Assembly: GCA_032250835.1 (NCBI GenBank)
Contig: JAVVEA010000002.1
Location: 278,596-342,595, forward strand
Source of the DNA: a bacterium
Lineage (GTDB): Bacteria; SAR324; XYD2-FULL-50-16
Reading direction: 5' to 3'
Length of the DNA stretch: 64,000 nucleotides
In this document: in pieces, positions 1 through 64,000 of the stretch
Layout: every line of letters starts with the position of its first letter
Numbering within the stretch: the stretch's first letter is position 1
Translations under genes and position numbers: made by a program
Notes under the pieces: model-generated
Database searches by the model: none
Seen by the model: the letters and a program-made list of their open reading frames with translations, nothing else
What the model was told of the DNA's origin: nothing

Positions 1-642
1 ATTGCTCAAGAACACCAACAGGGCATCTTCGAGCAGTTCACCCAAGTGGACAGTTCGGCAACGCGTCGCTATTCGGGCACCGGTTTGGGCTTGGCGCTGG
101 TCAAGCGTTTGAGCGAACTGTTGGGAGGTAAGGTCTGGTTAGAGAGCAAACTGGGTGAAGGGTCCACCTTTCACTTTACCATCACCGCCCGGGATCTGGG
201 TTGGACCGACCATCCCGCAGATTGGCAGCCCAGCCCCAAACCTTCGTTGGCGGTGCCGGTGGAACATTTGGCAGCCAAGGTGCCGCTGAAAATTTTGGTT
301 GCTGAAGATAACCTATTGAATCAGCGTATGTTGGCCGAATGTCTGCACGATCTGGGCTACCATCCCGAACTGGTAGAGTCCGGCAAGAAAGCCTTGCAGC
401 GCTTGAGTGAAGCAGAGTTTGATTTGGTGTTGATGGATATCCAGATGCCTGAGATGGACGGGCTTGAGGTGGTCCGGCGTTACCGCGCCATGGGGCGTGA
501 AAGGTATCCTCATATCGTGGCGGTGACCGCCAACGCGCTTAAAGGCGACCGGGAACGTTTTCTGGCCCAAGGAATGGATGATTACCTCTCTAAGCCGGTA
601 CGCCCCAACGCTCTGGCTCAACTGATCCGCCGGCTGGTCTAG
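1..642 (+). CDS. Hybrid sensor histidine kinase, C-terminal part (HATPase_c + receiver); 5' end outside window
   Basis: Frame open from base 1 (IAQEHQQGIFEQFTQVDSS); G2 box GTGLGL; receiver motifs VAEDN, DLVLMD, KP. Confidence 0.92.
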   Translation: MAQEHQQGIFEQFTQVDSSATRRYSGTGLGLALVKRLSELLGGKVWLESKLGEGSTFHFTITARDLGWTDHPADWQPSPKPSLAVPVEHLAAKVPLKILVAEDNLLNQRMLAECLHDLGYHPELVESGKKALQRLSEAEFDLVLMDIQMPEMDGLEVVRRYRAMGRERYPHIVAVTANALKGDRERFLAQGMDDYLSKPVRPNALAQLIRRLV

Positions 643-717
643 GGCTGGCCAAAGCCTGGAGTGGGGTTTATATTGTTAGCCAGACCCCAGCCCGGCAAAC
701 CTTCTTTCGCACAGGCC

Positions 718-1185
718 ATGACACCCATCGGAACCATCCACTCGCCCTATTTTGAAATCAGCAATATGCCGGTCCAGCCGCGCGGAGCCCAAACGGTAGA
801 AGGACGCGTGGTGGTGGAGGCGGAATTCGAAGCCGGGCTCAAAGACCTAGAGGGCTTCAGCCATCTTTACCTGATCTATCAATTCCATTTAGCCCAAAAG
901 ACCCAGCTGTCGGTGGTCCCTTTTTTAGATCCCGAACCGCGCGGCGTCTTCGCCACCCGTAGCCCGCTGCGGCCGAACCATATTGGTCTTTCGGTGGTTG
1001 AGCTGCTGGAGGTGAAGGGGTGCGAGCTGTTGATCCGCGGGGTGGACGTCTTAGACGGTACCCCCCTATTGGACCTAAAACCTTACATTGCCGCCTTTGA
1101 CCAAGTGGGCCAAAGCCGCTCGGGCTGGATGAAGGCTAGTGCCGACGAAGTGGCCGCCATGCGCTCCGATGAGCGCTTTGGTTAA
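718..1185 (+). CDS. tsaA: TsaA/TrmO-family tRNA m6t6A37 methyltransferase (N-terminal domain-only form)
   Basis: TPIGTIHSPY, GVFATRSPLRPNHIGLS and DVLDGTPLLDLKPY motifs; ATG at 718 preferred over GTG at 661. Confidence 0.88.
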   Translation: MTPIGTIHSPYFEISNMPVQPRGAQTVEGRVVVEAEFEAGLKDLEGFSHLYLIYQFHLAQKTQLSVVPFLDPEPRGVFATRSPLRPNHIGLSVVELLEVKGCELLIRGVDVLDGTPLLDLKPYIAAFDQVGQSRSGWMKASADEVAAMRSDERFG

Positions 1186-1481
1186 CTAGAAAAGGCCGCC
1201 AGCAGGGTGACCGCCGCGACCGAAGGACTGAAGTAGGTCTGCTTGACCTCAAGGTACCGGGGGTCGCTGAAGAAAGCGTCGTGTTTTGTTTGATCCGGAA
1301 AGACCAGCATAAAGACCCGGTTGATCGGCTCCGGGGTTTGGCTTTGAAGGACCTGCTCGATGGTGAAGTCATAGGCGAAAGCACCACCATATTCGGCTAA
1401 AAAAGGGGCCATGGCAGCGCGGTATTGGGCGTAGATCGCTTGATCCGAAACCATCAGCCCCATCAATCGGTTAAAGGACAT
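1182..1481 (-). CDS. DUF1330-family protein
   Basis: YAQYRAAMAPFLAEYGG...INRVFMLVFPD...FFSDPRY pattern. Confidence 0.75.
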   Translation of the reverse strand: MSFNRLMGLMVSDQAIYAQYRAAMAPFLAEYGGAFAYDFTIEQVLQSQTPEPINRVFMLVFPDQTKHDAFFSDPRYLEVKQTYFSPSVAAVTLLAAFSS

Positions 1482-1539
1482 AAGCTCGCTGCGTTTAGGG
1501 TTCAGCCTAGTTTAATCCTCCCATTAACGGCAGGTCAAG

Positions 1540-2343
1540 TCAGGCCTCATGCCGCTTGATCCAGGCTCGCTCCACCGATTTTTGCAGTTTGTCGTGGTCT
1601 GCCGTATGTTGGCCCGAGACTTTAAGTCGGTCGAAGTAGCTGTCCAACAGTTTTTTTTCCGCCTCGTTGAGCGTGGGCATCACTTCGTCGAAATTATCGC
1701 GTAACTTGACCAGCAGAGGGCCGGGCTGGCGGGTCTCGCGCTGTACCATGGCCTTGATTAAGGCGGGTTGTTTGCTGTCTTTTTTGGCCTTTTCTAAGAT
1801 CTTCAAGGCAAACTCGCGTTCGGCAAAGATTTTACCCACCAGGACCATCACCGTATTTTGGTCGGTCATGCTGGCTTTACCGTCGAGGATCACAAAGGCG
1901 TTGCGCACGTCTTTTTTGCCCAACAGGGTCCGCAGCAGGCTCTGGTGCAGTTCGATCACCGCCGTTCCCTTAGGCAATTCCTTCCAACTAGAACCCAACA
2001 ACCAAACGTCGCGGTTCTGTCCCATCTTGATGCGCTGGTGGCGGATCTTTTCTTTAAGGACTAAATAGCTGTTTTCTTTCATGTCCAAGATAGAGCGCAG
2101 CCCCACGTCCAGGTTCTCGCGCCGCCGAGAGAACTCAACGCCCTTTTTTAGTAACTTGTTGGAGTCCCGCTGGGTGTTGGTGACTAGCCCGACATAATAC
2201 CACTTGCGCAGCAATAGGTAATGCAAGGCGTTCATCGCCTCATTCCAGTTGCGGGTGATCGGCAATTCGTGGGTGAAGCCTTGACCAAGGTCGGCCCCTT
2301 CCAAGTCGTGGATGCTTGGGCCTAAGTGATTGGGTATGGCCAT
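1540..2343 (-). CDS. Hypothetical protein (basic, helical)
   Basis: 267-aa ORF with GGAGGA RBS upstream; no family recognised. Confidence 0.7.
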   Translation of the reverse strand: MAIPNHLGPSIHDLEGADLGQGFTHELPITRNWNEAMNALHYLLLRKWYYVGLVTNTQRDSNKLLKKGVEFSRRRENLDVGLRSILDMKENSYLVLKEKIRHQRIKMGQNRDVWLLGSSWKELPKGTAVIELHQSLLRTLLGKKDVRNAFVILDGKASMTDQNTVMVLVGKIFAEREFALKILEKAKKDSKQPALIKAMVQRETRQPGPLLVKLRDNFDEVMPTLNEAEKKLLDSYFDRLKVSGQHTADHDKLQKSVERAWIKRHEA

Positions 2344-2520
2344 CTTTCCTCCAGGTTGGGGTCTTAGCGTTCAGCGAGAGTCATTTTCCGCTACTTTCTC
2401 TTGCGGGGGGAATGAACTCTAGGGAACTAACCCTAACATGCAGTGGGGTGCTTTTGGAAGGGGAATTTTAGGGCAATCCTCTAAGTAAAGGCATTTACAA
2501 AGGATTTTCAAGGGGCTGGG

Positions 2521-4458
2521 TCAGGAAGTTTCCTGAGGTGGGCGGCTCGGCAAAGTGAACCAAAACTGACTTCCTTCGCCGAGCTGCGATTTTACCCCTA
2601 AGCTGCCGTGATTCTTGTCGATAAATTCCTTCACCAAGATCAACCCCATTCCGGTGCCCGGCTCTTCTTCGGTACCGGGTTGGGAACTCATTTTGGCTTC
2701 GACCTTAAAGAGCTTCGCTTGAACCTGAGGGTCCATACCTAAACCCTTATCGGCGACCCAGCATTTCATTACCGGGCCCTGGATTTCAGCACTCAAGGTG
2801 ATTTGGCCTCCCTTAGGGGTGTATTTTATGGCGTTAGACACAAGGTTTCGCAGTACCGTGTTGGCCATTGAAGGGTCTGCCCAGACTGGCAGTTTTTCGG
2901 GTAGCTGATAAACCAACTCAATTTGTTTGGCCTGGGCGACTGGTTCCAAGACTCGGCGGACCTCGTTGAAAATTAGGTTAAAGTCGAACTCCACGGGGGC
3001 TGGTGCCATCCTCTCAGACTGGCTAGCCGCCCAGGTCAATAAGTTTTCGATCAACCGAGAGAGGTTAGATAGGTAATTTCGGGTCATCAGAAACAGCCGG
3101 TCGTCTAGTTCTGAGGCCTTTTGTAAATGTTCGTTAAAAAGCGTTGATAGGTTGTTGATTGGGCCGCGGAGGTCGTGGCTGATCAGTGAAAAAAACTTGT
3201 TTTTGCTTTGGTTGGCTTCGTTGAGTTGGGCGGTGCGCTCGTTCACCTGGACTTCCAACTGGCTGGCGTATTGGCTGGTTTGCTCTAAAAGTTGGTGGCT
3301 CAATTGCAGAATGCGGCTCGCAATGGCCAAACCAAAGAGGCTCATTTCAATGAGACTGGCCCATTGCAGGGCATCACTGGCTTCGTAAATTTCGAGGTCA
3401 GGCAGCCAGACCCGACAAGCTAATAACAAGATGCTCACCATCAGCGGAGACCAGGCAATTGTATAAATCTTGGCTTCCCGGATGCCGCGCTTGGCTAGAT
3501 ATACGGCGAGCCCAAACATCCACAGACTGACCAATATACCGACCATACTGGTGGCCGTCATGGCCTGGCCAAAGCCCAAAAACCCAGAAAATAGGCTCAA
3601 ACCGGTCAGTACAAGGTACCAAAATCGCTGAACCCAACGGACTTGAGGGATGTGCCGGTTAAGCCCAATAAACTCCCCGCCGAAAACCAAGATACCCAAG
3701 AGGGCGTATATCGAAATCACCAGCGTACTGACCGCGGTAAACTGGGGCCAATGGGGCCATAGATACAGTCTACCCAAGCCGTTGTAGTTGGTGATAAAGA
3801 GCGTGATGCCGCTCAAATAAAACAAGTAGTAGTAGAGTGTTTTTTCGCGCAGCAACAAGGCCATCATCCCGACAAACAAAAAGAGCAACACAAAACCCCC
3901 TAACAACAAGCCCCAGCGCAATAAACGGGCTTGATTGTAATTGGCGTAAGCTTGTGCTTCCCATAAAACCAACGAAACCTCCATCAATTGCCAAGTTTCA
4001 AAGCGCAGGTAGATCTCGTGGGACAAACCGGGTTCAAGGGTTAGGGGCAACGCTTGGCTGGCAGTGTGCAGAGTTACTCGCTCTGGGGGGAGTTGGTTGC
4101 CGCCCTCTAGGTGGACCACGCCGCTGGGGGTCGGTTGGTAAAGGTCTAGTTGCTGGACGAGCCAGAGTTTTTGTTCTAAGACCCAGTCGCGGGTTAGGCC
4201 GGGGGCTAGGTCGAGTTTCAGTCGGATCCAGAGCGCAGGCGAGTCAAACCCTAGGCTCCATACGTCGGTGTGGCTTTGTGGGGTATGCTTAGTGAACGGG
4301 AGTGCACGCACCTCTTCAAAAGACAGGCGTTTACCTTGTTCAAATCGGTACTCTAGGCCGTTCATCAAACGGGTCTGGGGCCCCGAGATCTGGACCGCCC
4401 CAAGGGCAGGCTCAGTGAAAAGGAAGAAAACCGTTAAGAAAGGTAAGAGAACGTTCAA
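2521..4458 (-). CDS. 7TM-DISM sensor histidine kinase (no receiver domain)
   Basis: Signal peptide, DISMED2-like LGFDSPALWIRL, seven hydrophobic segments, H-box SHDLRGP, NLVSNAIKY, GTGMGL; TTG start at 4458 inferred because the upstream ORF extension overlaps the next gene. Confidence 0.85.
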   Translation of the reverse strand: MNVLLPFLTVFFLFTEPALGAVQISGPQTRLMNGLEYRFEQGKRLSFEEVRALPFTKHTPQSHTDVWSLGFDSPALWIRLKLDLAPGLTRDWVLEQKLWLVQQLDLYQPTPSGVVHLEGGNQLPPERVTLHTASQALPLTLEPGLSHEIYLRFETWQLMEVSLVLWEAQAYANYNQARLLRWGLLLGGFVLLFLFVGMMALLLREKTLYYYLFYLSGITLFITNYNGLGRLYLWPHWPQFTAVSTLVISIYALLGILVFGGEFIGLNRHIPQVRWVQRFWYLVLTGLSLFSGFLGFGQAMTATSMVGILVSLWMFGLAVYLAKRGIREAKIYTIAWSPLMVSILLLACRVWLPDLEIYEASDALQWASLIEMSLFGLAIASRILQLSHQLLEQTSQYASQLEVQVNERTAQLNEANQSKNKFFSLISHDLRGPINNLSTLFNEHLQKASELDDRLFLMTRNYLSNLSRLIENLLTWAASQSERMAPAPVEFDFNLIFNEVRRVLEPVAQAKQIELVYQLPEKLPVWADPSMANTVLRNLVSNAIKYTPKGGQITLSAEIQGPVMKCWVADKGLGMDPQVQAKLFKVEAKMSSQPGTEEEPGTGMGLILVKEFIDKNHGSLGVKSQLGEGSQFWFTLPSRPPQETS

Positions 4459-4616
4459 GCAATTCCCCGAAAATTTTTCCGCTAGTTTAACCGAATTAGC
4501 TTGAGCTGTCAGCAACGGCAGGGAGCGAATTGGCAAAGGGCCACGCAACCAACTGAGAGGTATTGAAGGGGGAAGTACCCAGAGGTTCAGGGTCCCAAAA
4601 CATCGCGCAGGTAAAA

Positions 4617-7046
4617 CTAAACTTCTTGCTCCGGGGCGGTTAAGCCTGTAGATCCGGTCCCCAAGGCAAATCGGTCGCCCAACCAATCGAGCAACGCCAT
4701 TTCTAATGGCTCCAACCGGACCGGCTTGGACAAGAGGTCGTTGGCCCCTGATTCTTGGCATTGGGACACCGGGGGGTCCGTCTTGGGGTTGCGCATCATG
4801 ATGATGATCAGTTCCTTTTGCCCCGGTAGGGCGCGGATCGCCTCGCTGGCGACCAAGCCGTCCATCACGGGCATACTGCAATCGATCAACAACAGGTCAA
4901 AGGTTTGCCGGCTACAAAGATGTAGGGCCTCTTGTCCGGTTGTGCAGCTTTGGATATCTAATCGGTGGCGGCTTAAATAAGAGAGCAATATCTTGCGGCT
5001 AATCCGGTCGTCTTCGGCGACCAATACCTTGGGCAGACGTGTTGATTCGTCCAGTTCGTGCTGCGCGAAAATGGGTACCTGATAGCTATCTTCAAGACTC
5101 TCTAAAGTGACTTCAAAATAGGCCTGCGTCCCCTTACCTAACTGACTTTCAAGCCAAAGCCGCCCCCCCATCAACTCGGCCAACTGAGAGGCCAAGGTTA
5201 GGCCCAACCCGGCGCCACCGAAGGATTTCCGGGTGGAAAGGTCGGCTTGGTTGAAGGGGGTAAAGAGCCCAGATATCTTTTCTGGCGCGATGCCGATCCC
5301 TCGGTCGCTGACCTTAAAGAGCAGCTTCCAGTGATTTTCAACGGCGAATTCGCCGCTAACCATTAGCTCTACCGGTCCGTGGTTACTGAATTTGATGGCG
5401 TTGCTTAGCAGGTTGCCCAGGACTTGTTGGAGGTGCCGCAAGTCTCCGTTTAAATGTTTGGGTAAGGTCTCGGCGACCTCAAATTTTAGCTCTATGCCCT
5501 TTTCTAAAGCTGCCGGGGTGAAAAGCGCAATGGACTGCTCGAGCGCCTCAGTTAAGGAAAAGGGTGCTTGGTTGGTCGGCATCCGCCCCTTTTGGACCGC
5601 CGAAAGATCCAAGATGTCGCAGATGATGTCTAACAATCCATGACTAGATTGGCTTAAAATTTGGAGCAGTTCGTCTTGCTCTGGGTCCAAGCCAGTGCCT
5701 TGGAGCGCTTCAGCAACGCCGATGATCCCGTTCAGCGGCGTGCGCAATTCGTGGCTCATGTTGTTCAAAAATTCGCCCCGGGCCCGGTCGGTTTCTTTGA
5801 GCTGGGCGATCAATTCGCGTTGGGCGGCGGTTTTTTCCTGTTCTGATTCGAGCAGGCGCAGGCGAGTGCCGTTGAAACGGTCGGCTATGGCTAGGCTAAG
5901 CAGGAGGATCTCCAATCCAGAACCGAACAACATCCCGTGGCGCACCAAAAAAACGGGCGGTAACAGACCCATGGCCTTGAGGCTATATAAAACAATGCCC
6001 AACAAAAAAAGACTCCACCCGGCCAGATAAAAACGGGCCGCGCGGTTGCCTTGCCAGAATCGTTGTAAACCAACGCCAAAAGCCACCGCCGCCGCCGGTA
6101 TGCTGAGGAGTACCGATCCTTGGATGGCCCAGGAAAAGGGCCCCAAGAGCGACAGCAAAACCACCGTTCCGCCCAGCCCGATGACCCAACCCAATAGGCG
6201 GTCTAGCCAACTCCGCTCATCGCCCATCAAGGACTTGATGAAAGCGCCCACGAAGACGATGGTCAAGCCCACGTTGAGCGGGCGGGCCAGCTTATTCCAT
6301 TGGGGCCAGTCGGGCCAAAAGTATTCAAAGGCATAGCCCGTCAAGGTGGCCACCACGAGGCTAAAACTGACCACATAGGCCACATAATAAAGGTATATCC
6401 GCTCTCGGTTCAGCAAGAAGAGGATCGAGTTAAATAACGCCATCACCAGCACCATGCCAAAATACAGCCCCATGCCCAACTGCTCGATCCGGTCGTCGCG
6501 GTAGAAGTCCTCTGGGAGTTGCAGGCTCAACGGGATTTCTAGGGTATCGCGGCTTTGGACTCGGAGGTAGACAACGATCGATTCGTTCGGCGCTAAATGC
6601 AGCGGGAAGACAAACTGGTGGTGGGGTAAGGGGCGCTCCTTAAAGGGGCGGGCATCGCCGGTGTGCGCTTGAAACTGGATTCCTTCGGGGCCGACAAAAT
6701 AGACTTGCAGGTCGTCGATCAAAGGGTAGGCAAAGACCAACCGCCAGTCGCTGGGGCTGTCTTGCCCATTTTTCAAAGGCAATCTGGCCCAATAGACCGA
6801 GTCGGTAAACCCAAAGTTGGGCGTACCATTGACCTGAAAGAAACGACCTCCAAGCTCCGCTTGGCGGACTTGGTCTAAGGTAAGGTTGCCTTGGGGGTCC
6901 TCTAGGACTTCCAAACTCCCGCTGAGGTCGCTCACCGAGTGAATCCCCAGCCAGAGCGGCTCGGACCGGAGGTTTCCGGCGTAGGCCGTTAAGGCGAAGA
7001 GAACCAGTAGGAAGATATTAAAGCTTTTTGGCAGAAATCCCGTCAT
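4617..7046 (-). CDS. 7TM-DISM hybrid histidine kinase with receiver
   Basis: PNFGFTDSVYWARL (7TMR-DISMED2), 7TM region, SHELRTPLN, NLLSNAIKF, GAGLGL, C-terminal receiver. Confidence 0.92.
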   Translation of the reverse strand: MTGFLPKSFNIFLLVLFALTAYAGNLRSEPLWLGIHSVSDLSGSLEVLEDPQGNLTLDQVRQAELGGRFFQVNGTPNFGFTDSVYWARLPLKNGQDSPSDWRLVFAYPLIDDLQVYFVGPEGIQFQAHTGDARPFKERPLPHHQFVFPLHLAPNESIVVYLRVQSRDTLEIPLSLQLPEDFYRDDRIEQLGMGLYFGMVLVMALFNSILFLLNRERIYLYYVAYVVSFSLVVATLTGYAFEYFWPDWPQWNKLARPLNVGLTIVFVGAFIKSLMGDERSWLDRLLGWVIGLGGTVVLLSLLGPFSWAIQGSVLLSIPAAAVAFGVGLQRFWQGNRAARFYLAGWSLFLLGIVLYSLKAMGLLPPVFLVRHGMLFGSGLEILLLSLAIADRFNGTRLRLLESEQEKTAAQRELIAQLKETDRARGEFLNNMSHELRTPLNGIIGVAEALQGTGLDPEQDELLQILSQSSHGLLDIICDILDLSAVQKGRMPTNQAPFSLTEALEQSIALFTPAALEKGIELKFEVAETLPKHLNGDLRHLQQVLGNLLSNAIKFSNHGPVELMVSGEFAVENHWKLLFKVSDRGIGIAPEKISGLFTPFNQADLSTRKSFGGAGLGLTLASQLAELMGGRLWLESQLGKGTQAYFEVTLESLEDSYQVPIFAQHELDESTRLPKVLVAEDDRISRKILLSYLSRHRLDIQSCTTGQEALHLCSRQTFDLLLIDCSMPVMDGLVASEAIRALPGQKELIIIMMRNPKTDPPVSQCQESGANDLLSKPVRLEPLEMALLDWLGDRFALGTGSTGLTAPEQEV

Positions 7047-7301
7047 TTGCTCAAACAGAAAGGAATATGGATCAAACTGAGAGCTACAACTCCCTCGAGG
7101 AATTAGTCTACGGGTTTTAAAGGGCTCAATCTACGCAAATTTTTGTTAAAAACTACCGGCCCCCGCTCTGCCCCTTAACTAGGCTCAAGCAGCTAGGTAG
7201 ACCCGATCTTTAAGGCGGGTTTTGATTGCTTAAAGTATTAGTTACATTGGTGTAGATTAGTTGATACAATCAGGGCGAGGGGTAAACCGAAAGGAGAAGA
7301 A

Positions 7302-7957
7302 ATGTACCTCAAAAGTTCGGATCAGCCGATTTTTGATTTAGGCTTCGGAGGCCACCGCTGCCATTGGGGAACCCATATCTGCGGTCTTTACGGCAGTGAA
7401 GCAGAACGCGACCAAATCATTTTTGGCTTTTTAGGAAAAGGTTTGCTCGAAGAGGATCTGCAATTCTTTTGTTATGACCTCGAGGGTCGAGACCGGATTT
7501 TAAAGGGACTGCAACCCTTCAGCTCAAAATCTTTGGAAGATTCCCCGGATCAATTGGTTTTAAAGCCTGCCAAGGAACTCTATTACCCCTCGGGTAGTTT
7601 TTCTCCCTGGGAGATGGACCGGGGCTTAAGCCAGTTTTACGAGCAATCCCAAGCCAAGGGCCCCCGCAACATCCGCGCCAGTGCCGAGATGTCCTGGGCG
7701 CTCCAAGCCGTGCCGGGGGTGGAGGACTTAATGGCCTATGAGTCGCGGCTCAATTACTTTATCCCCGGAAAACCTTGGGTTAGCATCTGCCTCTATGACC
7801 TCACTCGGTTTTCTGGTGAGGTGATCATGAACGTTTTGAGGACCCATCCCTATTCGATAAGCGGCGGTTTGATCACCGAAAATCCCTACTACCAAGAGCC
7901 AGACCAGTGGCTCGCCCAGCATGCACCCCAGTTTCTTGACTCCAACGCAGTCCTCTG

Positions 7958-7958
<1 letters not shown>
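7302..7958 (+). CDS. Stand-alone MEDS (DcmR-like sensory) domain protein
   Basis: HICGLY...FLGKGL...RASAEMSW...YESRLN...ICLYD...VLRTHP motifs; AAGGAG RBS. Confidence 0.85.
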
Positions 7959-9925
<1,967 letters not shown>

Positions 9926-10036
9926 TCGCCTTCCCCACATCTATTTAAATCTATGTTACAATGGCCTTGCAGGCCGCCAGAACCTTGGGGGGACAGCGGT
10001 CTCTTGGGGGGGATAACCCATTGGTAGGAGGTGACT

Positions 10037-10807
10037 ATGTCCGGCAACTTATCGGGAAAGGTGGCGTTGGTGACGGGAGCAGGCGGCGCAGGCGGAATTG
10101 GCCGAGCGACCGCATTGCTTTTTGCCCGTCAAGGGGCCCAAGTAGCGGTGGTAGATGTAGTGGACGGTGGCCAGGAGACGGTGCGTCTGATCGAATCGTT
10201 GGGTGGTAAAGGCTTGTTCATCCCCACCGACGTGACCCAGGCGGATCAAGTGGAGGCGATGGTTGCGAAGACCTTAAAACACTTCGGGCGGCTTGATTAT
10301 GCCCACAACAACGCAGGTATTGAAGGGATCATGGGGCCCATTGCCGACTGCACGGTGGAAAACTTTGACCGCACCCTTGCGGTGAACCTAAGGGGTATCT
10401 TCTTGAGTATGAAGTATGAAATCCCGGTGATGATCCAAGGCGGAGGCGGGGCTATTGTCAATACGGCTTCCATCGCGGGGCTGATCGGTTTTCCCGGCCT
10501 ACCTGCTTACGTGGCGAGTAAACACGGGGTCAACGGTTTGACCAAAAATGCGGCCCTCGAATATGCGACCCAAGGCATTCGGGTCAACTCGGTTTGCCCC
10601 GGCGCGATCAAAACCCGCATGATCGACGAGATTGGCAAACAAATGGGCGTGCCCGACGCCGCGCAAGCCTTTGATGGGGTCCACCCGATCGGGCGGATGG
10701 GGCGGCCTGAAGAGATCGCTGAACTGGTGGTCTTTTTGTGCAGCGACGCGGCCAGCTTCATCACCGGGGCCCACTACGCCGCAGATGGGGGTTACACCGC
10801 CCAGTAG
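10037..10807 (+). CDS. SDR-family NAD(P)-dependent oxidoreductase
   Basis: TGAGGAGGIG, NNAG, YVASKHG (YxxxK), DGGY; AGGAGG RBS. Confidence 0.93.
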   Translation: MSGNLSGKVALVTGAGGAGGIGRATALLFARQGAQVAVVDVVDGGQETVRLIESLGGKGLFIPTDVTQADQVEAMVAKTLKHFGRLDYAHNNAGIEGIMGPIADCTVENFDRTLAVNLRGIFLSMKYEIPVMIQGGGGAIVNTASIAGLIGFPGLPAYVASKHGVNGLTKNAALEYATQGIRVNSVCPGAIKTRMIDEIGKQMGVPDAAQAFDGVHPIGRMGRPEEIAELVVFLCSDAASFITGAHYAADGGYTAQ

Positions 10808-10808
10808 C

Positions 10809-13094
10809 CTAGACTGTGGGGAGTTCGAGCTGTTCGAGTAGCTTCAAAAAAGCCTCTTTGGTCAGTGGCTTGGCTAGATAGCCGTCGAAGACTGGCGGCT
10901 GTCCGGCTGGGTCCTGTTTGCCGCGCGGCAGCAGAGACAGGGCGATTAACTTGGGGGTCCTTTGGTGGTCCGAGCGGATTTTTTGGGCCACTTCTAGCCC
11001 ATTGAGCTGTTGGAGATCGGTGCTCATCAAGACCAGATCAAAGGGCTGGCTAGAGACCAAACGGGCCGCCTCTGTTCCTGTATGGGCTAAAGTCAAGACC
11101 GTGCCTAATTCTCTTAGGACCTGACTACAGGTTTCCAGGTGCAGCTTGTCTGGTTCGAGCAATAATAATCGAAGCCCCTGGGCCTTGGTTTGGAGGCTCG
11201 CGTAGGTTGGCTTGGTTGCTTCGGGCAGGGTAAACCAAAAGGTGGTCCCTTCGCCTAATTGACTTTCCAGGCCAATCTGCCCGCCGCATTTTTTGACAAA
11301 TTCCCGGCAGAGGATCAACCCCATCCCGGTCCCCGCTTCCGAAGCGGTACCCAACTCAGACTGCACCTTGGCGTCGGGCTGGAATAAGAGTTGTTGCCGG
11401 TCGGGACTAAGCCCCACCCCACTGTCGCAGACCATCACCTTAGCAAAGCCCAACAGCGGTTCGGCCTTAACCGTGACATGCCCACCCTGGGGTGTGAACT
11501 TTAGGGCATTGTGGATCAAGTTGCGCAGGATCGTGTTGACCATGGCCGGGTCGGCATGCACCCAAAGATTGCTCTGCACTTCAAAATGCAATTCAATCTG
11601 CTTGAGGCCCGCCTGGGCGGCATAAAGCGGTTGGTTTTCGGCCAAGGTGCGGTTGAGGTCTAAGGTGACGGGGTTAAAGTCTAGTTCCCCCCGCTGGCTT
11701 TGGGCCCAACTGAGCAATTCGGTGAGTAGGTTGTAGGTGCTTTTGGTGTTGACCTTCACCAGATCAAACAACTCTTCGGTTAAGTCGGCCGGTTTTAACA
11801 TCACGTCATTAAACAGTAACGACAACCCCCCGATGGGCCCCCGTAAGTCATGGGCCAAGATCGAAATAAACCGTTCCTTTTCTAAGTTGCTCGCCTCCAA
11901 ATTGGCGGTGCGTTCGCGTACCTTTTGCTCTAAGCCGTTGGTGTGCTCGTCCAGGGCCTGGGCCATTTGGGTGAAACTGGCACTCAGGCGGCCCAACTCG
12001 TCTTGGTTCGGCTCGCCCAAATCCACCTGATAATTCCCCTGGGCGACCATGATGGTGCTTTGGTTGAGCCGGGCGACTCGGTTTAAGATCAGTACCTTGA
12101 CCATTAAAGTCGAGATTCCCGCCAAACTCAACAAGGCTAAGGCCAGCAATAATCCCAAGGGGGCAAAGAAGTCGTCGTCGATCCAAACGCCCATCTCCAT
12201 GAGCGTTACATTATACCAGCCAATCTGGGGGATATAAGCCAGCCCGACCATGTAATGTTTGCCCGCAATATCTAGAGGTAAGGCCAGCGCTTTGGAGTGG
12301 TTTCCTTGTAGTTGGGCCATAGCGCTGCGTAGCCGGTTTCGGTCTGACTCTTTCGAAATCAACTGCAACAGCGTTTTGCGGTCCTTTTGGGTCTTGGTGA
12401 TCGAACGGAAGTCGATCAGGGCGGTATCCTGGTGCGCTTGGATGGCGGTGGTGGCGTTGATGAAAAACTTGCTCAGCCCCGGTTGGGTGTCTAAAATCAC
12501 CTGGGTGATGAAGGTGGTCAGGTCTAGGCCCGTTCCGATCACGGCAGTGGCGCGGCCGTCGGCTTCGACGACGCAGTTGATCCAAACCTTGGCAACCTTG
12601 ATCTCTTCATCGTAGTCTACGTTGAGTAAACAGGGCTTGGGCTGGTGCAGAGTCCGAAAAAACCACTGGTGTTCGGGGTTGCTTGGTTGCAGTTGGTAGC
12701 GCAGTTGGCGGCCGTCATACTGGTTGTGGGCATCGTTGAAATAATAATTCCCCGAACCGGCGATAGCAAAGAAGTAACTTTGGTCCGCAAAGTCGTTGCG
12801 GTAGCTTTCCAACTCGGCAATGCCGTGTTGTTTTAGGGTGGAGTCGGCTTCTTTTAAGCTCCAGCGCTTGATGGCCGAAGATTTGGCCAAGCGCTGGGCC
12901 AAGGCCAACTCGTTTAAGAAAGGACGCAGGCTCCGTTCTTTGTCGTAAAGGGTTTGCTTCTCGGCCAAGAGGCTGCGCAACTCTAACTCCAAGGAACCCA
13001 TCACCTGCCTAAAGCCCAGGTAGGCGAAGGCCAGGGTGACCAAGAAGATGCCGATCATCAGCAGGGTCAGTTTGGTGCTAAGCTGTCGCCACAT
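10809..13094 (-). CDS. Membrane hybrid histidine kinase (Cache-like periplasmic domain, HAMP, HisKA, HATPase, atypical receiver)
   Basis: Two TM helices flanking a periplasmic domain, HAMP DELGRLSASF, AHDLRGP, GTGMGL; receiver DLVLMS lacks the phospho-Asp. Confidence 0.88.
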   Translation of the reverse strand: MWRQLSTKLTLLMIGIFLVTLAFAYLGFRQVMGSLELELRSLLAEKQTLYDKERSLRPFLNELALAQRLAKSSAIKRWSLKEADSTLKQHGIAELESYRNDFADQSYFFAIAGSGNYYFNDAHNQYDGRQLRYQLQPSNPEHQWFFRTLHQPKPCLLNVDYDEEIKVAKVWINCVVEADGRATAVIGTGLDLTTFITQVILDTQPGLSKFFINATTAIQAHQDTALIDFRSITKTQKDRKTLLQLISKESDRNRLRSAMAQLQGNHSKALALPLDIAGKHYMVGLAYIPQIGWYNVTLMEMGVWIDDDFFAPLGLLLALALLSLAGISTLMVKVLILNRVARLNQSTIMVAQGNYQVDLGEPNQDELGRLSASFTQMAQALDEHTNGLEQKVRERTANLEASNLEKERFISILAHDLRGPIGGLSLLFNDVMLKPADLTEELFDLVKVNTKSTYNLLTELLSWAQSQRGELDFNPVTLDLNRTLAENQPLYAAQAGLKQIELHFEVQSNLWVHADPAMVNTILRNLIHNALKFTPQGGHVTVKAEPLLGFAKVMVCDSGVGLSPDRQQLLFQPDAKVQSELGTASEAGTGMGLILCREFVKKCGGQIGLESQLGEGTTFWFTLPEATKPTYASLQTKAQGLRLLLLEPDKLHLETCSQVLRELGTVLTLAHTGTEAARLVSSQPFDLVLMSTDLQQLNGLEVAQKIRSDHQRTPKLIALSLLPRGKQDPAGQPPVFDGYLAKPLTKEAFLKLLEQLELPTV

Positions 13095-13241
13095 TTCGGG
13101 TCTTGGGTAGAGGGCATTTTTGGGGTTATCCTGATTGCACTCTAACAGATGAGTCTCTTAAGGAAAACGAGAATTGAGGCTGCTTTAGGCCCTGGATTTG
13201 AAAACCTGAAATTACTCGATAACCCCATCCTTAAGGAGCCA

Positions 13242-13655
13242 ATGAAACCTAGAATCAGCATGATCACCCTGGGCGTTGCCGACCTGGAACGCTCCGTGAA
13301 GTTCTACCGCGATGGCCTGGGCCTGCCGCAGATGGAGTCGCCGCCAGGGGTGGCCTTTTTTACACTCAACGGAACTTGGCTGGGGCTTTACGGTAGGGCC
13401 GCCTTGGCCGCTGATGCCCAGGTGGACGCAGAGGGCAACGGCTTCGGTGGATTTGCTTTGGCCCATAATTTATCTAGTCCTGAGGCGGTTGATCAGGGCT
13501 TTAACGCGGCTCTGGCCGTTGGTGCCGCCGTGGCCAAAAGGCCACAAGATACCGATTGGGGCGGATATTCCGGCTATTTTAAGGACCCCGATGGACACCT
13601 ATGGGAACTGGCCTACAATCCCTTCTTTTGGGTTGGCCCGGCTGACGAGCCCTAA
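13242..13655 (+). CDS. VOC/glyoxalase family protein
   Basis: ISMITLGVADLERSVKFY...WGGYSGYFKDPDGHLWE; AAGGAG RBS before ATG 13242. Confidence 0.9.
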   Translation: MKPRISMITLGVADLERSVKFYRDGLGLPQMESPPGVAFFTLNGTWLGLYGRAALAADAQVDAEGNGFGGFALAHNLSSPEAVDQGFNAALAVGAAVAKRPQDTDWGGYSGYFKDPDGHLWELAYNPFFWVGPADEP

Positions 13656-13899
13656 TAGCTGAAGGTAAATGCTTGGGAGTGGCAGGCTGAGAGATTTTCC
13701 GCTGGGCAACGAGCCGACGCGAAGAGGTTAGAGGGAATGGGCCGCGGCCCCGCGCTGGACGAGCGCTCCGCTGGTTTGGGTCTGGCGGTGAAGGGGGAGA
13801 ACCTAGCTCATCGCCGAGGAGGAGCGGTCAACGGCTAGTGGTTATTTCGGAAAAAAGGGGCTGTTTGTGCTTCCTGGAGCGACCCTTCGCCAGGGCCGT

Positions 13900-14253
13900 T
13901 CAGATGCAAGAAAGGAAACCCTGAGGCAATCCGGCGATTCGGCCAGCTTGAAGCAAAAGGCCTTTGGGGAAGAGTGTCGTGAGGCGTTGGTGCGCTTCGC
14001 GGTGGGTGAGGTCATAATGGTCAGCAAACCACTGGATCAATACTTTTTTGCGCGGTGGCAACCCCTGTTCTTCAAAGATCCGGCGCAGCCACCAAAGCAC
14101 CTGCCAATGTAAAGGGTTTAACCCAATCTCTTCGGCTTGGGCCAAACGCCGCGCCACTTGGGGCGTCCATAGGCTGGGGTCGGCCAAATGGCCTTCCATT
14201 AATTCTAGTGGTTCGTCGGTCGGGAAATCAGGCGGGGGCCGTTGGGCGTTCAT
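13900..14253 (-). CDS. TusE/DsrC-family sulfur carrier protein
   Basis: EGHL.DP..WT..VA..LA..E.I.L...HW.V...LR; LFPKG...QAGRIAGLP...CI with penultimate Cys. Confidence 0.8.
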   Translation of the reverse strand: MNAQRPPPDFPTDEPLELMEGHLADPSLWTPQVARRLAQAEEIGLNPLHWQVLWWLRRIFEEQGLPPRKKVLIQWFADHYDLTHREAHQRLTTLFPKGLLLQAGRIAGLPQGFLSCI

Positions 14254-14504
14254 AGCGGTTCGGGGCAAGGGGTTGGTCTCGACACCAGTATAACACAAAG
14301 AGAAAAAAGTTTTTGGTTCGTTAAGCTACCGGCCCGGGTCGAATGGCCAGAGGGCCCGGGGGTACCTTTGAAGGAAATTACGCCAACCGTTAGTTTGGCG
14401 GCTATCTACGCAGCTGTATCTAAGTTGAGTTTGTTTTAGGGGCTTATATAAGGTCAGCAGGTTGCTTGGGTGTAACTTCTGTGGTGCGGCGAAGATCGAC
14501 CTAG

Positions 14505-14749
14505 GGCCTCGAAGCCCTAGGTCTGTAGGAATATTTTTATAGGGAAGTTGGCTTCGCCAACGGCTTGGGTCTGGCGCCACTCGCCGGCTCGCGTCGCTAC
14601 GCCCGTCGCCCTCGGCCTGCGGCCTCGAAGCTCTAGGTCTGTAGGAATATTTTTATAGGGAAGTTGGCTTCGCCAACGGCTTGGGTCTGGCACCACTCGC
14701 CGGCTCGCGTCGCTACGCCCGTCGCCCTCGGCCTGCGGCCTCGAAGCTC
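14505..14749. repeat. Tandem repeat, 116-bp period (~2.1 copies), REP-like hairpin family
   Basis: GGCCTCGAAGC recurs at 14505, 14621 and 14737; contains hairpins GTTGGC-TTC-GCCAAC, GCGT-CGCT-ACGC and GGCC-TGC-GGCC. Confidence 0.92.
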
Positions 14750-14760
14750 CTTGGCGTGCG

Positions 14761-14845
14761 AAGAGAGTGGGGGATTTGAACCCCCGAGGCTGTTACACCT
14801 GACGGCTTTCGAAACCGTTGCCTTCAACCACTCGGCCAACTCTCC
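14761..14845 (-). tRNA. tRNA-Ser(CGA)
   Basis: GGAGAGT acceptor, ACGGT-TTCGAAA-GCCGT anticodon arm, long variable arm, GGGGG-TTCAAAT-CCCCC T arm; CCA not encoded directly. Confidence 0.92.
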
Positions 14846-14919
14846 ACGCGCTCGTCCCTGTGGGGGGACGTCTCCATTGGTATGCCAAGCCGGGGCGGCT
14901 GTCAATGGCTAGACTAGGG

Positions 14920-15315
14920 CTAGCGGGCGAAGATTTGCAACATTTGGGGGTCCACCTGGGCATCGAAGCCCCAGCCCTCACGTTTGACTTCGGCCCGATC
15001 TAACCGGCCGTCGCGGAAGCTGAGGTAAAGGATATACGCTTCTTCTTTACGGTACTGGCCAAGGAAGAAATAGGTGTATTCTTCGCGGAAATCCACATAG
15101 CTCATCACCGAAAGGTTACCCTGTTGGCGGTAACCTAAGGGTTCGCCCAGCTGCTCGAGTAGGTCGACCTCGGTGGTCAGCCCGAGGGTCAAAAACTTGG
15201 GCGCTCCCGCCTCAAGGTCCACCTTACCCAATTTGGCCCGGGCACAACTGCCGCCGGAGCCCAGGAGAATCACTCCAATCAACAGCCCCAAGAGTGGCCT
15301 AAAGAGCGAGTTCAT
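14920..15315 (-). CDS. Putative lipoprotein, SmpA/BamE-like repeat
   Basis: Signal peptide with Cys; LGLTTEVDLLEQLGEP; ATGA overlap with upstream paralog. Confidence 0.6.
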   Translation of the reverse strand: MNSLFRPLLGLLIGVILLGSGGSCARAKLGKVDLEAGAPKFLTLGLTTEVDLLEQLGEPLGYRQQGNLSVMSYVDFREEYTYFFLGQYRKEEAYILYLSFRDGRLDRAEVKREGWGFDAQVDPQMLQIFAR

Positions 15316-15686
15316 CGCGCGCTGCGGCGGGTGCCGGGGTTGTTCGAGGTGGCCGGGGCAAAGGCGCCCCAACCCTCGCCGGTTTTCTCGATCTTCGCTT
15401 GGACCACCCGGCCCTCAGCGAACCGCAAGACCAACTCGTTGCCCTCATAGGTTCCATATAAAATGAAAAACTCACCCCGTTCGTGGTTGTAGATCACCGT
15501 TTCCAGTCCGGCCACTTGCCGGTGTACCAAAGGCTCACCTAATCGGTCGAAGACTTCGGCCCGGGTCGTTTGGCCGATCACGATGAAATCAGGCATCCCT
15601 TCTTGAGCCTGAAATTTCCCGAAGGAACTGACCGAACAACCGCCCAGCCAGACTAAGGTCCCTATGATCATCAGTTTTTGTAGCAT
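15312..15686 (-). CDS. Putative lipoprotein, SmpA/BamE-like repeat
   Basis: Lipobox LGGC; IGQTTRAEVFDRLGEP; AGGAG RBS. Confidence 0.65.
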   Translation of the reverse strand: MLQKLMIIGTLVWLGGCSVSSFGKFQAQEGMPDFIVIGQTTRAEVFDRLGEPLVHRQVAGLETVIYNHERGEFFILYGTYEGNELVLRFAEGRVVQAKIEKTGEGWGAFAPATSNNPGTRRSAR

Positions 15687-15768
15687 AAAATTCTCCTGCT
15701 ATTTTTTTTAGGCCCCAGTGTAACGGAGGTCCCCATGGCCTTCAAGGGCTTGCAGTTTTTCCCTGGGC

Positions 15769-15978
15769 TCAACCCTTCTTAAAAAACTCGGTTTTTAAGA
15801 CAATGGTCGCTTTGCCAATGCGGCACTCGATCTCGTTTTCATTGGAGGTCAGCCGGATATTTTTGATCGGCGTACCGCGCTTGAGGTTCAAGGAAGATCC
15901 CTTAACTTTTAAATCTTTGGTCGCCAAGACGGTATCGCCGTCTTGTAATTCGTTGCCGTTGCAGTCTTTGGTGCTCAT
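15769..15978 (-). CDS. PhnA/YjdM-family small protein (C-terminal domain only)
   Basis: KDCNGNELQDGDTV...KDLKVKGSS..LKRGT.IKNIRL...LKTEF. Confidence 0.85.
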   Translation of the reverse strand: MSTKDCNGNELQDGDTVLATKDLKVKGSSLNLKRGTPIKNIRLTSNENEIECRIGKATIVLKTEFFKKG

Positions 15979-16174
15979 CTACATTTGTATAATGGGGTTG
16001 GCAGACTAATGAGAATCCCTATTGGAAAACATGGCCCCTATTTTGTCTACGGGAATCCGTGGAGTAAAAAAGCCCTGAAGCTCAATGAACCTGCTTTAAT
16101 CTGGGGCTCATCCAGCGTTCATCTTGGGCGTCTAGTCTCAAAACCAAAACCGATACCTTGTTTTAGGAGACTTG

Positions 16175-16651
16175 ATGTTACCTTTGCGCTCGACTTGGAT
16201 TTTAGTTTGGATGTTATTAGGGCCCTGGGTGGTCTTGGCTGGTGAGGACGCATACAAAGAGCCTTGGGCTCCGGTGGACGCTTCAGTCAACGCCGCTATC
16301 GACGAAGCCTACCAAGCCCAAGTGAAGCCGATATTTGAGCAGAAATGTTACGACTGCCACGTCACCGACCCGGATTATCCTTGGTATGTACAGGTACCTG
16401 GATTAGGGGCCTTGATGCGCCACCACAACGAAGAAGGGGTTAAAGACTTGGACCTCACCAATGGTTTCCCCTTTGGGGGCGAAGGTGGCGTGTTAAAACA
16501 ATTGCGCGAGATTGAAAAGGAAGTGCTGGTTAAACGGGAGATGCCGCCCACCTATTACCTGATCACCCACCCCAGCGCGGGCCTGGATGGTGAAGAAAAG
16601 GCGCAGCTAGCTCAGTGGATCCAATGGACCCGCCAGCAACTGGCTCACTAG
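16175..16651 (+). CDS. Exported c-type haem-binding domain protein
   Basis: Signal peptide; CYDCH; YPWY...P; EMPP..Y.ITHP. Confidence 0.82.
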   Translation: MLPLRSTWILVWMLLGPWVVLAGEDAYKEPWAPVDASVNAAIDEAYQAQVKPIFEQKCYDCHVTDPDYPWYVQVPGLGALMRHHNEEGVKDLDLTNGFPFGGEGGVLKQLREIEKEVLVKREMPPTYYLITHPSAGLDGEEKAQLAQWIQWTRQQLAH

Positions 16652-19020
16652 ACCGAGAGGTAGGGCTGTAGGCAGGCGAGCAGCTTGTCTTTGTCTAGCG
16701 GCTTGTTGAGGTAACCCTCAAAGGGGGATTCCTGGGCTAGCTGGATCAGCTCTTCTTTCGAATAAGAAGTCAGCGCAACAATCAAAGGGGCCGGGACTGG
16801 CGCACGGCGCACCGCCAAGTTAGCCTCAACCCCATTGAGGTCCGGCAGGTCAATATCCATCAAAATCAAGTTAAAAGGACTGGCTAGGTGGCGGTCCACT
16901 GCCGTCTGGCCGTCTCCGGCGGTCTCAAAGTTGATCCCTAATTCTTTGAGTACCTTGGTGCTACTTTCTAAATGCAAGGCGTTGTCGTCTACCAACAAAA
17001 CCCGCATAGCCTGTAGGCGCTTAAGTTCCAGCAAAGTCGCCTGCTGGGCGGCGGCGTGGTCGGCTTGGCCGCTGGGCAGGGTGAACCAGAATTGACTGCC
17101 TACCCCTGTTTGGCTGCTCACCCCAATCTGGCCGCCATGGCGTTTGACGAACTCGGCACAGAGGATCAGCCCCAGGCCCGAGCCAGACTCGCTGTTGGTG
17201 CCCAAGCTAGAGTGGGCCTTTTTATCGAGCCTAAAGAGCGAATCTTGGATTTCCTCACTCATGCCCACGCCGGTATCGGCTACCTCGACCCGCACCCAGT
17301 CTTCTTTTTGGCTGGCCGATACGGTAATGCTACCGCCTTGAGGGGTGAACTTTAGGGCGTTGTTGATCAGATTGCGCAGGATGGTGGTCACCATCGGTAA
17401 ATCGGCGTAAAGGCCGATTTCTGGGTCTACTTGAGCCCTAAGCGTCAGGCCCTTCTGTTGGGCGGTGCCCTGGTAGAGTCCCAAGTTCGCTTGCAGGGGT
17501 GGCAAGAGCGCAAAATCCTTGGGGTTGTATTCGATTTCGTCTTTTTGGCTGCGCGACCAAGACAGCAGGTTTTCTAGCAGTTGGTGGGTGTTTTTGGCTG
17601 AAGTGCGGATGCTGTCGAAAAGCGGTTGGCTAATGTCGGAGCCCTGTTCGAAGACCTCGTTAAAAAGCACCGAAAAGCTACCGATCGGTCCGCGTAGGTC
17701 ATGGGCCACAATCGAAAAGAACTTGTCTTTGGTCTCGTTGGCTTGGCGCAACGCCTGGGTCTTGTAGGCCACCTCCTTTTCTAAGTCTGCCGCGTAGGCT
17801 TTGCTGACTTCCAGCGTGGCCGCTTGGGCCGCTTCCTTTTCTTTGCGTAAGTTCAGGATGCGCCGGGTCAAAAAGCCGGAGAGCAAGGTGACCTCCAAAG
17901 CCACACCCCACTGCCAGGGGTGGGGCATGAAATTGCGCCCTGATTGCAGGCTGATCATTTCTAAAATCCCTCCGGCGAGGGCCGGGGTGAAGCTGATCAA
18001 AAGCCAGATAGCCTGGGCTTGGCGGCGGATGCTAAAGTAAAGGGCGTAGCCAAAGAGACCCAAGACAATCAACACCGGCAGGTTGTTGATCACCTCGGCG
18101 GCCAGTTGGGTGTCCACCCAGTTGACCGGTACGGCGACCAAAGAACCCAAGAGCGGCAGGTACATGAACCAACGCAAAATCCAGCGTTCCTTGGTGATCC
18201 CTAACATGACCCAACTGTATTGGATCTGAAAGAAGAAGGTGCCCAGGAAAAAAATCGATTGGGTGATTACATGAGAAAACCAGATAGGCCAAAGGCTTAA
18301 GCCAAACCAAGCCTCAAAAAGACGGTCCCGAGAAAGCACAAAGAGGCAAAAAAAACCGATATACCCCGTAAAGTACAGCAGTTCCCGATTCCCGAAGGAG
18401 CGGTATAGGCTTAAATTGTAAATCCCCATCACCGCCAGTATCCCGAAGATCAAGGCATAGCTGGCCAAAGACCGGCTCACCTTCTGGGCAAAGGCCTCGG
18501 CGGTGTAAAGCGAGGCTTCGCGCTCGATGTTGGTGATGCTGCGGATCATCAGCATCCACTGCGTTTCGCCGGGGTCCAAGGTGAGGTGGAAGTAGGGGAA
18601 GTTGGTGCCGTTAACGGGAAACTCCGCTCCCTTAAGGAAGTCCAACCGGTCTTGTAGGACCCATTGCCCCGCATGCCTTTGCCACAATTCGGCTTCAAAG
18701 GCCCAGTCTTCCCAATATAAAACCCGGTCTTGGTGGTACCCTGTGGGGTTGTTTAAATTGAAGCGGACCCAGGTGTTTTTATCGGGGCTGCCGAACTCGG
18801 AAAACTGGGCGTGGTAGGCTGCTGGCTCCAGGAAACTTTGGGCCGCCGCTTCGGGGCCGCTCAATTGGCGCTGCAAATCCGCCCAGAAGGTCAGGCCGGG
18901 ATTTAAGTTGGTCCTAGCGGCCTCGGACTGCACGACTACCGGCACCGCTTGGACCGGTGAGGCAGCAGCCAGAAGGACACAAAAAAAGCCGAGCCAAAGG
19001 GCACGGAGGAAGTTTCCCAA
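16648..19020 (-). CDS. 7TM-DISM hybrid histidine kinase with receiver
   Basis: Signal peptide, 7TM region (GILAVMGIYNL), AHDLRGP, NLINNALKF, GSGLGL, receiver NLILMD. Confidence 0.9.
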   Translation of the reverse strand: MGNFLRALWLGFFCVLLAAASPVQAVPVVVQSEAARTNLNPGLTFWADLQRQLSGPEAAAQSFLEPAAYHAQFSEFGSPDKNTWVRFNLNNPTGYHQDRVLYWEDWAFEAELWQRHAGQWVLQDRLDFLKGAEFPVNGTNFPYFHLTLDPGETQWMLMIRSITNIEREASLYTAEAFAQKVSRSLASYALIFGILAVMGIYNLSLYRSFGNRELLYFTGYIGFFCLFVLSRDRLFEAWFGLSLWPIWFSHVITQSIFFLGTFFFQIQYSWVMLGITKERWILRWFMYLPLLGSLVAVPVNWVDTQLAAEVINNLPVLIVLGLFGYALYFSIRRQAQAIWLLISFTPALAGGILEMISLQSGRNFMPHPWQWGVALEVTLLSGFLTRRILNLRKEKEAAQAATLEVSKAYAADLEKEVAYKTQALRQANETKDKFFSIVAHDLRGPIGSFSVLFNEVFEQGSDISQPLFDSIRTSAKNTHQLLENLLSWSRSQKDEIEYNPKDFALLPPLQANLGLYQGTAQQKGLTLRAQVDPEIGLYADLPMVTTILRNLINNALKFTPQGGSITVSASQKEDWVRVEVADTGVGMSEEIQDSLFRLDKKAHSSLGTNSESGSGLGLILCAEFVKRHGGQIGVSSQTGVGSQFWFTLPSGQADHAAAQQATLLELKRLQAMRVLLVDDNALHLESSTKVLKELGINFETAGDGQTAVDRHLASPFNLILMDIDLPDLNGVEANLAVRRAPVPAPLIVALTSYSKEELIQLAQESPFEGYLNKPLDKDKLLACLQPYLSV

Positions 19021-19184
19021 TTGGTTTCCCTGATTAAGTCCGCCAGGGGGGTAGGCCCTGGATTGTGGGCGCTTAAAGCTGCCCCAAATTCATGTTATAT
19101 ACCCGTGACTTATACACTAAAGGGCCTTTCCTAGCAAAAAATATCTTTCACCAATTTTGATGCCGCACTTTCCTTAGGGCCTTA

Positions 19185-19556
19185 TCAGCGGTGCTGGTCG
19201 ATCAAAATAGGGTTTCCGTCCGGGTCCTTTAAGGTAAGAAAGGCTGGCCCTTGGGAGGTCTCGTCAGCCTCTTCGATCAATTCAAGGCCCCGCGCCTTGA
19301 GCTGCTTTTGCAGTTCGCGGACGTCAGTAAAGGACTCTAAAGGTTCGGCCTGCGCGTTCCAGCCGGGGTTAAAGGTTAAAATGTTTTGCTCAAACATCCC
19401 TTGAAACAAGCCCAGTGTCTGGTCCTTGTTCCGGAGGATCAACCAGTTTTGGGCCTCATCCCCACCGACCACCGCAAAGCCCAATTTTCCATAAAAATCC
19501 TTCGAGGCGGCTAGGTCTTTGACAGCCAAGCTGAGCGAAAAAGTTCCTAATTCCAT
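19185..19556 (-). CDS. VOC/glyoxalase family protein
   Basis: [22 protein letters not shown]...[17 protein letters not shown]...[12 protein letters not shown]. Confidence 0.88.
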
Positions 19557-19777
19557 GAGGTATCCCCTACCATAAGTTTGATGACCGCACCCTCGTTAAG
19601 ACGTATCCAGCCTAGCCTACTATGCACCTCAATTCAATCCCCCTCATTCATGAGCTAAAACGGCCATCCTAGCACCCAACCAAAAATTTGACCCCAAGCG
19701 TGGCGGCTGCGCCGCTACGAACCAACATCAAAGACCCCCTACTTAAGGACTGGCGCTGATTTTACAGAATCACCGCC

Positions 19778-20662
19778 TCAAACCAGCCGCTGTTTAAACT
19801 CCTGCCACAGTTGCTGGGCGATGGGGCCTAGGGGACTGCCTTTGCGCTTGATCAAGTGTGCCGCACCTTGGTCTCGGTTTTCGAGCCCCGAGGTCGGGGG
19901 ATTTAAAAGCAGTCCCTGTCCCAACTCCCGCTGGATCAGGTGACTCGGCAGGTTGCCCCAACCTAATCCGGCCAGGATGATCTCTTTTTTGGTCATCACG
20001 TCGGTTACCTCCCACTTGCGCCCGCCTTCTAAGACCCCAAATTGTTCGCTGCGGCGCTGCACGGCGCTGTCTTGGATCACCACTTGGGGGAAAGCCATCA
20101 AGTCGGATTCAGAGAGGGTCTTTTGGGTCGTCAACAACGGAAACTGGGGGCTGACGACCATCAACATTTCCAGGTCAAAGACTTTAAAGCCCTCAACCCG
20201 GTGGTCTAGGTTGGGCCAAACCACAAAGGCCAAGTCCACCTCCCCTTGGATCAGCTTTTCAATGCCGCCGTACATATATTGAGAGACCAGCACCAATTGG
20301 GTCTGGCAATGGTCCTGCTCAAAGGGCCGTAAGATCTCTAAAATCGGGGCCAAGGGAATCATCGGGTCGATGGATACCCGCAGTTCCGGCTCATTGCCTT
20401 GGGACAAAAACAGACCTAAAGACTCAAACTCCTGGGCTTGGTGCAACAGTCTTTGGGCAGACCGCAACATCCGGCGGCCTTGCTCGGTCAGCTGCATGCG
20501 GTACCCGGCCCTAGAAAAGAGGGGGGTCTCTAATTGTTCTTCCAGCTTTTTGACCGCCACACTCAGGCTCGGTTGGGTGCGGTGTAGCTTTTTGGCTGCT
20601 GCGCCCAGGCTGCCCGTCTCGGCGATGGCCACAAAAACCCGGATCTGCTCAAGGGTCATCAT
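19778..20662 (-). CDS. LysR-family transcriptional regulator
   Basis: GSLGAAAKKLHRTQPSLSVAVKKLEEQL HTH; substrate-binding domain. Confidence 0.95.
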   Translation of the reverse strand: MMTLEQIRVFVAIAETGSLGAAAKKLHRTQPSLSVAVKKLEEQLETPLFSRAGYRMQLTEQGRRMLRSAQRLLHQAQEFESLGLFLSQGNEPELRVSIDPMIPLAPILEILRPFEQDHCQTQLVLVSQYMYGGIEKLIQGEVDLAFVVWPNLDHRVEGFKVFDLEMLMVVSPQFPLLTTQKTLSESDLMAFPQVVIQDSAVQRRSEQFGVLEGGRKWEVTDVMTKKEIILAGLGWGNLPSHLIQRELGQGLLLNPPTSGLENRDQGAAHLIKRKGSPLGPIAQQLWQEFKQRLV

Positions 20663-20675
20663 AGTTAAAATCTAT
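20661..20675. promoter_or_regulatory. LysR-type T-N11-A operator (ATAG-N7-CTAT)
   Basis: ATAGTTAAAATCTAT overlaps the LysR start, in the divergent intergenic region. Confidence 0.6.
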
Positions 20676-20797
20676 GGTTTTGATTAAAACAAAATAATAT
20701 TATTCTAATAAAAGACCCGATAAACTGTAAACATAAAACCCCCTCCCGTTACTGAAGTTAACCAGGGAGACATTGCAGAACCCAAACTGGAAACAGC

Positions 20798-21025
20798 ATG
20801 TCCTCACAAAACAAGCCTTATGTTTTAGATGTCAACGCAGGCGACACCCTGTATCTTTGCCAATGTGGCCAGTCGAAAAATGCGCCTCACTGCGATGGCT
20901 CGCATCAGGGTTCCGGCAAAACGCCTCATGTGGCAGAGTACGCCGAGGCGCAAAAAGTCTTTGTCTGCGGCTGTGGCAAAAGCGGAAACAACCCATTTTG
21001 TGACGGGGCACACAAGTCTAAATAG
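20798..21025 (+). CDS. CDGSH iron-sulfur domain protein (two CDGSH motifs)
   Basis: CQCGQSKNAPHCDGSH and CGCGKSGNNPFCDGAH. Confidence 0.93.
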   Translation: MSSQNKPYVLDVNAGDTLYLCQCGQSKNAPHCDGSHQGSGKTPHVAEYAEAQKVFVCGCGKSGNNPFCDGAHKSK

Positions 21026-21092
21026 CCCGGTAATTGCCGGGTCCCGCCTGCTTGTGTGGGACCGGCATCCAACAAATTCCCAAGGAGCCTTC

Positions 21093-21785
21093 ATGATCCG
21101 ACCGATCCGCTTTAAAGACCTCTTCCTGAGCGACTTGGGTTGGCTCCGGAGCCGCTTCCACTTCTCTTTTGCCGAATACCGCAACCCCAATAACCTAAAC
21201 TTCGGGGTCCTGCGGGTCATGAACGATGACCTAGTGGACCCGCACCAAGGCTTTGGACGTCACCCGCACCGGGATATGGAAATCGTGACCTACGTGATCC
21301 AAGGCGGCTTGACCCACCAAGACAGCATGGGCCACAGGGAAACACTGGGCCCTGGCGATATGCAATATATGTCTGCCGGGACCGGGGTAACCCATTCGGA
21401 GATGAACGAAGGCGACCAAGAAAGCCGCTTCTTGCAGATGTGGGTGCTGCCGGGCCAAAAGGGGGTTGCGCCCAAATATGGCTCCAAACGCTTTGAGCCA
21501 GAAGAACGCCACAACCGCTGGCTGCAGTTGATCGGCCCCGGCGAGGGCCAAGTAGCGCTCGCCCAAGACGCCAACTTTTACGTCACCGAACTAGACGCCG
21601 GTCAAGCCTTGGACTTTCAACTAGGTGAAAACCGGCAGGTATACCTTAAACTAATCGAAGGCCAAGCAGACCTCAACGGAGTCGAAATAGGCCACGGCGA
21701 CGCCGCCGAGGTGCTGGACGAAGACCTGCACCTTAAGACGCAGCCAGGGGCCCATATCCTGCTGGTAGAAATGGCAAAGTTTTAA
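21093..21785 (+). CDS. Pirin-family protein (YhhW-like)
   Basis: GWLRSRFHFSFAEY, HPHRDMEI, MSAGTGVTHSE, LQMW; AAGGAG RBS before ATG 21093. Confidence 0.92.
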   Translation: MIRPIRFKDLFLSDLGWLRSRFHFSFAEYRNPNNLNFGVLRVMNDDLVDPHQGFGRHPHRDMEIVTYVIQGGLTHQDSMGHRETLGPGDMQYMSAGTGVTHSEMNEGDQESRFLQMWVLPGQKGVAPKYGSKRFEPEERHNRWLQLIGPGEGQVALAQDANFYVTELDAGQALDFQLGENRQVYLKLIEGQADLNGVEIGHGDAAEVLDEDLHLKTQPGAHILLVEMAKF

Positions 21786-21963
21786 TCAGCCAATGTCCGG
21801 CCTGGTTTTACGTTTCCTTGGCTCGCAATAGGGGGCGGCTAAAAAGGGTGCCCAAGCAGTGGTTCCAAAGATGTCGCGTCTTTGGGGGCAGGTTCACGGT
21901 GAGAGTCCAAATGAACCACCGCCCTCCAAATTTGAAACCGAGATATTAGCCGAACCAGACCGC

Positions 21964-22920
21964 TTAGAAACGCTTAAAGGAACTGAGCAGTTCGCTGTTG
22001 GTGGGGTATTTTTTGAGTAGCTCGATCAGCTTTTCCATGGCTGCCACCTCGTTCATGCCCGACAAATCACGGCGCAGCAGCTCAAGACGCTGGTATTCTT
22101 CTTCTTCAAACAATAGCTCAGCGCGGCGCGTGGCGCTCTGCAATAGGTCGATGGCCGGAAAGACACGGGTCTGGGCGATGTTTTTTGAAAGCACCAACTC
22201 CATATTACCGGTACCTTTAAACTCTTCCATGATCACGTTATCCATAGCGCTGCCGGTATCTACCAAGATGGTCGCCACGATGGTGATTGAGCCCTTGCCT
22301 TCTACATTCCGCGCCGCCCCGAAGATCCGGCGGGGGATTTCTAAGGCCCCGGCCCCTACGCCGCCGGACATGGTCCGGCCTCCGCTTCGGTGTTGGGTGT
22401 TGTGCACGCGGGCTAGGCGGGTGAGCGAATCGAGCAGGATCATTACGTCATGCCCGGCGGCGGCGTCTTTAAAGGCCGCAGCGATCACCTGATCGGCCAC
22501 CTTGATGTGGTTGTCGTGGGCTTGGTCCATCGAGGAGGAATAGACCTTGGCGCTGACGCTACGGGTAAAGTCGGTCACCTCTTCGGGGCGCTCGTCGATC
22601 AGCAGGCAAGAGACCTTGATTTCCGGATATCCGTTGGTTACGGCGTTGCAGATGTTTTTTAAGAACGTTGTCTTGCCCGAACCCGGCGAAGAAACGATCA
22701 GCGCGCGTTGCCCCATCCCAATGGGGCACATCAGGTCCATGGCGCGGACCGACAAATCTTGGTTGCCCTTCTCTAAAATGATGCGCGGGTAGGGGTTGAT
22801 GGCGGTGGCCGCAATAAATTGCTTCTCATCTGCCGAAACCGTTCTGCGGGCGGGCTCATTGGAGCGCTGTGGTTGGGGGCGCGCCTGCCGACGGCGGAAA
22901 TTGGTACCCGATGAACTCAT
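21964..22920 (-). CDS. Short Rho-like ATPase (Rho C-terminal domain, no N-terminal RNA-binding domain)
   Basis: PIGMGQRALIVS.PGSGKTT, LLIDERPEEVTD, LDSLTRLAR, EEFKGTGNMEL; only 318 aa. Confidence 0.88.
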   Translation of the reverse strand: MSSSGTNFRRRQARPQPQRSNEPARRTVSADEKQFIAATAINPYPRIILEKGNQDLSVRAMDLMCPIGMGQRALIVSSPGSGKTTFLKNICNAVTNGYPEIKVSCLLIDERPEEVTDFTRSVSAKVYSSSMDQAHDNHIKVADQVIAAAFKDAAAGHDVMILLDSLTRLARVHNTQHRSGGRTMSGGVGAGALEIPRRIFGAARNVEGKGSITIVATILVDTGSAMDNVIMEEFKGTGNMELVLSKNIAQTRVFPAIDLLQSATRRAELLFEEEEYQRLELLRRDLSGMNEVAAMEKLIELLKKYPTNSELLSSFKRF

Positions 22921-23343
22921 GTATCTATGCCTTAGATTGATTTTGAGGGTGGGAATTATAAGTAGGTTTGGGTTGCTGGTACTCCCAAATCACCCTTGTG
23001 ACTCGCCTATGGGTGTTACTTTCAACTAACTGGGCTCGTTGAGGGAAGACTTAAATGAATAATATTTGTTAATTCAGCTAATTGTATAAATGCCGTGGGT
23101 CTGATTGTCTGGTTCTGGTTGGGTCGGTGGCATTAAGCGCGGTTTTTGTCGGCTGGGGCTTAAGGTAGGCACGGCTGGCTGGCCTTACAGGTTACTTTTT
23201 TGTCCTAGCTCTTTTCCCCCTAACCCTTGTCGTAAAGTGCAGTTGCCCTGGGTGCGGGGACTAATTTAATTCCCAAATCCACCCGTCTGCGGTACTCTGA
23301 ACTCCCCGTTGGGTTTTTTAAAGCTCTTTGTCGTTGATTGATT

Positions 23344-24327
23344 ATGAACCGTGGTTGGAACTTTTTGGGATTGTGGCTGTTTGGCTTGATGCTGTGGGGG
23401 GCCGCGTCGGTTCCGGTGGCTTTGGCCGAGACGAAGGAGCCAAAGCGTTTGGCCTATTTGGTTTCGGATCTTCGCATTCCCTTTTGGTCGATTATGGCCA
23501 AAGGCGTACGGCAAAAAGGCCTTGAGCTGGGCTATCAGGTCAGCCTTTACAGTGCCGACAACAGCCGGCGCAAAGAATTGGAAAACTTGGCCCAGGCCTT
23601 TAAAGAGTCGGTAGATGGCCTGATCGTTTCCCCGACCAACTCCTCGGCCTGCGCGACTATTTTGACCTTGGCGCAGCGCGAGGGGATTCCGGTGGTGATC
23701 GCGGACATCGGAACCGACAAGGGGGAATACCTGTCTTATATTTCGTCGGACAACCAAGGCGGGGCCTACGCCATCGGCAAGGCGCTGGCCGCAGAACTGC
23801 TTGATCGGGGCTGGGGTAAAGGTGAAGTAGGGGTCATCGCCATCCCCCAAAAACGGGCGAACGGACAAGCCCGCACCGTCGGTTTTTTAAAAGCCATGGA
23901 AGAGAGCCAGATAACCACCGTGGGCATCTCCCAGCAGGTGGACTTTTCTTATGAGGAAACTTACCGGTTTTCCAAAGAGTTGATCCAAACCCACCCTGAT
24001 CTACGAGCCCTATGGCTCCAAGGCTCCAATCGTTACCAAGCGGCTTTGGATGCGATACGAGATGCCGGTAAGCAGGAGGAAATCCTCCTGGTCACCTTCG
24101 ATGCAGAACCCGAATTTTTGGACCTGATCCGTAAGGGGGTGCTGGTTGGTGCCGCCATGCAACAGCCCTTCCATATGGGCGAAGAGGCCGTCCGGGTTTT
24201 AGATACCCATTTCTCGGGCAAGCCGGTCCAACGACATTTGCAGCTGCCGATCTTGGCGGTATTTCAAGACAACCTAGACCAACTGACGCCGCTAGTGCGT
24301 CGCAACACCCTGGGCCTTGTACCTTAA
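23344..24327 (+). CDS. Periplasmic sugar-binding protein (RbsB/LacI-type fold)
   Basis: Signal peptide; PFWSIMAKGV, DGLIVSP, IPVVIAD, SDNQGGA, QQPFHMG. Confidence 0.88.
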   Translation: MNRGWNFLGLWLFGLMLWGAASVPVALAETKEPKRLAYLVSDLRIPFWSIMAKGVRQKGLELGYQVSLYSADNSRRKELENLAQAFKESVDGLIVSPTNSSACATILTLAQREGIPVVIADIGTDKGEYLSYISSDNQGGAYAIGKALAAELLDRGWGKGEVGVIAIPQKRANGQARTVGFLKAMEESQITTVGISQQVDFSYEETYRFSKELIQTHPDLRALWLQGSNRYQAALDAIRDAGKQEEILLVTFDAEPEFLDLIRKGVLVGAAMQQPFHMGEEAVRVLDTHFSGKPVQRHLQLPILAVFQDNLDQLTPLVRRNTLGLVP

Positions 24328-24339
24328 TTCTTGCCGTTT

Positions 24340-26658
24340 ATGAATCTGACCGACAAGCCACGCTTATCAATTTACGTTATTTTAGCCGCTGTGATTGTGG
24401 TCACCGTTTCGGTGTTGATGGCCGCTTTTGGTTGGTTCAGTTTCCGCGCTAGCGAGGGACAACTACTCGAACACCACAAAAAACAAGGGAACCTTAGTCT
24501 GCGGATGTTGGAGGGGAACTTGCCCCAGTTGATCGCCTCTTACGCAGTCAATGACTATTTGCTGCTGCTCAAAGCCGAAGCCGAGGCACGAGGTTATCTG
24601 GGCTTGGTGCTCGAAGACTACCAGATGGAAAAAATCTTCGGTCCCGAAGCGGCGAAAAACGGATTTGTGCACAGGCAAGGTAATGAATTGGAAGCCTATA
24701 CACCCAAGTCAACAGAACAGGCAGGACTGCTGAAAAACGCCTTTTTTCAGCAAGAATTGACTATTTATACTGGAGCCGGGCATCCCTTGGGGCGGTTGAC
24801 GATCTACCATTCCGACCGCGAACTTCAATTGGAAAAAACGGGCGTCATTAAGCGAGTGTTGCTTGAAATCCTGGCGGAAAGTGTCTTTTTAATCCTAACA
24901 TTGTTCTTGTCGATCCGGTACTTGCTGTTTCGGCACGTTTTTCAGATCATTTATGGCATCAATAACACCGACGAGGACGGGCTGCCAAAGCACCAGTTAA
25001 CCCTTCGGGGGCCGCAGGAGGTGTACCTTCTGGCTCAATCGATCAACGGCATGACTCAGGCGGCCCGGAGGTATCAAAAAGAGGTGATCAATACCCAGGA
25101 ATCCCTTCGCCAAGAAAAGGAACGCTTCCAGTTGGCCATCGATGGAACCTTGGACGGTCTTTGGGACTGGGACTTGGTGACGGGCCGAGTCTTCCACTCG
25201 CCCCGCTTCGAAAGGATGTTAGGTTATGAAATCGGCGAATTGCCCGATACCATCGCTTGCTGGCGTGAACTGCTCCATCCCGAAGACCGGGAACAGGCTG
25301 AAGCCAAGGTGCAGGACTATTTGGCGGCCCCAAAAGAATCTCCTTATGAACATGTCTTCCGCATGCGCCGTAAATCGGGCGGATGGAGCTGGATCAATGG
25401 GCGGGGCAAGGCGGTCTTCGACGCCGCCGGAAAGCCGCTACGCTTCGTTGGCTTCAACACCGACGTGACCAACCACTACCGGCTGATTGAAGAACACCAA
25501 CAAGCCCGTTTAGCGGCCGAACAAGCCAGCGAAGCAAAGAGCCGGTTCTTAAGCATGATGAGCCACGAGCTCCGCACCCCAATGAACGGCGTTCTGGGAA
25601 TGGCTCAACTACTTCAAATGAGCGATTTAGACGAAGACCAAAAAATGAGTGTGGAGGTGATCTTGTCTTCAGGCAGTTCACTGGTCAAGATTCTATCGAG
25701 CATCTTGGATTTTGCTAAGCTTGAGGCCAACAAACAGACGGCGATCTTAGCGCCCTTCTCGATTCGGCAAGTGATCGACGAGGTGGTGTCCCTCTTTATG
25801 GGGGAGGCCCGCTACCGCAGACTAACGCTTGATTATAGGGTGGACCCGGAGATTGCGGACTGGTTGGTTGGGGACGAAGAATTATTGAAGCGGGCGATGA
25901 TCAACTTGGTCGGCAACGCCGTCAAATATACCGAAGAAGGGGGCGTGCAGGTTAGCGTTTCTTTGCTCGGGGAGCATGGGCTTACGCAGGGCCTGAAAAT
26001 ATCGGTGGTGGACACCGGCATCGGGATTGCGCCACAAAAACGAGAACTAGTTTTTGAGCCCTTCCAACAAGTGGATTCTTCGTCTCAGCGCAAATATGGG
26101 GGAACCGGCCTCGGCTTGGCTTTGACCAAAGAAATTATCGAGTTGTTGCAAGGTAAAATCTACCTGGAAGACAAAGCCGAGCGAGGTTCGTGTTTTTCTG
26201 TGGAATTATGGCTAGAGAGGCCCACAGGTGAAATCCCTGTCTCAGAGCCCATTTCGCCCCTAAAGGCGAGGGTGCTTCACTCGCAAAAGAAGCTACTGGT
26301 CGCTGAAGACGACCCGGTGAACCAAGCCGTGATCCAGCGGCTTTTGTCGCAGATGAATCTTCAGTTCGACCTAGCCTTCAATGGAGAAGAAGCGGTGCGC
26401 AAATCGGAACGGACGCAATACGCCCTGATTTTGATGGACTTGATCATGCCCGAGCTCAACGGCTTCGATGCCTGTAAACAGATCAAACAATCCGAATTAA
26501 GCCAAAACCGCGACACTCCGGTTATCGCCCTAACCGCCCTAACCAGCGAAACAGACCGCGAGCGCTGCCAACAGGTCGGAATCCAAAAAGTCCTGACCAA
26601 GCCATTGAACTTTAATGAGTTGCAGGATGTTTTGTCGGGCTATTTAGTTGAGGGTTGA
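24340..26658 (+). CDS. Membrane PAS hybrid histidine kinase
   Basis: Two TM helices, PAS_3 (DGLWDWD...LHPEDR), SHELRTPMNG, GTGLGL, receiver LILMD. Confidence 0.92.
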   Translation: MNLTDKPRLSIYVILAAVIVVTVSVLMAAFGWFSFRASEGQLLEHHKKQGNLSLRMLEGNLPQLIASYAVNDYLLLLKAEAEARGYLGLVLEDYQMEKIFGPEAAKNGFVHRQGNELEAYTPKSTEQAGLLKNAFFQQELTIYTGAGHPLGRLTIYHSDRELQLEKTGVIKRVLLEILAESVFLILTLFLSIRYLLFRHVFQIIYGINNTDEDGLPKHQLTLRGPQEVYLLAQSINGMTQAARRYQKEVINTQESLRQEKERFQLAIDGTLDGLWDWDLVTGRVFHSPRFERMLGYEIGELPDTIACWRELLHPEDREQAEAKVQDYLAAPKESPYEHVFRMRRKSGGWSWINGRGKAVFDAAGKPLRFVGFNTDVTNHYRLIEEHQQARLAAEQASEAKSRFLSMMSHELRTPMNGVLGMAQLLQMSDLDEDQKMSVEVILSSGSSLVKILSSILDFAKLEANKQTAILAPFSIRQVIDEVVSLFMGEARYRRLTLDYRVDPEIADWLVGDEELLKRAMINLVGNAVKYTEEGGVQVSVSLLGEHGLTQGLKISVVDTGIGIAPQKRELVFEPFQQVDSSSQRKYGGTGLGLALTKEIIELLQGKIYLEDKAERGSCFSVELWLERPTGEIPVSEPISPLKARVLHSQKKLLVAEDDPVNQAVIQRLLSQMNLQFDLAFNGEEAVRKSERTQYALILMDLIMPELNGFDACKQIKQSELSQNRDTPVIALTALTSETDRERCQQVGIQKVLTKPLNFNELQDVLSGYLVEG

Positions 26659-26781
26659 CGTTGGATTGTTTGGTTTTACGCTACCCCAACGAAGCGGACC
26701 GGCCTTTAAGTTGTTGAATGGAGTAGGTTTAGCCGACTGCTAAGAAAAGTGGATTTGACGAATTTTCACGAATCCGCCAGC

Positions 26782-26832
26782 TACCCTCGCTTCGCTATGG
26801 GTATTTTCTTTAGGGAAGTTGGCTTCGCCAAC
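26782..26832. repeat. Partial copy of the REP-like hairpin repeat
   Basis: CCCTCGCTTCGCTA...TAGGGAAGTTGGCTTCGCCAAC matches the units at 14.5 kb and 28.6 kb. Confidence 0.7.
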
Positions 26833-26956
26833 ACTCAGAGGCCAGAGGCAGTCCACCTAGTTTCATAGGCTAACTGCTGGACTCTGAATGGCGGAGGCGC
26901 TTCACCCGGTCGGGTGCAGAGAAGGGTATCGGGTCGTCTCTTTGGTCGGTGGATTT

Positions 26957-27928
26957 CTAGAAATTATACCCTACAGCTACTTCGGTCAGGTTTCCCTGCC
27001 GCTCGGTGGTACCGGCAGTTTCGGTGTAGCTGGTTTGGTAGCCGCTGATAATCCATCCATTGCTGGGAACCCAGCCTAGGCCAACACGGCTGGTCTTGAG
27101 CTCTCCAGAAGAGAGGTTATATTCGGACCATTCGAGCCGGCTCGTGGTCTCGGTGCGAGCGCTCAGGAGGAGGTTGGTCATTTTGATTTCGGCGGTCAAC
27201 TGGGTGAGGACCGATTCTTGATGGACGTTGTTGTAATAGGTCCCTTCGGCGGCGGCGCGAAGGCTGCGTTGGTTGGCGTACTCAAGGCGCAGCAGCGTCT
27301 CGTCGGGCTTACCCGCCATCAGGGCGAATCCGTAGCTGGTCACGTTCCAGTCCACGGCGGGGCGGTAGGACTCGGGCTGGCTGACCTGCTCAACTCCGAA
27401 CCCGGCGAAAAAGACGCGGCCCAATTGATAGGTCGCTGAAAGTCCCAGGCCGGTTTCCTTCTGGTCGTCGTAACTGCTGCGCTGGGTCGAAGAGGAGCGG
27501 TAAGAGCCACCCAAGGAAAGTTGCTTGAGTAGATAGGCGAAGCTGAACTGCGAGGTCGAACCGACGGTTTCGTAGGTACTAGAGACCCCCAAGGCGTCGA
27601 TATTGGTGTATTTGATCTTCTCGCTACCTGTGGATTGTGCTTCGATATTGACGTTCTCTGCCTGGGCCACCAAAAGACCCCGGTTGGCGCTGATCTCGCG
27701 TTTCGAGGAGTCGTCAGACTCGGCCCAACTCCCTTGGAGGGTACCGGCGGCGACCGTAGCCGTGCGGTTGTCATCCTGTTCGTTCTCGCCCTTCAGATAG
27801 CGCCAGGATCCGGCGGCGGGCAGGACCAGCGGTTCACTCGGGTCTAGCGAAGGGGTGACCATCTGAGCGAATGCCCCCGGAGCGAAGACAGCCAGGGCCA
27901 GCAGTAGTAAAGCGATAGGTCGGGTCAT
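26957..27928 (-). CDS. Putative outer-membrane beta-barrel protein
   Basis: Signal peptide, amphipathic beta pattern, C-terminal VAVGYNF. Confidence 0.65.
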   Translation of the reverse strand: MTRPIALLLLALAVFAPGAFAQMVTPSLDPSEPLVLPAAGSWRYLKGENEQDDNRTATVAAGTLQGSWAESDDSSKREISANRGLLVAQAENVNIEAQSTGSEKIKYTNIDALGVSSTYETVGSTSQFSFAYLLKQLSLGGSYRSSSTQRSSYDDQKETGLGLSATYQLGRVFFAGFGVEQVSQPESYRPAVDWNVTSYGFALMAGKPDETLLRLEYANQRSLRAAAEGTYYNNVHQESVLTQLTAEIKMTNLLLSARTETTSRLEWSEYNLSSGELKTSRVGLGWVPSNGWIISGYQTSYTETAGTTERQGNLTEVAVGYNF

Positions 27929-28527
27929 GGTTCAGTTCTTCTGTTCGGGTTCTATTGACAGACGGTCATTTTTGATAAGATGCAAATTTGGTGCAAGTAT
28001 CCCTATATAAAGTGGCAATGGGCCTTCTTAAAGGGGCTATCATTCTGGCATTGATGGGCGGCGCGCTCAAAAAACCTAAGGACCGGTGGTAGGGCTCCGA
28101 CCCGGTTTGTTTTTAAGTTTTAATCCCTTCACTGGTGATTTTTAGAAATAGGGTCCCCGAGTCCAACTCAGTTTCGCTTTCAAGGTAGGGTGTTGGGTCC
28201 CCTCCTGTTTAACGCCGTTGCCTAAAGTTAAAGGGTATTGCCACCGATTGGCGACCTATCGGGAGGCTATTCCTGAATTTATTGCTGTTTTACTATCTTT
28301 TCTAACTTAAAAAAAGAGAATCCAGAAGACTGCCTAGAGCGAACCAATCCGCTAGCTACCCAAGCTTGGGCGCAACCTATAAAAGCTCAAAGGAAATCCA
28401 TTTTCGAACTAGTATCGTCTGGTGGATAACCGGCGACTTGGGCAGGTGATACGCCCAGGCTGGAAGAAAAGCTAAAGGGGGCTGGATATTTGGTTGGGCC
28501 TGCGGTTTAGGCTGGGCACCGCTCAAA

Positions 28528-28755
28528 GGCTCGCGTCGCTACGCCCACAGCCCTCGCTTCGCTACTTGAATTTTCTGTGGGGATGTTGGCTTCGCCAACG
28601 CTTATGGTCTGACGACCCTCGCCGGCTCGCGTCGCTACGCACGCAGCCCTCGCTTCGCTACTTGAATTTTCTGTGGGGATGTTGGCTTCGCCAACGCTTA
28701 TGGTCTGACGACCCTCGCCGGCTCGCGTCGCTACGCACGCAGCCCTCGCTTCGCT
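28528..28755. repeat. Tandem repeat, 96-bp period (~2.4 copies), REP-like hairpin family
   Basis: GGCTCGCGTCGCTACGC recurs at 28528, 28624 and 28720. Confidence 0.92.
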
Positions 28756-28770
28756 CGGTGCTGCTTAGCG

Positions 28771-28860
28771 TGGCGGAGAGACGGGGATTCGAACCCCGGG
28801 ACCCGTTTCCAGGTCACTTGATTAGCAATCAAGCCCATTCGGCCACTCTGGCATCTCTCC
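28771..28860 (-). tRNA. tRNA-Ser(GCT)
   Basis: GGAGAGA acceptor, CTTGA-TTGCTAA-TCAAG anticodon arm, long variable arm, GTTCGAATC, ends GCCA. Confidence 0.95.
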
Positions 28861-28875
28861 TAACCGCACTTTTCG

Positions 28876-28963
28876 TGGAAGAGGGAGTGGGATTCGAACC
28901 CACGGAGCTATTACACTCGACGGTTTTCAAGACCGTTGCCTTCAACCGCTCGGCCATCCCTCC
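28876..28963 (-). tRNA. tRNA-Ser(TGA)
   Basis: GGAGGGA acceptor, ACGGT-CTTGAAA-ACCGT anticodon arm, long variable arm, GTTCGAATC, ends TCCA. Confidence 0.95.
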
Positions 28964-28991
28964 TTAACACGAATCATGATCTATAGCGACC

Positions 28992-30260
28992 TTAGCGAAT
29001 TTCTGTCAAGCCATTCATGTAGGGGCGCAGCACTTCGGGTATCACCACGCTCCCATCGGCCTGCTGGTAGTTCTCTAAGACAGCCACCAACGTCCGCCCC
29101 ACCGCTAGGCCCGACCCGTTGAGGGTGTGCAACAATTGGGGCTTGCCGCCGGATTGGGGTTTGAAGCGGATTTGGGCGCGGCGCGCTTGGAAGTCGGTGC
29201 AGTTCGAACAGCTCGATATCTCCCGGTAGCGGTCCTCAGAGGGAATCCAAACCTCGATGTCGTAACACTTAGCCGCCGAAAAGCCGATGTCCGCCGAACA
29301 AAGCGAAATCACCCGGTAAGGCAGTTCCAATAGCTGCAACACCTTCTCGGCATTGGCGACCAGCTTTTCTAGTTCCTCAAAACTATGGTCCGGGTGGGCA
29401 AACTTGACCAACTCCACCTTGTTAAACTGGTGCTGGCGGATATAGCCCTTGGTGTCTTTGCCGTAAGAGCCCGCCTCGCTGCGGAAACAGGGAGTGAAGG
29501 CGGCGAAGTAGAGCGGCAGTTGCTCTTCGGGCACAATCTCGTCACGGTAAATGTTGGTTACTGGCGCTTCGGCGGTGGGGATCAGGTAAAGTCCGTCGGT
29601 GGTTTTAAAGAGGTCTTCTTCAAATTTGGGCAGCTGGCCGGTGCCGGTCATGGTCTCCGCATTGGCCAACAGCGGGGGGTAGACCTCGGTGTAGCCGTGT
29701 TGCTCGCTGTGTAGGTCGATCATGAAATTCCCCAAGGCGCGCTCCAAACGGGCCCCGGCTCCTTTGAGCAACGTAAAGCGGCTTTGGGCGAGCTTGACGC
29801 CGCGCGGAGCGTCTAAGATACCCAGGGCGTCGGCCACATCGGCATGGTGCTTAGGGGCAAACTCAAAGGCGCGGGGCTGGCCCCAACGGCGCACTTCGGG
29901 GTTGTCCTCTTCGCTGGTTCCGGTGGGGGTGCTTTCGTGCAAGAGGTTGGGGAGCAGCAGCGCCCCTTCGAACAGGGCGGCTTCGACCTCTTTAAACTGC
30001 TGGTCCAGTTCTTTGATTTGGTCGCCCAATTCGCGGGTTTTTGCGATCAAGGCTTGCTTGGCTTCGGGCTCCAATTTTCCCTTGCCGACTAGCTGGCTAT
30101 TTTCGTTGCGCTGGTTTTTGAGCTCGTCGATCTGGGCGATCAGCGCGCGGCGTTTTTCGTCTAAGGCCTGTAAAGGCTTTATGTCAAAATCGTTGCCCCG
30201 GCGCTGGAGGGAGTCAGCCAGGGTTTCGGGCGCATCGCGCAGCACTTTGAGGTCGATCAT
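28992..30260 (-). CDS. serS: Serine--tRNA ligase
   Basis: [58 protein letters not shown]. Confidence 0.98.
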
Positions 30261-30421
30261 GGACTGTCTTTTGGTTTTGTATCAATATAGGCCACCAAGG
30301 GCCCGTCAAGCCTGTTTGACCCTAGCCTAACCAGCAGACTGGAATCTGCCAACTCAAAAGCTAGACCCCCGTTTACAGCGCCGGTCCGGGGGTGCTATCG
30401 GTAAGTAAATTAAGGAGCCCT

Positions 30422-30838
30422 ATGAGCCAAAAAAATCCCTTCCTGGGCGTCTGGATATTAGACCCCAATTCTTGTCAGTACAGCATGGGCGAGCCTCCCA
30501 AATCGGGGCGTTACGAAATCCGCGAAGACGGAGACAAGCTGATCTTCACTATGGGTTGGGTGGACGCCGAAGACAAACCGCTGGAAATGAGCTTTGCGGT
30601 GCTGGTGGACGGAGAGGAACACCCCTTCGAAAACCCCGCCTTAGCCGACAGCACCAAATACCGCTACCAAAGTGAGCGGATCTTGGAGTCTTGGAGCTAT
30701 AAAGACGGCCGGGAATTGGGCTACTCGCGCCGCGAACTCAACGAAGCCGGAACCATCATGCTGGTGGTCCAGCAGGTCAGCGACCCTAATGGCGGCAGCC
30801 TGCAAAACCTCGCTACCTACCATTTAGGGACCGCTTGA
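30422..30838 (+). CDS. Hypothetical protein (lipocalin-like beta-barrel)
   Basis: NPFLGVWILDP start; AAGGAG RBS; its 3' end is duplicated downstream. Confidence 0.7.
   Translation: MSQKNPFLGVWILDPNSCQYSMGEPPKSGRYEIREDGDKLIFTMGWVDAEDKPLEMSFAVLVDGEEHPFENPALADSTKYRYQSERILESWSYKDGRELGYSRRELNEAGTIMLVVQQVSDPNGGSLQNLATYHLGTA
30707..30838 (+). repeat. 132-bp direct repeat, copy 1 (3' end of the 30422 gene)
   Basis: 114/132 identical to 32497-32628 (offset 1790 bp). Confidence 0.92.
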
Positions 30839-30848
30839 GTTCTTCTAA

Positions 30849-32339
30849 TTAGCCAAACTGTGGTCTTAGGCCGAAACCTTTTGGGGAACCTTTAGGCGGT
30901 TGCGGCGACGAGGTTCGCGTTTCCGCAGAGCCCAGAAGGTAGCACAGGATATGGGCTGGGATTTGAAAAATTTGAGTAGTTACCTCTTCAAAGGCTATTT
31001 CTCCAAAGTCTTCGATGTTTTTTGTGACTACATAGGCGCGGTCAATTCCTTTTTCCAGTGAATACTGAATAATGCCATCTTTTCTAGTTATCTTTGGGTT
31101 TTCCCGATACTTTACCTCAAAGGGTATTTCGGCATCAGGGCGTTGAACGATGATGTCCACTTCTTTTTTTGTGCGGGAGTCGCGCCAGTAACCAAACTTT
31201 GGTGTTTTAGAGTAATAATAAGCGTACAGGTGGCGCATTACGGTAGTTTCAACGATTAACCCCATTTCTTCGTCTCGCAGCAGAATTTCTTCCCCTTTCA
31301 GCAGCACAGCATTTCTCAGGGCGGCATCCACAAGATAATACTTGTTGCGGGCTTTGAGGACCTGTTTACCTTCTGTTGATAGCGGGGGCAGTCGGTAAAT
31401 TAAGTTGGCTTGCTCCAGATGCCCCAGGTAATCAGCAACAGTATTCGCAGGAACACCTAGTTCTTTGGCGCAAGTCTGTTTGGAGAGGATTCCGCCAGGG
31501 TGCTTGCAAAGGTAGTAAAAAAGACGTTCCATTTCATCAACATGCCGCACCCCAAAAAGGGAAGCCATATCACGTTTCAAAACCCTCTCGACTACGTCCT
31601 CTCTTAGAAGCCTTTGCCCTAGCGATACATCTTCTAATTTTGCGGTTTCAGGAAATCCGCCTACCAATAGGTAGCGTTTAAACCAAGGCAGTAAAGTCTT
31701 TGATTTTTGAGCAATGTGCCCCAACTCTGCCTGGGTGAGATAAACTAGGTCGATCGGAGCCGATACTCCGATGTCGGGTCCTGGTTCGCCAAGGATTCTT
31801 AAGAATTCATAAAAGGATAGGGTAGGGATGGGAATGGTGTCCCACCTGCCAACGCCGCTTTCCGCTAGCTCATGCTTTTGTGCAACACTAGCAGAGCCGG
31901 TCGCTAAAATGCGCAGATGTGGCTTGAAGTCCACCAAAAGCTTGATTTCGGTAGCCCAGTCTTTGACATATTGGACTTCATCAAGCAGCAAAGTAGCTGG
32001 TTTCTCCTCGGGGTGTACCTCCGAATGATACAATTCAATGATTTTTTCCAGTCGATTGAGCTTTAATAGTGGATGATCCAGGCTCAAATAAAGGATGCTT
32101 TTGGGTGGCTGCCCTGATTTGATCAAGTGATCAGCGGTCTGCTGTAAAATTGTGGTTTTGCCCACCCGGCGAGGTCCGGATAGTAGCGTAGCTCGCTGCA
32201 AATGGAGATTGGACAGGTTAGCCAAACATGAGTTGAAAGCAATACGCTTAAAATCAGGTACTTTGAAGCTTTTGTCGCTCCACCATGGATTAAAACCATG
32301 CAGAATTTGCAGCAGTTCCTGTTTGTCAAATATCCCCAT
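30849..32339 (-). CDS. AAA+ ATP-binding protein (AAA_14 + DUF4143 / PD-(D/E)xK-like C-terminus)
   Basis: GPRRVGKTT, LLDEVQ, ATGSAS, YLLVGGFPE, EVDII...FEVKY; AT-richer than neighbouring genes. Confidence 0.88.
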   Translation of the reverse strand: MGIFDKQELLQILHGFNPWWSDKSFKVPDFKRIAFNSCLANLSNLHLQRATLLSGPRRVGKTTILQQTADHLIKSGQPPKSILYLSLDHPLLKLNRLEKIIELYHSEVHPEEKPATLLLDEVQYVKDWATEIKLLVDFKPHLRILATGSASVAQKHELAESGVGRWDTIPIPTLSFYEFLRILGEPGPDIGVSAPIDLVYLTQAELGHIAQKSKTLLPWFKRYLLVGGFPETAKLEDVSLGQRLLREDVVERVLKRDMASLFGVRHVDEMERLFYYLCKHPGGILSKQTCAKELGVPANTVADYLGHLEQANLIYRLPPLSTEGKQVLKARNKYYLVDAALRNAVLLKGEEILLRDEEMGLIVETTVMRHLYAYYYSKTPKFGYWRDSRTKKEVDIIVQRPDAEIPFEVKYRENPKITRKDGIIQYSLEKGIDRAYVVTKNIEDFGEIAFEEVTTQIFQIPAHILCYLLGSAETRTSSPQPPKGSPKGFGLRPQFG

Positions 32340-32496
32340 GTCACCTCAATCGAAGTATCTTCTGTGATAAGTCATAGTTGTATCTATCATTTTTACAAAT
32401 AAAAATGAAATATAATTACTTTTTTGTAAAGTTTTGGATGGTTTGATCCTAAGGGATGGGACTTAGCCCCTGCTGCAGATAACCTACAAAAAATTT

Positions 32497-32628
32497 GGCC
32501 GGGAATTGGGCTAGGCGCTTCGCGAACTCAATGAGGCCGGAACCATCATGCTGCTGGTCCAACAGATCAGCGACCCCAAGGATGGCAGCCTGCAAAACCT
32601 AGCCACCTACCATTTGGGGACTGCTTAA
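32497..32628 (+). pseudogene. 132-bp direct repeat, copy 2 (orphan 3' fragment of the 30422 gene)
   Basis: Translates GRELG*ALRELNEAGTIMLLVQQISDPKDGSLQNLATYHLGTA*; in-frame TAG; its TAA overlaps the mraY stop. Confidence 0.85.
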
Positions 32629-33884
32629 CGCACCTTAAAGAAGATCATCAGGGCGATGACCAACAAGAATACGGCGCGTAGGTGGTTGTTCCAGATCACC
32701 TTGTTGTTGACCTGCTCGCGGTTGAGGTATTTGTCCTCGTCGGGGATATGTCCCCAGCCTAACTTGATCGCCCAGTCGTGCCAGATGCTGCGCACTTCGG
32801 GGTCTTCTTCGCGGTAGGTCAGTAAGACTTGGGCATGGTGGTGGTAAGGTGCCCGGAAGAAGAAACGGTTCTTTTGGGCCCATTGGCGGCCGCGCTTCTT
32901 GAGGGCGATTTTAAACCACACCCGCTGGATGATTACGCTCACGGCAGCGAGCACAAAGGAACCGCCCACGATAGGTAAGAATAACTCCGCGCCGACCAGC
33001 ACAAACATGGTGCAGATCGCCGCCCCTAAGCCCAAACTACCTACGTCGCCCATATAGATAGAGGCAGGCGGGCTGTTGAATTTTAAGAAGGCAAAACAGG
33101 CGGCAATCAAGCCAATGGCAAAGACCACCAGTTCCTTCAACTCAGGCGAAATAAAGAGAATTTTCAGCCGCTCAGCCCAGACGGCATCCCCGGCTACATA
33201 GGCCGCCGCCGCCACGAAGACGGTCGAGGTGATGATCGGCACCGAAGCCAGCGAATCCAACCCATCAGTCAGGTTGACCGCATTGGCTCCACCGACGATC
33301 ACCAAGATCACAAAGGGTATGAAGACCCACAAACTCAGCTCCGGCAGCCACGTTTTCATCGGGAAGCCGGGGATGTGTAGGTGCGTGTCCATCCCGCCAT
33401 TTTCGTAGGCCAACACCAGGATCACCAAAGTGGTGGCGAGCAATTCGAGCCCCAAGCGTATGCTGCCGCTGATTCCGTCGGCTTTATCTGCGTAATCCTT
33501 CTTTTCGGCCAGACCGGCCAGAATCCGCCTCTTTTGGCGTACCTTGCCCCAGTCGTCGGCGGCTCCGATGGCCGTGAAGGCGGCGGTGATGAACAACACC
33601 GCCAGGGAATACCGGTTGAGCCAGCCCCAGGCCAAAAAGGACAACATCAGGGCGGGCACCAAGACCAATCCACCCATAATTGGGGTCGCCCCCGCATAGG
33701 GCCCTTGGGATTCTTGATAAGGCGTAAAGTCTGAGGTGATCCCTTGGCGACGGAAAGTGCGGATCAGCCGGGGCATCACCGCGTTGACCAGCAAAAAACA
33801 GGTCAGATAGGTCAGGCCCGCCCGGAAAAAGACGGATTTGAATATTTGGTAGGGGAATATCCAATACAGCAGTTCAGCCAGCAT
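32625..33884 (-). CDS. mraY: Phospho-N-acetylmuramoyl-pentapeptide transferase
   Basis: TPIMGGL, GAADD, NAVNLTDGLD, YMGDVGSLGLG, RAPYHHH. Confidence 0.9.
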   Translation of the reverse strand: MLAELLYWIFPYQIFKSVFFRAGLTYLTCFLLVNAVMPRLIRTFRRQGITSDFTPYQESQGPYAGATPIMGGLVLVPALMLSFLAWGWLNRYSLAVLFITAAFTAIGAADDWGKVRQKRRILAGLAEKKDYADKADGISGSIRLGLELLATTLVILVLAYENGGMDTHLHIPGFPMKTWLPELSLWVFIPFVILVIVGGANAVNLTDGLDSLASVPIITSTVFVAAAAYVAGDAVWAERLKILFISPELKELVVFAIGLIAACFAFLKFNSPPASIYMGDVGSLGLGAAICTMFVLVGAELFLPIVGGSFVLAAVSVIIQRVWFKIALKKRGRQWAQKNRFFFRAPYHHHAQVLLTYREEDPEVRSIWHDWAIKLGWGHIPDEDKYLNREQVNNKVIWNNHLRAVFLLVIALMIFFKVR

Positions 33885-33885
33885 C

Positions 33886-34515
33886 TCAAATTCCTGCCAA
33901 GAACGGGTTGCTTGCCTTCTCTGCGCCGATGAAGCTGCTGGGGCCGTGGCCTGGATGGACCCGTAGACCTTCGTCTAGGGGCATCAATTTGTCTTTGAGG
34001 CTGCGCATCAATTGCTGGTAGTCTCCGCCCGGTAGGTCCGTGCGGCCAATGGAACCCGCAAAGAGGCTGTCGCCCGTAAAGAGGTCGTTCTCGACCTTCA
34101 AGCAAACCCCGCCGGGTGTGTGCCCCGGTGTTTCGATCACTTCAATCTCAAAGCTGCCCACTTTCACCCGCATGCCTTCGACCAGGTCCTGGTCGCGCCG
34201 GGGCACCTTGCCGTCACCAAAGCCGTAGAAGGATTGAGAAGGGATCAGCATTTTGAGCAGCATATCTTCGTTGGCGTGGGCATAAAAAGGCAGGTCCCAA
34301 AGCTCTTGTAACGCCGCCACCGCTGAAACATGGTCCACGTGGCAGTGGGTGTTGATCAGGATTTTGGGGGTCAAGCCCAACCGCTGGACCTCGGCGGCGA
34401 TGCGCGGGGCCTCGTCACCGGCGTCGATGACCGCCGCCTCATGGGTTTCGGGGCAATAGACGATGAAGCAGCACTCCACCAGGGGGGAAACCTCGATCCG
34501 CACGAATTTATGCAT
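33886..34515 (-). CDS. MBL-fold metallo-hydrolase (glyoxalase II-like)
   Basis: THCHVDH, TPGHTPG, FTGDSLF, GRTDLPGG, PGHG. Confidence 0.92.
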   Translation of the reverse strand: MHKFVRIEVSPLVECCFIVYCPETHEAAVIDAGDEAPRIAAEVQRLGLTPKILINTHCHVDHVSAVAALQELWDLPFYAHANEDMLLKMLIPSQSFYGFGDGKVPRRDQDLVEGMRVKVGSFEIEVIETPGHTPGGVCLKVENDLFTGDSLFAGSIGRTDLPGGDYQQLMRSLKDKLMPLDEGLRVHPGHGPSSFIGAEKASNPFLAGI

Positions 34516-36085
34516 TGAGTCTCTTACACGCATCGGTAACCATCTGGTGGGCCTTGTCGACCCCCATGATGGCAAAGAAGGGGCCGATTTTCGGTCCCTG
34601 CGATTTCCCCAAAAGCGCCCCATATAAAAAGCCAAACCACTCGCGTGGGTTGCGGTCTACCTCTTTGGCCAAGCTGAACAATTTGGTTTGCAATTCTTCG
34701 CCGTCCAAGCCCGCATTGGCCGGATCGGCCAGTAGCTGCTCCAACTGTTTGAGCTGGTCCATAAAGCTCAGGTCCAGTTCCGGTGCTGCTTCCTTCTGGC
34801 CCGCCGCTTGATCTTGGGCGAGCAGACAGATGCGCAAGCAAAGGTCGCGGAAGAAATCTTCTTGTTCGCCTACGGCGGGATCATACTTTAAGGCGTAGTC
34901 GTAGAGCAAGTCCGCCTCATAGATGCTTAACGCATCAGCCAAGTTAAAGAGCAGGGCATAAGAGGTTTCCGACTTCAGTTGCGGCTGATCACTTAGGTCG
35001 TGGCCTTGGATGCGGGCCAGATACCAAGGAGCCGTAAACGCTTCGGCGCTGACATCGGCGCGGATAGCCTGTAGGTATTCGTCCACCAAACGCGGCAAGA
35101 GGGGCAGGCCCATCTTTTTGGCCTTGTTCGGGTTGCCCAGCAAGAAATTGAGCAACGCTCCGAGTGGGGCATAGCGGGTCCATTGGTCCATGCTGATGCC
35201 GTTGCCGATCTTTTTGCTGATCTTCGCGCCTTCTTCGTCTAAGAACAGCTCGTATTTATAGGGCACCGGAGCCTTACCGCCCAGGGCGCGGCAGATCTTT
35301 CCCGAGAGGCTGGCCGACTCCATCAGGTCCTTGCCGTACATCTCGTAATCCACCCCGTAAACAAACCAGCGCAGCGCCCAGTCCACCTTCCATCCGACTT
35401 TGGCCTGGCCGTCTAAGATACTGGTTTTTCCTTGGTGGCCGCAGGATTGGTAAAGCTCGCCGTCTTTATCGCAGACATAATCTAAGGCGTAGCCTTCGCG
35501 GTCGGTGCCCACCACCCGAGTGGTGTATATTTTCCCACAGCTTTCACAGATCGGGAAGAAGGGGCTCCAATCGTCGCGCTTGTCTTCGGCGATGGTTTTG
35601 ATGAAGAGGTCACGGACCTGATCATAATGGTCCATCACCGCTTTGAGGCCTTCGTTAAAGCGGCCTGAGCGGTAGGCTTCGGTGCTGGATTGGTATTCGT
35701 AGTCAAAGCCGTAGTGGTCTAAAAACTCCCGCAGCTTGCCATTCATGTGGCCGCTGAAGCTGTCGGCCGTTTCAAAGGGATCGGGAATCTGTGAGAGCGG
35801 CTTGCCCAAGTGCGGGCGCAGCAAATCATGGTTGGGCACGTTCTCGGGCAGGCTGCGCAGGCCGTCCATGTCGTCGCAAAACACCACCAGCTTAGTCTGG
35901 GCCTTGGGCTCCAGTTGCTTGAGTGCCTCGATCACAAAGAGGGTGCGGACCACCTCGGCAAAGGTGCCGATGTGCGGTAGTCCCGATGGACCAAAGCCGG
36001 TCTCAAAAAAGATCGGTCGGTCCAGGTCACCATGTTGGTCGAGAATTTTTTGGGCCTCTTGCTGGGGCCATGCGACGATGGGCAT
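34508..36085 (-). CDS. lysS: Class I lysine--tRNA ligase
   Basis: FETGFGPSGLPHIGTFAEV (HIGH), WKVDWALRW, KISKKIGN (KMSKS), GPKIGPF. Confidence 0.95.
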   Translation of the reverse strand: MPIVAWPQQEAQKILDQHGDLDRPIFFETGFGPSGLPHIGTFAEVVRTLFVIEALKQLEPKAQTKLVVFCDDMDGLRSLPENVPNHDLLRPHLGKPLSQIPDPFETADSFSGHMNGKLREFLDHYGFDYEYQSSTEAYRSGRFNEGLKAVMDHYDQVRDLFIKTIAEDKRDDWSPFFPICESCGKIYTTRVVGTDREGYALDYVCDKDGELYQSCGHQGKTSILDGQAKVGWKVDWALRWFVYGVDYEMYGKDLMESASLSGKICRALGGKAPVPYKYELFLDEEGAKISKKIGNGISMDQWTRYAPLGALLNFLLGNPNKAKKMGLPLLPRLVDEYLQAIRADVSAEAFTAPWYLARIQGHDLSDQPQLKSETSYALLFNLADALSIYEADLLYDYALKYDPAVGEQEDFFRDLCLRICLLAQDQAAGQKEAAPELDLSFMDQLKQLEQLLADPANAGLDGEELQTKLFSLAKEVDRNPREWFGFLYGALLGKSQGPKIGPFFAIMGVDKAHQMVTDACKRLNA

Positions 36086-36105
36086 AGGTCTGGGTACTCC
36101 GGTGG

Positions 36106-36915
36106 TTATTCTGGGGTTTCTACAAGGCGGATTTCAGCAATTTTCGGACGTTCTAAGGGCTGGGCAATGTCCAGGACCACTTCGGCCTTCTGGCGGCCTC
36201 TGGTGCCGACAGCGGTCAAACCGTAGGTGATATGGTCGTAGGCATAGGTTACGTCGGGCCAATAGGTGAACTCTTGCAACTCACCGATCTGGGCCAACAG
36301 TTGCCGGTCTTGGCGCAACGCCTCGGAGGCCATCAGATAACCCTGGCTTTTCTTGATGCTGATCGGTTGGGCGAAGGTGTAAAGACTCCACAGCGCCGAA
36401 ACCAGGGTCATGGCGGCCAAGGCCTTGTGGGTCACCCGGCGTACCTTAGGCGGCTTGACCACTTCGGCCACCAGGGTCAGGGCGTATTTGTCGCCTAAGC
36501 GGCGGGCATAGTCGTCGAGCAGCATCACCACAATTTCTATAGGCAGCAAGATCAGAAAGAGGTTGCGCTTGATCCGCTGGCTCTGGTCGGCGAGGACCAA
36601 ATTAGGGTCCACCTTGGCGACATAGAGATTTAAAAAGGCTTTGCCGATGCTCTGCCCGGCAATGCTGTCGCGCAGAACAAAGAGCGCTAGGCCAATGAGA
36701 TAGACCGGGATCAATTGAACCACCAAATCCTGGGTGCCCATTAGGTCCCAATCATTGGGCAAGAAGAAGGGATAAATCCCGGCGAGCACCAACATGATCC
36801 AGGTATAATCGACCATAAAGGCCAAGTAGCGCTTGGCGGTGGTGGCGATTTGCCGGGGAAACTGTTCGGACCTTTCAGGTTGCGAGTCGGCTAAGAACTT
36901 TTTGATGAATCCCAT
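36106..36915 (-). CDS. RDD-family membrane protein with C-terminal extension
   Basis: KRYLAFMVD, GQSIGK, RRLGDKYA.T.V. Confidence 0.8.
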   Translation of the reverse strand: MGFIKKFLADSQPERSEQFPRQIATTAKRYLAFMVDYTWIMLVLAGIYPFFLPNDWDLMGTQDLVVQLIPVYLIGLALFVLRDSIAGQSIGKAFLNLYVAKVDPNLVLADQSQRIKRNLFLILLPIEIVVMLLDDYARRLGDKYALTLVAEVVKPPKVRRVTHKALAAMTLVSALWSLYTFAQPISIKKSQGYLMASEALRQDRQLLAQIGELQEFTYWPDVTYAYDHITYGLTAVGTRGRQKAEVVLDIAQPLERPKIAEIRLVETPE

Positions 36916-38841
36916 CTATGGTCCCAAGATCAGGAGGTATCCCCCTGGATGATTGCGGTCGGCGCGCAGGTCACGCACCAGCCCGAAGCCCTCGGCCCTT
37001 GCTACAATGCCCTCGCGGCCCGCCAAAAAGAGCGCCTCGCGTAGGCTTTTGCCCAGCAATAGGTGTTTGATGCGGCGTAGGTCCTTATCCTTGCCGAGAA
37101 CGGCGGTCTTGTCCAGTCTTTGGGCCTGGGCGCGGCTCAGTGCGGTGGCCTCGGACTCGAAGGGCGCTTGGCCCGAAGGGTCCAAGTCCCTGATACGCTC
37201 GGTGATTTTTCGAAAAACCGGGGCAGCGCTGCGCCCGCCTAGGTAGGTGCCTTTGGGCTCGTCGATCATGACGTATAAGGTGACCCAGGGGCGCTCGGCG
37301 GGAAAGAAGCCGATGAAGGAAGAGATGTGTTTTTGGGCCGAATACTCGCCCTTTTCGCGGTCGAATTTGCGGCTGGTACCGCTCTTGGCGGCAATATTCA
37401 GTCCCCTGATGGCCGCCAACCGCCCGGTTCCTTCGGGTTCGGTGACCGAAACCATATAACGGGTCATTAGTTTGGCTACCTCGGGGTCCAGTAAACGGTG
37501 GCGGTCCTGTTCGGGCAGCTCTAAGGGCTGTCCGCCCGAGGTCTTCATCCAGTCCACAATCCGGGGTTCGACATAAACCCCGTCGTTGGCAATGGCATTG
37601 ATCGCTGCGGCCATCTGGACCGGAGTGACGCTGATGGCGTGGCCGTAAGACATGGTGGCCACTTTGACGGGGGTCCAGTCCTGGGGCTCATAGACCTTAC
37701 CGGCCGACTCGGCGGGAAGGCCTAGGCGGGTGGTCTGGCCGAAGCCGAAACTGCGGATGCTCTGGTAAAAGGTATCTTTGGGCAGCAGCAGGCCGATTTT
37801 AGCGGCGCAGATGTTTGAGGATTTTTGGATGATCTTTTCTAAAGAAAGCCAGCCATATTCGCCCACGTCGTGGATCACCCGGTCTTGGATCTGGTAACTG
37901 CCTTCTTCGCAATAAAAGAAGTCTTCGGCACCGACCACCTTGTTTTGCAAAGCCGTCGAAAGGGTGACTACCTTGAAGGTAGAGCCGGGCTCATAGGCAA
38001 CGCCAATGGCACGGTTAAAATAGGTGCTGCGGTCAAATTTTTCGAATTTGTTGGGGTCAAAGTCAGGCTGGTTGGCCATGGCCAGAATGCGGCCCGTCTT
38101 GGTTTCCATCAAGATAGCCACGCCGCCGATGCCCTCTAGGGCTTTGAGCCCTTTATTCAACTCGTCTTCAACGTAATATTGTAACCGGCTGTCTAAGGTC
38201 AGGCCGATGTCCCCACCGGTCAAGCGGTCTACCGGCGAACCGGTGACTACGCTGGCCCAGGTCTCTTGGCGGTCTGAGCCGTCCATTAGGTGCTGGTTGT
38301 AGCGGTATTCTAGTCCCTCTAACCCCTTGGAGTCGATGCCCACAAAGCCCAGCAATTGGGCGGCGTGGTTTTGTAGTGGGTAAAAGCGTTGGTATTCGGG
38401 CATGCTGTGCACCCCGGCTAAGTCTAACTCAGTGACCATCTCGGCGAGCAGCGGGTGGACCTGCCGCTTGAGCCAAGCGAAGGGGCCCGGCTCGCTGACC
38501 TTGCGGTATAAAGCCTCGGCCCCGGTGCCCAGGAGGGGAGACAGGTTGCGGGCCAACTCGACCGGTTCGGTCACTTCTGGGGGCACCACAAAAAGGCTTT
38601 GCATCGGGATCGAGACGGCCAAAAGGCTGCCCGAAGCATCAGAGATGGTGCCTCGCTGCAATTGGATGTCCTTGGCTTGGCGGTATTGCCTTGCCGCACG
38701 GCGTTCCAGGTCGTCTTTAAGGTAGACTTGCAGGTATAAGGAACGGCCCAAAATAGCCGCAACAGCCAAAAAAAACAGGATTTTTACGAACTTGAGGCGC
38801 TGAGAAAAGCTGCGCTCTGCCAGATCTTTAGTCAGACCCAT
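36916..38841 (-). CDS. ftsI: Class B penicillin-binding protein (FtsI/PBP3)
   Basis: RGTISD, GLEGLE, EPGSTFK (SxxK), KSSN (SxN), KSGT; follows rsmH-ftsL; PASTA-like tail. Confidence 0.9.
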   Translation of the reverse strand: MGLTKDLAERSFSQRLKFVKILFFLAVAAILGRSLYLQVYLKDDLERRAARQYRQAKDIQLQRGTISDASGSLLAVSIPMQSLFVVPPEVTEPVELARNLSPLLGTGAEALYRKVSEPGPFAWLKRQVHPLLAEMVTELDLAGVHSMPEYQRFYPLQNHAAQLLGFVGIDSKGLEGLEYRYNQHLMDGSDRQETWASVVTGSPVDRLTGGDIGLTLDSRLQYYVEDELNKGLKALEGIGGVAILMETKTGRILAMANQPDFDPNKFEKFDRSTYFNRAIGVAYEPGSTFKVVTLSTALQNKVVGAEDFFYCEEGSYQIQDRVIHDVGEYGWLSLEKIIQKSSNICAAKIGLLLPKDTFYQSIRSFGFGQTTRLGLPAESAGKVYEPQDWTPVKVATMSYGHAISVTPVQMAAAINAIANDGVYVEPRIVDWMKTSGGQPLELPEQDRHRLLDPEVAKLMTRYMVSVTEPEGTGRLAAIRGLNIAAKSGTSRKFDREKGEYSAQKHISSFIGFFPAERPWVTLYVMIDEPKGTYLGGRSAAPVFRKITERIRDLDPSGQAPFESEATALSRAQAQRLDKTAVLGKDKDLRRIKHLLLGKSLREALFLAGREGIVARAEGFGLVRDLRADRNHPGGYLLILGP

Positions 38842-39251
38842 TATTCCTCCGCCGCCGCAGAGGTGTCCGCAGGGGTCTCAAGGAGCTCGGCTTCAACCGG
38901 CGCGGCCGCCGGAGGTACCGGAGGAGCGAGGGTAAACTTTTGCCACTCACCAGGACGCTCCAAACCCATCACGGTCGCTCTGGCTTCGACCCGGCTGATC
39001 CGCGTCAAGTAGGTTTCTTCGAGCTTTAGGGGTAAAATTTCAGCCAGTAGCTTTTGCTTTTCTTTCATCAATGTTTTGATCCGCCGTTCGGTGCGGATGA
39101 ATTCCACGCGCTGCTGCACAAAATAAAAAGCCACCCCAAACAAAAGGGCCCAGGCGAGCAGCATACGCAAACTGCCGCGCTTGCGGGTACCCGATGATTT
39201 GCGGACCAGCCGCGAACTGGTCGGGCGGCCAAAACTAGGGTAGTCCTTCAT
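38841..39251 (-). CDS. ftsL: FtsL-like cell division protein
   Basis: Single TM helix then coiled coil, LTRISRVEARA; lies between rsmH and ftsI with overlapping stop/start codons. Confidence 0.7.
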   Translation of the reverse strand: MKDYPSFGRPTSSRLVRKSSGTRKRGSLRMLLAWALLFGVAFYFVQQRVEFIRTERRIKTLMKEKQKLLAEILPLKLEETYLTRISRVEARATVMGLERPGEWQKFTLAPPVPPAAAPVEAELLETPADTSAAAEE

Positions 39252-40174
39252 TGGCGCTCGAAGATTCGGAGTTTTGCGCTGCGGGCGCGGGGGTTCATGG
39301 CGATTTCTTCCTCGCTGGCGGTTACCGGCTTTTTGGTCACCCGATGACCCAAAGGCAGTCGCCCGCATTGGCAATAGGGAATTTGTGGCGGACAAATGCA
39401 TGGGCTTTCCCATTGGACAAAGGCCTGTTTGACCGGGCGGTCCTCTAGGGAATGGAATGAAATGATGGCAAGTCTACCGCCCAAATTCAAGAGCTCCTTA
39501 GCAGATTCCAAAAATCTATCCAATTGGCCCAATTCGTCGTTCACTGCAATCCGAAGCGCCTGGAACACCTTGGTGGCCGGGTGGATTTTTTTGGGGTGCA
39601 GTTTGCGGGGGATGGCACCGAAGACTAGGTCGGCTAGTTGGGCCGTTTCGGTGAGGGGTTCCTGCGTTCGTCTGGCGCAAATCCGGGCGGCAATCCTCGG
39701 GGCAAAGCTTTCCTCACCGTAGCGGTAGAAGATTTGGGTCAGCTCCTTTTCGTCTGCTTGGGCCAGCAATTCGGCGACGCTTTGGCCCTGACTCGGGTCC
39801 ATACGCATATCCAACGGACCGTTTTGGCCAAAGGAAAAGCCCCGCTCGGCTCGGTCTAGTTGGTGGCTGGAAACTCCTAGATCGGCCAAGATGTAGTCCA
39901 CCTTTAGGCCCTCTTCTTGGTACGCTACGGCCTGCTCGGCAAAGGCCCCTTTGCGGATTTTGGCGCGGGTCCCAAAGGGCTCTAAGGCGATTTTTGCCGC
40001 CGCCAGGGCCTGTTCGTCTCGGTCGCTACCGATCAGCGATAGCTCGGGGAATTGGCGCAGCAAAGCCGCCGAATGGCCGCCGCCACCTAGGGTGAAATCA
40101 AGGCATAGCTTGGCTGTAGCGGGGCAGAAGGAGAGCACCTCATCAAGCAATACGGGACGATGGGAAAAGGACAT
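39248..40174 (-). CDS. rsmH: 16S rRNA m4C1402 methyltransferase
   Basis: HRPVLLDE, DFTLGGGGHS, DLGVSSHQLD, LDMRMD, ISFHSLEDR, NPRARSAKLR. Confidence 0.97.
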   Translation of the reverse strand: MSFSHRPVLLDEVLSFCPATAKLCLDFTLGGGGHSAALLRQFPELSLIGSDRDEQALAAAKIALEPFGTRAKIRKGAFAEQAVAYQEEGLKVDYILADLGVSSHQLDRAERGFSFGQNGPLDMRMDPSQGQSVAELLAQADEKELTQIFYRYGEESFAPRIAARICARRTQEPLTETAQLADLVFGAIPRKLHPKKIHPATKVFQALRIAVNDELGQLDRFLESAKELLNLGGRLAIISFHSLEDRPVKQAFVQWESPCICPPQIPYCQCGRLPLGHRVTKKPVTASEEEIAMNPRARSAKLRIFERQ

Positions 40175-40310
40175 GATGGCGAACCTTTGGGTTAGGCCCT
40201 GATCTTGCTAGAATGGGGCCTGGATGAAAAGCCCAAAAGGCATTTGCATTGCCCCCAAAAGTCGGGCGTGGTAAATTAACTAATGGGCGCAGCACTTAAG
40301 AGGCCAATTG

Positions 40311-42059
40311 ATGTTCAACGACCTGTTTAAAAGTAACGAAGAGAGAGCCCGAGAAGAGGCTTTCAAACACTTCCAACTGGGCATGACGCACCTTGAAGGC
40401 AAGTTCTTCAACCGCGCCATGATCGAGTTTAAGAAAGCCATGGATTTGGCCCATGAGGAAGTCTACCCTCGTTTGATGCAGGAGCTAGACGCCGCCTCTA
40501 GTGGAGGGCAGCTTGAAGCGGCCCTCTCGATTGGCTTGAACCTACTCAAAGAAAACCAGCAGGACTTTGAACTAGCCAACAAACTGGGCAACTATGCCCG
40601 TGAATTGGGCAACTATAACCAAGCCGAATCGCTGTACAAGATGGCGCTGCGCATCAACCGCAAATTTGAGCGCGCCTTTTACAACCTTGCTGCCTGCGGG
40701 GCGCGGGTCGAAGTGTATGACGACCAGGTCAAGAGTGCCGTTTCGGTCTTTGAGAAGATATCCGACTATGTCCTACCCGACTATATGGGCGAAAACCCTG
40801 ACCCGGCCGGTCATATTGCCGGATATTTGGGCGAAAAACTAGCTGCCGCAAAGGCCCAAAAGATCGAAGATCTGCAAAAGCAAATCGCCCACCACCAAGA
40901 AGTGGGTAATTCCATTGAGGCCGAAAGCGTTCAAATGGACTTAGACCACACCATGGCCCTACCAGTGCGGGTCGGGCCTAAAGAGGTGATCGATGAATTC
41001 AAGCGCTTGATTGACGAAGATGCCGAACATGCCAAGACCCACCGCTACAACCTGGGCCTCTATGCGCTTTCGGTCAACATGCCCCATGAAGCCCAAGAGG
41101 CCTTTGCCGCCTTGCCACCCGCCGAGTTCGACCTGCTTGACCTGTTGCAGGCCATCGCTTTGGATCAATCGGGCAAACTAGATGAGGCGATTGATCGGGT
41201 CACCCGGATTTTGGGGGCCAACGAGTTCAACCGCTATTCTAACGTCAACTTAGGTTTGATGTTCAAAAAGGCGGGCAAGCACTTCCTCTCGACCAAATAT
41301 CTGGTCAAGACGGCCCATCTGCTGGAAAAATCCGGTGGGATCTATTCGATGCGCGAGTTGGTGCGGATCGCTTACGCCAGCTTGGAAGAAGGCAACCTGA
41401 AAAAGGCGCGCAACTATCTAGAAATTGCCGTCACCGAGATGCCCGACGCGAAGATGTGGAATACTTTGGGCCGGATTTATGTGGAACTCAAGAAGTACGA
41501 CGAGGCCACCGAAGCCTACCGCAAGGTGCTTAAACTGGAGCCCGACAACGAAGAAGCCCAGGCGAAACTACGCGAAATCCATGACTATTACGCCGACAAG
41601 GGCCGGTCTTTAGAAACCGAGCGCAAGCTCAAACCGGCGGCGGAATACTACCACAAGGCCTTAGGCGTTCTGCGCGACCCCGACACGCTCAAGTCAGCCG
41701 CGTCGGTCTATAAATCGCTGGGGAACATGGACAAGGCCGATGAGTTGATTTTGGAACTGCACGCCATGGAGCAGCAAGAAAAGGATCTTAAGGCCGAAGA
41801 GAACCGCCAAGAAAAGATTAAAACGGCCAAAGCCGCGATCCAAGGGCGCAAGTACCGCGAGGCCATGGAAAACCTAGAAGCGGCTTTCCGTATGAAAGTA
41901 GATAAAAACGTTTACCTACAGCTTTCTGCGCTTTACAAGGCCCTAAAGAAGTTCACTGAGATGGAAGACCTGACCCACCGGTGGCAGAAGATGCTAGAGC
42001 ACGAAGAGAAGATGAAGCTTTACGAGCGCGAGAAAGAACGCGCCTTAAGCGGGGAGTGA
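40311..42059 (+). CDS. Tetratricopeptide-repeat protein
   Basis: Several TPR motifs, e.g. WNTLGRIYVELKKYDEATEAYRKVLKLEP. Confidence 0.85.
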   Translation: MFNDLFKSNEERAREEAFKHFQLGMTHLEGKFFNRAMIEFKKAMDLAHEEVYPRLMQELDAASSGGQLEAALSIGLNLLKENQQDFELANKLGNYARELGNYNQAESLYKMALRINRKFERAFYNLAACGARVEVYDDQVKSAVSVFEKISDYVLPDYMGENPDPAGHIAGYLGEKLAAAKAQKIEDLQKQIAHHQEVGNSIEAESVQMDLDHTMALPVRVGPKEVIDEFKRLIDEDAEHAKTHRYNLGLYALSVNMPHEAQEAFAALPPAEFDLLDLLQAIALDQSGKLDEAIDRVTRILGANEFNRYSNVNLGLMFKKAGKHFLSTKYLVKTAHLLEKSGGIYSMRELVRIAYASLEEGNLKKARNYLEIAVTEMPDAKMWNTLGRIYVELKKYDEATEAYRKVLKLEPDNEEAQAKLREIHDYYADKGRSLETERKLKPAAEYYHKALGVLRDPDTLKSAASVYKSLGNMDKADELILELHAMEQQEKDLKAEENRQEKIKTAKAAIQGRKYREAMENLEAAFRMKVDKNVYLQLSALYKALKKFTEMEDLTHRWQKMLEHEEKMKLYEREKERALSGE

Positions 42060-42061
42060 GC

Positions 42062-42283
42062 CTAGCGCTCTTCTTCGATTTCGCGGATGAGTTCTTGGAT
42101 GGAAGCGCAGTCCGTTTGGGGCTCGTTTACATAAGACATCAAACGAGCGATCAGACGGCGCTGGACCCGTTCTTCGATGCTCGTCCCTTCCACGGCGCGT
42201 TGGATCAACGCGACACATTCCTTGATTTTATCTTGAGCCCGGTAGAGTTGCTCTACCCGCTCTTTGGTCACCGCTTTTAACAT
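42062..42283 (-). CDS. Small hypothetical helical protein
   Basis: GAGGAGG RBS before ATG 42283; follows pyrG on the same strand. Confidence 0.65.
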   Translation of the reverse strand: MLKAVTKERVEQLYRAQDKIKECVALIQRAVEGTSIEERVQRRLIARLMSYVNEPQTDCASIQELIREIEEER

Positions 42284-42383
42284 CTCCGCCTCCTCATTAG
42301 ATGTTTTCAGTATAGTCCAAGCCCCCAGCATTTGGGAGCTTGTAATTTAACTGAAAACCTGTTTAGGCGAACAAACGTACTTT

Positions 42384-44153
<1,770 letters not shown>

Positions 44154-44348
44154 CTAGGCCAGAACGGGGGACAGACGAGTTGGGTCTTTTGGGGGATATC
44201 TATAAGCCCATAACAAAAGGCAGGAGGCATGTTTTTTAAAATATTCGAATAAAAACCAAAAAAAGTTAGGTGTCTTTTATATCTTATGCTAGCCTGCCCA
44301 GAACTTCATTTTCTCAATCAAACAACAAATATTTTCGGAGAATATACC

Positions 44349-44498
44349 ATGCATCATCTCGACCTATTGGCCTTAGCTGCTTTCTTGATCGCTGCGGTCG
44401 CCTATGGCTCACGTGCTATCGACAAAGGTGGCAAAGTACTTCCCGCGGCTGCGGGCGTGGTTGGCTTGGGTATTATTGGCGCCATCACCATCATGTAA
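44349..44498 (+). CDS. Small two-helix membrane peptide A (49 aa)
   Basis: GGAG RBS; MHHLDLLALAAFLIAAVAYGSRAIDKGGKVLPAAAGVVGLGIIGAITIM; paralog at 44808. Confidence 0.8.
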   Translation: MHHLDLLALAAFLIAAVAYGSRAIDKGGKVLPAAAGVVGLGIIGAITIM

Positions 44499-44807
44499 AG
44501 TCTTTGTTCCTAGGCTGAGCTGGCGACCGGCCCATGGAGGTCTACCCCTTAGCCAAACCTAGGACCCCGGTGGCCCCTTTCGGGGCCGCTCCCCCTCCCT
44601 GATTCTCGATTTTCCCTAAATCCCTTCCAGCTAGTCCATTAGAACCTTTGTCGAAGTGGCATCCTCCCTTCTAGGGCCACCAAATAGACTTGCGCAGAGG
44701 CTTATTGAATAAGTTTTAAAAAAGTTGCACTGGCACTGCTATTTTTGATAGTATGCAGGTGAATTTCTCCCTATTGAATTCAACCTGTTGCTTTTAAGGA
44801 GGTTCCT

Positions 44808-44960
44808 ATGGGCCATATTGAACTACTCGCACTCGCTGCCGTATTGATCGGACTTACGGCTATTTCTCCCAATATTGTGGATAGGGGTAACAAGATCCTT
44901 CCTGCGGCAGTGGGGGTGGTCTTTTTGAGCATTGCGGGTGCCATTGTGGTGATGCACTAG
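44808..44960 (+). CDS. Small two-helix membrane peptide B (50 aa; absent from the ORF track)
   Basis: AAGGAGG RBS; MGHIELLALAAVLIGLTAISPNIVDRGNKILPAAVGVVFLSIAGAIVVMH; 27/49 identical to peptide A without gaps. Confidence 0.82.
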   Translation: MGHIELLALAAVLIGLTAISPNIVDRGNKILPAAVGVVFLSIAGAIVVMH

Positions 44961-45027
44961 AACCCTGGGCTGACCTGGCCTACCTGCTCGCTAAAGTTAA
45001 GTAGCCAGGCCAGCCAAGGGCCTTTTT

Positions 45028-45056
45028 AAGCCCTTCGAAAGAGGGGCTTTTTTTTT
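45028..45056 (+). terminator. Rho-independent terminator after peptide B
   Basis: AAGCCCTTC-GAAA-GAGGGGCTT followed by a T run. Confidence 0.8.
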
Positions 45057-45401
45057 GCCTAGAGGCAGGCAAACAGATCACGGCTAGTTGATTCGCATTT
45101 CGGGGCCAATCTGGCAAGTAAGTCCCGCCAGTGGGACCCGCGTATCGCAACCTTTTCCGCGTTGCGCTTGGTGAGACGGAGTTTTGCTGGAGGGGATTTT
45201 ACGGGCCGGATATTGGGTAAGCCCTTGACTCACCTCCCATTCAGACGGTTCCCGGCCCCCTCATCTCAACCACCGTCGGCTCAATTCACTGCGGATTGAT
45301 TGCGGTAAGGGCCGGACCATGGCGGGTGAGGAGGTAATCCCCACCGCCGTTGTCTCCTCGTCCGCCCTGGTTGTGGTGGCTTTTTGGGGCGTTCAGAGGG
45401 C

Positions 45402-48230
45402 TTAGCCCCGCTCCAACAGCGGCTTGAGGTACGCCCCGGTGTAGCTCTTTTTGCAGGCGGCGATTTTTTCCGGTGGCCCCTCGACCACCAACTCGCCGCC
45501 CCGGCTGCCGCCTTCGGGCCCTAAGTCTAAAATCCAGTCTGCCCCTTTGATCACGTCCAGGTTGTGCTCGATGATCACCACTGTATTGCCTAGGTCCACC
45601 AAGCGCTGCAAGACCTCCATCAGCTTGCGGATGTCCTCAAAATGCAGGCCCGTGGTGGGCTCGTCTAAGATATAAAGCGTGCTGCCGGTGGCGCGTTTGG
45701 ACAGTTCGGTAGCCAGCTTGATGCGCTGGGCCTCACCGCCCGAGAGGGTGGGGCTTGGCTGGCCCAAGTTGACGTAACTTAAGCCGACGTCCAGTAGGGT
45801 CTGAAGGCCCACGTGGATCTTTGGGTGGTTCACGAAAAATTCGGTCGCATCCTCGACCGACATATCCAAGACCTGGGCGATGTTCTTTCCCTTAAACTTC
45901 ACCTGCAAAGTCTCTTTGTTGTACCGGGTGCCTTTGCAGGTCTCGCAAGGTACGTGCACGTCGGGCAGGAAGTGCATCTCGATGGTCTTGATGCCTTGGC
46001 CTTGGCAGGCTTCGCAGCGTCCGCCCTTGACGTTGAAACTAAAGCGCCCCGGTGTATAGCCGCGCGACTTAGCTTCGGGCACCTGAGAGAAGAGCACGCG
46101 GATCAGGTCGAAGACGCCGGTGTAGGTCGCCGGGTTGGAGCGGCTGGTGCGGCCAATGGGGCTTTGGTCGATGTCGATGATCTTGTCGATCTTCTCGGCC
46201 CCTTGGATCTTCTGTAACTTGCCGGGTTGTACCCGCAGATGGCCCGTCTCTTTGAGCAAACCCTTATAAAGGCATTCGTTGACCAAGCTGGACTTGCCCG
46301 AGCCGGACACGCCGGTCACGCAGATCATCAGCCCCAAGGGGAAGACCGCCTTGACTTTCTTGAGGTTGTTTTCGGCCGCGCCGGTGATGGTGATGGCCTC
46401 GCCCTTTTTGGCTTGGCGGCGTTCTTTGGGTAGCGGGATGCTTAGGGTTCTGTTGAGGTATTGGGCGGTGATGGACTTACCTTCTTTCATCACCTCTGCG
46501 GGCGTGCCTTGGGCCACGATGTTCCCGCCGTTTTTGCCCGCCAAGGGGCCGATGTCGATCAAATGATCGGCCCGGCGGATCACGTCTTCGTCGTGCTCCA
46601 CCACGATCACCGAATTACCCAGGTCGCGCAGGTGGACCAGCGTGTCCAGCAGGCGGTCGTTGTCGCGCTGGTGCAGGCCGATGGTGGGTTCATCCAGTAC
46701 GTAGGTGACCCCCACCAACTTAGCCCCCACCTGGCTAGCCAGCCGGATGCGCTGGGCCTCGCCGCCCGATAGGCTGTTGGTGACCCGGTCGAGGGTTAGG
46801 TAGTCTAAGCCCACGTTGACCAAAAAGCCCAAGCGTTCGACCACCGCCTTTTGGATCGGCTCGGCAATCTGGGTGCGTTCTTTGTCTAGTTTGAGGCTGG
46901 TAAAGTAGGCCAGCGCGTCGGCGATGGTCATCTGGGTCAGGTCCATGATGCTCTGGTCGCTGATGCGTACCGAAAGGATCTCCGGGCGCAGCCGCTTGCC
47001 GCCACAGGTGTGGCAGGGTTGGCTGGTCATGAAGTCATGGATCTTGGTTTTTTGGGCCTCTGAGTCCGTGTTCCAGAAGCGATAGGTTAGGTTAGGGATC
47101 ACCCCTTCCCACTCCAGCCCGTCTTTAGCGCGGGTCGCGCCATGGAGGATCAACTGCTGGGTTTTTTCGGGGATGTCCTTCCAGGGAGTCTTTAGGCCAA
47201 TATCAAACTTGCGGGCCAGATGCCTCGCCCCGGATTTATAAAAGCCGCCCAGGCCAGTGCCGCACTTCTTCCAAGCCGCCAGGGCCCCTTCTTCTAAGCT
47301 GCGGGTCTCGTCGGGCACGATCAACTCGGGGTCCGGCTCCATTAGGGTGCCTAGGCCCAAACAAGAGGGGCAGGAGCCATAGGGGCTGTTAAAAGAAAAG
47401 ACCCTGGGGCTTAATTCCTCTAAGACCGAACCATGGGTGGAGCAGGCGTATTTTTCGCTAAAGGCCACCTCTTCCACTTGGTCATTGTCCTTATTTTCCA
47501 AAAGCGCCACCAACAGGCCGTCGGCTAGCTTCAAGGCCAGTTCCACGGAGTCGGTCAGGCGGGTCCGGGCGGACTCGCGCACCACAATCCGGTCCACCAC
47601 CGCCTCGATGTCATGTTTGAAGGTCTTTTTAAGGGGCTTGAGGGCGTCGATCTCGACCACCTCACCGTCCACCCGCAGGCGGGTGAAGCCTTCGCGGCGG
47701 ACATAGTCGAAGACCTCTTTGTGTTCACCCTTTTTGCCGCGCACCAAAGGGGCCAGCAAATGCAGCCGGGTCCCTTCGGGGTAGCCCAAGAGGGTGTCTA
47801 CAATCATCTGGGCCGACTGGGCACTGATCTCTTCGCCGCAGTGGGGGCAAAAGGGCGTACCGGCGCGGGCGAAGAGGACCCGCAAATAGTCGTAGATTTC
47901 TGTGGTAGTGGCGACGGTAGAACGCGGCGTGGCCTTGCCGGTTCGTTGTTCGATGCTGATCGTTGGGGTCAGTCCTTCAATGGACTCGACCGCCGGTTTT
48001 TGCATCTGGTCTAAAAACTGGCGGGCATAGGCCGAAAGCGACTCGACGTAGCGGCGCTGCCCCTCGGCGTAGATGGTGTCAAAGGCCAGCGAAGATTTGC
48101 CGCTGCCCGAAAGCCCGGTGATCACCACCAGCTGGTGGCGCGGGATGTCTACGTCCACCTTCTTTAGGTTGTGTTCCGACGCGCCGCGTACGCGGATGTA
48201 TTCATGCAGAGACTTGGGCTCGGTTGCCAT
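45402..48230 (-). CDS. uvrA: Excinuclease ABC subunit A
   Basis: [23 protein letters not shown], two ABC domains, zinc fingers, LSGGEAQR twice. Confidence 0.99.
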
Positions 48231-48263
48231 GGTCGCAAAAGGGGGGAGTGCCCGCCTGTTCGC

Positions 48264-48356
48264 TTACAGCAGTACCTTCGCCGGCAAAATGGTCACGTAC
48301 ATGAAGGTGAAAGCCGCTACAAACAGGGCGTATAAGAATAAGAGCCGGTAATACAT
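48264..48356 (-). CDS. Putative 30-aa single-TM peptide upstream of uvrA
   Basis: [40 protein letters not shown] 6 nt before the ATG; ends 33 nt before uvrA. Confidence 0.5.
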
Positions 48357-48570
48357 GAATTATCCCTTCGTCCTTTTCTGGTCAAGTCTGGCGTCACAAA
48401 AGCTGCTGGGTCGGGCCTTGGCCGTATGTCCGTCCGCTATAGGGCCCGGTACAAGCCCCCAGGCCTAGTCTAGCCCAAGCAAAAAACCGGCCAAATCCTT
48501 TAGGGGGGCCTTTTCCTTGACTTTTGACCGGCCCGTTGGGAAACTAGCCCAAACCTCTTATGGCACCCCT

Positions 48571-49446
48571 ATGCGCCCTATTTTCGAAGAAATGATCTCT
48601 TTCCCCGGTTTGGGGTACTTGAGCCATTTTCCCAACTTGCTTTTTTTGGCCGAAGTCTTGGCTCTGTTGTGGCTGGCCAAACGGGCCTTTGGCTTCTTTT
48701 GTCCCTATGACCTAGAAGAACAATTGGTCCGCCATGACAACAAGGCGGTGACCTTGAACTTCGTCGGCTACTTGGCCGGTGTGGCTTTGATCGTTGAGGG
48801 CGTCTTGGAATCGCCTAGCCCTAGCTTGGCTTGGGGCTTGATCAGCGTGGCGATTTGGGGCCTAGTGGGGATCATGCTCTTGCTGGTTGCCGGGCGGCTT
48901 AATGACCGCTTTATTTTGCGCGGCATCAATGCCCACCAAGCGATGCTCAAGGAGGGGAACCTTGCCGTGGCGGTGGTCGAAGGGGCTAGTTATCTGGGTT
49001 CGGCGGCGCTGATCCGCGCCATCGTGATGGGCGAAAGCCTCGGCTGGGCGATGGACTTAGGCCTGACCCTCTTTTATTTTGTCTTGGGCCAGTTGGCCTT
49101 CTGGCTTTATGCCCTGCTGTACCAGAAACTAACCAGCTACGACGACCTAGCCGAAATTGCCGCCGGCAATGCGGCGGCGGGCCTGACCTTAGGGGCTAAT
49201 CTGGCGGCCATGGGCTTTTTAATGGCCATGCCGTTAAAACAATCTTATTCCCTGCCTTGGTTTGTCGCTTGGTTTGTGCTGGGCAACGCCACCCTGGCAG
49301 CCTTCCGCTGGGCGATGGACCGTTTGGTGATCTCTAGCGAAAAACTGGACCAAGAAATCTACCGCGACAAAAACTGGGGCGTGGCTATTTTGGAAGGGGC
49401 CTTTTCGGTTAGTGCGGTGTTGATCTTACAAAACCTGTTTGGCTAA
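48571..49446 (+). CDS. DUF350-family membrane protein (duplicated domain)
   Basis: YDLEEQLVRHDNKAV, GNLAVAVV, YDDLAEIAAGNAAAG, DKNWGVAILEG. Confidence 0.8.
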   Translation: MRPIFEEMISFPGLGYLSHFPNLLFLAEVLALLWLAKRAFGFFCPYDLEEQLVRHDNKAVTLNFVGYLAGVALIVEGVLESPSPSLAWGLISVAIWGLVGIMLLLVAGRLNDRFILRGINAHQAMLKEGNLAVAVVEGASYLGSAALIRAIVMGESLGWAMDLGLTLFYFVLGQLAFWLYALLYQKLTSYDDLAEIAAGNAAAGLTLGANLAAMGFLMAMPLKQSYSLPWFVAWFVLGNATLAAFRWAMDRLVISSEKLDQEIYRDKNWGVAILEGAFSVSAVLILQNLFG

Positions 49447-49447
49447 A

Positions 49448-49981
49448 ATGAGCAAAACCATCTCCTTAGATGCCTTCCGCAAGAAGAAGGAACAAGAAGA
49501 ATCCAAATACCAATCCGAGCCGATCTGGGGCACCTTGGTTTGGCTCTATTGTCCGGCCTGCGATAAGCTAGAATATACCGAAATACGCGCGCCCAACGGA
49601 CGCAGCCACAAATGCGGCACCCAGGTGCAAGAGCGGGAGGTGGAACTGGACCTTCGTGGTGAGTTGACCTTGACCCAAGCCAACCTCTTGCGGATCGATC
49701 ATCTGCTGGCCGAGGCGAGCAAAAATCGGCTTAAAAAACTATTGGCCCGGTCGATGGAAAACACGCTAAAGATGTTAAAGACCAGCGAATTAACCTACGC
49801 TGAGCGTCTGAGCATGGCCGCAGGAGGGTTTTTAGAACCTTACCCTGAGCCTCTTGAAGACATTGCCGAGCGATTGCCCATTGCCGAAACCAACGCCCTG
49901 GGCTTGTTTATTTCTCCCTTCCGGCTCAATCCGGAAGAGCGTTTTGACCTAAAAGGACCCAGCACCCCAGAGCCCCAATGA
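49448..49981 (+). CDS. Hypothetical protein with putative Zn ribbon
   Basis: LYCPACD...HKCG; tightly coupled to both neighbours. Confidence 0.65.
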   Translation: MSKTISLDAFRKKKEQEESKYQSEPIWGTLVWLYCPACDKLEYTEIRAPNGRSHKCGTQVQEREVELDLRGELTLTQANLLRIDHLLAEASKNRLKKLLARSMENTLKMLKTSELTYAERLSMAAGGFLEPYPEPLEDIAERLPIAETNALGLFISPFRLNPEERFDLKGPSTPEPQ

Positions 49982-50676
49982 TTAAAGCCTCGGAAACGGT
50001 CAACGCCGTATCTCATTTGTTTTGTGAAGCCACCAAAGAGGTGGTTGAGGCCGCCACCGGCGAGGAGGTGACCTACTCGGACACCATGCAGATGATCCCC
50101 TCGATCCATCTGCGCCCCGATATTGGCTGCTTCGTGCTCTTCTCGGGCGACTATTCGGGCTTGATGATCATGAATTTTACCGGTGCCGCAGCGCTGGAAA
50201 TCTACAAAAAGAGCATGCTCAAGATGGGCATGCCCGAAGACGAGCTTTCCACCGAATACACGGCTGATGAGGTAGTCAACGGCATCGGCGAGTTGATCAA
50301 CCAAACCATCGGCACCGTGCGCCGCCGGATCGAAGAACAATACCATTTGGTGGCCCACAACACCCAGCCCAAGGCCATCGCCCTCAACTCAGCCATTGTG
50401 CTCAACATCGACTCGCGCGACCCTTCGAGCCAAGAGCTTTGCCGCCGGTTGGCCTTTAAAGTCGCCGGAAAAAGCTTCCATATCGAGTTGTCTTTAGAGC
50501 GCAGCGAGTTCGTCCGCTTCGACGGCGGCAACGCCCACACCTCCGTGGGCCCCAAATCCAACCGAGACATCAACCTAGACGACTACCGCGAACAAGCCGC
50601 CGCCCCTGAAGCCGCCCCCGCCGCACCGGTGGAATTAGATTTCGACGCCCTACAGCGGCAGATGGAAGGGGGGTAG
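49978..50676 (+). CDS. DUF3334-family protein (CheX-like)
   Basis: PDIGCFVLFSGDYSGL..MNF...AALEIY...MGMPEDEL...DEV...GELINQ. Confidence 0.78.
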   Translation: MIKASETVNAVSHLFCEATKEVVEAATGEEVTYSDTMQMIPSIHLRPDIGCFVLFSGDYSGLMIMNFTGAAALEIYKKSMLKMGMPEDELSTEYTADEVVNGIGELINQTIGTVRRRIEEQYHLVAHNTQPKAIALNSAIVLNIDSRDPSSQELCRRLAFKVAGKSFHIELSLERSEFVRFDGGNAHTSVGPKSNRDINLDDYREQAAAPEAAPAAPVELDFDALQRQMEGG

Positions 50677-50839
50677 GGGGCTCTTCTCCTCTCGCTGCTA
50701 CAAGGGGGCCAGTTGGTCCCTTTCTCCACCCTTTAGTGGTTGCTCCTCGCTGGTACAGCTTGGGGCCCGGCCTTGTCTAGCCGGGATTTAGCAAGCAAGC
50801 GCCGCTTGAGGGCGCGAGATTCCCCAATAAAGCGAAAGA

Positions 50840-51299
50840 CTCTTTCCTTCTGGCAATGGGGAGCACGAAACTACGGGACGAAAAAGAGAGATGGGATTAC
50901 TTTCTTTGGCAGGCAAAGAAAGTAACAAAGAAACCTGCCCCCAGGCGGCTCGCCGCTAAGAGCCCCTACGCCAAGCTACGCTAAAAGCCAAAACTCGCCC
51001 TCGCTACGCTCGAAGCTCGAACAGTTGGCATTTGGCTGGGCAATACTCGCCGGCTCGCATTGCTACCCACGCAGCCCTCGGCCTGCGGCCTCGAAGCTGC
51101 TTAGCGTGGCTACGGGCTCTAAGCGCCTCACCAACGGGGGTATCAATAGCCAAAAAGCTTCAAGCCCTCGGCCTGACAGCCTCGAGGCTACTTAGCGCAG
51201 CTAGGGGCTCTAAGCCGCTCGCAAAAGGGATCCCAAGAGCCGTACACCGCAAGTTGTGGGTTTTACCGCTGCAAAAACAGGTAACTGTCACCGGATTTT
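50840..51299 (-). repeat. Long structured non-coding element, copy A (inverted relative to B and C)
   Basis: 50887-50940 is the exact reverse complement of 54370-54423, and 51200-51230 of 54144-54174; 51268-51299 matches 54075-54106 at 27/32. Confidence 0.9.
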
Positions 51300-51616
51300 A
51301 AACTGCCACCTGATTTCTATGCTGAAAGTATTCAACTTATCCATATGCCCCACTTCCCGTAAATTAGTTGAAAGAGGAATCTGCGTGCGTAATAATGGCT
51401 TTGCCGCGAGCCGCTTTTTTCGCTGCAATTAGCTCAGGCTGGGGGCCATCGATTTTCCCCATTTTCGGGCTACCGATCTCTTGAGGACTATGCGAACATG
51501 CCAGACAATACAGGATACACGGCTGAGGCTCTAGAATTTGGGAGCAACTGGAATTTAGCAAAGAAGTGTTTCCTAGAAGAGTCTCCAAAATATAACCCTC
51601 TAAAATATTTTTAAAT

Positions 51617-52645
51617 ATGGAACTGATTGAATATATTATCTCATATGAAGAGAATGACAGAACCGTACTATCTGCAGATCAAACCGATGATTTAAGTGAC
51701 TGGATAAGCGATACGCATAAGGCGGCGGGTACAGACACTCGAGAATGTTCTTTTCAGTCGGATACTGTAGAGTCATTTAGCCTCTTTCAAGCGCTTGTTA
51801 AGAAAGAGAAAACAATGGGCGAGGTAGCAGATCGACTAAGCGAGATGCTACTTTCGGCAATGATCGCTTCAAACCCACCTAAATCCATTCCCAAGTGTAG
51901 GTTTACCGTCTGTTTGGATATAAGTAATTCTGCAATTGTCTTGTCGCTAGCCGATTATAATAAAATTATTGATGAAACGCACACAAAGCGCCGTGGCCCA
52001 GCTTATGATAAGAGGTTTAATCGACTTCGTAGTTGTGTAGTGCCAATCCGGATTGGTCAACCAGAGCTACATGTCAATATTACTGGCACTCAGGATTATT
52101 GGATCAAGGACTTTTTGAGTTTGCGGGTAAAACGAACGGATTTCGCCAACTCGGATACCCTCTATCGCGCTGTATCTCAAGTCTATAGTCAAAACCTAAC
52201 TAAGTTTAAAGCAGATAGGTCCTTACTCCTTGCCGAACTTGTGCGGGCTATTCGAGATCATGGTCAAAAAATAAATCCAAGAGATTTACCTGAAAAAATT
52301 AAGACATACCATCCGGTTGATAGTACTCTTGATATAAATGCTCTTTCTGAAAAAGTTCGCAAGGCAATTGATAAAAAAATCAATAAAGGAGAATTGGATG
52401 CGGAATTTAATTCTGATAAAGATGCTGTTAAGGGGAAGCACGCAACTTCCATTCACCATATTAAAAACGGCATTACTTTAACGGTCAATATTGATGATGC
52501 CGATTTAAAATCGTCTGTCTATAGGCTGAAAAACGGAGATCAGGAAGGCATATTTATACCTGTAAATGGGGCAGAAGGAGATACGATTACTTGGGAGAAA
52601 CCGGTAGAGACTATTGATGCAGCTGACGCAACGGACGGGCAATGA
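51617..52645 (+). CDS. Putative nucleoid-associated protein (YejK/NdpA-like, divergent)
   Basis: 342 aa; YWIKDFLSL....TD..NS motif and length resemble the 37-kDa nucleoid-associated family; AT-rich. ORF is solid, family call tentative. Confidence 0.55.
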   Translation: MELIEYIISYEENDRTVLSADQTDDLSDWISDTHKAAGTDTRECSFQSDTVESFSLFQALVKKEKTMGEVADRLSEMLLSAMIASNPPKSIPKCRFTVCLDISNSAIVLSLADYNKIIDETHTKRRGPAYDKRFNRLRSCVVPIRIGQPELHVNITGTQDYWIKDFLSLRVKRTDFANSDTLYRAVSQVYSQNLTKFKADRSLLLAELVRAIRDHGQKINPRDLPEKIKTYHPVDSTLDINALSEKVRKAIDKKINKGELDAEFNSDKDAVKGKHATSIHHIKNGITLTVNIDDADLKSSVYRLKNGDQEGIFIPVNGAEGDTITWEKPVETIDAADATDGQ

Positions 52646-54063
52646 GCCTGACCAATTCACTAATTAATTGCTTTGAAGGACGTATTGATGTTTCGGTAAA
52701 GGAAACGTTCTACGAATATTCCATTTCATTTTCGATTGACCTAACTTCGATAGAAGTAAAAGCGGATCAGCTCGTAGAAGTGCTGAAAGGGGTTAAGGAT
52801 CAATGGGAAATCAGTTTTTTTGATTATTCTGCTCAATTTGCCCGAGACACAAACTATCAAGTTGATTTGACTGTGTATCTGAGTGGGTTAAAGGATGATC
52901 AAGTCGATTCAGCGCCGACTAAACTATTGATCAAAAAGGAGTCTGAAAATGGCGAAATTATTTGTTACGATGCGAATGCATTTGTCGACTCCTTAAAAGC
53001 TGACCCGACAATCGTAATAGCTCAGTTCGGTACTCTGAAAAGGAAGTTGAGTACACTTAGGTTGCGATGTTTTGACGGGTCCAACGCACCTGGAACGTCA
53101 TTCCTAAATGCGACTGATAATGCACGCTTTGTTCAGTCAATAGACTGGGGCGTCCTTTTCCAGGATGCTCATTTTGAACAGTACAAGGATTACCCATTTC
53201 AGCCGGGAGACTTTTTCCTACAGCGGGAGACAGGGAGTAAGTCCCTTAATCGCATAATGAATTGGTGGACATTGGCAATGTCGATTTGCCTTACTGCAAA
53301 TACGTCTTCGATAAGTTATGACAAGCAGACTCGCAGGTTTTTACTGAAGGCCGTCTTCCATGGAGTAAAGCCAGTAAATATTGAATTAAGCTCGACGACC
53401 CAAGTCTCCTATAATTTAGCAAATGCCTGGAAAGATTACTCAGACTGGGTATTTGACGGCCCTGGTATATCGGGACGTCTTGGAGTTTTTCGCAACGTTT
53501 ACACAAATAGTGCACAAGATGGGAAGCTAGGCTATTACGACCTGCTAAAGCCAGTAAAACAAGCGTTTTCAGTATATTTGAAAACTAATGCCAAAGACTA
53601 TGTAGAGATTCATAAAAAAATATTGGATAACATTGATCTAATGTCGAAAAACGCTCAATCAGCGGCAGATTCATTTTCAGCCAATTTTCGGACTGGATTT
53701 CTAGTGTCCCTAGGTTACTGCATAATGGCATTTTTCATTAAGTACCAGTCATCTAATAGGCTGTTTTCGCAGGAGTCATTGATTATCGGGACTGTATTGT
53801 GGTTTGTCGGGATTTTGCACCTCTGTTTAATGTGCTATCTGGCGCGGCAGGATCAGAAGCTTTTACGGAAAAATCAAGAAAAAGCAATGAATTCCTTCTC
53901 TGCCTTACTCCAGACTAAGGAGTTTGAAGAATCTTTTAGCGAGCCATTTCATGAAATCAATCACTCGTTAAAAGATAAGCTTGAGGTTTATGGGTTTCTT
54001 TGGGGTATCACACTCATTCTTTTTCTCGTTTTCTTGATCTGGGGATTCAGTTTGGTGTCGTAG
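52642..54063 (+). CDS. Hypothetical membrane protein (large soluble N-domain, three C-terminal TM helices)
   Basis: ATGA overlap with upstream gene; hydrophobic segments GFLVSLGYCIMAFFI, LIIGTVLWFVGILHLCLMCYL and FLWGITLILFLVFLIWGF; AT-rich. Confidence 0.8.
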   Translation: MSLTNSLINCFEGRIDVSVKETFYEYSISFSIDLTSIEVKADQLVEVLKGVKDQWEISFFDYSAQFARDTNYQVDLTVYLSGLKDDQVDSAPTKLLIKKESENGEIICYDANAFVDSLKADPTIVIAQFGTLKRKLSTLRLRCFDGSNAPGTSFLNATDNARFVQSIDWGVLFQDAHFEQYKDYPFQPGDFFLQRETGSKSLNRIMNWWTLAMSICLTANTSSISYDKQTRRFLLKAVFHGVKPVNIELSSTTQVSYNLANAWKDYSDWVFDGPGISGRLGVFRNVYTNSAQDGKLGYYDLLKPVKQAFSVYLKTNAKDYVEIHKKILDNIDLMSKNAQSAADSFSANFRTGFLVSLGYCIMAFFIKYQSSNRLFSQESLIIGTVLWFVGILHLCLMCYLARQDQKLLRKNQEKAMNSFSALLQTKEFEESFSEPFHEINHSLKDKLEVYGFLWGITLILFLVFLIWGFSLVS

Positions 54064-54074
54064 ATGAGGGCTTG

Positions 54075-54469
54075 AAAATTCGGGGACAGTCACCTATTTC
54101 TGCAGCCATATATTTGGAGACCCGCGGATTACGCTCCTTGGGTTCCCTTTTGCGAGCGGCTTAGAGCCCCTAGCCGAAAGGAGTGTAAAAAAAGCCAAAC
54201 TGTCTGAGCTTCGAGCATGGAGAGTCGGCTTCGCCGACGGTTAACATGAGCAACACTCGCCGGCTCGCGTCGCTACGCCCGCAGCCCTCACTTCGTTCGG
54301 TGCTGCTTGGCGGGGCGAGTTTTTGGCTTTTAGCGAGTGAGGCGTAGGGGGTCTTTGCCGCGAAGGTGAGGGCAGGTTTCTTTGTTACTTTCTTTGCCTG
54401 CCAAAGAAAGTAATCCCATCTCTTTAATTCCTTCCGTAGTTTTGCGCTCCCCAGTACCAGAAAAGAGAG
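54075..54469 (+). repeat. Long structured non-coding element, copy B
   Basis: Starts 11 bp after the cassette stop codon; inverted match to copy A; nested REP-like unit at ~54222-54308. Confidence 0.9.
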
Positions 54470-54489
54470 ATCACCTTTGCCAATACAAC

Positions 54490-54612
54490 GCTCACCGGTT
54501 CGCGTCGCTACGCACTCAGCCCTCGGCGCTGATATGTTCTAAGGGAATGTTGGCATCGCCAACGGCTTTGGTCTGGCAACCGCTGGTTCGCGTTGCTACG
54601 CACGCAGCCCCT
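54490..54612. repeat. Degenerate REP-like hairpin repeat (~1.4 units)
   Basis: GGTTCGCGTCGCTACGCAC...GTTGGCATCGCCAACGG...GGTTCGCGTTGCTACGCACGCAGCCC. Confidence 0.8.
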
Positions 54613-54706
54613 CCGGCCCCCAACCCCAACCCCGCTTTGCGCCTTGGCAGGGGCCACCCCTATTTGGTAAGCTGCTCCCAGAGCAACCCCCCTCCCTTGA
54701 GGTCCT

Positions 54707-56230
54707 ATGGCGGATCAAGCTTACCAGATTGCGGTGATCGGCGGCGGTATCAACGGCGCAGGCATCGCCCGTGAGGCGGCCTATCGAGGTTATCGCACCC
54801 TCCTAGTAGAGCAGGGCGACTTCGCCCAAGCCACCAGCAGCCAGTCTTCCAAACTGATCCATGGCGGCATCCGCTACCTAGAACAAGGCCGCCTGGGTTT
54901 GGTCTTTGAAGCCCTGCACGAGCGCGCCCATCTACTGCGCATTGCCCCCCATCTGGTCCACCCGCTCCGGCTGCATATCCCTGTATACCAAGGCGACGCC
55001 CGCCCCCCCTGGATGATCGGGATCGGCTGTTGGCTCTATGACCTCTTAGCCGGAAGCCGCAACCTAGAGCCCAGCCGACGGGTGCCCCCCAGCGAATGGG
55101 AACAACTGGGCGGGCTTCAGCGAGAAGGCCTCAAAGCGGTCTTCGCCTATTCAGATGCCCAAGTTTTTGATGCCCGCTTAACTCTAGAAACCGCTCTGTC
55201 TGCGGCCCAAGCGGGGGCCGATATTTTTAACTACACCTCCCTTGAGGCCGCCCAAAACCAAGGCGATGGCTGGCTTTTGGAATTAAAAGACCAGCGCAAC
55301 GGGCAAAGCCGCCAAATCCAAGCTCAGGTGGTGGTCAACGCGGCGGGAGCCTGGGCCCCCCAGTTGGACTCCTGGTTCACTCAAAAAAAGAAACGGCCCG
55401 GATTGCGCTTTTCTCGGGGTATCCATCTGGTCTTCGATGGGCCCGCCACCCCGCAGCCCGCATACTTGACGCTGCCCGAAGGGGGCCGGGTGGTTTTTGT
55501 TTTGCCCTGGATGGGTAAGACCCTGGTGGGCACCACCGAATCGGACTTTACCGACCCGCCCACCGCCAAGGTGCCGCCCAGCGAAGAGGAAATCAATTAT
55601 CTGCTAAAGGTTTACGGGCACTACTTCCCCCAGCTAAAGCCCCAGCGAGAGCAAGTCCGCTACATCCATTCGGGCCTGCGCTCCCTGATCGACCGGGGCG
55701 AACGGGACTTAGGCAAGATGTCTCGTGAAGCGCAGTTCGAAGGGGAACAACTGCCCGGCGGGGCCGCCTATTGGTTGGTATTAGGTGGCAAGATCACCAC
55801 CTACCGCAGTCTGGGGCGCAAGCTCCTGGACCAACTGGGCCGCTGGAATCCCTCGGACCGGCGGGCTCATCTGGATACCGCCGTCGAGCCCTTGCCCGGT
55901 GCGGAACCGCTGGATCAAACCCGCCTGTCTAAAGCCCGAGCCGACTTGGCCCAAGCCGGGCTGGGTCCGGCCCAAGAAGCCCGGTGGGTCGCCGCCTATG
56001 GGACCCGCTGGGTGCAGGTGGCTCGTTATTTACGCTACCGCGACACCAACGAAGACCTGACGGGGCAGGGCTTTCTGCGGGCCGAACTGCGTTATTTGGT
56101 GCAGCAAGAGATGGCCTGGACCTTGGACGACATTACCCAGCGGCGTACCCTGATGGCCTACGACCTGAAACCTGAGCAAATCAGAATATTGTCCAGAGCC
56201 TTAACAGAAGAGCGGCGCTGGAAGCCTTAA
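54707..56230 (+). CDS. glpD: FAD-dependent glycerol-3-phosphate dehydrogenase/oxidase
   Basis: IGGGINGAGIAREAA.RG, TSSQSSKLIHGGIRYLE, VVNAAGAW, GGKITTYR. Confidence 0.9.
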   Translation: MADQAYQIAVIGGGINGAGIAREAAYRGYRTLLVEQGDFAQATSSQSSKLIHGGIRYLEQGRLGLVFEALHERAHLLRIAPHLVHPLRLHIPVYQGDARPPWMIGIGCWLYDLLAGSRNLEPSRRVPPSEWEQLGGLQREGLKAVFAYSDAQVFDARLTLETALSAAQAGADIFNYTSLEAAQNQGDGWLLELKDQRNGQSRQIQAQVVVNAAGAWAPQLDSWFTQKKKRPGLRFSRGIHLVFDGPATPQPAYLTLPEGGRVVFVLPWMGKTLVGTTESDFTDPPTAKVPPSEEEINYLLKVYGHYFPQLKPQREQVRYIHSGLRSLIDRGERDLGKMSREAQFEGEQLPGGAAYWLVLGGKITTYRSLGRKLLDQLGRWNPSDRRAHLDTAVEPLPGAEPLDQTRLSKARADLAQAGLGPAQEARWVAAYGTRWVQVARYLRYRDTNEDLTGQGFLRAELRYLVQQEMAWTLDDITQRRTLMAYDLKPEQIRILSRALTEERRWKP

Positions 56231-56257
56231 AAATCTATTCTCACTGGGAGTGATCAG

Positions 56258-57157
56258 ATGAAGGTAGGATTTATCGGCCTAGGGGCCATGGGGGCCCCGA
56301 TGGCCTGGAACGTCTTTAAGGCCGGAATGGACTTGGCGGTATACAACCGCAACGCGGCGCGCTGCCAGCCCTTCGCCGAGCAAGGTGTTTTCGTGGCCCA
56401 AAGCCCTGCCGAACTGGCGGCCAGGGTGGACCGGTTGGTGGTCATGGTGACCGGGCCCGAAGCCTTAGAAGCCGTCCTCTTCGGGCCCCAGGGGGCGGTC
56501 GAAGGGCTGGCCCCCGGCTCGATTCTGGTCAATATGTCCACCGTCTCCCCCACCGCCACCCTTGCGTCCGCCCGCCGCCTAAAAGCGCAACAGGTAGACT
56601 GGGTGGACGCGCCGGTTTCGGGCACCGTGGGCCCCGCCCAGACCGGTCAACTGGTGGTGCTCGCCGGAGCGGAGCCTAGCATCTTGGACCGGGTCCGGCC
56701 CCTTTTGGCGGCCATGGGCAGCGGCTTGGTGGAGTGTGGGCCCGTTGGGGCTGGAACCCAGATGAAGCTGGCGGTTAACCTGCTGCTCGCCGGGGCGATG
56801 GAAACGCTGGCCGAAAGCATGATTTACGCCCAGTCGGCGGGGCTGGCACCGGAGCGGTTGATGGAGGCTTTGGGCCAAGGGGCGCTGAACGCGCCGCTGT
56901 TTCTGCTTAAGGGGCAAGCAATCATCGAGCGCCGCTTCACCAAGGCCTTCCCAGTGGACTTGGTGGCCAAAGACTTGGGGCTGGTTTTAGATGACGCCGA
57001 ACGCACAGGCGTGCAACTCCCCCAAACCCGCCTGAACCTTCAGCGTTACCATAAATGCCAAGGTATGGGGCATGGTGACGAAGACATGGCGGCCTTAGTC
57101 AAGGTCTTAGAAGAGACCGCCCAGATCGAGGTGCGGGGCTCCAAAAACCCGGATTAA
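56258..57157 (+). CDS. 3-hydroxyisobutyrate dehydrogenase-family NAD(P)-dependent oxidoreductase
   Basis: VGFIGLGAMGAPMA, STVSP, DAPVSG, MKLAVN, KDL. Confidence 0.92.
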   Translation: MKVGFIGLGAMGAPMAWNVFKAGMDLAVYNRNAARCQPFAEQGVFVAQSPAELAARVDRLVVMVTGPEALEAVLFGPQGAVEGLAPGSILVNMSTVSPTATLASARRLKAQQVDWVDAPVSGTVGPAQTGQLVVLAGAEPSILDRVRPLLAAMGSGLVECGPVGAGTQMKLAVNLLLAGAMETLAESMIYAQSAGLAPERLMEALGQGALNAPLFLLKGQAIIERRFTKAFPVDLVAKDLGLVLDDAERTGVQLPQTRLNLQRYHKCQGMGHGDEDMAALVKVLEETAQIEVRGSKNPD

Positions 57158-58071
57158 GCCCGCCGCCCGGCCGCTAAGGCCAAGCGGTCGGCCACCAATT
57201 GGATCTCTTCTCCCTGGAATAGTTTGGCCCGCCAGTCTGCGGGAATGGCTGGGTAGCCGTAAAAGGCCCCGGCCAGCTGCCCGGCCACAGCGGCGACGGT
57301 GTCAGCGTCATAACCCAAGTTGGCCGCTTCTAAGAGGCATTCTTTAAGGCTGTGGGTTTTATAAAAACACCAAAGCGCCGCCTCAAGGGTATGGACCACA
57401 TAGCCGGTGCTTTCGATCTCTTCGATCCCCTTGCCCCGGTAGCTGCCCCGGCCCAAGGCGGCAATCTTCGGGCTTAAGATGGTCTCGAAGCCGTGGCGCA
57501 ATAAAATGTCTTCTTTGCTAGCACCGCCAAAGGCCAAGTAAAGCATGGCCGCAAAAAGCCCGCAGGCCTCGACGCACTCTGGGGCCGAATGGGTGGTGTT
57601 GCTGCTTTTTTTGGCGAAGCGGATGGTGGCATCGCGGTCGTCATGAAAGAAAATGGGCACCGGGGCGAGCCGCATTAAGGAGCCGTTGCCCGCCGTCAGC
57701 GGGTCGATGTCACCGCAATAGGGCTCTTGGGTCACCACAAAGCGGATCAGGGATTTGTTGGTGGCCACGCCGATGTCAAAGCACTTACCGGTGCTGCTCA
57801 TGTACCCTTCGTCGCGCCAGGCTAGGTAGCGTTCCATCTGGTCTAAAGGATCAAAGCCGCCGGACTCGATCAGGCTGTGGGCTAGGCATAGAGCCATGCT
57901 GGTGTCGTCGGTCCACTGGCCGGGCAGCAGGTTAAATACGCCGCCGCCTCGGATATCTTCGATGGGCTCAAATTCCCCGCGCTTTTTAAACTCCGCCGCC
58001 ACGCCCAGGGCATCGCCCACCGCCAAGCCCACCATAGAGCCCCGAAATCGGTCCAATCGCTCTATAGACAT
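57154..58071 (-). CDS. ADP-ribosylglycohydrolase family protein
   Basis: GLAVGDALG, GQWTDDT, GNGSLMRLAP, NLGYDADTVAAVAGQLAGA. Confidence 0.93.
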   Translation of the reverse strand: MSIERLDRFRGSMVGLAVGDALGVAAEFKKRGEFEPIEDIRGGGVFNLLPGQWTDDTSMALCLAHSLIESGGFDPLDQMERYLAWRDEGYMSSTGKCFDIGVATNKSLIRFVVTQEPYCGDIDPLTAGNGSLMRLAPVPIFFHDDRDATIRFAKKSSNTTHSAPECVEACGLFAAMLYLAFGGASKEDILLRHGFETILSPKIAALGRGSYRGKGIEEIESTGYVVHTLEAALWCFYKTHSLKECLLEAANLGYDADTVAAVAGQLAGAFYGYPAIPADWRAKLFQGEEIQLVADRLALAAGRRA

Positions 58072-58076
58072 AACCT

Positions 58077-58358
58077 CTAAGCACCCTGGTTGTGGGGCAG
58101 GTTGCGGTAAAGCAGCTTCATCGCCAATAGCGAAGCCACTAAAATCAAAGAAAAAACATTGGCCAGGATCACCGGCAACTCACCTAAGAGTAGGCCATAG
58201 GCCAGCCAAAGCAGGATGCCCAGCGTGAAGGTGGCAGCCCAACTGAGCGATAAATCCCGCACCTGTTTGCTGCGGTAGGTCTGCCAGACCTGGGGCAAGA
58301 AGGCTAAAGTAGTCAAAAGTCCGGCCAGCAATCCGATGCTTTGTGTCGTTAAATCCAT
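58077..58358 (-). CDS. SemiSWEET (PQ-loop) transporter
   Basis: IGLLAGLLTTLAFLPQV...DLS...LWLAYG...PVILAN. Confidence 0.92.
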   Translation of the reverse strand: MDLTTQSIGLLAGLLTTLAFLPQVWQTYRSKQVRDLSLSWAATFTLGILLWLAYGLLLGELPVILANVFSLILVASLLAMKLLYRNLPHNQGA

Positions 58359-58482
58359 TTAGGGACCTTATGGTATAGATTTATTTGCTTTTAGCCCGCT
58401 TAAAGGCTCTCTTTCAAGGCCATTCGCCCCTTTTCTTCGGCTCCATGCTGGGGTATATTTAAGCCCAATCCCCAGGAGCCTG

Positions 58483-58908
58483 ATGAACCTGCCAATTATT
58501 CGCCTCATATACGCCAGTCAAGCGACCACGTTGATGAAGCCCCAAGACGAATGGAGTATTTTAGAGACCGCCCGAACGGCCAACCCTAAGTTGGACATCA
58601 CCGGTCTGCTGACTTTTGATGAGCAGTATTTTTGCCAGTATCTCGAAGGCCCGAGAGACGCCGTCACCAGCCTGTTCTTAAAGATAGCCCTAGACCGCCG
58701 ACACGAAAGGATTCAGCTGCTAGACGTCTCTCCTATTGAGGCTCGCCTCTTCGGGCAATGGAGCATGGCCTTTGCGCCGAGGGAAGAAGCCTTCGCCCCG
58801 GTCTACCAAGCGCATTTTGGTCAAGGACAGTTCAATCCCTTTTTGCTCAGCGACCAAGGGGCGGACTTCTTTTTTAGAGCCCTGAAAGAACAGTTGGCTT
58901 TGGCTTGA
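58483..58908 (+). CDS. Stand-alone BLUF blue-light sensor
   Basis: LIYAS, N...DITGLL, FCQYLEG, I..DRRH, RLFGQWSM (Tyr, Gln, Trp and Met retained). Confidence 0.92.
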   Translation: MNLPIIRLIYASQATTLMKPQDEWSILETARTANPKLDITGLLTFDEQYFCQYLEGPRDAVTSLFLKIALDRRHERIQLLDVSPIEARLFGQWSMAFAPREEAFAPVYQAHFGQGQFNPFLLSDQGADFFFRALKEQLALA

Positions 58909-58913
58909 GGGAT

Positions 58914-59402
58914 TTAGGCTTCGTCGCCTGCCCTAGCCAATTGGCGGAACTGCTGGAGCTCATTGATTTTATAGTTTAGGTACAAAAACTGGAACAGGAA
59001 GGCCCAGAGTTTGTTGGTAACAAAGGGGCCTGCGCCTAATTCTGGATTTCCAAACTCCAACTCGCCTAGTTCACGGAGCCGGTCGGTTAGGCGGAAACTG
59101 AGCACGATCATCCATACCGCCGCCGCCAGAGCGCAGATCCCCGCAAGGCCCTCGGCTGTCGGTGAAGGGTCTGCGGCATAGGCCCCCTCAAAGAGCATGG
59201 GGAAGCCCATAAAGAGAGCTAACAACACCAAGTCCTTGGTGTGTACTATTTCTTTTTCTAGCCCTTCATTAAAGCGGTCTTTACGCTCGGCGAGCCAAAG
59301 GGCCGCGAACAATCCGCCGGTAAACAATTGCAGGGCAAACAGGGCCCAGGTAGAAATTCTGGGGAAATTCACTCCCTTTGTGGCCCCATCGCTAGATAAC
59401 AT
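58914..59402 (-). CDS. Hypothetical membrane protein (DUF4234-like)
   Basis: LQLFTGGLFAALW...LYLNYKINE; several TM segments. Confidence 0.6.
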   Translation of the reverse strand: MLSSDGATKGVNFPRISTWALFALQLFTGGLFAALWLAERKDRFNEGLEKEIVHTKDLVLLALFMGFPMLFEGAYAADPSPTAEGLAGICALAAAVWMIVLSFRLTDRLRELGELEFGNPELGAGPFVTNKLWAFLFQFLYLNYKINELQQFRQLARAGDEA

Positions 59403-59625
59403 AACTCACTCCGATCATTGGTTAGATTCCCGTCATTAGGATTTTAGTCTAACAGAAGCCGCGCCATCCAGGCTAACCTAATCAGGGTGCAAGGCCCCCA
59501 GGCCCGCGCACTAAACCTCCAGAGGGCGGGGCCGCTCTTTGGCTTTTTGGTCGTCCTTGAATTTTCCCCAGCCAAAGCGTATTTTAAGGAAAACCCAGCC
59601 TTAACCCTTTTAGAAGAGAACCCAA

Positions 59626-60039
59626 ATGTTTTACCACGTAGAAATCAAGACCTTGGGCGGTGGTTGGATTGGTGTGACTAACGTTTCTATGGGGGACATT
59701 GCCAAGCGGTATTTTTATCCCTTTGAAATGGGCGAAGCCATCGACTTTTACGGCCACCGCTTAACCAAAGCCGACTGTGCCGAAGTCCGGTTATTGGCCA
59801 GTGGAGAGCGGATCGAGTTAGATGCCCAGGCCCTCTTTGCCCCTGATTTAGACTTAGAGCAGCTAGAGGTCGGGCGCGACAGGGGGCCGGTTTGGGAAGT
59901 GACCGAAGAATTCTTCGGCGAAATCCGGGGCTTTGTAGAGCGCTTCGAGCAACGCCGCACCGAATTGGACGACCACAGCCTACTCAAGACCGAGGCCCCC
60001 GCAATCTGGACCCGGCCCAAAAATAATTCTTTAGCCTAG
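59626..60039 (+). CDS. Hypothetical protein
   Basis: 137-aa ORF with a plausible start; no family recognised. Confidence 0.6.
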   Translation: MFYHVEIKTLGGGWIGVTNVSMGDIAKRYFYPFEMGEAIDFYGHRLTKADCAEVRLLASGERIELDAQALFAPDLDLEQLEVGRDRGPVWEVTEEFFGEIRGFVERFEQRRTELDDHSLLKTEAPAIWTRPKNNSLA

Positions 60040-60139
60040 TGCCCGGTTTGGCTGTTAGGTTTACAGCTAATTCCCACTTTGAAGTTAAACTTCCGACTAT
60101 TTCAAACTCTCTGGCTCAATCCAAAGCTTGACTGCGTAG

Positions 60140-60680
60140 TTCCCCTTTTTTGCGAGCAGCTTAGAGCCCATATAGCCACGCTAAGCAGCTTCGAGGCCGC
60201 AGGCCGAGGGCTACGTGGGTGGCAATACGAGCCGGCGAGTATTGCCCAGCCAAAAAGCCCGCTGTTCGAGCACTGAGCATAAGAAATAGACTTCAACGAC
60301 CTTTTTATATGGGGCAACCCTCGCATCGCTACGGACTCGAAGCTCCTTGGTGGTTAGGGCCTTTATGATACCCCCGTTGGTGAGTCGCTTAGAGCCCGTA
60401 GCCAAACGAAGCGTTAAGAAAGCCAACTGTTCGAGCTTCGAGCGTTAGGGAGTCGGCTTCGCCGACGGCTTACATGAGCAACACTCGCCAGCTCGCGTCG
60501 CTACGCCCGCAGCCCTCACTTCGTTCGGTGCTGCTTGGCGGGGCGAGTTTTGGCTTTTAGCGTAGTTTGGCGTACGGGGTCTTAGCGGCGAGCCACCTGG
60601 GGGCTGGTTTTTTTGCTACTTTTTTTGCCAGCCAAAAAAAGTAGTCCCATCCCTTCAATTCGAACAATAGCTTTGTGCTT
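60140..60680 (+). repeat. Long structured non-coding element, copy C (with nested REP-like units)
   Basis: Shares GCTTAGAGCCC, CTGTTCGAGCTTCGAGC, GGCGAGTTTTGGCTTTTAGCG and the pseudoknot-shaped motif (60602-60644) with copies A and B. Confidence 0.88.
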
Positions 60681-60786
60681 CTCATAACTCGAATGGCAAA
60701 GCTACGCCCATCGCTGTTTGGCTAAGATTTGCTTGAAAGTTGCTGTGCTGAATCGGTTGCGCCGAGTTTTCATGTGGGCAACCGCC

Positions 60787-61296
60787 TCAAGTGCTTGCAT
60801 CGCTACGCCCGTCCCCAGGAGAAAACGGAAGCGGTGTAAACGAATCCGCCGACCGGGACACTAGCCGCCGGATCGCCTGGGTGGGCAGCAAACGCGAATC
60901 CTCAAGCGCCGCGCTGCGGTGGCCTAGACCCACCAAATATTCCGGGTTCGAAGCAAAGGCCAAAAATTCTTGGGCCGAAGCTTGCCGGATCAGCATCACT
61001 AGGTCCCAGGTTTCTTCTGCCGGGCCGATCAGGAAGTTCCCTCCCCTTCCCAAAAATTCAATGGCTCCACCGCTGGCATGTAAAAAAGGCAGGGTGAAGT
61101 CGATATACCGCTGGAAGGCCTCGGCTCCGCTGATCGGCTGTTCTGGCGCAATTTGAGGATGGGCCGAATAATCGGCGACCTCTTTAAAGCGCAACAGGTT
61201 CAACATCACCAAGGGGCCTTGTGGCGGGTTTGAAAAAAAGGCGGCCCCCGCCGCTTGGGTGGGTTCAAGATACACAGGCTGATGGTTTTGGGTCAT
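60787..61296 (-). CDS. DUF1330-family protein
   Basis: GPLVMLNLLRFKEVADY...ISGAEAFQRY...WDLVML...HRSAALEDSRL. Confidence 0.8.
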   Translation of the reverse strand: MTQNHQPVYLEPTQAAGAAFFSNPPQGPLVMLNLLRFKEVADYSAHPQIAPEQPISGAEAFQRYIDFTLPFLHASGGAIEFLGRGGNFLIGPAEETWDLVMLIRQASAQEFLAFASNPEYLVGLGHRSAALEDSRLLPTQAIRRLVSRSADSFTPLPFSPGDGRSDAST

Positions 61297-61706
61297 AACA
61301 AAGCCTGGGAAAGGCCTAACATCCGCTGGATTTGTTCTTCTTTGAGGGGCTTAAAAAAATCGGAGGCGGCGTGCTCGAAGGTGGCTAGCGTTTCCTGGTA
61401 AATTCGCTGGCCTGCCTCGGAGAGCTGGACAAGGCTAACGCGGGCGTCGCGGGGGTTACTTTCCTTTTGGACCAGTCGGTTTTTTTCCATCGGGTTGAGC
61501 AACCGGGTTACCCCTGAAGCACTCATGCCGATGGCTTCAGCTAGGTCCAACCGGCGTAGGGTCTGGTTGGGCGCTTGGCTGAGCTGAAAGAGCACTAAGA
61601 ATTCCGAGAAACTGATGCCGTGAGCGCTCAACGGGCGGTCGATACGCTTCATCAGGTGGGTCATCATTTGGTGTAGCGAAAGGACAAGGTCTTGGCTTGG
61701 GGTCAT
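61293..61706 (-). CDS. MarR-family transcriptional regulator
   Basis: GISFSEFLVL, DLAEAIGMSASGVTRLL..ME...LV......DARV..V.L. Confidence 0.93.
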   Translation of the reverse strand: MTPSQDLVLSLHQMMTHLMKRIDRPLSAHGISFSEFLVLFQLSQAPNQTLRRLDLAEAIGMSASGVTRLLNPMEKNRLVQKESNPRDARVSLVQLSEAGQRIYQETLATFEHAASDFFKPLKEEQIQRMLGLSQALL

Positions 61707-61733
61707 AGTGGATACTGGATTAAAGGTTGAATA

Positions 61734-61753
61734 ATACTTGAGTACGCAAGTAT
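61734..61753. promoter_or_regulatory. Palindromic operator, probably MarR autoregulation
   Basis: ATACTTG-AGTACG-CAAGTAT, 28 bp upstream of the marR start. Confidence 0.65.
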
Positions 61754-61802
61754 ATTTAGTTGGTCAAGCCTTCTTTGAATTTGGGGGTAGTGGTTTGACC
61801 GC

Positions 61803-62846
61803 CTAGCGGGGTTCTTGGCCTGCCCAAGCCGCAGGCAATTGGCCGCTGCGGCGCAGTTGGTCGATAAAGATTTCGGTCATCTCCGAAGCAAAGGCGTGCT
61901 CGTGGCGTAGGTCATGGACATAGGCCTTGATCCGTACCTTGATGATCGAGACGCCCTGATGGATTTCGTTTTTTAAGATCACCGCCACGGGCTTGCCCAG
62001 GTAGACGTATTGGCTGGTTACCGCTGCCTGATGGGCCAAGCTTTTAACCAAGCCGAAGTCCACCCCAAAGGGCAAAAACACTTCGGCCACCACCTGGCAA
62101 TTGGGTTCTCCGGAGTTGCTGTTTAAAACTGACTGGTTGACGATCACGCTGTTGGGGATAGAGACCAGCGAATCGTCGGCGGTGACCACCCGCACGGTCC
62201 GCAGCCCGATATGGACCACCTCTCCGTAATATTTGTCGGCCTCGATCTTATCTCCTACCTGAAAGGGGCGGTCGATCAGGATCAAAATCCCGCCGAAGAC
62301 GTTTTTTAAGACATCCTGAGACGCAAAGCCCAGCGCCAAGCCTGCCGAAGCGCCGAGTGCCAGTAGGGACTCAAAGGGCGGGGCAATCACCCCTTCGATA
62401 ACCACATAGGCCGTAAAGACCCAGGCGAGAATGCGGATGATCGGGATCGCCGATTTGATGGCCAACCGCTGAGCGGCCCATTTTTCCGAAAGAGCTTCTA
62501 AGAGGCGGCTTAAAAAACGGATCGCCAGATAGGCGAAGACCAGTAAGACCAAGGACCAGAAAATCTTACCGAAGGTGATCGAGACATCAAGATTGGGCCG
62601 GGTTTCTTTTATGGACTGCCCCACCTCCGCTGCCGCTGCGGCGGGGAGTTTGGCCGGGTTAGGTAGCGCTTTGGGGGGCTCTGGACTGGCTGGGGCCGCC
62701 GGTACCGGCTGGGCGGCTGGTTCGGCTAGCGCCTCCGGTGCGGTGGCCGCGGGCAGCGGTTCTGGGGCCGCCGTTTCTTGGGCCCCGGCGACAGGACCAG
62801 CCAGCATTGCCACTAGGAAATAGATGAATATTATCCGCCAAGGCAT
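61803..62846 (-). CDS. Mechanosensitive ion channel family protein (MscS-like)
   Basis: GLALGFASQDVLKNVFGG, DRPFQVGDKI, GEVVHIGLR, IPNS; Ala/Pro-rich N-terminal linker. Confidence 0.9.
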   Translation of the reverse strand: MPWRIIFIYFLVAMLAGPVAGAQETAAPEPLPAATAPEALAEPAAQPVPAAPASPEPPKALPNPAKLPAAAAAEVGQSIKETRPNLDVSITFGKIFWSLVLLVFAYLAIRFLSRLLEALSEKWAAQRLAIKSAIPIIRILAWVFTAYVVIEGVIAPPFESLLALGASAGLALGFASQDVLKNVFGGILILIDRPFQVGDKIEADKYYGEVVHIGLRTVRVVTADDSLVSIPNSVIVNQSVLNSNSGEPNCQVVAEVFLPFGVDFGLVKSLAHQAAVTSQYVYLGKPVAVILKNEIHQGVSIIKVRIKAYVHDLRHEHAFASEMTEIFIDQLRRSGQLPAAWAGQEPR

Positions 62847-62850
62847 GGGT

Positions 62851-64000
62851 TCACTCCAACAGGTTGCGGTCTTTTAAAATTTGCACCAAGGGGCGCTGGA
62901 ACAGGGCCTGAACTCCGTAAGCTCCCCCTTTATCGACCAAGATGCCCCGCTCCACCAATTGATCAAAACGGTAGCGGCTCTCCTGCTCGTTGATCCGGAA
63001 TACCTGGGCTTGCTCGCTCACACTCAACCGCTCGTGCAGCAGGACGGCTTGAAGGCAAAAGAGCTCGGCTTTGGATAGCTGGCTTAAGGACTTAAGGTTA
63101 AACCTCACCTCCGAAGACAGGACCAGCGTCTGGTCCTCCACCGACTCCACCGCGCGGACCCAATGGAATAAAGCTTGGCCAATGTTTGCCCCGCTAACCT
63201 GGGCTAGGGTTTCAAAAAACTCGGCCTGAGCCATTCCTTGGCGTTCTTCTTCGGAAGATGCCTCACGGTAACTTTTGGATTTGGCCAGCTCGGCACTGGC
63301 GCTGTATTTTAAATGGAACCCACTCAATTGGTGCCGTCTCAAGACCAATTCTTTTAAATCAGCGGGGCTAGGGGTGGAAAGCGATAAAACCTGCTCAAAC
63401 TGATGGGATATCTGCACCACCCGGTCTAGGTAGTTCCAAGCTAATTCGCCGCAAAAGTTGATCCACAGGATTTTGGCCTGGGTCTGGTGTTGCAGCAAGA
63501 TGAATTGGCGCAGCAGTTCAAAACCTCCAGGAACTCTTAAAAAGAGACGATCCAGGCTTTCCACGCCAACCACTCTGGCAGCGGTCCAGGTCAGGATGTC
63601 CGCTTCGATTTCGCTAAGGCTTGGGCAAGGCCTCATTCCCAATGCATCGCACAAGACCTCGACCAAATCCGCCTCGGCAAGGCAGCGGTGCTCTAGTTTG
63701 ATTCTAGCCGTGGCGTAGTCACCAAAGGCGCGGCTTTGGGCTATCTGCCAGAGCGAACTTTTACCGGCTCCTTTGGCACCGACCACCGCCAGGGAACCAT
63801 GCCCTTGGGCTTGGTGCTTCTCGAATACCTCGGAGACTACCGCCATTTCGGCCTGACGGGCCAAAAAGAAGCGGTCATCGGCCAGCGGCTCGTTGCGGAA
63901 GAGGTGGCGGTAAACATGGGGCAGTGCAAAGATCCGGTCACGAGATTCACTGATCAGGGACTTAAGCCGTAATTCCTGGGCACTGCCCACCGTAAGGCCC
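62851..64000 (-). CDS. P-loop NTPase domain protein with C-terminal winged-helix-like region; 5' end outside window
   Basis: VVGAKGAGKSS Walker A; frame stays open to the window edge. Confidence 0.7.
   Translation of the reverse strand, partial: GLTVGSAQELRLKSLISESRDRIFALPHVYRHLFRNEPLADDRFFLARQAEMAVVSEVFEKHQAQGHGSLAVVGAKGAGKSSLWQIAQSRAFGDYATARIKLEHRCLAEADLVEVLCDALGMRPCPSLSEIEADILTWTAARVVGVESLDRLFLRVPGGFELLRQFILLQHQTQAKILWINFCGELAWNYLDRVVQISHQFEQVLSLSTPSPADLKELVLRRHQLSGFHLKYSASAELAKSKSYREASSEEERQGMAQAEFFETLAQVSGANIGQALFHWVRAVESVEDQTLVLSSEVRFNLKSLSQLSKAELFCLQAVLLHERLSVSEQAQVFRINEQESRYRFDQLVERGILVDKGGAYGVQALFQRPLVQILKDRNLLE

Follow-up and report, generated by a model that had tools for sequence, protein, structure and literature searches.

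Inverted BIME-like mosaics tipped by REP sequences very probably surround an acquired PANGU type II-like operon in a SAR324-type genome

Background

REPs act elsewhere as 3' hairpins or insulators, and the BIMEs of enterobacteria were reportedly described by Gilson in 1991. The pdif modules of Acinetobacter plasmids are modules lying between recombination sites which are served in trans. The described systems closest to the locus reported here are the REP/REPIN-RAYT systems, or "REPtrons" (Nunvar 2010, PMC2817692; Bertels & Rainey 2011, PMC3116915 and PMC3337134; excerpts of these papers), and the BIMEs, in which, according to the same excerpt of PMC2817692, REPs and other short conserved motifs make up mosaic intergenic clusters in enterobacteria. 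In Photorhabdus, as stated in the available part of PMC13617665, a TA operon is flanked by res sites and relatives without the operon retain a single site. PANGU type II, in the accessible part of the bioRxiv preprint 10.64898/2026.04.06.716658, is a defence system made of a YejK-like NAP, Pag2A, and of a transmembrane effector, Pag2B.

A low-GC operon between two core genes

The window is the whole stretch of 64,000 nucleotides that was analysed; it belongs to contig C22 of the genome under study (G000, 97% complete), and positions without a contig name are counted in it. The locus is bounded on the left by a core gene of DUF3334/CheX-like type (49978..50676, + strand; Pfam PF11813, E 1.1e-49), which closes the block 942 aa-DUF350-180 aa-DUF3334 kept in 8/8 relatives fetched, and on the right by a core gene for a glpD-like FAD oxidoreductase (54707..56230, + strand; Pfam DAO, E 6.4e-52, plus DAO_C). 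A preliminary description had placed here two AT-rich genes between inverted non-coding arms, in DNA richer in GC, and the composition agrees with it: the GC content of the cargo (51300..54074, + strand) is 0.412, against 0.544 for the whole window, 0.563 and 0.534 for the left and right arms, 0.575 for the DUF3334 gene and 0.610 for glpD. When the genome was searched by BLAST, the cargo matched itself and no second copy was found. We also agree that neither a transposase, an integrase nor any other recombinase gene lies in the unit or adjoins it; the genome-wide profile matches (one to rve, six to Phage_integrase, two to DDE_Tnp_1 and one to Y1_Tnp) are all outside C22. No cargo-free or other-cargo allele between DUF3334 and glpD could be compared among the eight relatives, because synteny stops after DUF3334 in 8/8, with glpD downstream of it in 0/8; the collections contain no other genome of the genus. 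None of them carries the two genes at this place without the repeats.

Cargo gene A (51617..52645, + strand) codes for a YejK/NA37-like nucleoid-associated protein of 342 aa. Its AF2 model, built with an alignment, has a pLDDT of 75.4; the only Foldseek match at E<=0.001 is 9be2, the YejK of E. coli (E 7.4e-5), and NA37 clusters of the Atlas are matched with a TM of 0.69. Pfam NA37 matches 4 of the 29 members of the gene A family and misses gene A taken alone. Cargo gene B (52642..54063, + strand; 473 aa), the start of which overlaps the stop of gene A by 4 nt, belongs to an unnamed family with 391 representatives at E<=1e-3 and has C-terminal hydrophobic helices (residues 380-398 and 455-473). 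In 29 of 66 loci, the relative of gene B immediately follows a homologue of gene A. The cargo is a conserved operon of a YejK-like NAP and a membrane protein which, by analogy, is PANGU type II-like and putatively anti-phage.

The arms are mosaics of dispersed modules

The extended inverted arms are I1, 96 nt at 90% identity (50848-50943 / 54367-54462), and I2, 51 nt at 88% (51200-51250 / 54124-54174), besides two weaker ones. The inverted blocks of 54 bp (50887-50940 / 54370-54423) and of 31 bp (51200-51230 / 54144-54174), which had been given as exact, are both exact. The inverted arms are thus real, but they are not copies of one long element, as had been proposed: each is a differently assembled mosaic of three dispersed repeat modules.

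The left arm begins with module A (50848..51033, + strand; arm I1), delimited by the BLAST map and an alignment of 19 copies. It continues with a GC-rich REP-like unit, the commonest module (51037..51110, + strand; direct-repeat family D1), and reaches module D (51200..51267, + strand; alignment of 10 copies), which consists of the conserved block GCTAGGGGCTCTAAGCCGCTCGCAAAAGGGA and the following bases. A 51-nt unit (family D2) is present twice in direct orientation (51088-51138 and 51179-51229, + strand), with 80% identity between the copies. In the right arm, module D is found at 54107..54174 (- strand; arm I2, same 10-copy alignment) and module A at 54313..54462 (- strand), with the same hairpin core at 54367-54417, while the GC-rich REP-like unit (54247..54316, or C22:332842-332911, + strand; D1) is opposite to the rest of the arm. 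Two more such units (54482-54524 and 54570-54612, + strand; D1) lie beyond the limits that the preliminary description had given to the locus.

On BLAST maps, the modules occur in 37 clusters across the genome, several of them within the window itself, and they recombine freely among these clusters, in variable order and at intergenic sites. About 19 copies of module A reach at least 90 nt, and their alignment shows ragged outer ends; the GC-rich unit also forms free-standing arrays, and the BLAST coverage of the left arm peaks at 49 matches at query positions 221-231 (an interval listed at 10-nt steps). The two arms are 77-84% identical, that is, they differ by 16-23%; copies elsewhere in the genome reach 90%, and neither arm is the closest copy of the other in G000. 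The arm modules are matched 108 times in G000 and once, weakly, across the 18 other genomes of the family; module D gave no match in a metagenome scan.

The structured core of module A (50897..50938, + strand) contains a 12-bp hairpin (50897-50908 / 50914-50925), the 5-nt loop of which (50909-50913) pairs with 50934-50938. It folds as DNA at -13.2 kcal/mol (z -4.2). Compensatory changes are seen at 6 of the 17 pairs, 98.9% of the cells are paired, and the covariation score was reached by 0/500 shuffles. Whole arms fold no better than their shuffles (z -0.47 and -1.03); of the "hairpin-rich ends" attributed to this unit, structure can be demonstrated only for the core of module A, about 45 nt.

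REP sequences at the inner tips and the RAYT gene

The inner ends of the arms (51268-51299 / 54075-54106) form the inverted repeat with 27/32 identity that had been noted. This 32-bp repeat is a REP, with a motif of about 26 nt, AAAAATAGGTATACTGTCACCTGATTT. On the left, the REP at the cargo-side tip (51268..51299, + strand), of the motif which also flanks the RAYT gene described below, turns its GATTT end to the cargo, and a partial second copy, AACTGCCACCTGATT, lies at 51301..51315 (C22:329896-329910, + strand) with an offset of 18 nt; tandem partial copies of this kind occur at junctions. On the right, the REP at the cargo-side tip (54075..54106, - strand) begins 11 nt past the stop codon of gene B (54061-54063), as had been reported. 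By analogy, a REP so close behind the stop probably serves also as a 3' hairpin or insulator.

The motif has 65 matches in G000, against 1 with the reversed control, and 61 nhmmer matches at E<1. A gene end is found within 90 nt on the GATTT side of 23 of these 61 and on the other side of 11 (REP-to-gene distances and extragenic placement rest on plain ORF calls, not on gene predictions). A single REP is barely palindromic (fold z 0.56 and -0.54); by inspection its consensus has neither the GTAG nor the CGTC tag that appears in the title of PMC3733652, and no conserved target motif was seen beyond the GATTT end. Six outward REP doublets of G000, 65-112 nt apart, are REPIN-like, and one REP doublet of the related genome G015 folds with a z of -9.7.

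The sole Y1_Tnp match in the genome, C43:2516-3175, codes for 219 aa. It scores 44.4 bits against PF01797 (cut-off 23) and 63 bits against NCBIfam REP_Tyr_transpos, under the 80-bit equivalog cut-off, with profile positions 3-146/146 aligned; the HUH motif "HIH" (NHIHLL) and the catalytic Tyr motif "RYVERNP" were assigned by eye in its translation. Inverted, outward-facing REP copies (L049 ~2441-2464, 3163-3193) flank this ORF, and the layout is the same around the orthologues of 3/3 other, related genomes in which a fetched locus contained one: G015, G033 and that of locus L059, at 63%, 43% and 42% identity respectively. The number of REPs tracks the presence of a RAYT among the relatives: G015 has 75 REPs, while G003 has 0 and no RAYT. 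The RAYT lies in low-GC DNA, REP and RAYT locus being both AT-rich. Hence a Y1/RAYT gene with the same ends, such as the preliminary description supposed, exists elsewhere in the genome in a single copy, and the sequences suggest that the inner tips are the recognition-type repeats of this one REP-associated tyrosine transposase (RAYT).

Polarity of the REPs and low-GC cassettes

Of 58 REPs, 20, at 11 distinct segments, have a GC content <=0.46 in the first kilobase past their GATTT end, against 5/58 behind the REP and 2.2% of the 1-kb windows of the genome. The Wilcoxon p is 8e-5, for matches that are not independent: several flank one cassette and 9 seeded the model (13/49 remain without the seeds). 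In relation to variable low-GC cargo, the orientation of the repeat is not random. Twelve consecutive inward-facing REP pairs enclose 0.7-5.4 kb, and six of the segments have a GC content <=0.44. What such pairs contain is of defence or TA type: TIR/ThsB-like, ZacA/B-like, UDG-like, CopG, HigB, ParE, HicB. Among the low-GC cassettes listed, 5-53 nt separate the end of the last cargo gene from a REP (for example 9, 39, 30, 5, 15 and 53 nt). Composites of 250-450 bp are present at both edges of the cassette in the window, at C38:150-153 kb and at C13:46-47 kb. Arrays of several cassettes split by REP doublets are found on C14 and in G015, the latter with an integron-like content (TA pairs, GNAT, glyoxalase, methyltransferases).

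The REPs around the cargo face inward, whereas those that flank the RAYT gene or make up REPIN doublets face outward; the cargo therefore lies outside, not inside, REPIN-type units. One "empty" inverted repeat pair was found, at C38:81010-81888, with its left REP missing. For the cassettes of G000, the search turned up no junction, no circle, no empty site and no second copy. In G015, a vapBC cassette of 698 bp is duplicated at 95% identity; the homology stops inside the REPs, at about 80 and about 30 nt from them, and the second site has no REPs. In G000, 52 of the 60 low-GC islands of at least 1 kb lie farther than 600 bp from any arm repeat, and cargo can thus arrive without such repeats. 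No GC contrast across the REP was seen in the other genomes which carry it, and at the 66 loci of cargo-B relatives the motif was convincing in none, with 2-mismatch matches in three.

Discussion

We regard it as very probable that the locus consists of two BIME-like mosaics, inverted and REP-tipped on the cargo side, around a horizontally acquired two-gene operon of PANGU type II-like, anti-phage kind. The mechanism as a whole can be put forward tentatively. The REP-tipped repeats would be resident elements, dispersed by the RAYT, which delimit an intergenic slot for accessory genes; foreign cassettes would be inserted or replaced between two inward REPs via recombination at or near the REPs, possibly by homologous exchange with DNA of kin bearing the same repeats or, alternatively, by repair at the palindromic junction. 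The cargo would not itself be a transposon, nor would it be excised by the RAYT as a REPIN would be. We think of a slot rather than a vehicle because the "empty" pair exists, because the arms are of native GC and 16-23% divergent around a cargo of GC 0.41, because the REPs beside this cargo face the other way from those of the RAYT and of REPINs, and because vapBC was duplicated without REPs in G015. A caveat attaches to such a slot: the REPs, being AT-rich, may simply fit or target AT-rich DNA.

A rather unlikely alternative is that the cargo came first, by an unrelated route, and that REP elements or REPINs spread by the RAYT settled later at its non-coding edges, either because the enzyme favours AT-rich DNA or hairpins at the ends of operons as its targets, or because insertions are tolerated only there. 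REPINs are indeed mobile non-autonomous elements of extragenic space in the excerpts of PMC3116915 and PMC3337134, and the AT-rich REP, the location of the RAYT in low-GC DNA, the more frequent gene ends on the GATTT side and the G015 duplication that leaves out the REPs all agree with late settlement. However, it requires two independent and correctly oriented composite insertions at several cassettes, no conserved target motif follows the GATTT end, and the cargo-less pair speaks against it.

The preliminary description had taken the paired ends for a capture or exchange site served in trans by an HUH/Y1 enzyme. The link to such an enzyme stands, as the tips are cognate-type repeats of a Y1 enzyme encoded elsewhere and are oriented non-randomly towards cargo. 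It is unlikely, all the same, that the RAYT itself uses the REP tips as cleavage sites in single-stranded DNA and joins the DNA which they bound, cassettes between inward REPs being inserted, excised or swapped, and we equally doubt that the single RAYT, acting in trans, makes up with the REP tips a docking/exchange system for defence/TA cassettes, an HUH counterpart of the integron. A predicted RAYT with the same ends, the fixed polarity and tight boundaries of the cassettes, the arrays split by REP doublets and the tandem partial copies at junctions argue for exchange. Against it, the eight relatives offer no alternative allele, the cargo is single-copy, no G000 cassette has an empty site or a second copy, cargo lies outside the REPIN-type polarity, the second vapBC site of G015 is free of REPs, most low-GC islands are free of these repeats, and none of the 66 cargo-B loci has a convincing motif.

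It is highly improbable that a DDE-type transposase acting at the outer ends moved the whole 3.6 kb, arm, cargo and arm, as a non-autonomous transposon with long TIRs. The inverted arms of about 0.4-0.46 kb and the exact 54-bp block near their outer ends would suit it, but the cargo is single-copy, the outer ends vary raggedly from copy to copy, the sequence at 50848 / 54462 shows no direct duplication, the arms resemble copies elsewhere more than each other, and DDE genes are few in the genome and none is near. A non-autonomous transposon or MITE with cargo was rejected: neither defined termini nor a target-site duplication nor a second copy of the unit was seen. Chance juxtaposition of an ordinary foreign operon and a repeat-rich intergenic region, although repeat clusters are numerous in the genome and the window, is very unlikely given the recurrence of the same orientation and GC association at 11 segments, far above the genomic background.

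Many anti-phage systems are cassettes that stand bare between core genes and show no sign of how they got there. Here, at least 11 low-GC segments are edged, with fixed polarity, by a host repeat family that has an identifiable cognate enzyme, and the REP-RAYT pair is a concrete candidate for the landing site or the machinery of such cassettes. If docking or exchange were true, it would account for the entry of "naked" defence operons, devoid of any mobility gene, into fixed intergenic slots, always with the same polarity. If the repeats are merely passive neighbours, the lesson is one of annotation: a low-GC operon may be bracketed by inverted repeats that are not the ends of a transposon. 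In addition, a REP-RAYT system and a PANGU-II-like operon are now described in an uncultured SAR324-type lineage.

Comparison with known systems

The locus resembles REP/REPIN-RAYT systems in that a Y1/HUH transposase, present once, is bordered by short repeats in inverted orientation, and in that this same repeat is dispersed tens of times, partly as inverted doublets, mostly beside gene ends, in numbers that follow the RAYT among relatives. It differs from them by its barely palindromic, untagged REP (the tag being known from a title, as said above), by the frequent fusion of the REP to a 250-450-bp composite of modules A and D, and by the strong, polarity-specific association with low-GC defence/TA cassettes, of which the excerpts of the literature searched make no mention. 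As in BIMEs, the order and orientation in which REPs are joined to further short motifs vary among the intergenic clusters, 37 in all; unlike those of BIMEs, the modules are different and lineage-specific, and one has a covarying hairpin with a second helix.

With integron cassettes the segments share short, promoter-poor or self-contained accessory genes (TA, GNAT, glyoxalase, defence), a structured repeat close behind them and sometimes an arrangement in arrays. Unlike in the integron, where repeats are direct, those around these cassettes are inverted, the REP motif shows by eye no core sites of attC type (set against the attC consensus), and the repeat-linked enzyme is an HUH transposase instead of a tyrosine recombinase, none of the six Phage_integrase matches being on C22 or C14. 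Like res and pdif modules, the unit is a small accessory operon that lies between two palindromic sites and encodes no recombinase; those sites belong to a resolvase or Xer and their empty alleles are shown, whereas the site here is linked to a RAYT. Elements of the IS200/IS605 type with passenger genes are similar in that subterminal hairpins serve as recognition sites for a Y1 HUH enzyme and passengers can lie between the ends; here, the RAYT is located outside the unit, and the repeats that flank its gene have the reverse polarity of those that flank the unit. Finally, the cargo is like PANGU type II, a likeness in fold and gene order (Pfam NA37 misses gene A by itself): it is bicistronic, with a YejK-fold NAP first and an overlapping second gene with transmembrane segments, and the operon is widely distributed in variable contexts.

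Structure of the locus

The cargo (51300-54074) is indeed poor in GC, as the preliminary description had stated: its GC content is 0.412, against 0.563 and 0.534 for the left (50848..51299) and right (54075..54462) arms and 0.575 and 0.610 for the flanking genes, which encode a DUF3334/CheX-like protein and a glpD-like oxidoreductase. The inverted blocks which had been given as exact are identical, both the block of 54 bp (50887-50940 / 54370-54423) and that of 31 bp (51200-51230 / 54144-54174). The inner 32-mers, X (51268..51299) and X' (54075..54106), agree at 27 of 32 positions as reported, and X' does follow the second cargo gene's stop codon by 11 nt. The repeat finder lengthened the arms to 96 nt (90%) and 51 nt (88%) and placed two weaker ones between them. 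The left REP and gene A are separated by a leader of 316 nt, which holds an antisense ORF of 74 aa (51364-51588, minus strand) without any family match. Rfam (E<=1, window 50000-55000) gave zero matches, ARAGORN found neither tRNA nor tmRNA, and the counts of a promoter and terminator scan stayed inside the range of the shuffles. When relatives were compared in search of an empty site, synteny at the cargo locus was found to stop after the DUF3334 gene.

The arms had been taken for two copies of one long structured element, a description which has to be corrected on both points. Whole arms fold no better than shuffled sequence, and a BLAST comparison of both arms with the genome in its entirety (3.66 Mb in 43 contigs) shows that they are mosaics of modules, each built differently: module A (~150-190 nt in the BLAST match map), a GC-rich REP-like unit (~70 nt), which is the commonest module with a coverage of up to 49 and forms arrays of its own too, and module D (~100 nt), which always comes after A in the same orientation. 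The genome holds 37 clusters of these repeats, and each arm is up to 90% identical to copies elsewhere, as compared with 77-84% from arm to arm, while the cargo matches only itself. The arm repeats are lineage-specific: they have 108 matches here, against a single weak one among the 18 other members of the family to which the genome belongs; a 21-nt block of module D had no match in metagenomes. Within the window, a third cluster (modules A and C, minus strand) is found at 60148-60685 (C22:338743-339280, C22 being the contig of the window), and arrays of the GC-rich unit are found at 14578-14758 (C22:293173-293353) and 28528-28775 (C22:307123-307370).

The 45-nt core of module A, for its part, is a real structure. 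It forms a hairpin of 12 bp (z -4.2), the loop of which pairs with a downstream pentamer; among its 11 distinct copies, 6 of the 17 pairs display compensatory changes and 98.9% of the cells are paired. The covariation score was reached by none of 500 shuffles, and slid controls gave 0-1 compensated pairs.

The cargo operon

Neither the product of gene A (51617..52645, plus strand, 342 aa) nor that of gene B (52642..54063, plus strand, 473 aa) has any significant match in Pfam, NCBIfam or PADLOC, and a word-index homology search returned self-matches only for both. Gene B, which encodes hydrophobic helices at its C-terminus, belongs to an unnamed family of 391 representatives at E<=1e-3; PADLOC on 30 of its members gave nothing consistent. 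Of the 66 fetched loci that have an alignment to B, 29 show a gene A homologue just upstream of it, the gap lying between -101 and +14 nt (in most cases between -8 and +14), and the hosts of the pair include Bacteroidota, Bacillota, Pseudomonadota and one contig labelled as a Promethearchaeota archaeon MAG (fetched locus L125, 1371-4000). The product of gene A is YejK-like on three counts: it matches NA37 clusters of the Atlas, Pfam NA37 is present in 4 of 29 relatives, and an alignment-based model (pLDDT 75.4) has E. coli YejK as its sole PDB match at E<=0.001. The single-sequence AlphaFold model (pLDDT 34.8) was unusable, and the family profile of gene A gave three weak matches among PDB sequences (E 0.04-0.77), YejK not being one of them. 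Type II PANGU pairs a NAP, which acts as the sensor, with a transmembrane effector (10.64898/2026.04.06.716658). The cargo operon, putatively anti-phage, equals it in gene architecture.

A REP motif and its RAYT

The likeness among copies of module D ends at ...CCTGATTT. A profile of this terminus recovers the same motif of ~26 nt well beyond the A-D elements, with 61 matches in the genome at E<1; searched as a pattern, the motif is found 65 times, against once for the reversed control. X and X' are such REPs. The preliminary description had predicted a gene for an HUH/Y1 enzyme with the same ends, and this gene exists: the only Y1_Tnp match of the genome (C43:2516-3175) is an ORF of 219 aa with NHIHLL and RYVERNP, bordered by inverted REP copies whose GATTT ends face outward. 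This RAYT scores 63 bits over the whole NCBIfam profile REP_Tyr_transpos, which is below the cut-off of 80 bits, and its sequence has zero matches in the PDB. All three orthologues in the fetched loci have the identical flank layout. The DNA around the RAYT gene (locus L049, from C43) is of low GC, with a cold-shock-like ORF, read from the sequence, upstream (2102-2362) and a further ORF downstream (3193-3621). In the relative G015, a GFA-family gene (L115 3241-3840) directly precedes the orthologous RAYT.

Across relatives, the number of REPs tracks the presence of RAYT: 75 matches with an intact RAYT in G015, 21 with a partial one in G017, 13 with an orthologue bearing two stop codons in G004 (C38:3448-3960), and 0 with no orthologue in G003, the closest relative (97% complete). 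Another relative, G012 (C66, C20), has two full-length RAYT copies (54% and 53% identity), yet only 3 REP matches. In the species-genome collection, exact matching located a 19-mer of the REP at 50 loci. About 9 chance matches are expected there by arithmetic, so that an isolated match in Bacteroidota or a comparable group means little. We dropped the idea of a cross-phylum spread, as G031, which bears the label of a SAR324 MAG, and the family member G015 are one genome. Hence, the REP-RAYT system belongs to this family.

REPs bordering low-GC cassettes

The GC content is at most 0.46 in the 1 kb past the GATTT end for 20 of 58 REPs (11 distinct segments, the matches being non-independent), and on the opposite side for 5 of 58, the background being 2.2% of all 1-kb windows. 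The profile was seeded by nine matches; leaving these out gives 13 of 49 with low GC. Consecutive REPs point outward in 9 pairs, six of which are doublets of 65-112 nt and one of which holds RAYT. They point inward in 12 pairs around 0.7-5.4 kb, half of which (6) have a GC content of at most 0.44. Inside the inward pairs, where ORFs are simple calls, we found TIR/ThsB-like and UDG-like genes, a PLD-helicase pair (weak ZacA/ZacB matches), toxin-antitoxin parts of the CopG, HigB, ParE and HicB types, and several unnamed families. The last cassette gene typically stops 5-53 nt short of the REP.

On contig C14, REP doublets set apart three cassettes. Contig C84 of G015 carries arrays of small cassettes (L113 3900-7100, L114 1900-17900) with REP doublets and triplets in between, containing VapBC, MazE-PIN, HEPN-NTase, GNAT, glyoxalase, GrpB and methyltransferases; they are too divergent from G004 and G036 to compare.

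Several individual loci can be mentioned. A four-gene low-GC island (L120, C40:143001-150048, at 1556-6723; C5 DNA methylase, PRTase-CE, ORC/CDC6-like, CARF-like) adjoins an integrase fragment at its start and ends 15 nt ahead of a REP. A 4.6-kb low-GC pair (L033, C41:111001-120000, at 2121-6312), encoding an 847-aa PLD-domain protein and a 551-aa protein with weak PADLOC matches to ZacB and ZacA, has two tandem REPs on one side and a REP doublet on the other. Two REP-bounded low-GC cassettes have two genes each, of 184 and 439 aa (L031, C38:149001-155000, at 2511-4377) and of 263 and 266 aa (L032, C41, at 1323-2911); neither Pfam nor PADLOC gave a match for their proteins.

Origin of the arrangement

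It seems settled that the repeats of the locus, BIME-like and tipped with REPs, belong to a REP-RAYT system and surround a predicted defence operon that was imported. As to how this arose, we tentatively favour a possibility in which resident REP-tipped repeats would delimit a slot, where cassettes may enter or be swapped by recombination. That REP elements settled at the edges of the cargo afterwards is rather unlikely.

Capture by the RAYT, as first proposed, is improbable, even though the genome does encode the RAYT with matching ends which this idea chiefly predicted. The REPs border the cargo in the opposite polarity to that in which they border the RAYT gene or form doublets, which places the cargo outside, not inside, REPIN-type units. 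Several observations also argue against the repeats being a vehicle: of the 60 low-GC islands of at least 1 kb, only 8 lie within 600 bp of an arm repeat; an inverted A-D pair, lacking the left REP, stands without cargo at C38:81010-81888; and no second copy of any cassette was found in the genome, comparison with other REP-bearing loci giving one weak match only. Likewise, a 698-bp vapBC cassette of G015, set between two REP doublets (L114 3918-4615), recurs at 95% identity on a different contig (L194 2380-3077) without REPs, the homology stopping ~80 nt and ~30 nt inside the REPs. A long-TIR transposon and a chance juxtaposition are both highly improbable.

Turning to known systems, none of the papers found on RAYT, REPIN or REP in connection with flanks, islands, cassettes, defence, TA or cargo describes such an association; PMC2884548, considered as a precedent for "flanked by REP", concerns generic repeats. 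Our system shows the REP/REPIN-RAYT pattern given in published abstracts, with a repeat number that tracks the enzyme, and the REP-separated arrays of G015 resemble integrons in their cassette content. The nearest analogue found, outlined in PMC13617665, is a toxin-antitoxin operon of Photorhabdus lying between Tn3 res-like palindromes, the empty alleles of which keep a single site.

Follow-up and report, generated by a model that had tools for sequence, protein, structure and literature searches.

A 43-nucleotide sequence that recurs three times in a bacterial chromosome, with differences that fall at complementary positions, raises the question of which fold these differences preserve, on which strand, and in which molecule. 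The window, by which we mean the whole 64,000-nucleotide stretch of DNA that was analyzed, has a GC content of 54% and is chromosomal, containing uvrA, the seryl- and lysyl-tRNA synthetase genes, many hybrid histidine kinases, and three tRNA-Ser genes. An initial annotation of this DNA had proposed an H-type pseudoknot with its pyrimidine loop laid into the second stem as a triplex. The analysis described here leads us to assign a probability of roughly 0.6 to a reading in which the 43-mer is a conserved structural module of multi-copy intergenic repeats and would adopt a strand-specific H-type pseudoknot with loop L1 forming a major-groove triplex.

Three copies of the motif in a repeat mosaic

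The coordinates of the three copies and of their parts are collected in Table 1. The copies and the seven differences listed in the initial annotation are exact: copy A is the reverse complement of copy B without a change, and copy C departs at positions 4, 10, 15, 22, 29, 36, and 43, all seven departures being compensatory. The copy C variant has T7/T7/A7 tracts together with GGCTGG/CCAGCC and CTAC/GTAG. Stem S1 (positions 1-6 with 27-32), the hairpin (15-26 with 32-43), and the complementarity of the first T-tract (T1) with the A-tract are perfect in both variants, and the hairpin is composed of 12 bp closed by a 5-nt loop, one pair more than had been drawn. Just two distinct variants are present in the window, as had been stated, and profile searches of the 64 kb find no fourth copy. 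A degenerate pattern of the 43-mer has three matches in the window and none in 100 dinucleotide shuffles, and the known copies in the window's own genome are these three.

The compensatory nature of the differences was assessed by simulation. Seven random substitutions leave S1 and an 11-bp hairpin fully Watson-Crick in 21 of 300,000 simulations, and in none of the 300,000 when the match of the first T-tract is demanded too. Comparison of A/B with C gives double changes at 3 of the 17 pairs, with none remaining when the partners are slid by 1-3 columns. Copies A and C are identical at 36/43 positions in the motif, 57/61 upstream, and 29/46 downstream; conservation of the motif is not above that of its flanks, and low divergence therefore does not account for the compensation.

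Table 1. Motif copies, parts of the proposed fold, and surrounding repeats (positions in the window)
Feature	Coordinates	Strand	Basis
Copy B, whole candidate pseudoknot module	54371..54413	+	Full-length match by profile of 20 plasmid copies, E 3.5e-6
Copy A, equal to B on the opposite strand	50897..50939	-	Plasmid-copy profile, E 1.9e-6
Copy C, seven compensatory differences	60602..60644	+	Profile without window rows, E 6.5e-4
S1a in copy B, GGCAGG, predicted to pair with loop 54397-54402	54371..54376	+	Family-wide S1a/loop covariation
T1 in copy B, TTTCTTT, candidate Hoogsteen third strand (loop L1); followed by G at 54384	54377..54383	+	Parallel-image rule
5' arm of hairpin S2 in copy B: TTAC (lower stem), TTTCTTT (T2), G	54385..54396	+	
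S1b in copy B, hairpin loop CCTGC plus closing C	54397..54402	+	S1a/loop covariation
3' arm of S2 in copy B: purine tract AAAGAAA, GTAA	54403..54413	+	
Module M with copy A	50848..51000	-	
Module M with copy B	54313..54462	+	
Module M with copy C	60541..60693	+	
Shared repeat segments continuing 5' of M, copy A; a D1 unit at 51037-51110 interrupts them	51006..51302	-	
Shared repeat segments 5' of M, copy B; inserted D1 unit at ~54222-54316	54072..54312	+	
Shared repeat segments 5' of M, copy C; D1 units at 60173-60254 (inverted) and ~60450-60544	60148..60540	+	

The motif is carried by a repeat module of ~150 nt, termed M, which occurs exactly three times in the window and is embedded in a mosaic of other repeats. 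These include a unit of ~96-116 nt, termed D1, with tandem arrays adjoining the tRNA-Ser genes and with insertion points that differ among the three motif copies. Copy A resembles copy C upstream of the motif and copy B within and after it, indicating that the copies have exchanged sequence. When M is folded with RNAalifold the long hairpin alone is kept without broken pairs, and the whole 150-nt module is no stabler than its shuffles (z of -0.44 and 0.18).

Copies A and B are divergent and bracket a 2.8-kb island with a GC content of 39-43% compared with 55-62% around it. The island holds two open reading frames, of 342 and 473 amino acids, for which Pfam, PADLOC, and NCBIfam give no match. 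Their assignment as a transposase or recombinase was rejected, the atlas look-alikes being NA37-type nucleoid-associated proteins (342 amino acids) and unnamed clusters (473 amino acids), and no transposase or recombinase was found elsewhere in the 64-kb window. Integron attC sites, IS200/IS605 or RAYT-type ends, Xer/dif-like sites, and CRISPR repeats were considered and set aside, as their signatures are absent, the repeat orientation is wrong, and the enzymes are absent from the window.

Relatives in plasmids and covariation across 30 copies

The skeleton of the motif with its variable positions left free has no match in 185,579 species genomes. Searching the same genomes with the D1 core gives 12 MAG loci (10 Akkermansia sp., one Akkermansiaceae, and one Oscillospiraceae) that share just a ~40-nt core and contain neither the motif nor module M. 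The host lineage is poorly sampled, with the best non-self relative of the glpD-like protein being 62% identical; for the 473-amino acid open reading frame no relative was found at all. A phage collection returned no motif match, and literature searches with the sequence strings gave unrelated eukaryotic primers and sequences only.

The lead to a wider family is a 36-nt match in the plasmid collection, located on pILYOP01 of Ilyobacter polytropus, where the same stem is found with a different loop, an extra tract, and a flank complementary to the loop of that site. Follow-up searches of the plasmids gave 164, 153, 56, and 55 records, including some weak in-gene matches attributed to chance; BLAST matches at E ~1-5 inside coding genes of Bacillus, Leptospira, Staphylococcus, Borreliella, and Enterococcus were likewise treated as chance. 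The plasmid search with copy C yields a single spurious match, the low-complexity filter masking its T7/A7 tracts. Members of the plasmid family are intergenic and occur in Ralstonia, Burkholderia, Caballeronia, Paraburkholderia, Variovorax, Chitinibacter, Pseudoalteromonas, Aeromonas, Pasteurella, and Ilyobacter, with ~4 places per record in Ralstonia megaplasmids, ~20 in Caballeronia/Burkholderia chromids, and 40 or more in the chromids of Paraburkholderia. The intergenic copies are numerous and dispersed, they differ in presence or absence, and their number varies between strains. The profile built from 20 plasmid copies alone recovers all three window copies at full length (Table 1), the next match having an E value of 1.4. 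Judged by sequence similarity, the module spans at least the Pseudomonadota, the Fusobacteriota, and the lineage of the window.

The family sample used for the structural tests consists of 30 copies, 27 loci from the plasmid collection and the three from the window, many of which are paralogues representing fewer independent events than the counts. The copies were gathered by BLAST with motif queries, and the hairpin sequence is fixed by this ascertainment, whereas the loop, S1a, and the side of the insertion in T1 are not. All copies have a common order on one strand, with a GC-rich S1a followed by T1, a G, xTTAC, T2-G, a loop of 5-6 nt, C plus the purine tract, and GTAAx. Across 22 distinct rows the hairpin is paired in 98.2% of cells and has four pairs with double changes, a result equaled by none of 500 shuffles.

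One-base differences in tract length shift the register in the MAFFT alignment, and S1 was for this reason tested by register-free complementarity and permutation rather than against a single consensus bracket string. The proposed covariation between S1a and the loop is borne out: the copies show 18 distinct combinations, and their summed complementarity was not attained in any of 20,000 permutations of the loops. At least seven matching pairs are found: GGCAGG/CCTGCC, GGCTGG/CCAGCC, GTGGCC/GGCCAC, TCGCC/GGCGA, GCTGC/GCAGC, GCCGC/GCGGC, and TGCC/GGCA. The longest S1 run in the 18 combinations is 6 bp in three, 5 bp in seven, 4 bp in three, 3 bp in three, and 2 bp in two, the shortest runs of just 2-3 bp (5/18) being those of Ralstonia, L020, and B. 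cepacia. The strand that had been proposed is backed by the wobble pairs of the 14 distinct lower stems, which have 60 Watson-Crick pairs, six G.U pairs, and one mismatch on that strand compared with 60, one, and six, respectively, on the opposite strand.

The relationship of T1 to the hairpin is that of a mirror image. T1 contains, in 28 of the 30 copies, a parallel image of the purines, each A being represented by T and each G by C in unchanged 5'-3' order. Asymmetry of the purine tract (A3GA4, T2 then being T4CT3) is seen in 13 copies; T1 reads T3CT4 in all 13, and a direct copy of T2 lies within T1 in just one of them. This mirror relation is the requirement of a Hoogsteen strand parallel to the purine strand, and a direct repeat or a Watson-Crick helix of T1 with the A-tract would instead keep the polarity of T2. 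Both tract classes are present in three separate S1 lineages, meaning that the concerted change of one base in all three tracts has arisen, or been transferred, on more than one occasion. The fold is strand-specific, and the pairings and the parallel (mirror) rule hold over the 30 copies. The third-strand rule is broken in two of them, in L021 by a T in place of C in T1 only and in L020 by a changed T1 tract; U.G-C is listed in PMC7583470 among the triples tolerated at the Hoogsteen position of the pyrimidine type. Independent variation of the three tracts, named beforehand as the observation that would count against the fold, was not seen in the 27 further copies, all from other organisms.

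These regularities make it very improbable that the repeats are simply protein-binding sites on duplex DNA, with two inverted 12-mers separated by a 5-6-bp spacer and accompanied by a partial third repeat, an arrangement resembling transposon ends or the FRT-like sites of recombinases. Such a reading would account for the architecture of arm, spacer, arm, and extra repeat, and for A and B as inverted ends around a foreign low-GC island, but the third repeat is a mirror image and neither a direct nor an inverted copy, a flanking segment at a distance of 20 nt covaries with the spacer, and the bias of the wobble pairs depends on the strand. Nor does protein binding call for symmetric double changes in the two arms.

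Proposed fold, its geometry, and competing structures

In the proposed fold the folding strand would be the forward strand for B and C and the reverse strand for A. Stem S2 would be the A.U-rich hairpin of 11-13 bp, and S1 would be formed by the GC-rich segment just 5' of T1 pairing over 3-6 bp with the 5' part of the hairpin loop. T1, the pyrimidine tract connecting the two stems, would run parallel to the purine arm with a base-for-base match and occupy the deep groove, forming ~6-8 U.A-U triples and one C+.G-C triple, copy C then representing an isomorphic swap of C.G-C for U.A-U. In most family members the last base of S1a pairs with the G that ends T2, an arrangement in which S1 would stack on S2 with L2 = 0 and T1 would enter the groove in register. 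From the logic of the sequences we infer that the triplex forms physically; of the triplex claimed at the outset, it is the mirror-sense correspondence of T1 with the purine tract that is directly observed.

Distances were estimated with A-RNA fiber parameters and are approximate. On this basis an 8-nt L1 spans the deep groove of an 11-13-bp S2 easily, and the single G after T1 can just feasibly bridge the ~13 Å to the 5' end of the lower stem. Loop L3 has 2-5 nt in most copies, which by the same parameters is tight for a 5-bp S1. In the window L3 is 0 nt and a 6-bp S1 would need ~30 Å to be bridged by these estimates, making the full 6-bp S1 and the full S2 mutually exclusive. The H-type pseudoknot proposed at the outset is supported, its crossing helices being covarying ones, but as first drawn, with a 6-bp S1 and no nucleotide between S1b and the 3' arm of S2, it would be sterically impossible in the window copies. 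What can coexist with the full hairpin there, by these approximate parameters, is an S1 of 4-5 bp beside the junction; a 4-bp S1 from U7.G26 to A4-U29, which frees three nucleotides, would be accommodated and retains the covarying pair 4/29. The window copies may accordingly adopt a 4-5-bp S1 next to the junction together with the full hairpin, and the leftover complementarity may serve a folding intermediate.

The energetics in RNA allow for a second kind of structure. The S1 hairpin (7 bp with U7.G26) has a calculated energy of -12.2 kcal/mol compared with -11.4/-10.4 kcal/mol for the 12-bp long hairpin, and the two being nearly isoenergetic means that a two-state element is also compatible with the data. 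Such an element would be an attenuator-like switch of mutually exclusive Watson-Crick helices lacking any triplex, with T1 and T2 competing for the purine tract and S1 competing with the top of the hairpin, as the steric incompatibility of full S1 and full hairpin in the window copies and their perfect T1/A-tract pairing in both variants would permit. We regard it as distinctly unlikely. The T1/A helix is weak in RNA, at -1.4 to -4.4 kcal/mol, and in the 13/13 asymmetric copies in which T1 is the mirror of T2, and not its copy, pairing of T1 with the A-tract loses register and the terminal G-C, whereas selection for this helix would have retained T4CT3.

Host elements and the nature of the molecule

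The motif is found joined to different neighbors in different hosts. In Ralstonia it is internal to a dispersed unit of ~235 nt (L017, 355/360-591, with ends roughly placed) that occurs in 134 Ralstonia records at 1-13 places each and that reads, on the motif strand, as a long hairpin, the motif, and a GC hairpin. In Pseudoalteromonas (L014) the motif starts directly after the basal stem of a match to TwoAYGGAY (RF01731, 56.7 bits, same strand), and in Aeromonas (L028) it lies 3' of a partial RF01731 match on the same strand that scores 41.5 bits, below the cut-off of 43. RF01731 has no match in the window (64 kb at the gathering threshold, the surroundings of A and C at E<=10, and those of B at the gathering threshold only), no AYGGAY hairpins were seen there, and the upstream module in Ralstonia, Caballeronia, and the window differs from TwoAYGGAY. 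With no TwoAYGGAY match in the window the motif appears to be a portable module attached to upstream structures of different kinds.

A second RNA family adjoins the motif on its other side. RF02421 (Bp1_684) starts inside the 3' arm of the motif at nine Burkholderiaceae loci (L016, L018, L024-L027, and L032-L034), where the model opens with ~12 positions (AGAAAAGUNACC) that correspond to the last part of the purine tract and the 3' arm of the lower stem. It has no match in the window, all matches lying in Burkholderiaceae loci. The element had been called unannotated, and indeed no Rfam family covers the motif (whole window at gathering thresholds, and E<=10 around A and C); the description needs amending for the last ~12 nt in Burkholderiaceae, which RF02421 overlaps. 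Weak Rfam matches to mir-3613 and Atu_Ti4 at E 0.16-3 were dismissed. The position of RF02421 suggests that this family belongs to a repeat element and does not represent a single sRNA gene. A Bp1_684 candidate region is reported to have given an RT-PCR product in Burkholderia (PMC3521395).

The element is directed with its 3' end toward the 3' end of a gene at seven of nine annotated plasmid loci and for two of the three window copies, a bias that is not significant alone. This orientation (9/12) would be expected of a plain bidirectional transcription terminator with a hairpin followed by a U-rich tract on each strand, and suitable elements are in part present: in the Burkholderiales the T-rich arm of the opposite strand comes after a GC hairpin, T1 on the motif strand comes after a long GC-rich hairpin, and a consensus scan flags weak hairpin-plus-T sites ending in T1 for A and B, with none for C. 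The opposite-strand GC hairpin is missing from the window copies, however, and the long hairpin, itself A.U-rich, is not followed by a run of U. A terminator also leaves unexplained the identical tracts across phyla, the S1a/loop covariation, and the mirror rule, and as a full account of the element it is highly improbable.

The folded molecule is probably RNA rather than single-stranded DNA, a judgment based on the neighboring RNA families, the RT-PCR product, and an orientation tied to genes and not to one DNA strand, none of which is decisive. The alternative places the structure in single-stranded or duplex DNA, as a hairpin, cruciform, or H-DNA involved in copying or movement of the element, or ascribes the symmetry to templated quasi-palindrome correction together with gene conversion. 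A mirror repeat is the classical signature of H-DNA, and T1 and T2 form one; with DNA parameters the 12-bp hairpin is the clear minimum, and G.T is likewise the mildest mismatch in DNA. The dispersal of the element is also that of mobile DNA, as illustrated by its 1-13 places in each Ralstonia replicon and 40 or more in Paraburkholderia chromids, by the match of A to C upstream and to B in and after the motif, and by the small D1 units inserted at different points. We nevertheless consider a fold or symmetry of purely DNA origin unlikely, as the primary sequence of the motif is kept across phyla though the flanking modules differ, the orientation follows the neighboring genes and not one replication strand (A being opposite to B and C), the motif adjoins families described as RNAs, and the 64 kb contain no transposase or recombinase.

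For the preferred fold in RNA, a role can be put forward by analogy. The module may act as a compact nuclease-resistant structural, scaffold, or stability domain of the transcript of its element, similar to ENE/MALAT1, an assignment that is possible but rather doubtful. A broader proposal, to which we give somewhat less than an even chance, is that of a bacterial counterpart of the ENE/MALAT1 and telomerase triple helices: a pseudoknot-clamped run of 7-8 U.A-U/C+.G-C triples, well beyond the length of the known prokaryotic RNA triplexes, that is portable across families of mobile-like non-coding elements (TwoAYGGAY-type and others) and several phyla and would protect or organize the RNA of the element or serve as its copying intermediate.

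Comparison with known structures

The proposed fold has the same crossing S1 and S2, the same U-rich L1 parallel to the purine strand of S2, and the same U.A-U triples as the pseudoknots of telomerase RNA and of the SAM-II, SAM-V, and preQ1-II riboswitches. As in this class, which is described in PMC7583470, triples can start at the junction, L2 being 0 in most family members. The potential run in the module comprises 7-8 consecutive triples including one C+.G-C, compared with 2-3 canonical triples in the bacterial riboswitches treated in PMC7583470. A further difference from the riboswitch and telomerase pseudoknots is the very short L3 of 0-5 nt. In contrast to the riboswitches no ligand or gene-control context is apparent, the copies being placed mostly tail-to-tail with genes and within dispersed repeats.

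The module is similarly related to the ENE/MALAT1 elements by its order of U-rich motif 1 (Hoogsteen), U-rich motif 2 (Watson-Crick), and an A-rich tract encoded in the genome, motif 1 being the mirror of motif 2. The logic of MALAT1 is that of mirrored U-rich motifs followed by an A-rich tract, and triple helices of the ENE type also occur in the RNAs of plant and fungal transposable elements. Shared features are also the single C+.G-C that interrupts the U.A-U stack and the tie to repeated or mobile sequences. PMC7583470 describes a long U.A-U helix with C.G-C in elements of the ENE/MALAT1 type. Several differences set the module apart from these: it has no internal loop or upper stem-loop, the 5-6-nt linker between T1 and T2 pairs with the 3' arm, the clamp is a helix of the loop with the 5' flank rather than a lower stem, and the host is bacterial. 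The A-rich tract in ENE/MALAT1 is located at or near the RNA 3' end and protects it against decay.

Among repeats, the element resembles REPs, REPINs, and MITEs in being short, structured, intergenic, and multi-copy, with the window copies lying inside a mosaic of other repeats, and differs from REPs, which are usually genus-specific, in having a core conserved across phyla. The Bp1_684 family, in comparison, models the downstream GC hairpin region and not the pseudoknot. A further parallel is provided by extended TwoAYGGAY elements of the Pseudomonadota, for which the preprint 10.64898/2026.09.22.753630 describes a 3' pseudoknot together with REP arrays at the flanks, doublets in divergent orientation, and copy numbers like those of mobile elements. 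These too are multi-copy intergenic structured elements, and in the window A and B form a divergent pair with REP-like D1 units alongside. The 3' pseudoknot reported there may be the same module. According to the preprint the function and mode of spread of TwoAYGGAY-type elements are unresolved, and its main text does not mention a triple helix.

H-type pseudoknots with triples and a pseudoknot on TwoAYGGAY elements are thus already known, as reported in these two sources. The literature that was searched contains no description of a long mirror-symmetric triplex reading, of a module spread over unrelated upstream modules and phyla, or of the overlap with RF02421. If the proposed fold is true, it would provide a structural handle on the unexplained TwoAYGGAY-type elements and, for tests of the rules of triplex formation, a collection of naturally occurring isomorphic triple swaps and concerted one-base insertions, and a common unannotated intergenic feature of Burkholderiales and marine gammaproteobacteria would be marked. 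As PMC7583470 presents them, bacterial triple helices have so far been short ligand pockets in riboswitches, and long RNA-stabilizing U.A-U helices belong to eukaryotes, their viruses, and their transposons; a clamp-closed module of 7-8 triples would, if true, extend the long-triplex class to prokaryotes.

Mosaic copies and the D1 repeat family

The three window copies (A, B and C) of the ~150-nt repeat that carries the 43-nt pseudoknot/triple-helix-type motif are related to one another differently along their length. On the 5' side of the motif, A matches C at 57/61 positions. Within the motif A is identical to B (43/43), and on the 3' side it stays nearer to B (37/46) than to C (29/46). One particular D1 insertion is common to B and C and lacking in A. 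The three copies have undergone recombination or conversion, and the breakpoint falls where the motif starts on its 5' side.

D1 is a REP-like repeat with the core TCGCGTCGCTACGC..GCCCTC, giving eight exact pattern matches in the window. Its tandem arrays, built of 116-nt and 96-nt units, lie directly 3' of tRNA-Ser genes. The points and orientations of D1 insertion differ among the three motif-bearing elements, and D1 therefore behaves as a small mobile unit.

A search of genome contigs located the D1 core, once per contig, in 12 MAG contigs, of which 10 are from Akkermansia sp., one is from Akkermansiaceae and one from Oscillospiraceae. There it is placed within another hairpin element, with GGCGCGATTTTT...AAAATCGCGCC as flanks. 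The ~40-nt core is common to very distant bacteria, the window organism and those of the MAG contigs.

Coordinates of the compared copies, D1 repeats and genes in the window
Feature	Position
Copy A	50848-51000
Copy B	54313-54462
Copy C	60541-60693
D1 tandem arrays	14505-14749; 28528-28755
D1 single units	51037-51110; 54222-54316; 54482-54612; 60173-60254; 60450-60544
Low-GC island	51303-54071
Island ORF	51617-52645
Island ORF	52642-54063
glpD-like gene	54707-56230

The low-GC island and gene content

The divergent element copies A and B exactly bracket an island with a GC content of 0.39-0.43 compared with 0.55-0.62 in the flanks. Its two ORFs overlap, and neither is matched in Pfam, PADLOC or NCBIfam. 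The 342-aa product shows likeness to NA37-type nucleoid-associated proteins (ESM Atlas; feature score 0.95, TM 0.62); the 473-aa product has hydrophobic segments in its C-terminal part and is without a homologue among 5.8 billion clusters. The island may be cargo caught by the inverted element pair, or a small defence-type insert.

The closest non-self relative of the glpD-like protein is 62% identical, with named relatives in Cloacimonadota, SAR324 and Desulfoplanes. The organism belongs to a very poorly sampled lineage. The window also encodes a DsrC-like protein, a class I lysyl-tRNA synthetase and several 7TMR-DISM hybrid kinases.

The motif in Ralstonia and beside RF02421

Two motif loci, L017 and L031, come from one replicon, Ralstonia wenshanensis p56D2, and share the same S1a strand and the hairpin loop with which it pairs, but in one of the two all three tracts are one base longer in concert. 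The extra base lies 3' of C in T1 (the candidate third strand), 5' of C in T2 and 3' of G in the purine tract, a natural three-way compensatory insertion. In Ralstonia the module on the 5' side consists of a near-perfect hairpin of ~140 nt (448-591 in L017; also L021 and L031). Its loop, AACTCGCTTCGCTCAAACAG, resembles CTCGCTTCGCTC-type strings in the window D1 repeats and the Akkermansia element.

The Rfam family RF02421 (Bp1_684) carries the description of a Burkholderia sRNA. Its matches adjoin the motif at many loci (L016, L018, L024-L027 and L032-L034), and BLAST with the motif in Caballeronia and Paraburkholderia finds about 20 sites on a chromid, rising to at least 40. RF02421 therefore looks like a component of a dispersed repeat and not a single-copy sRNA gene.
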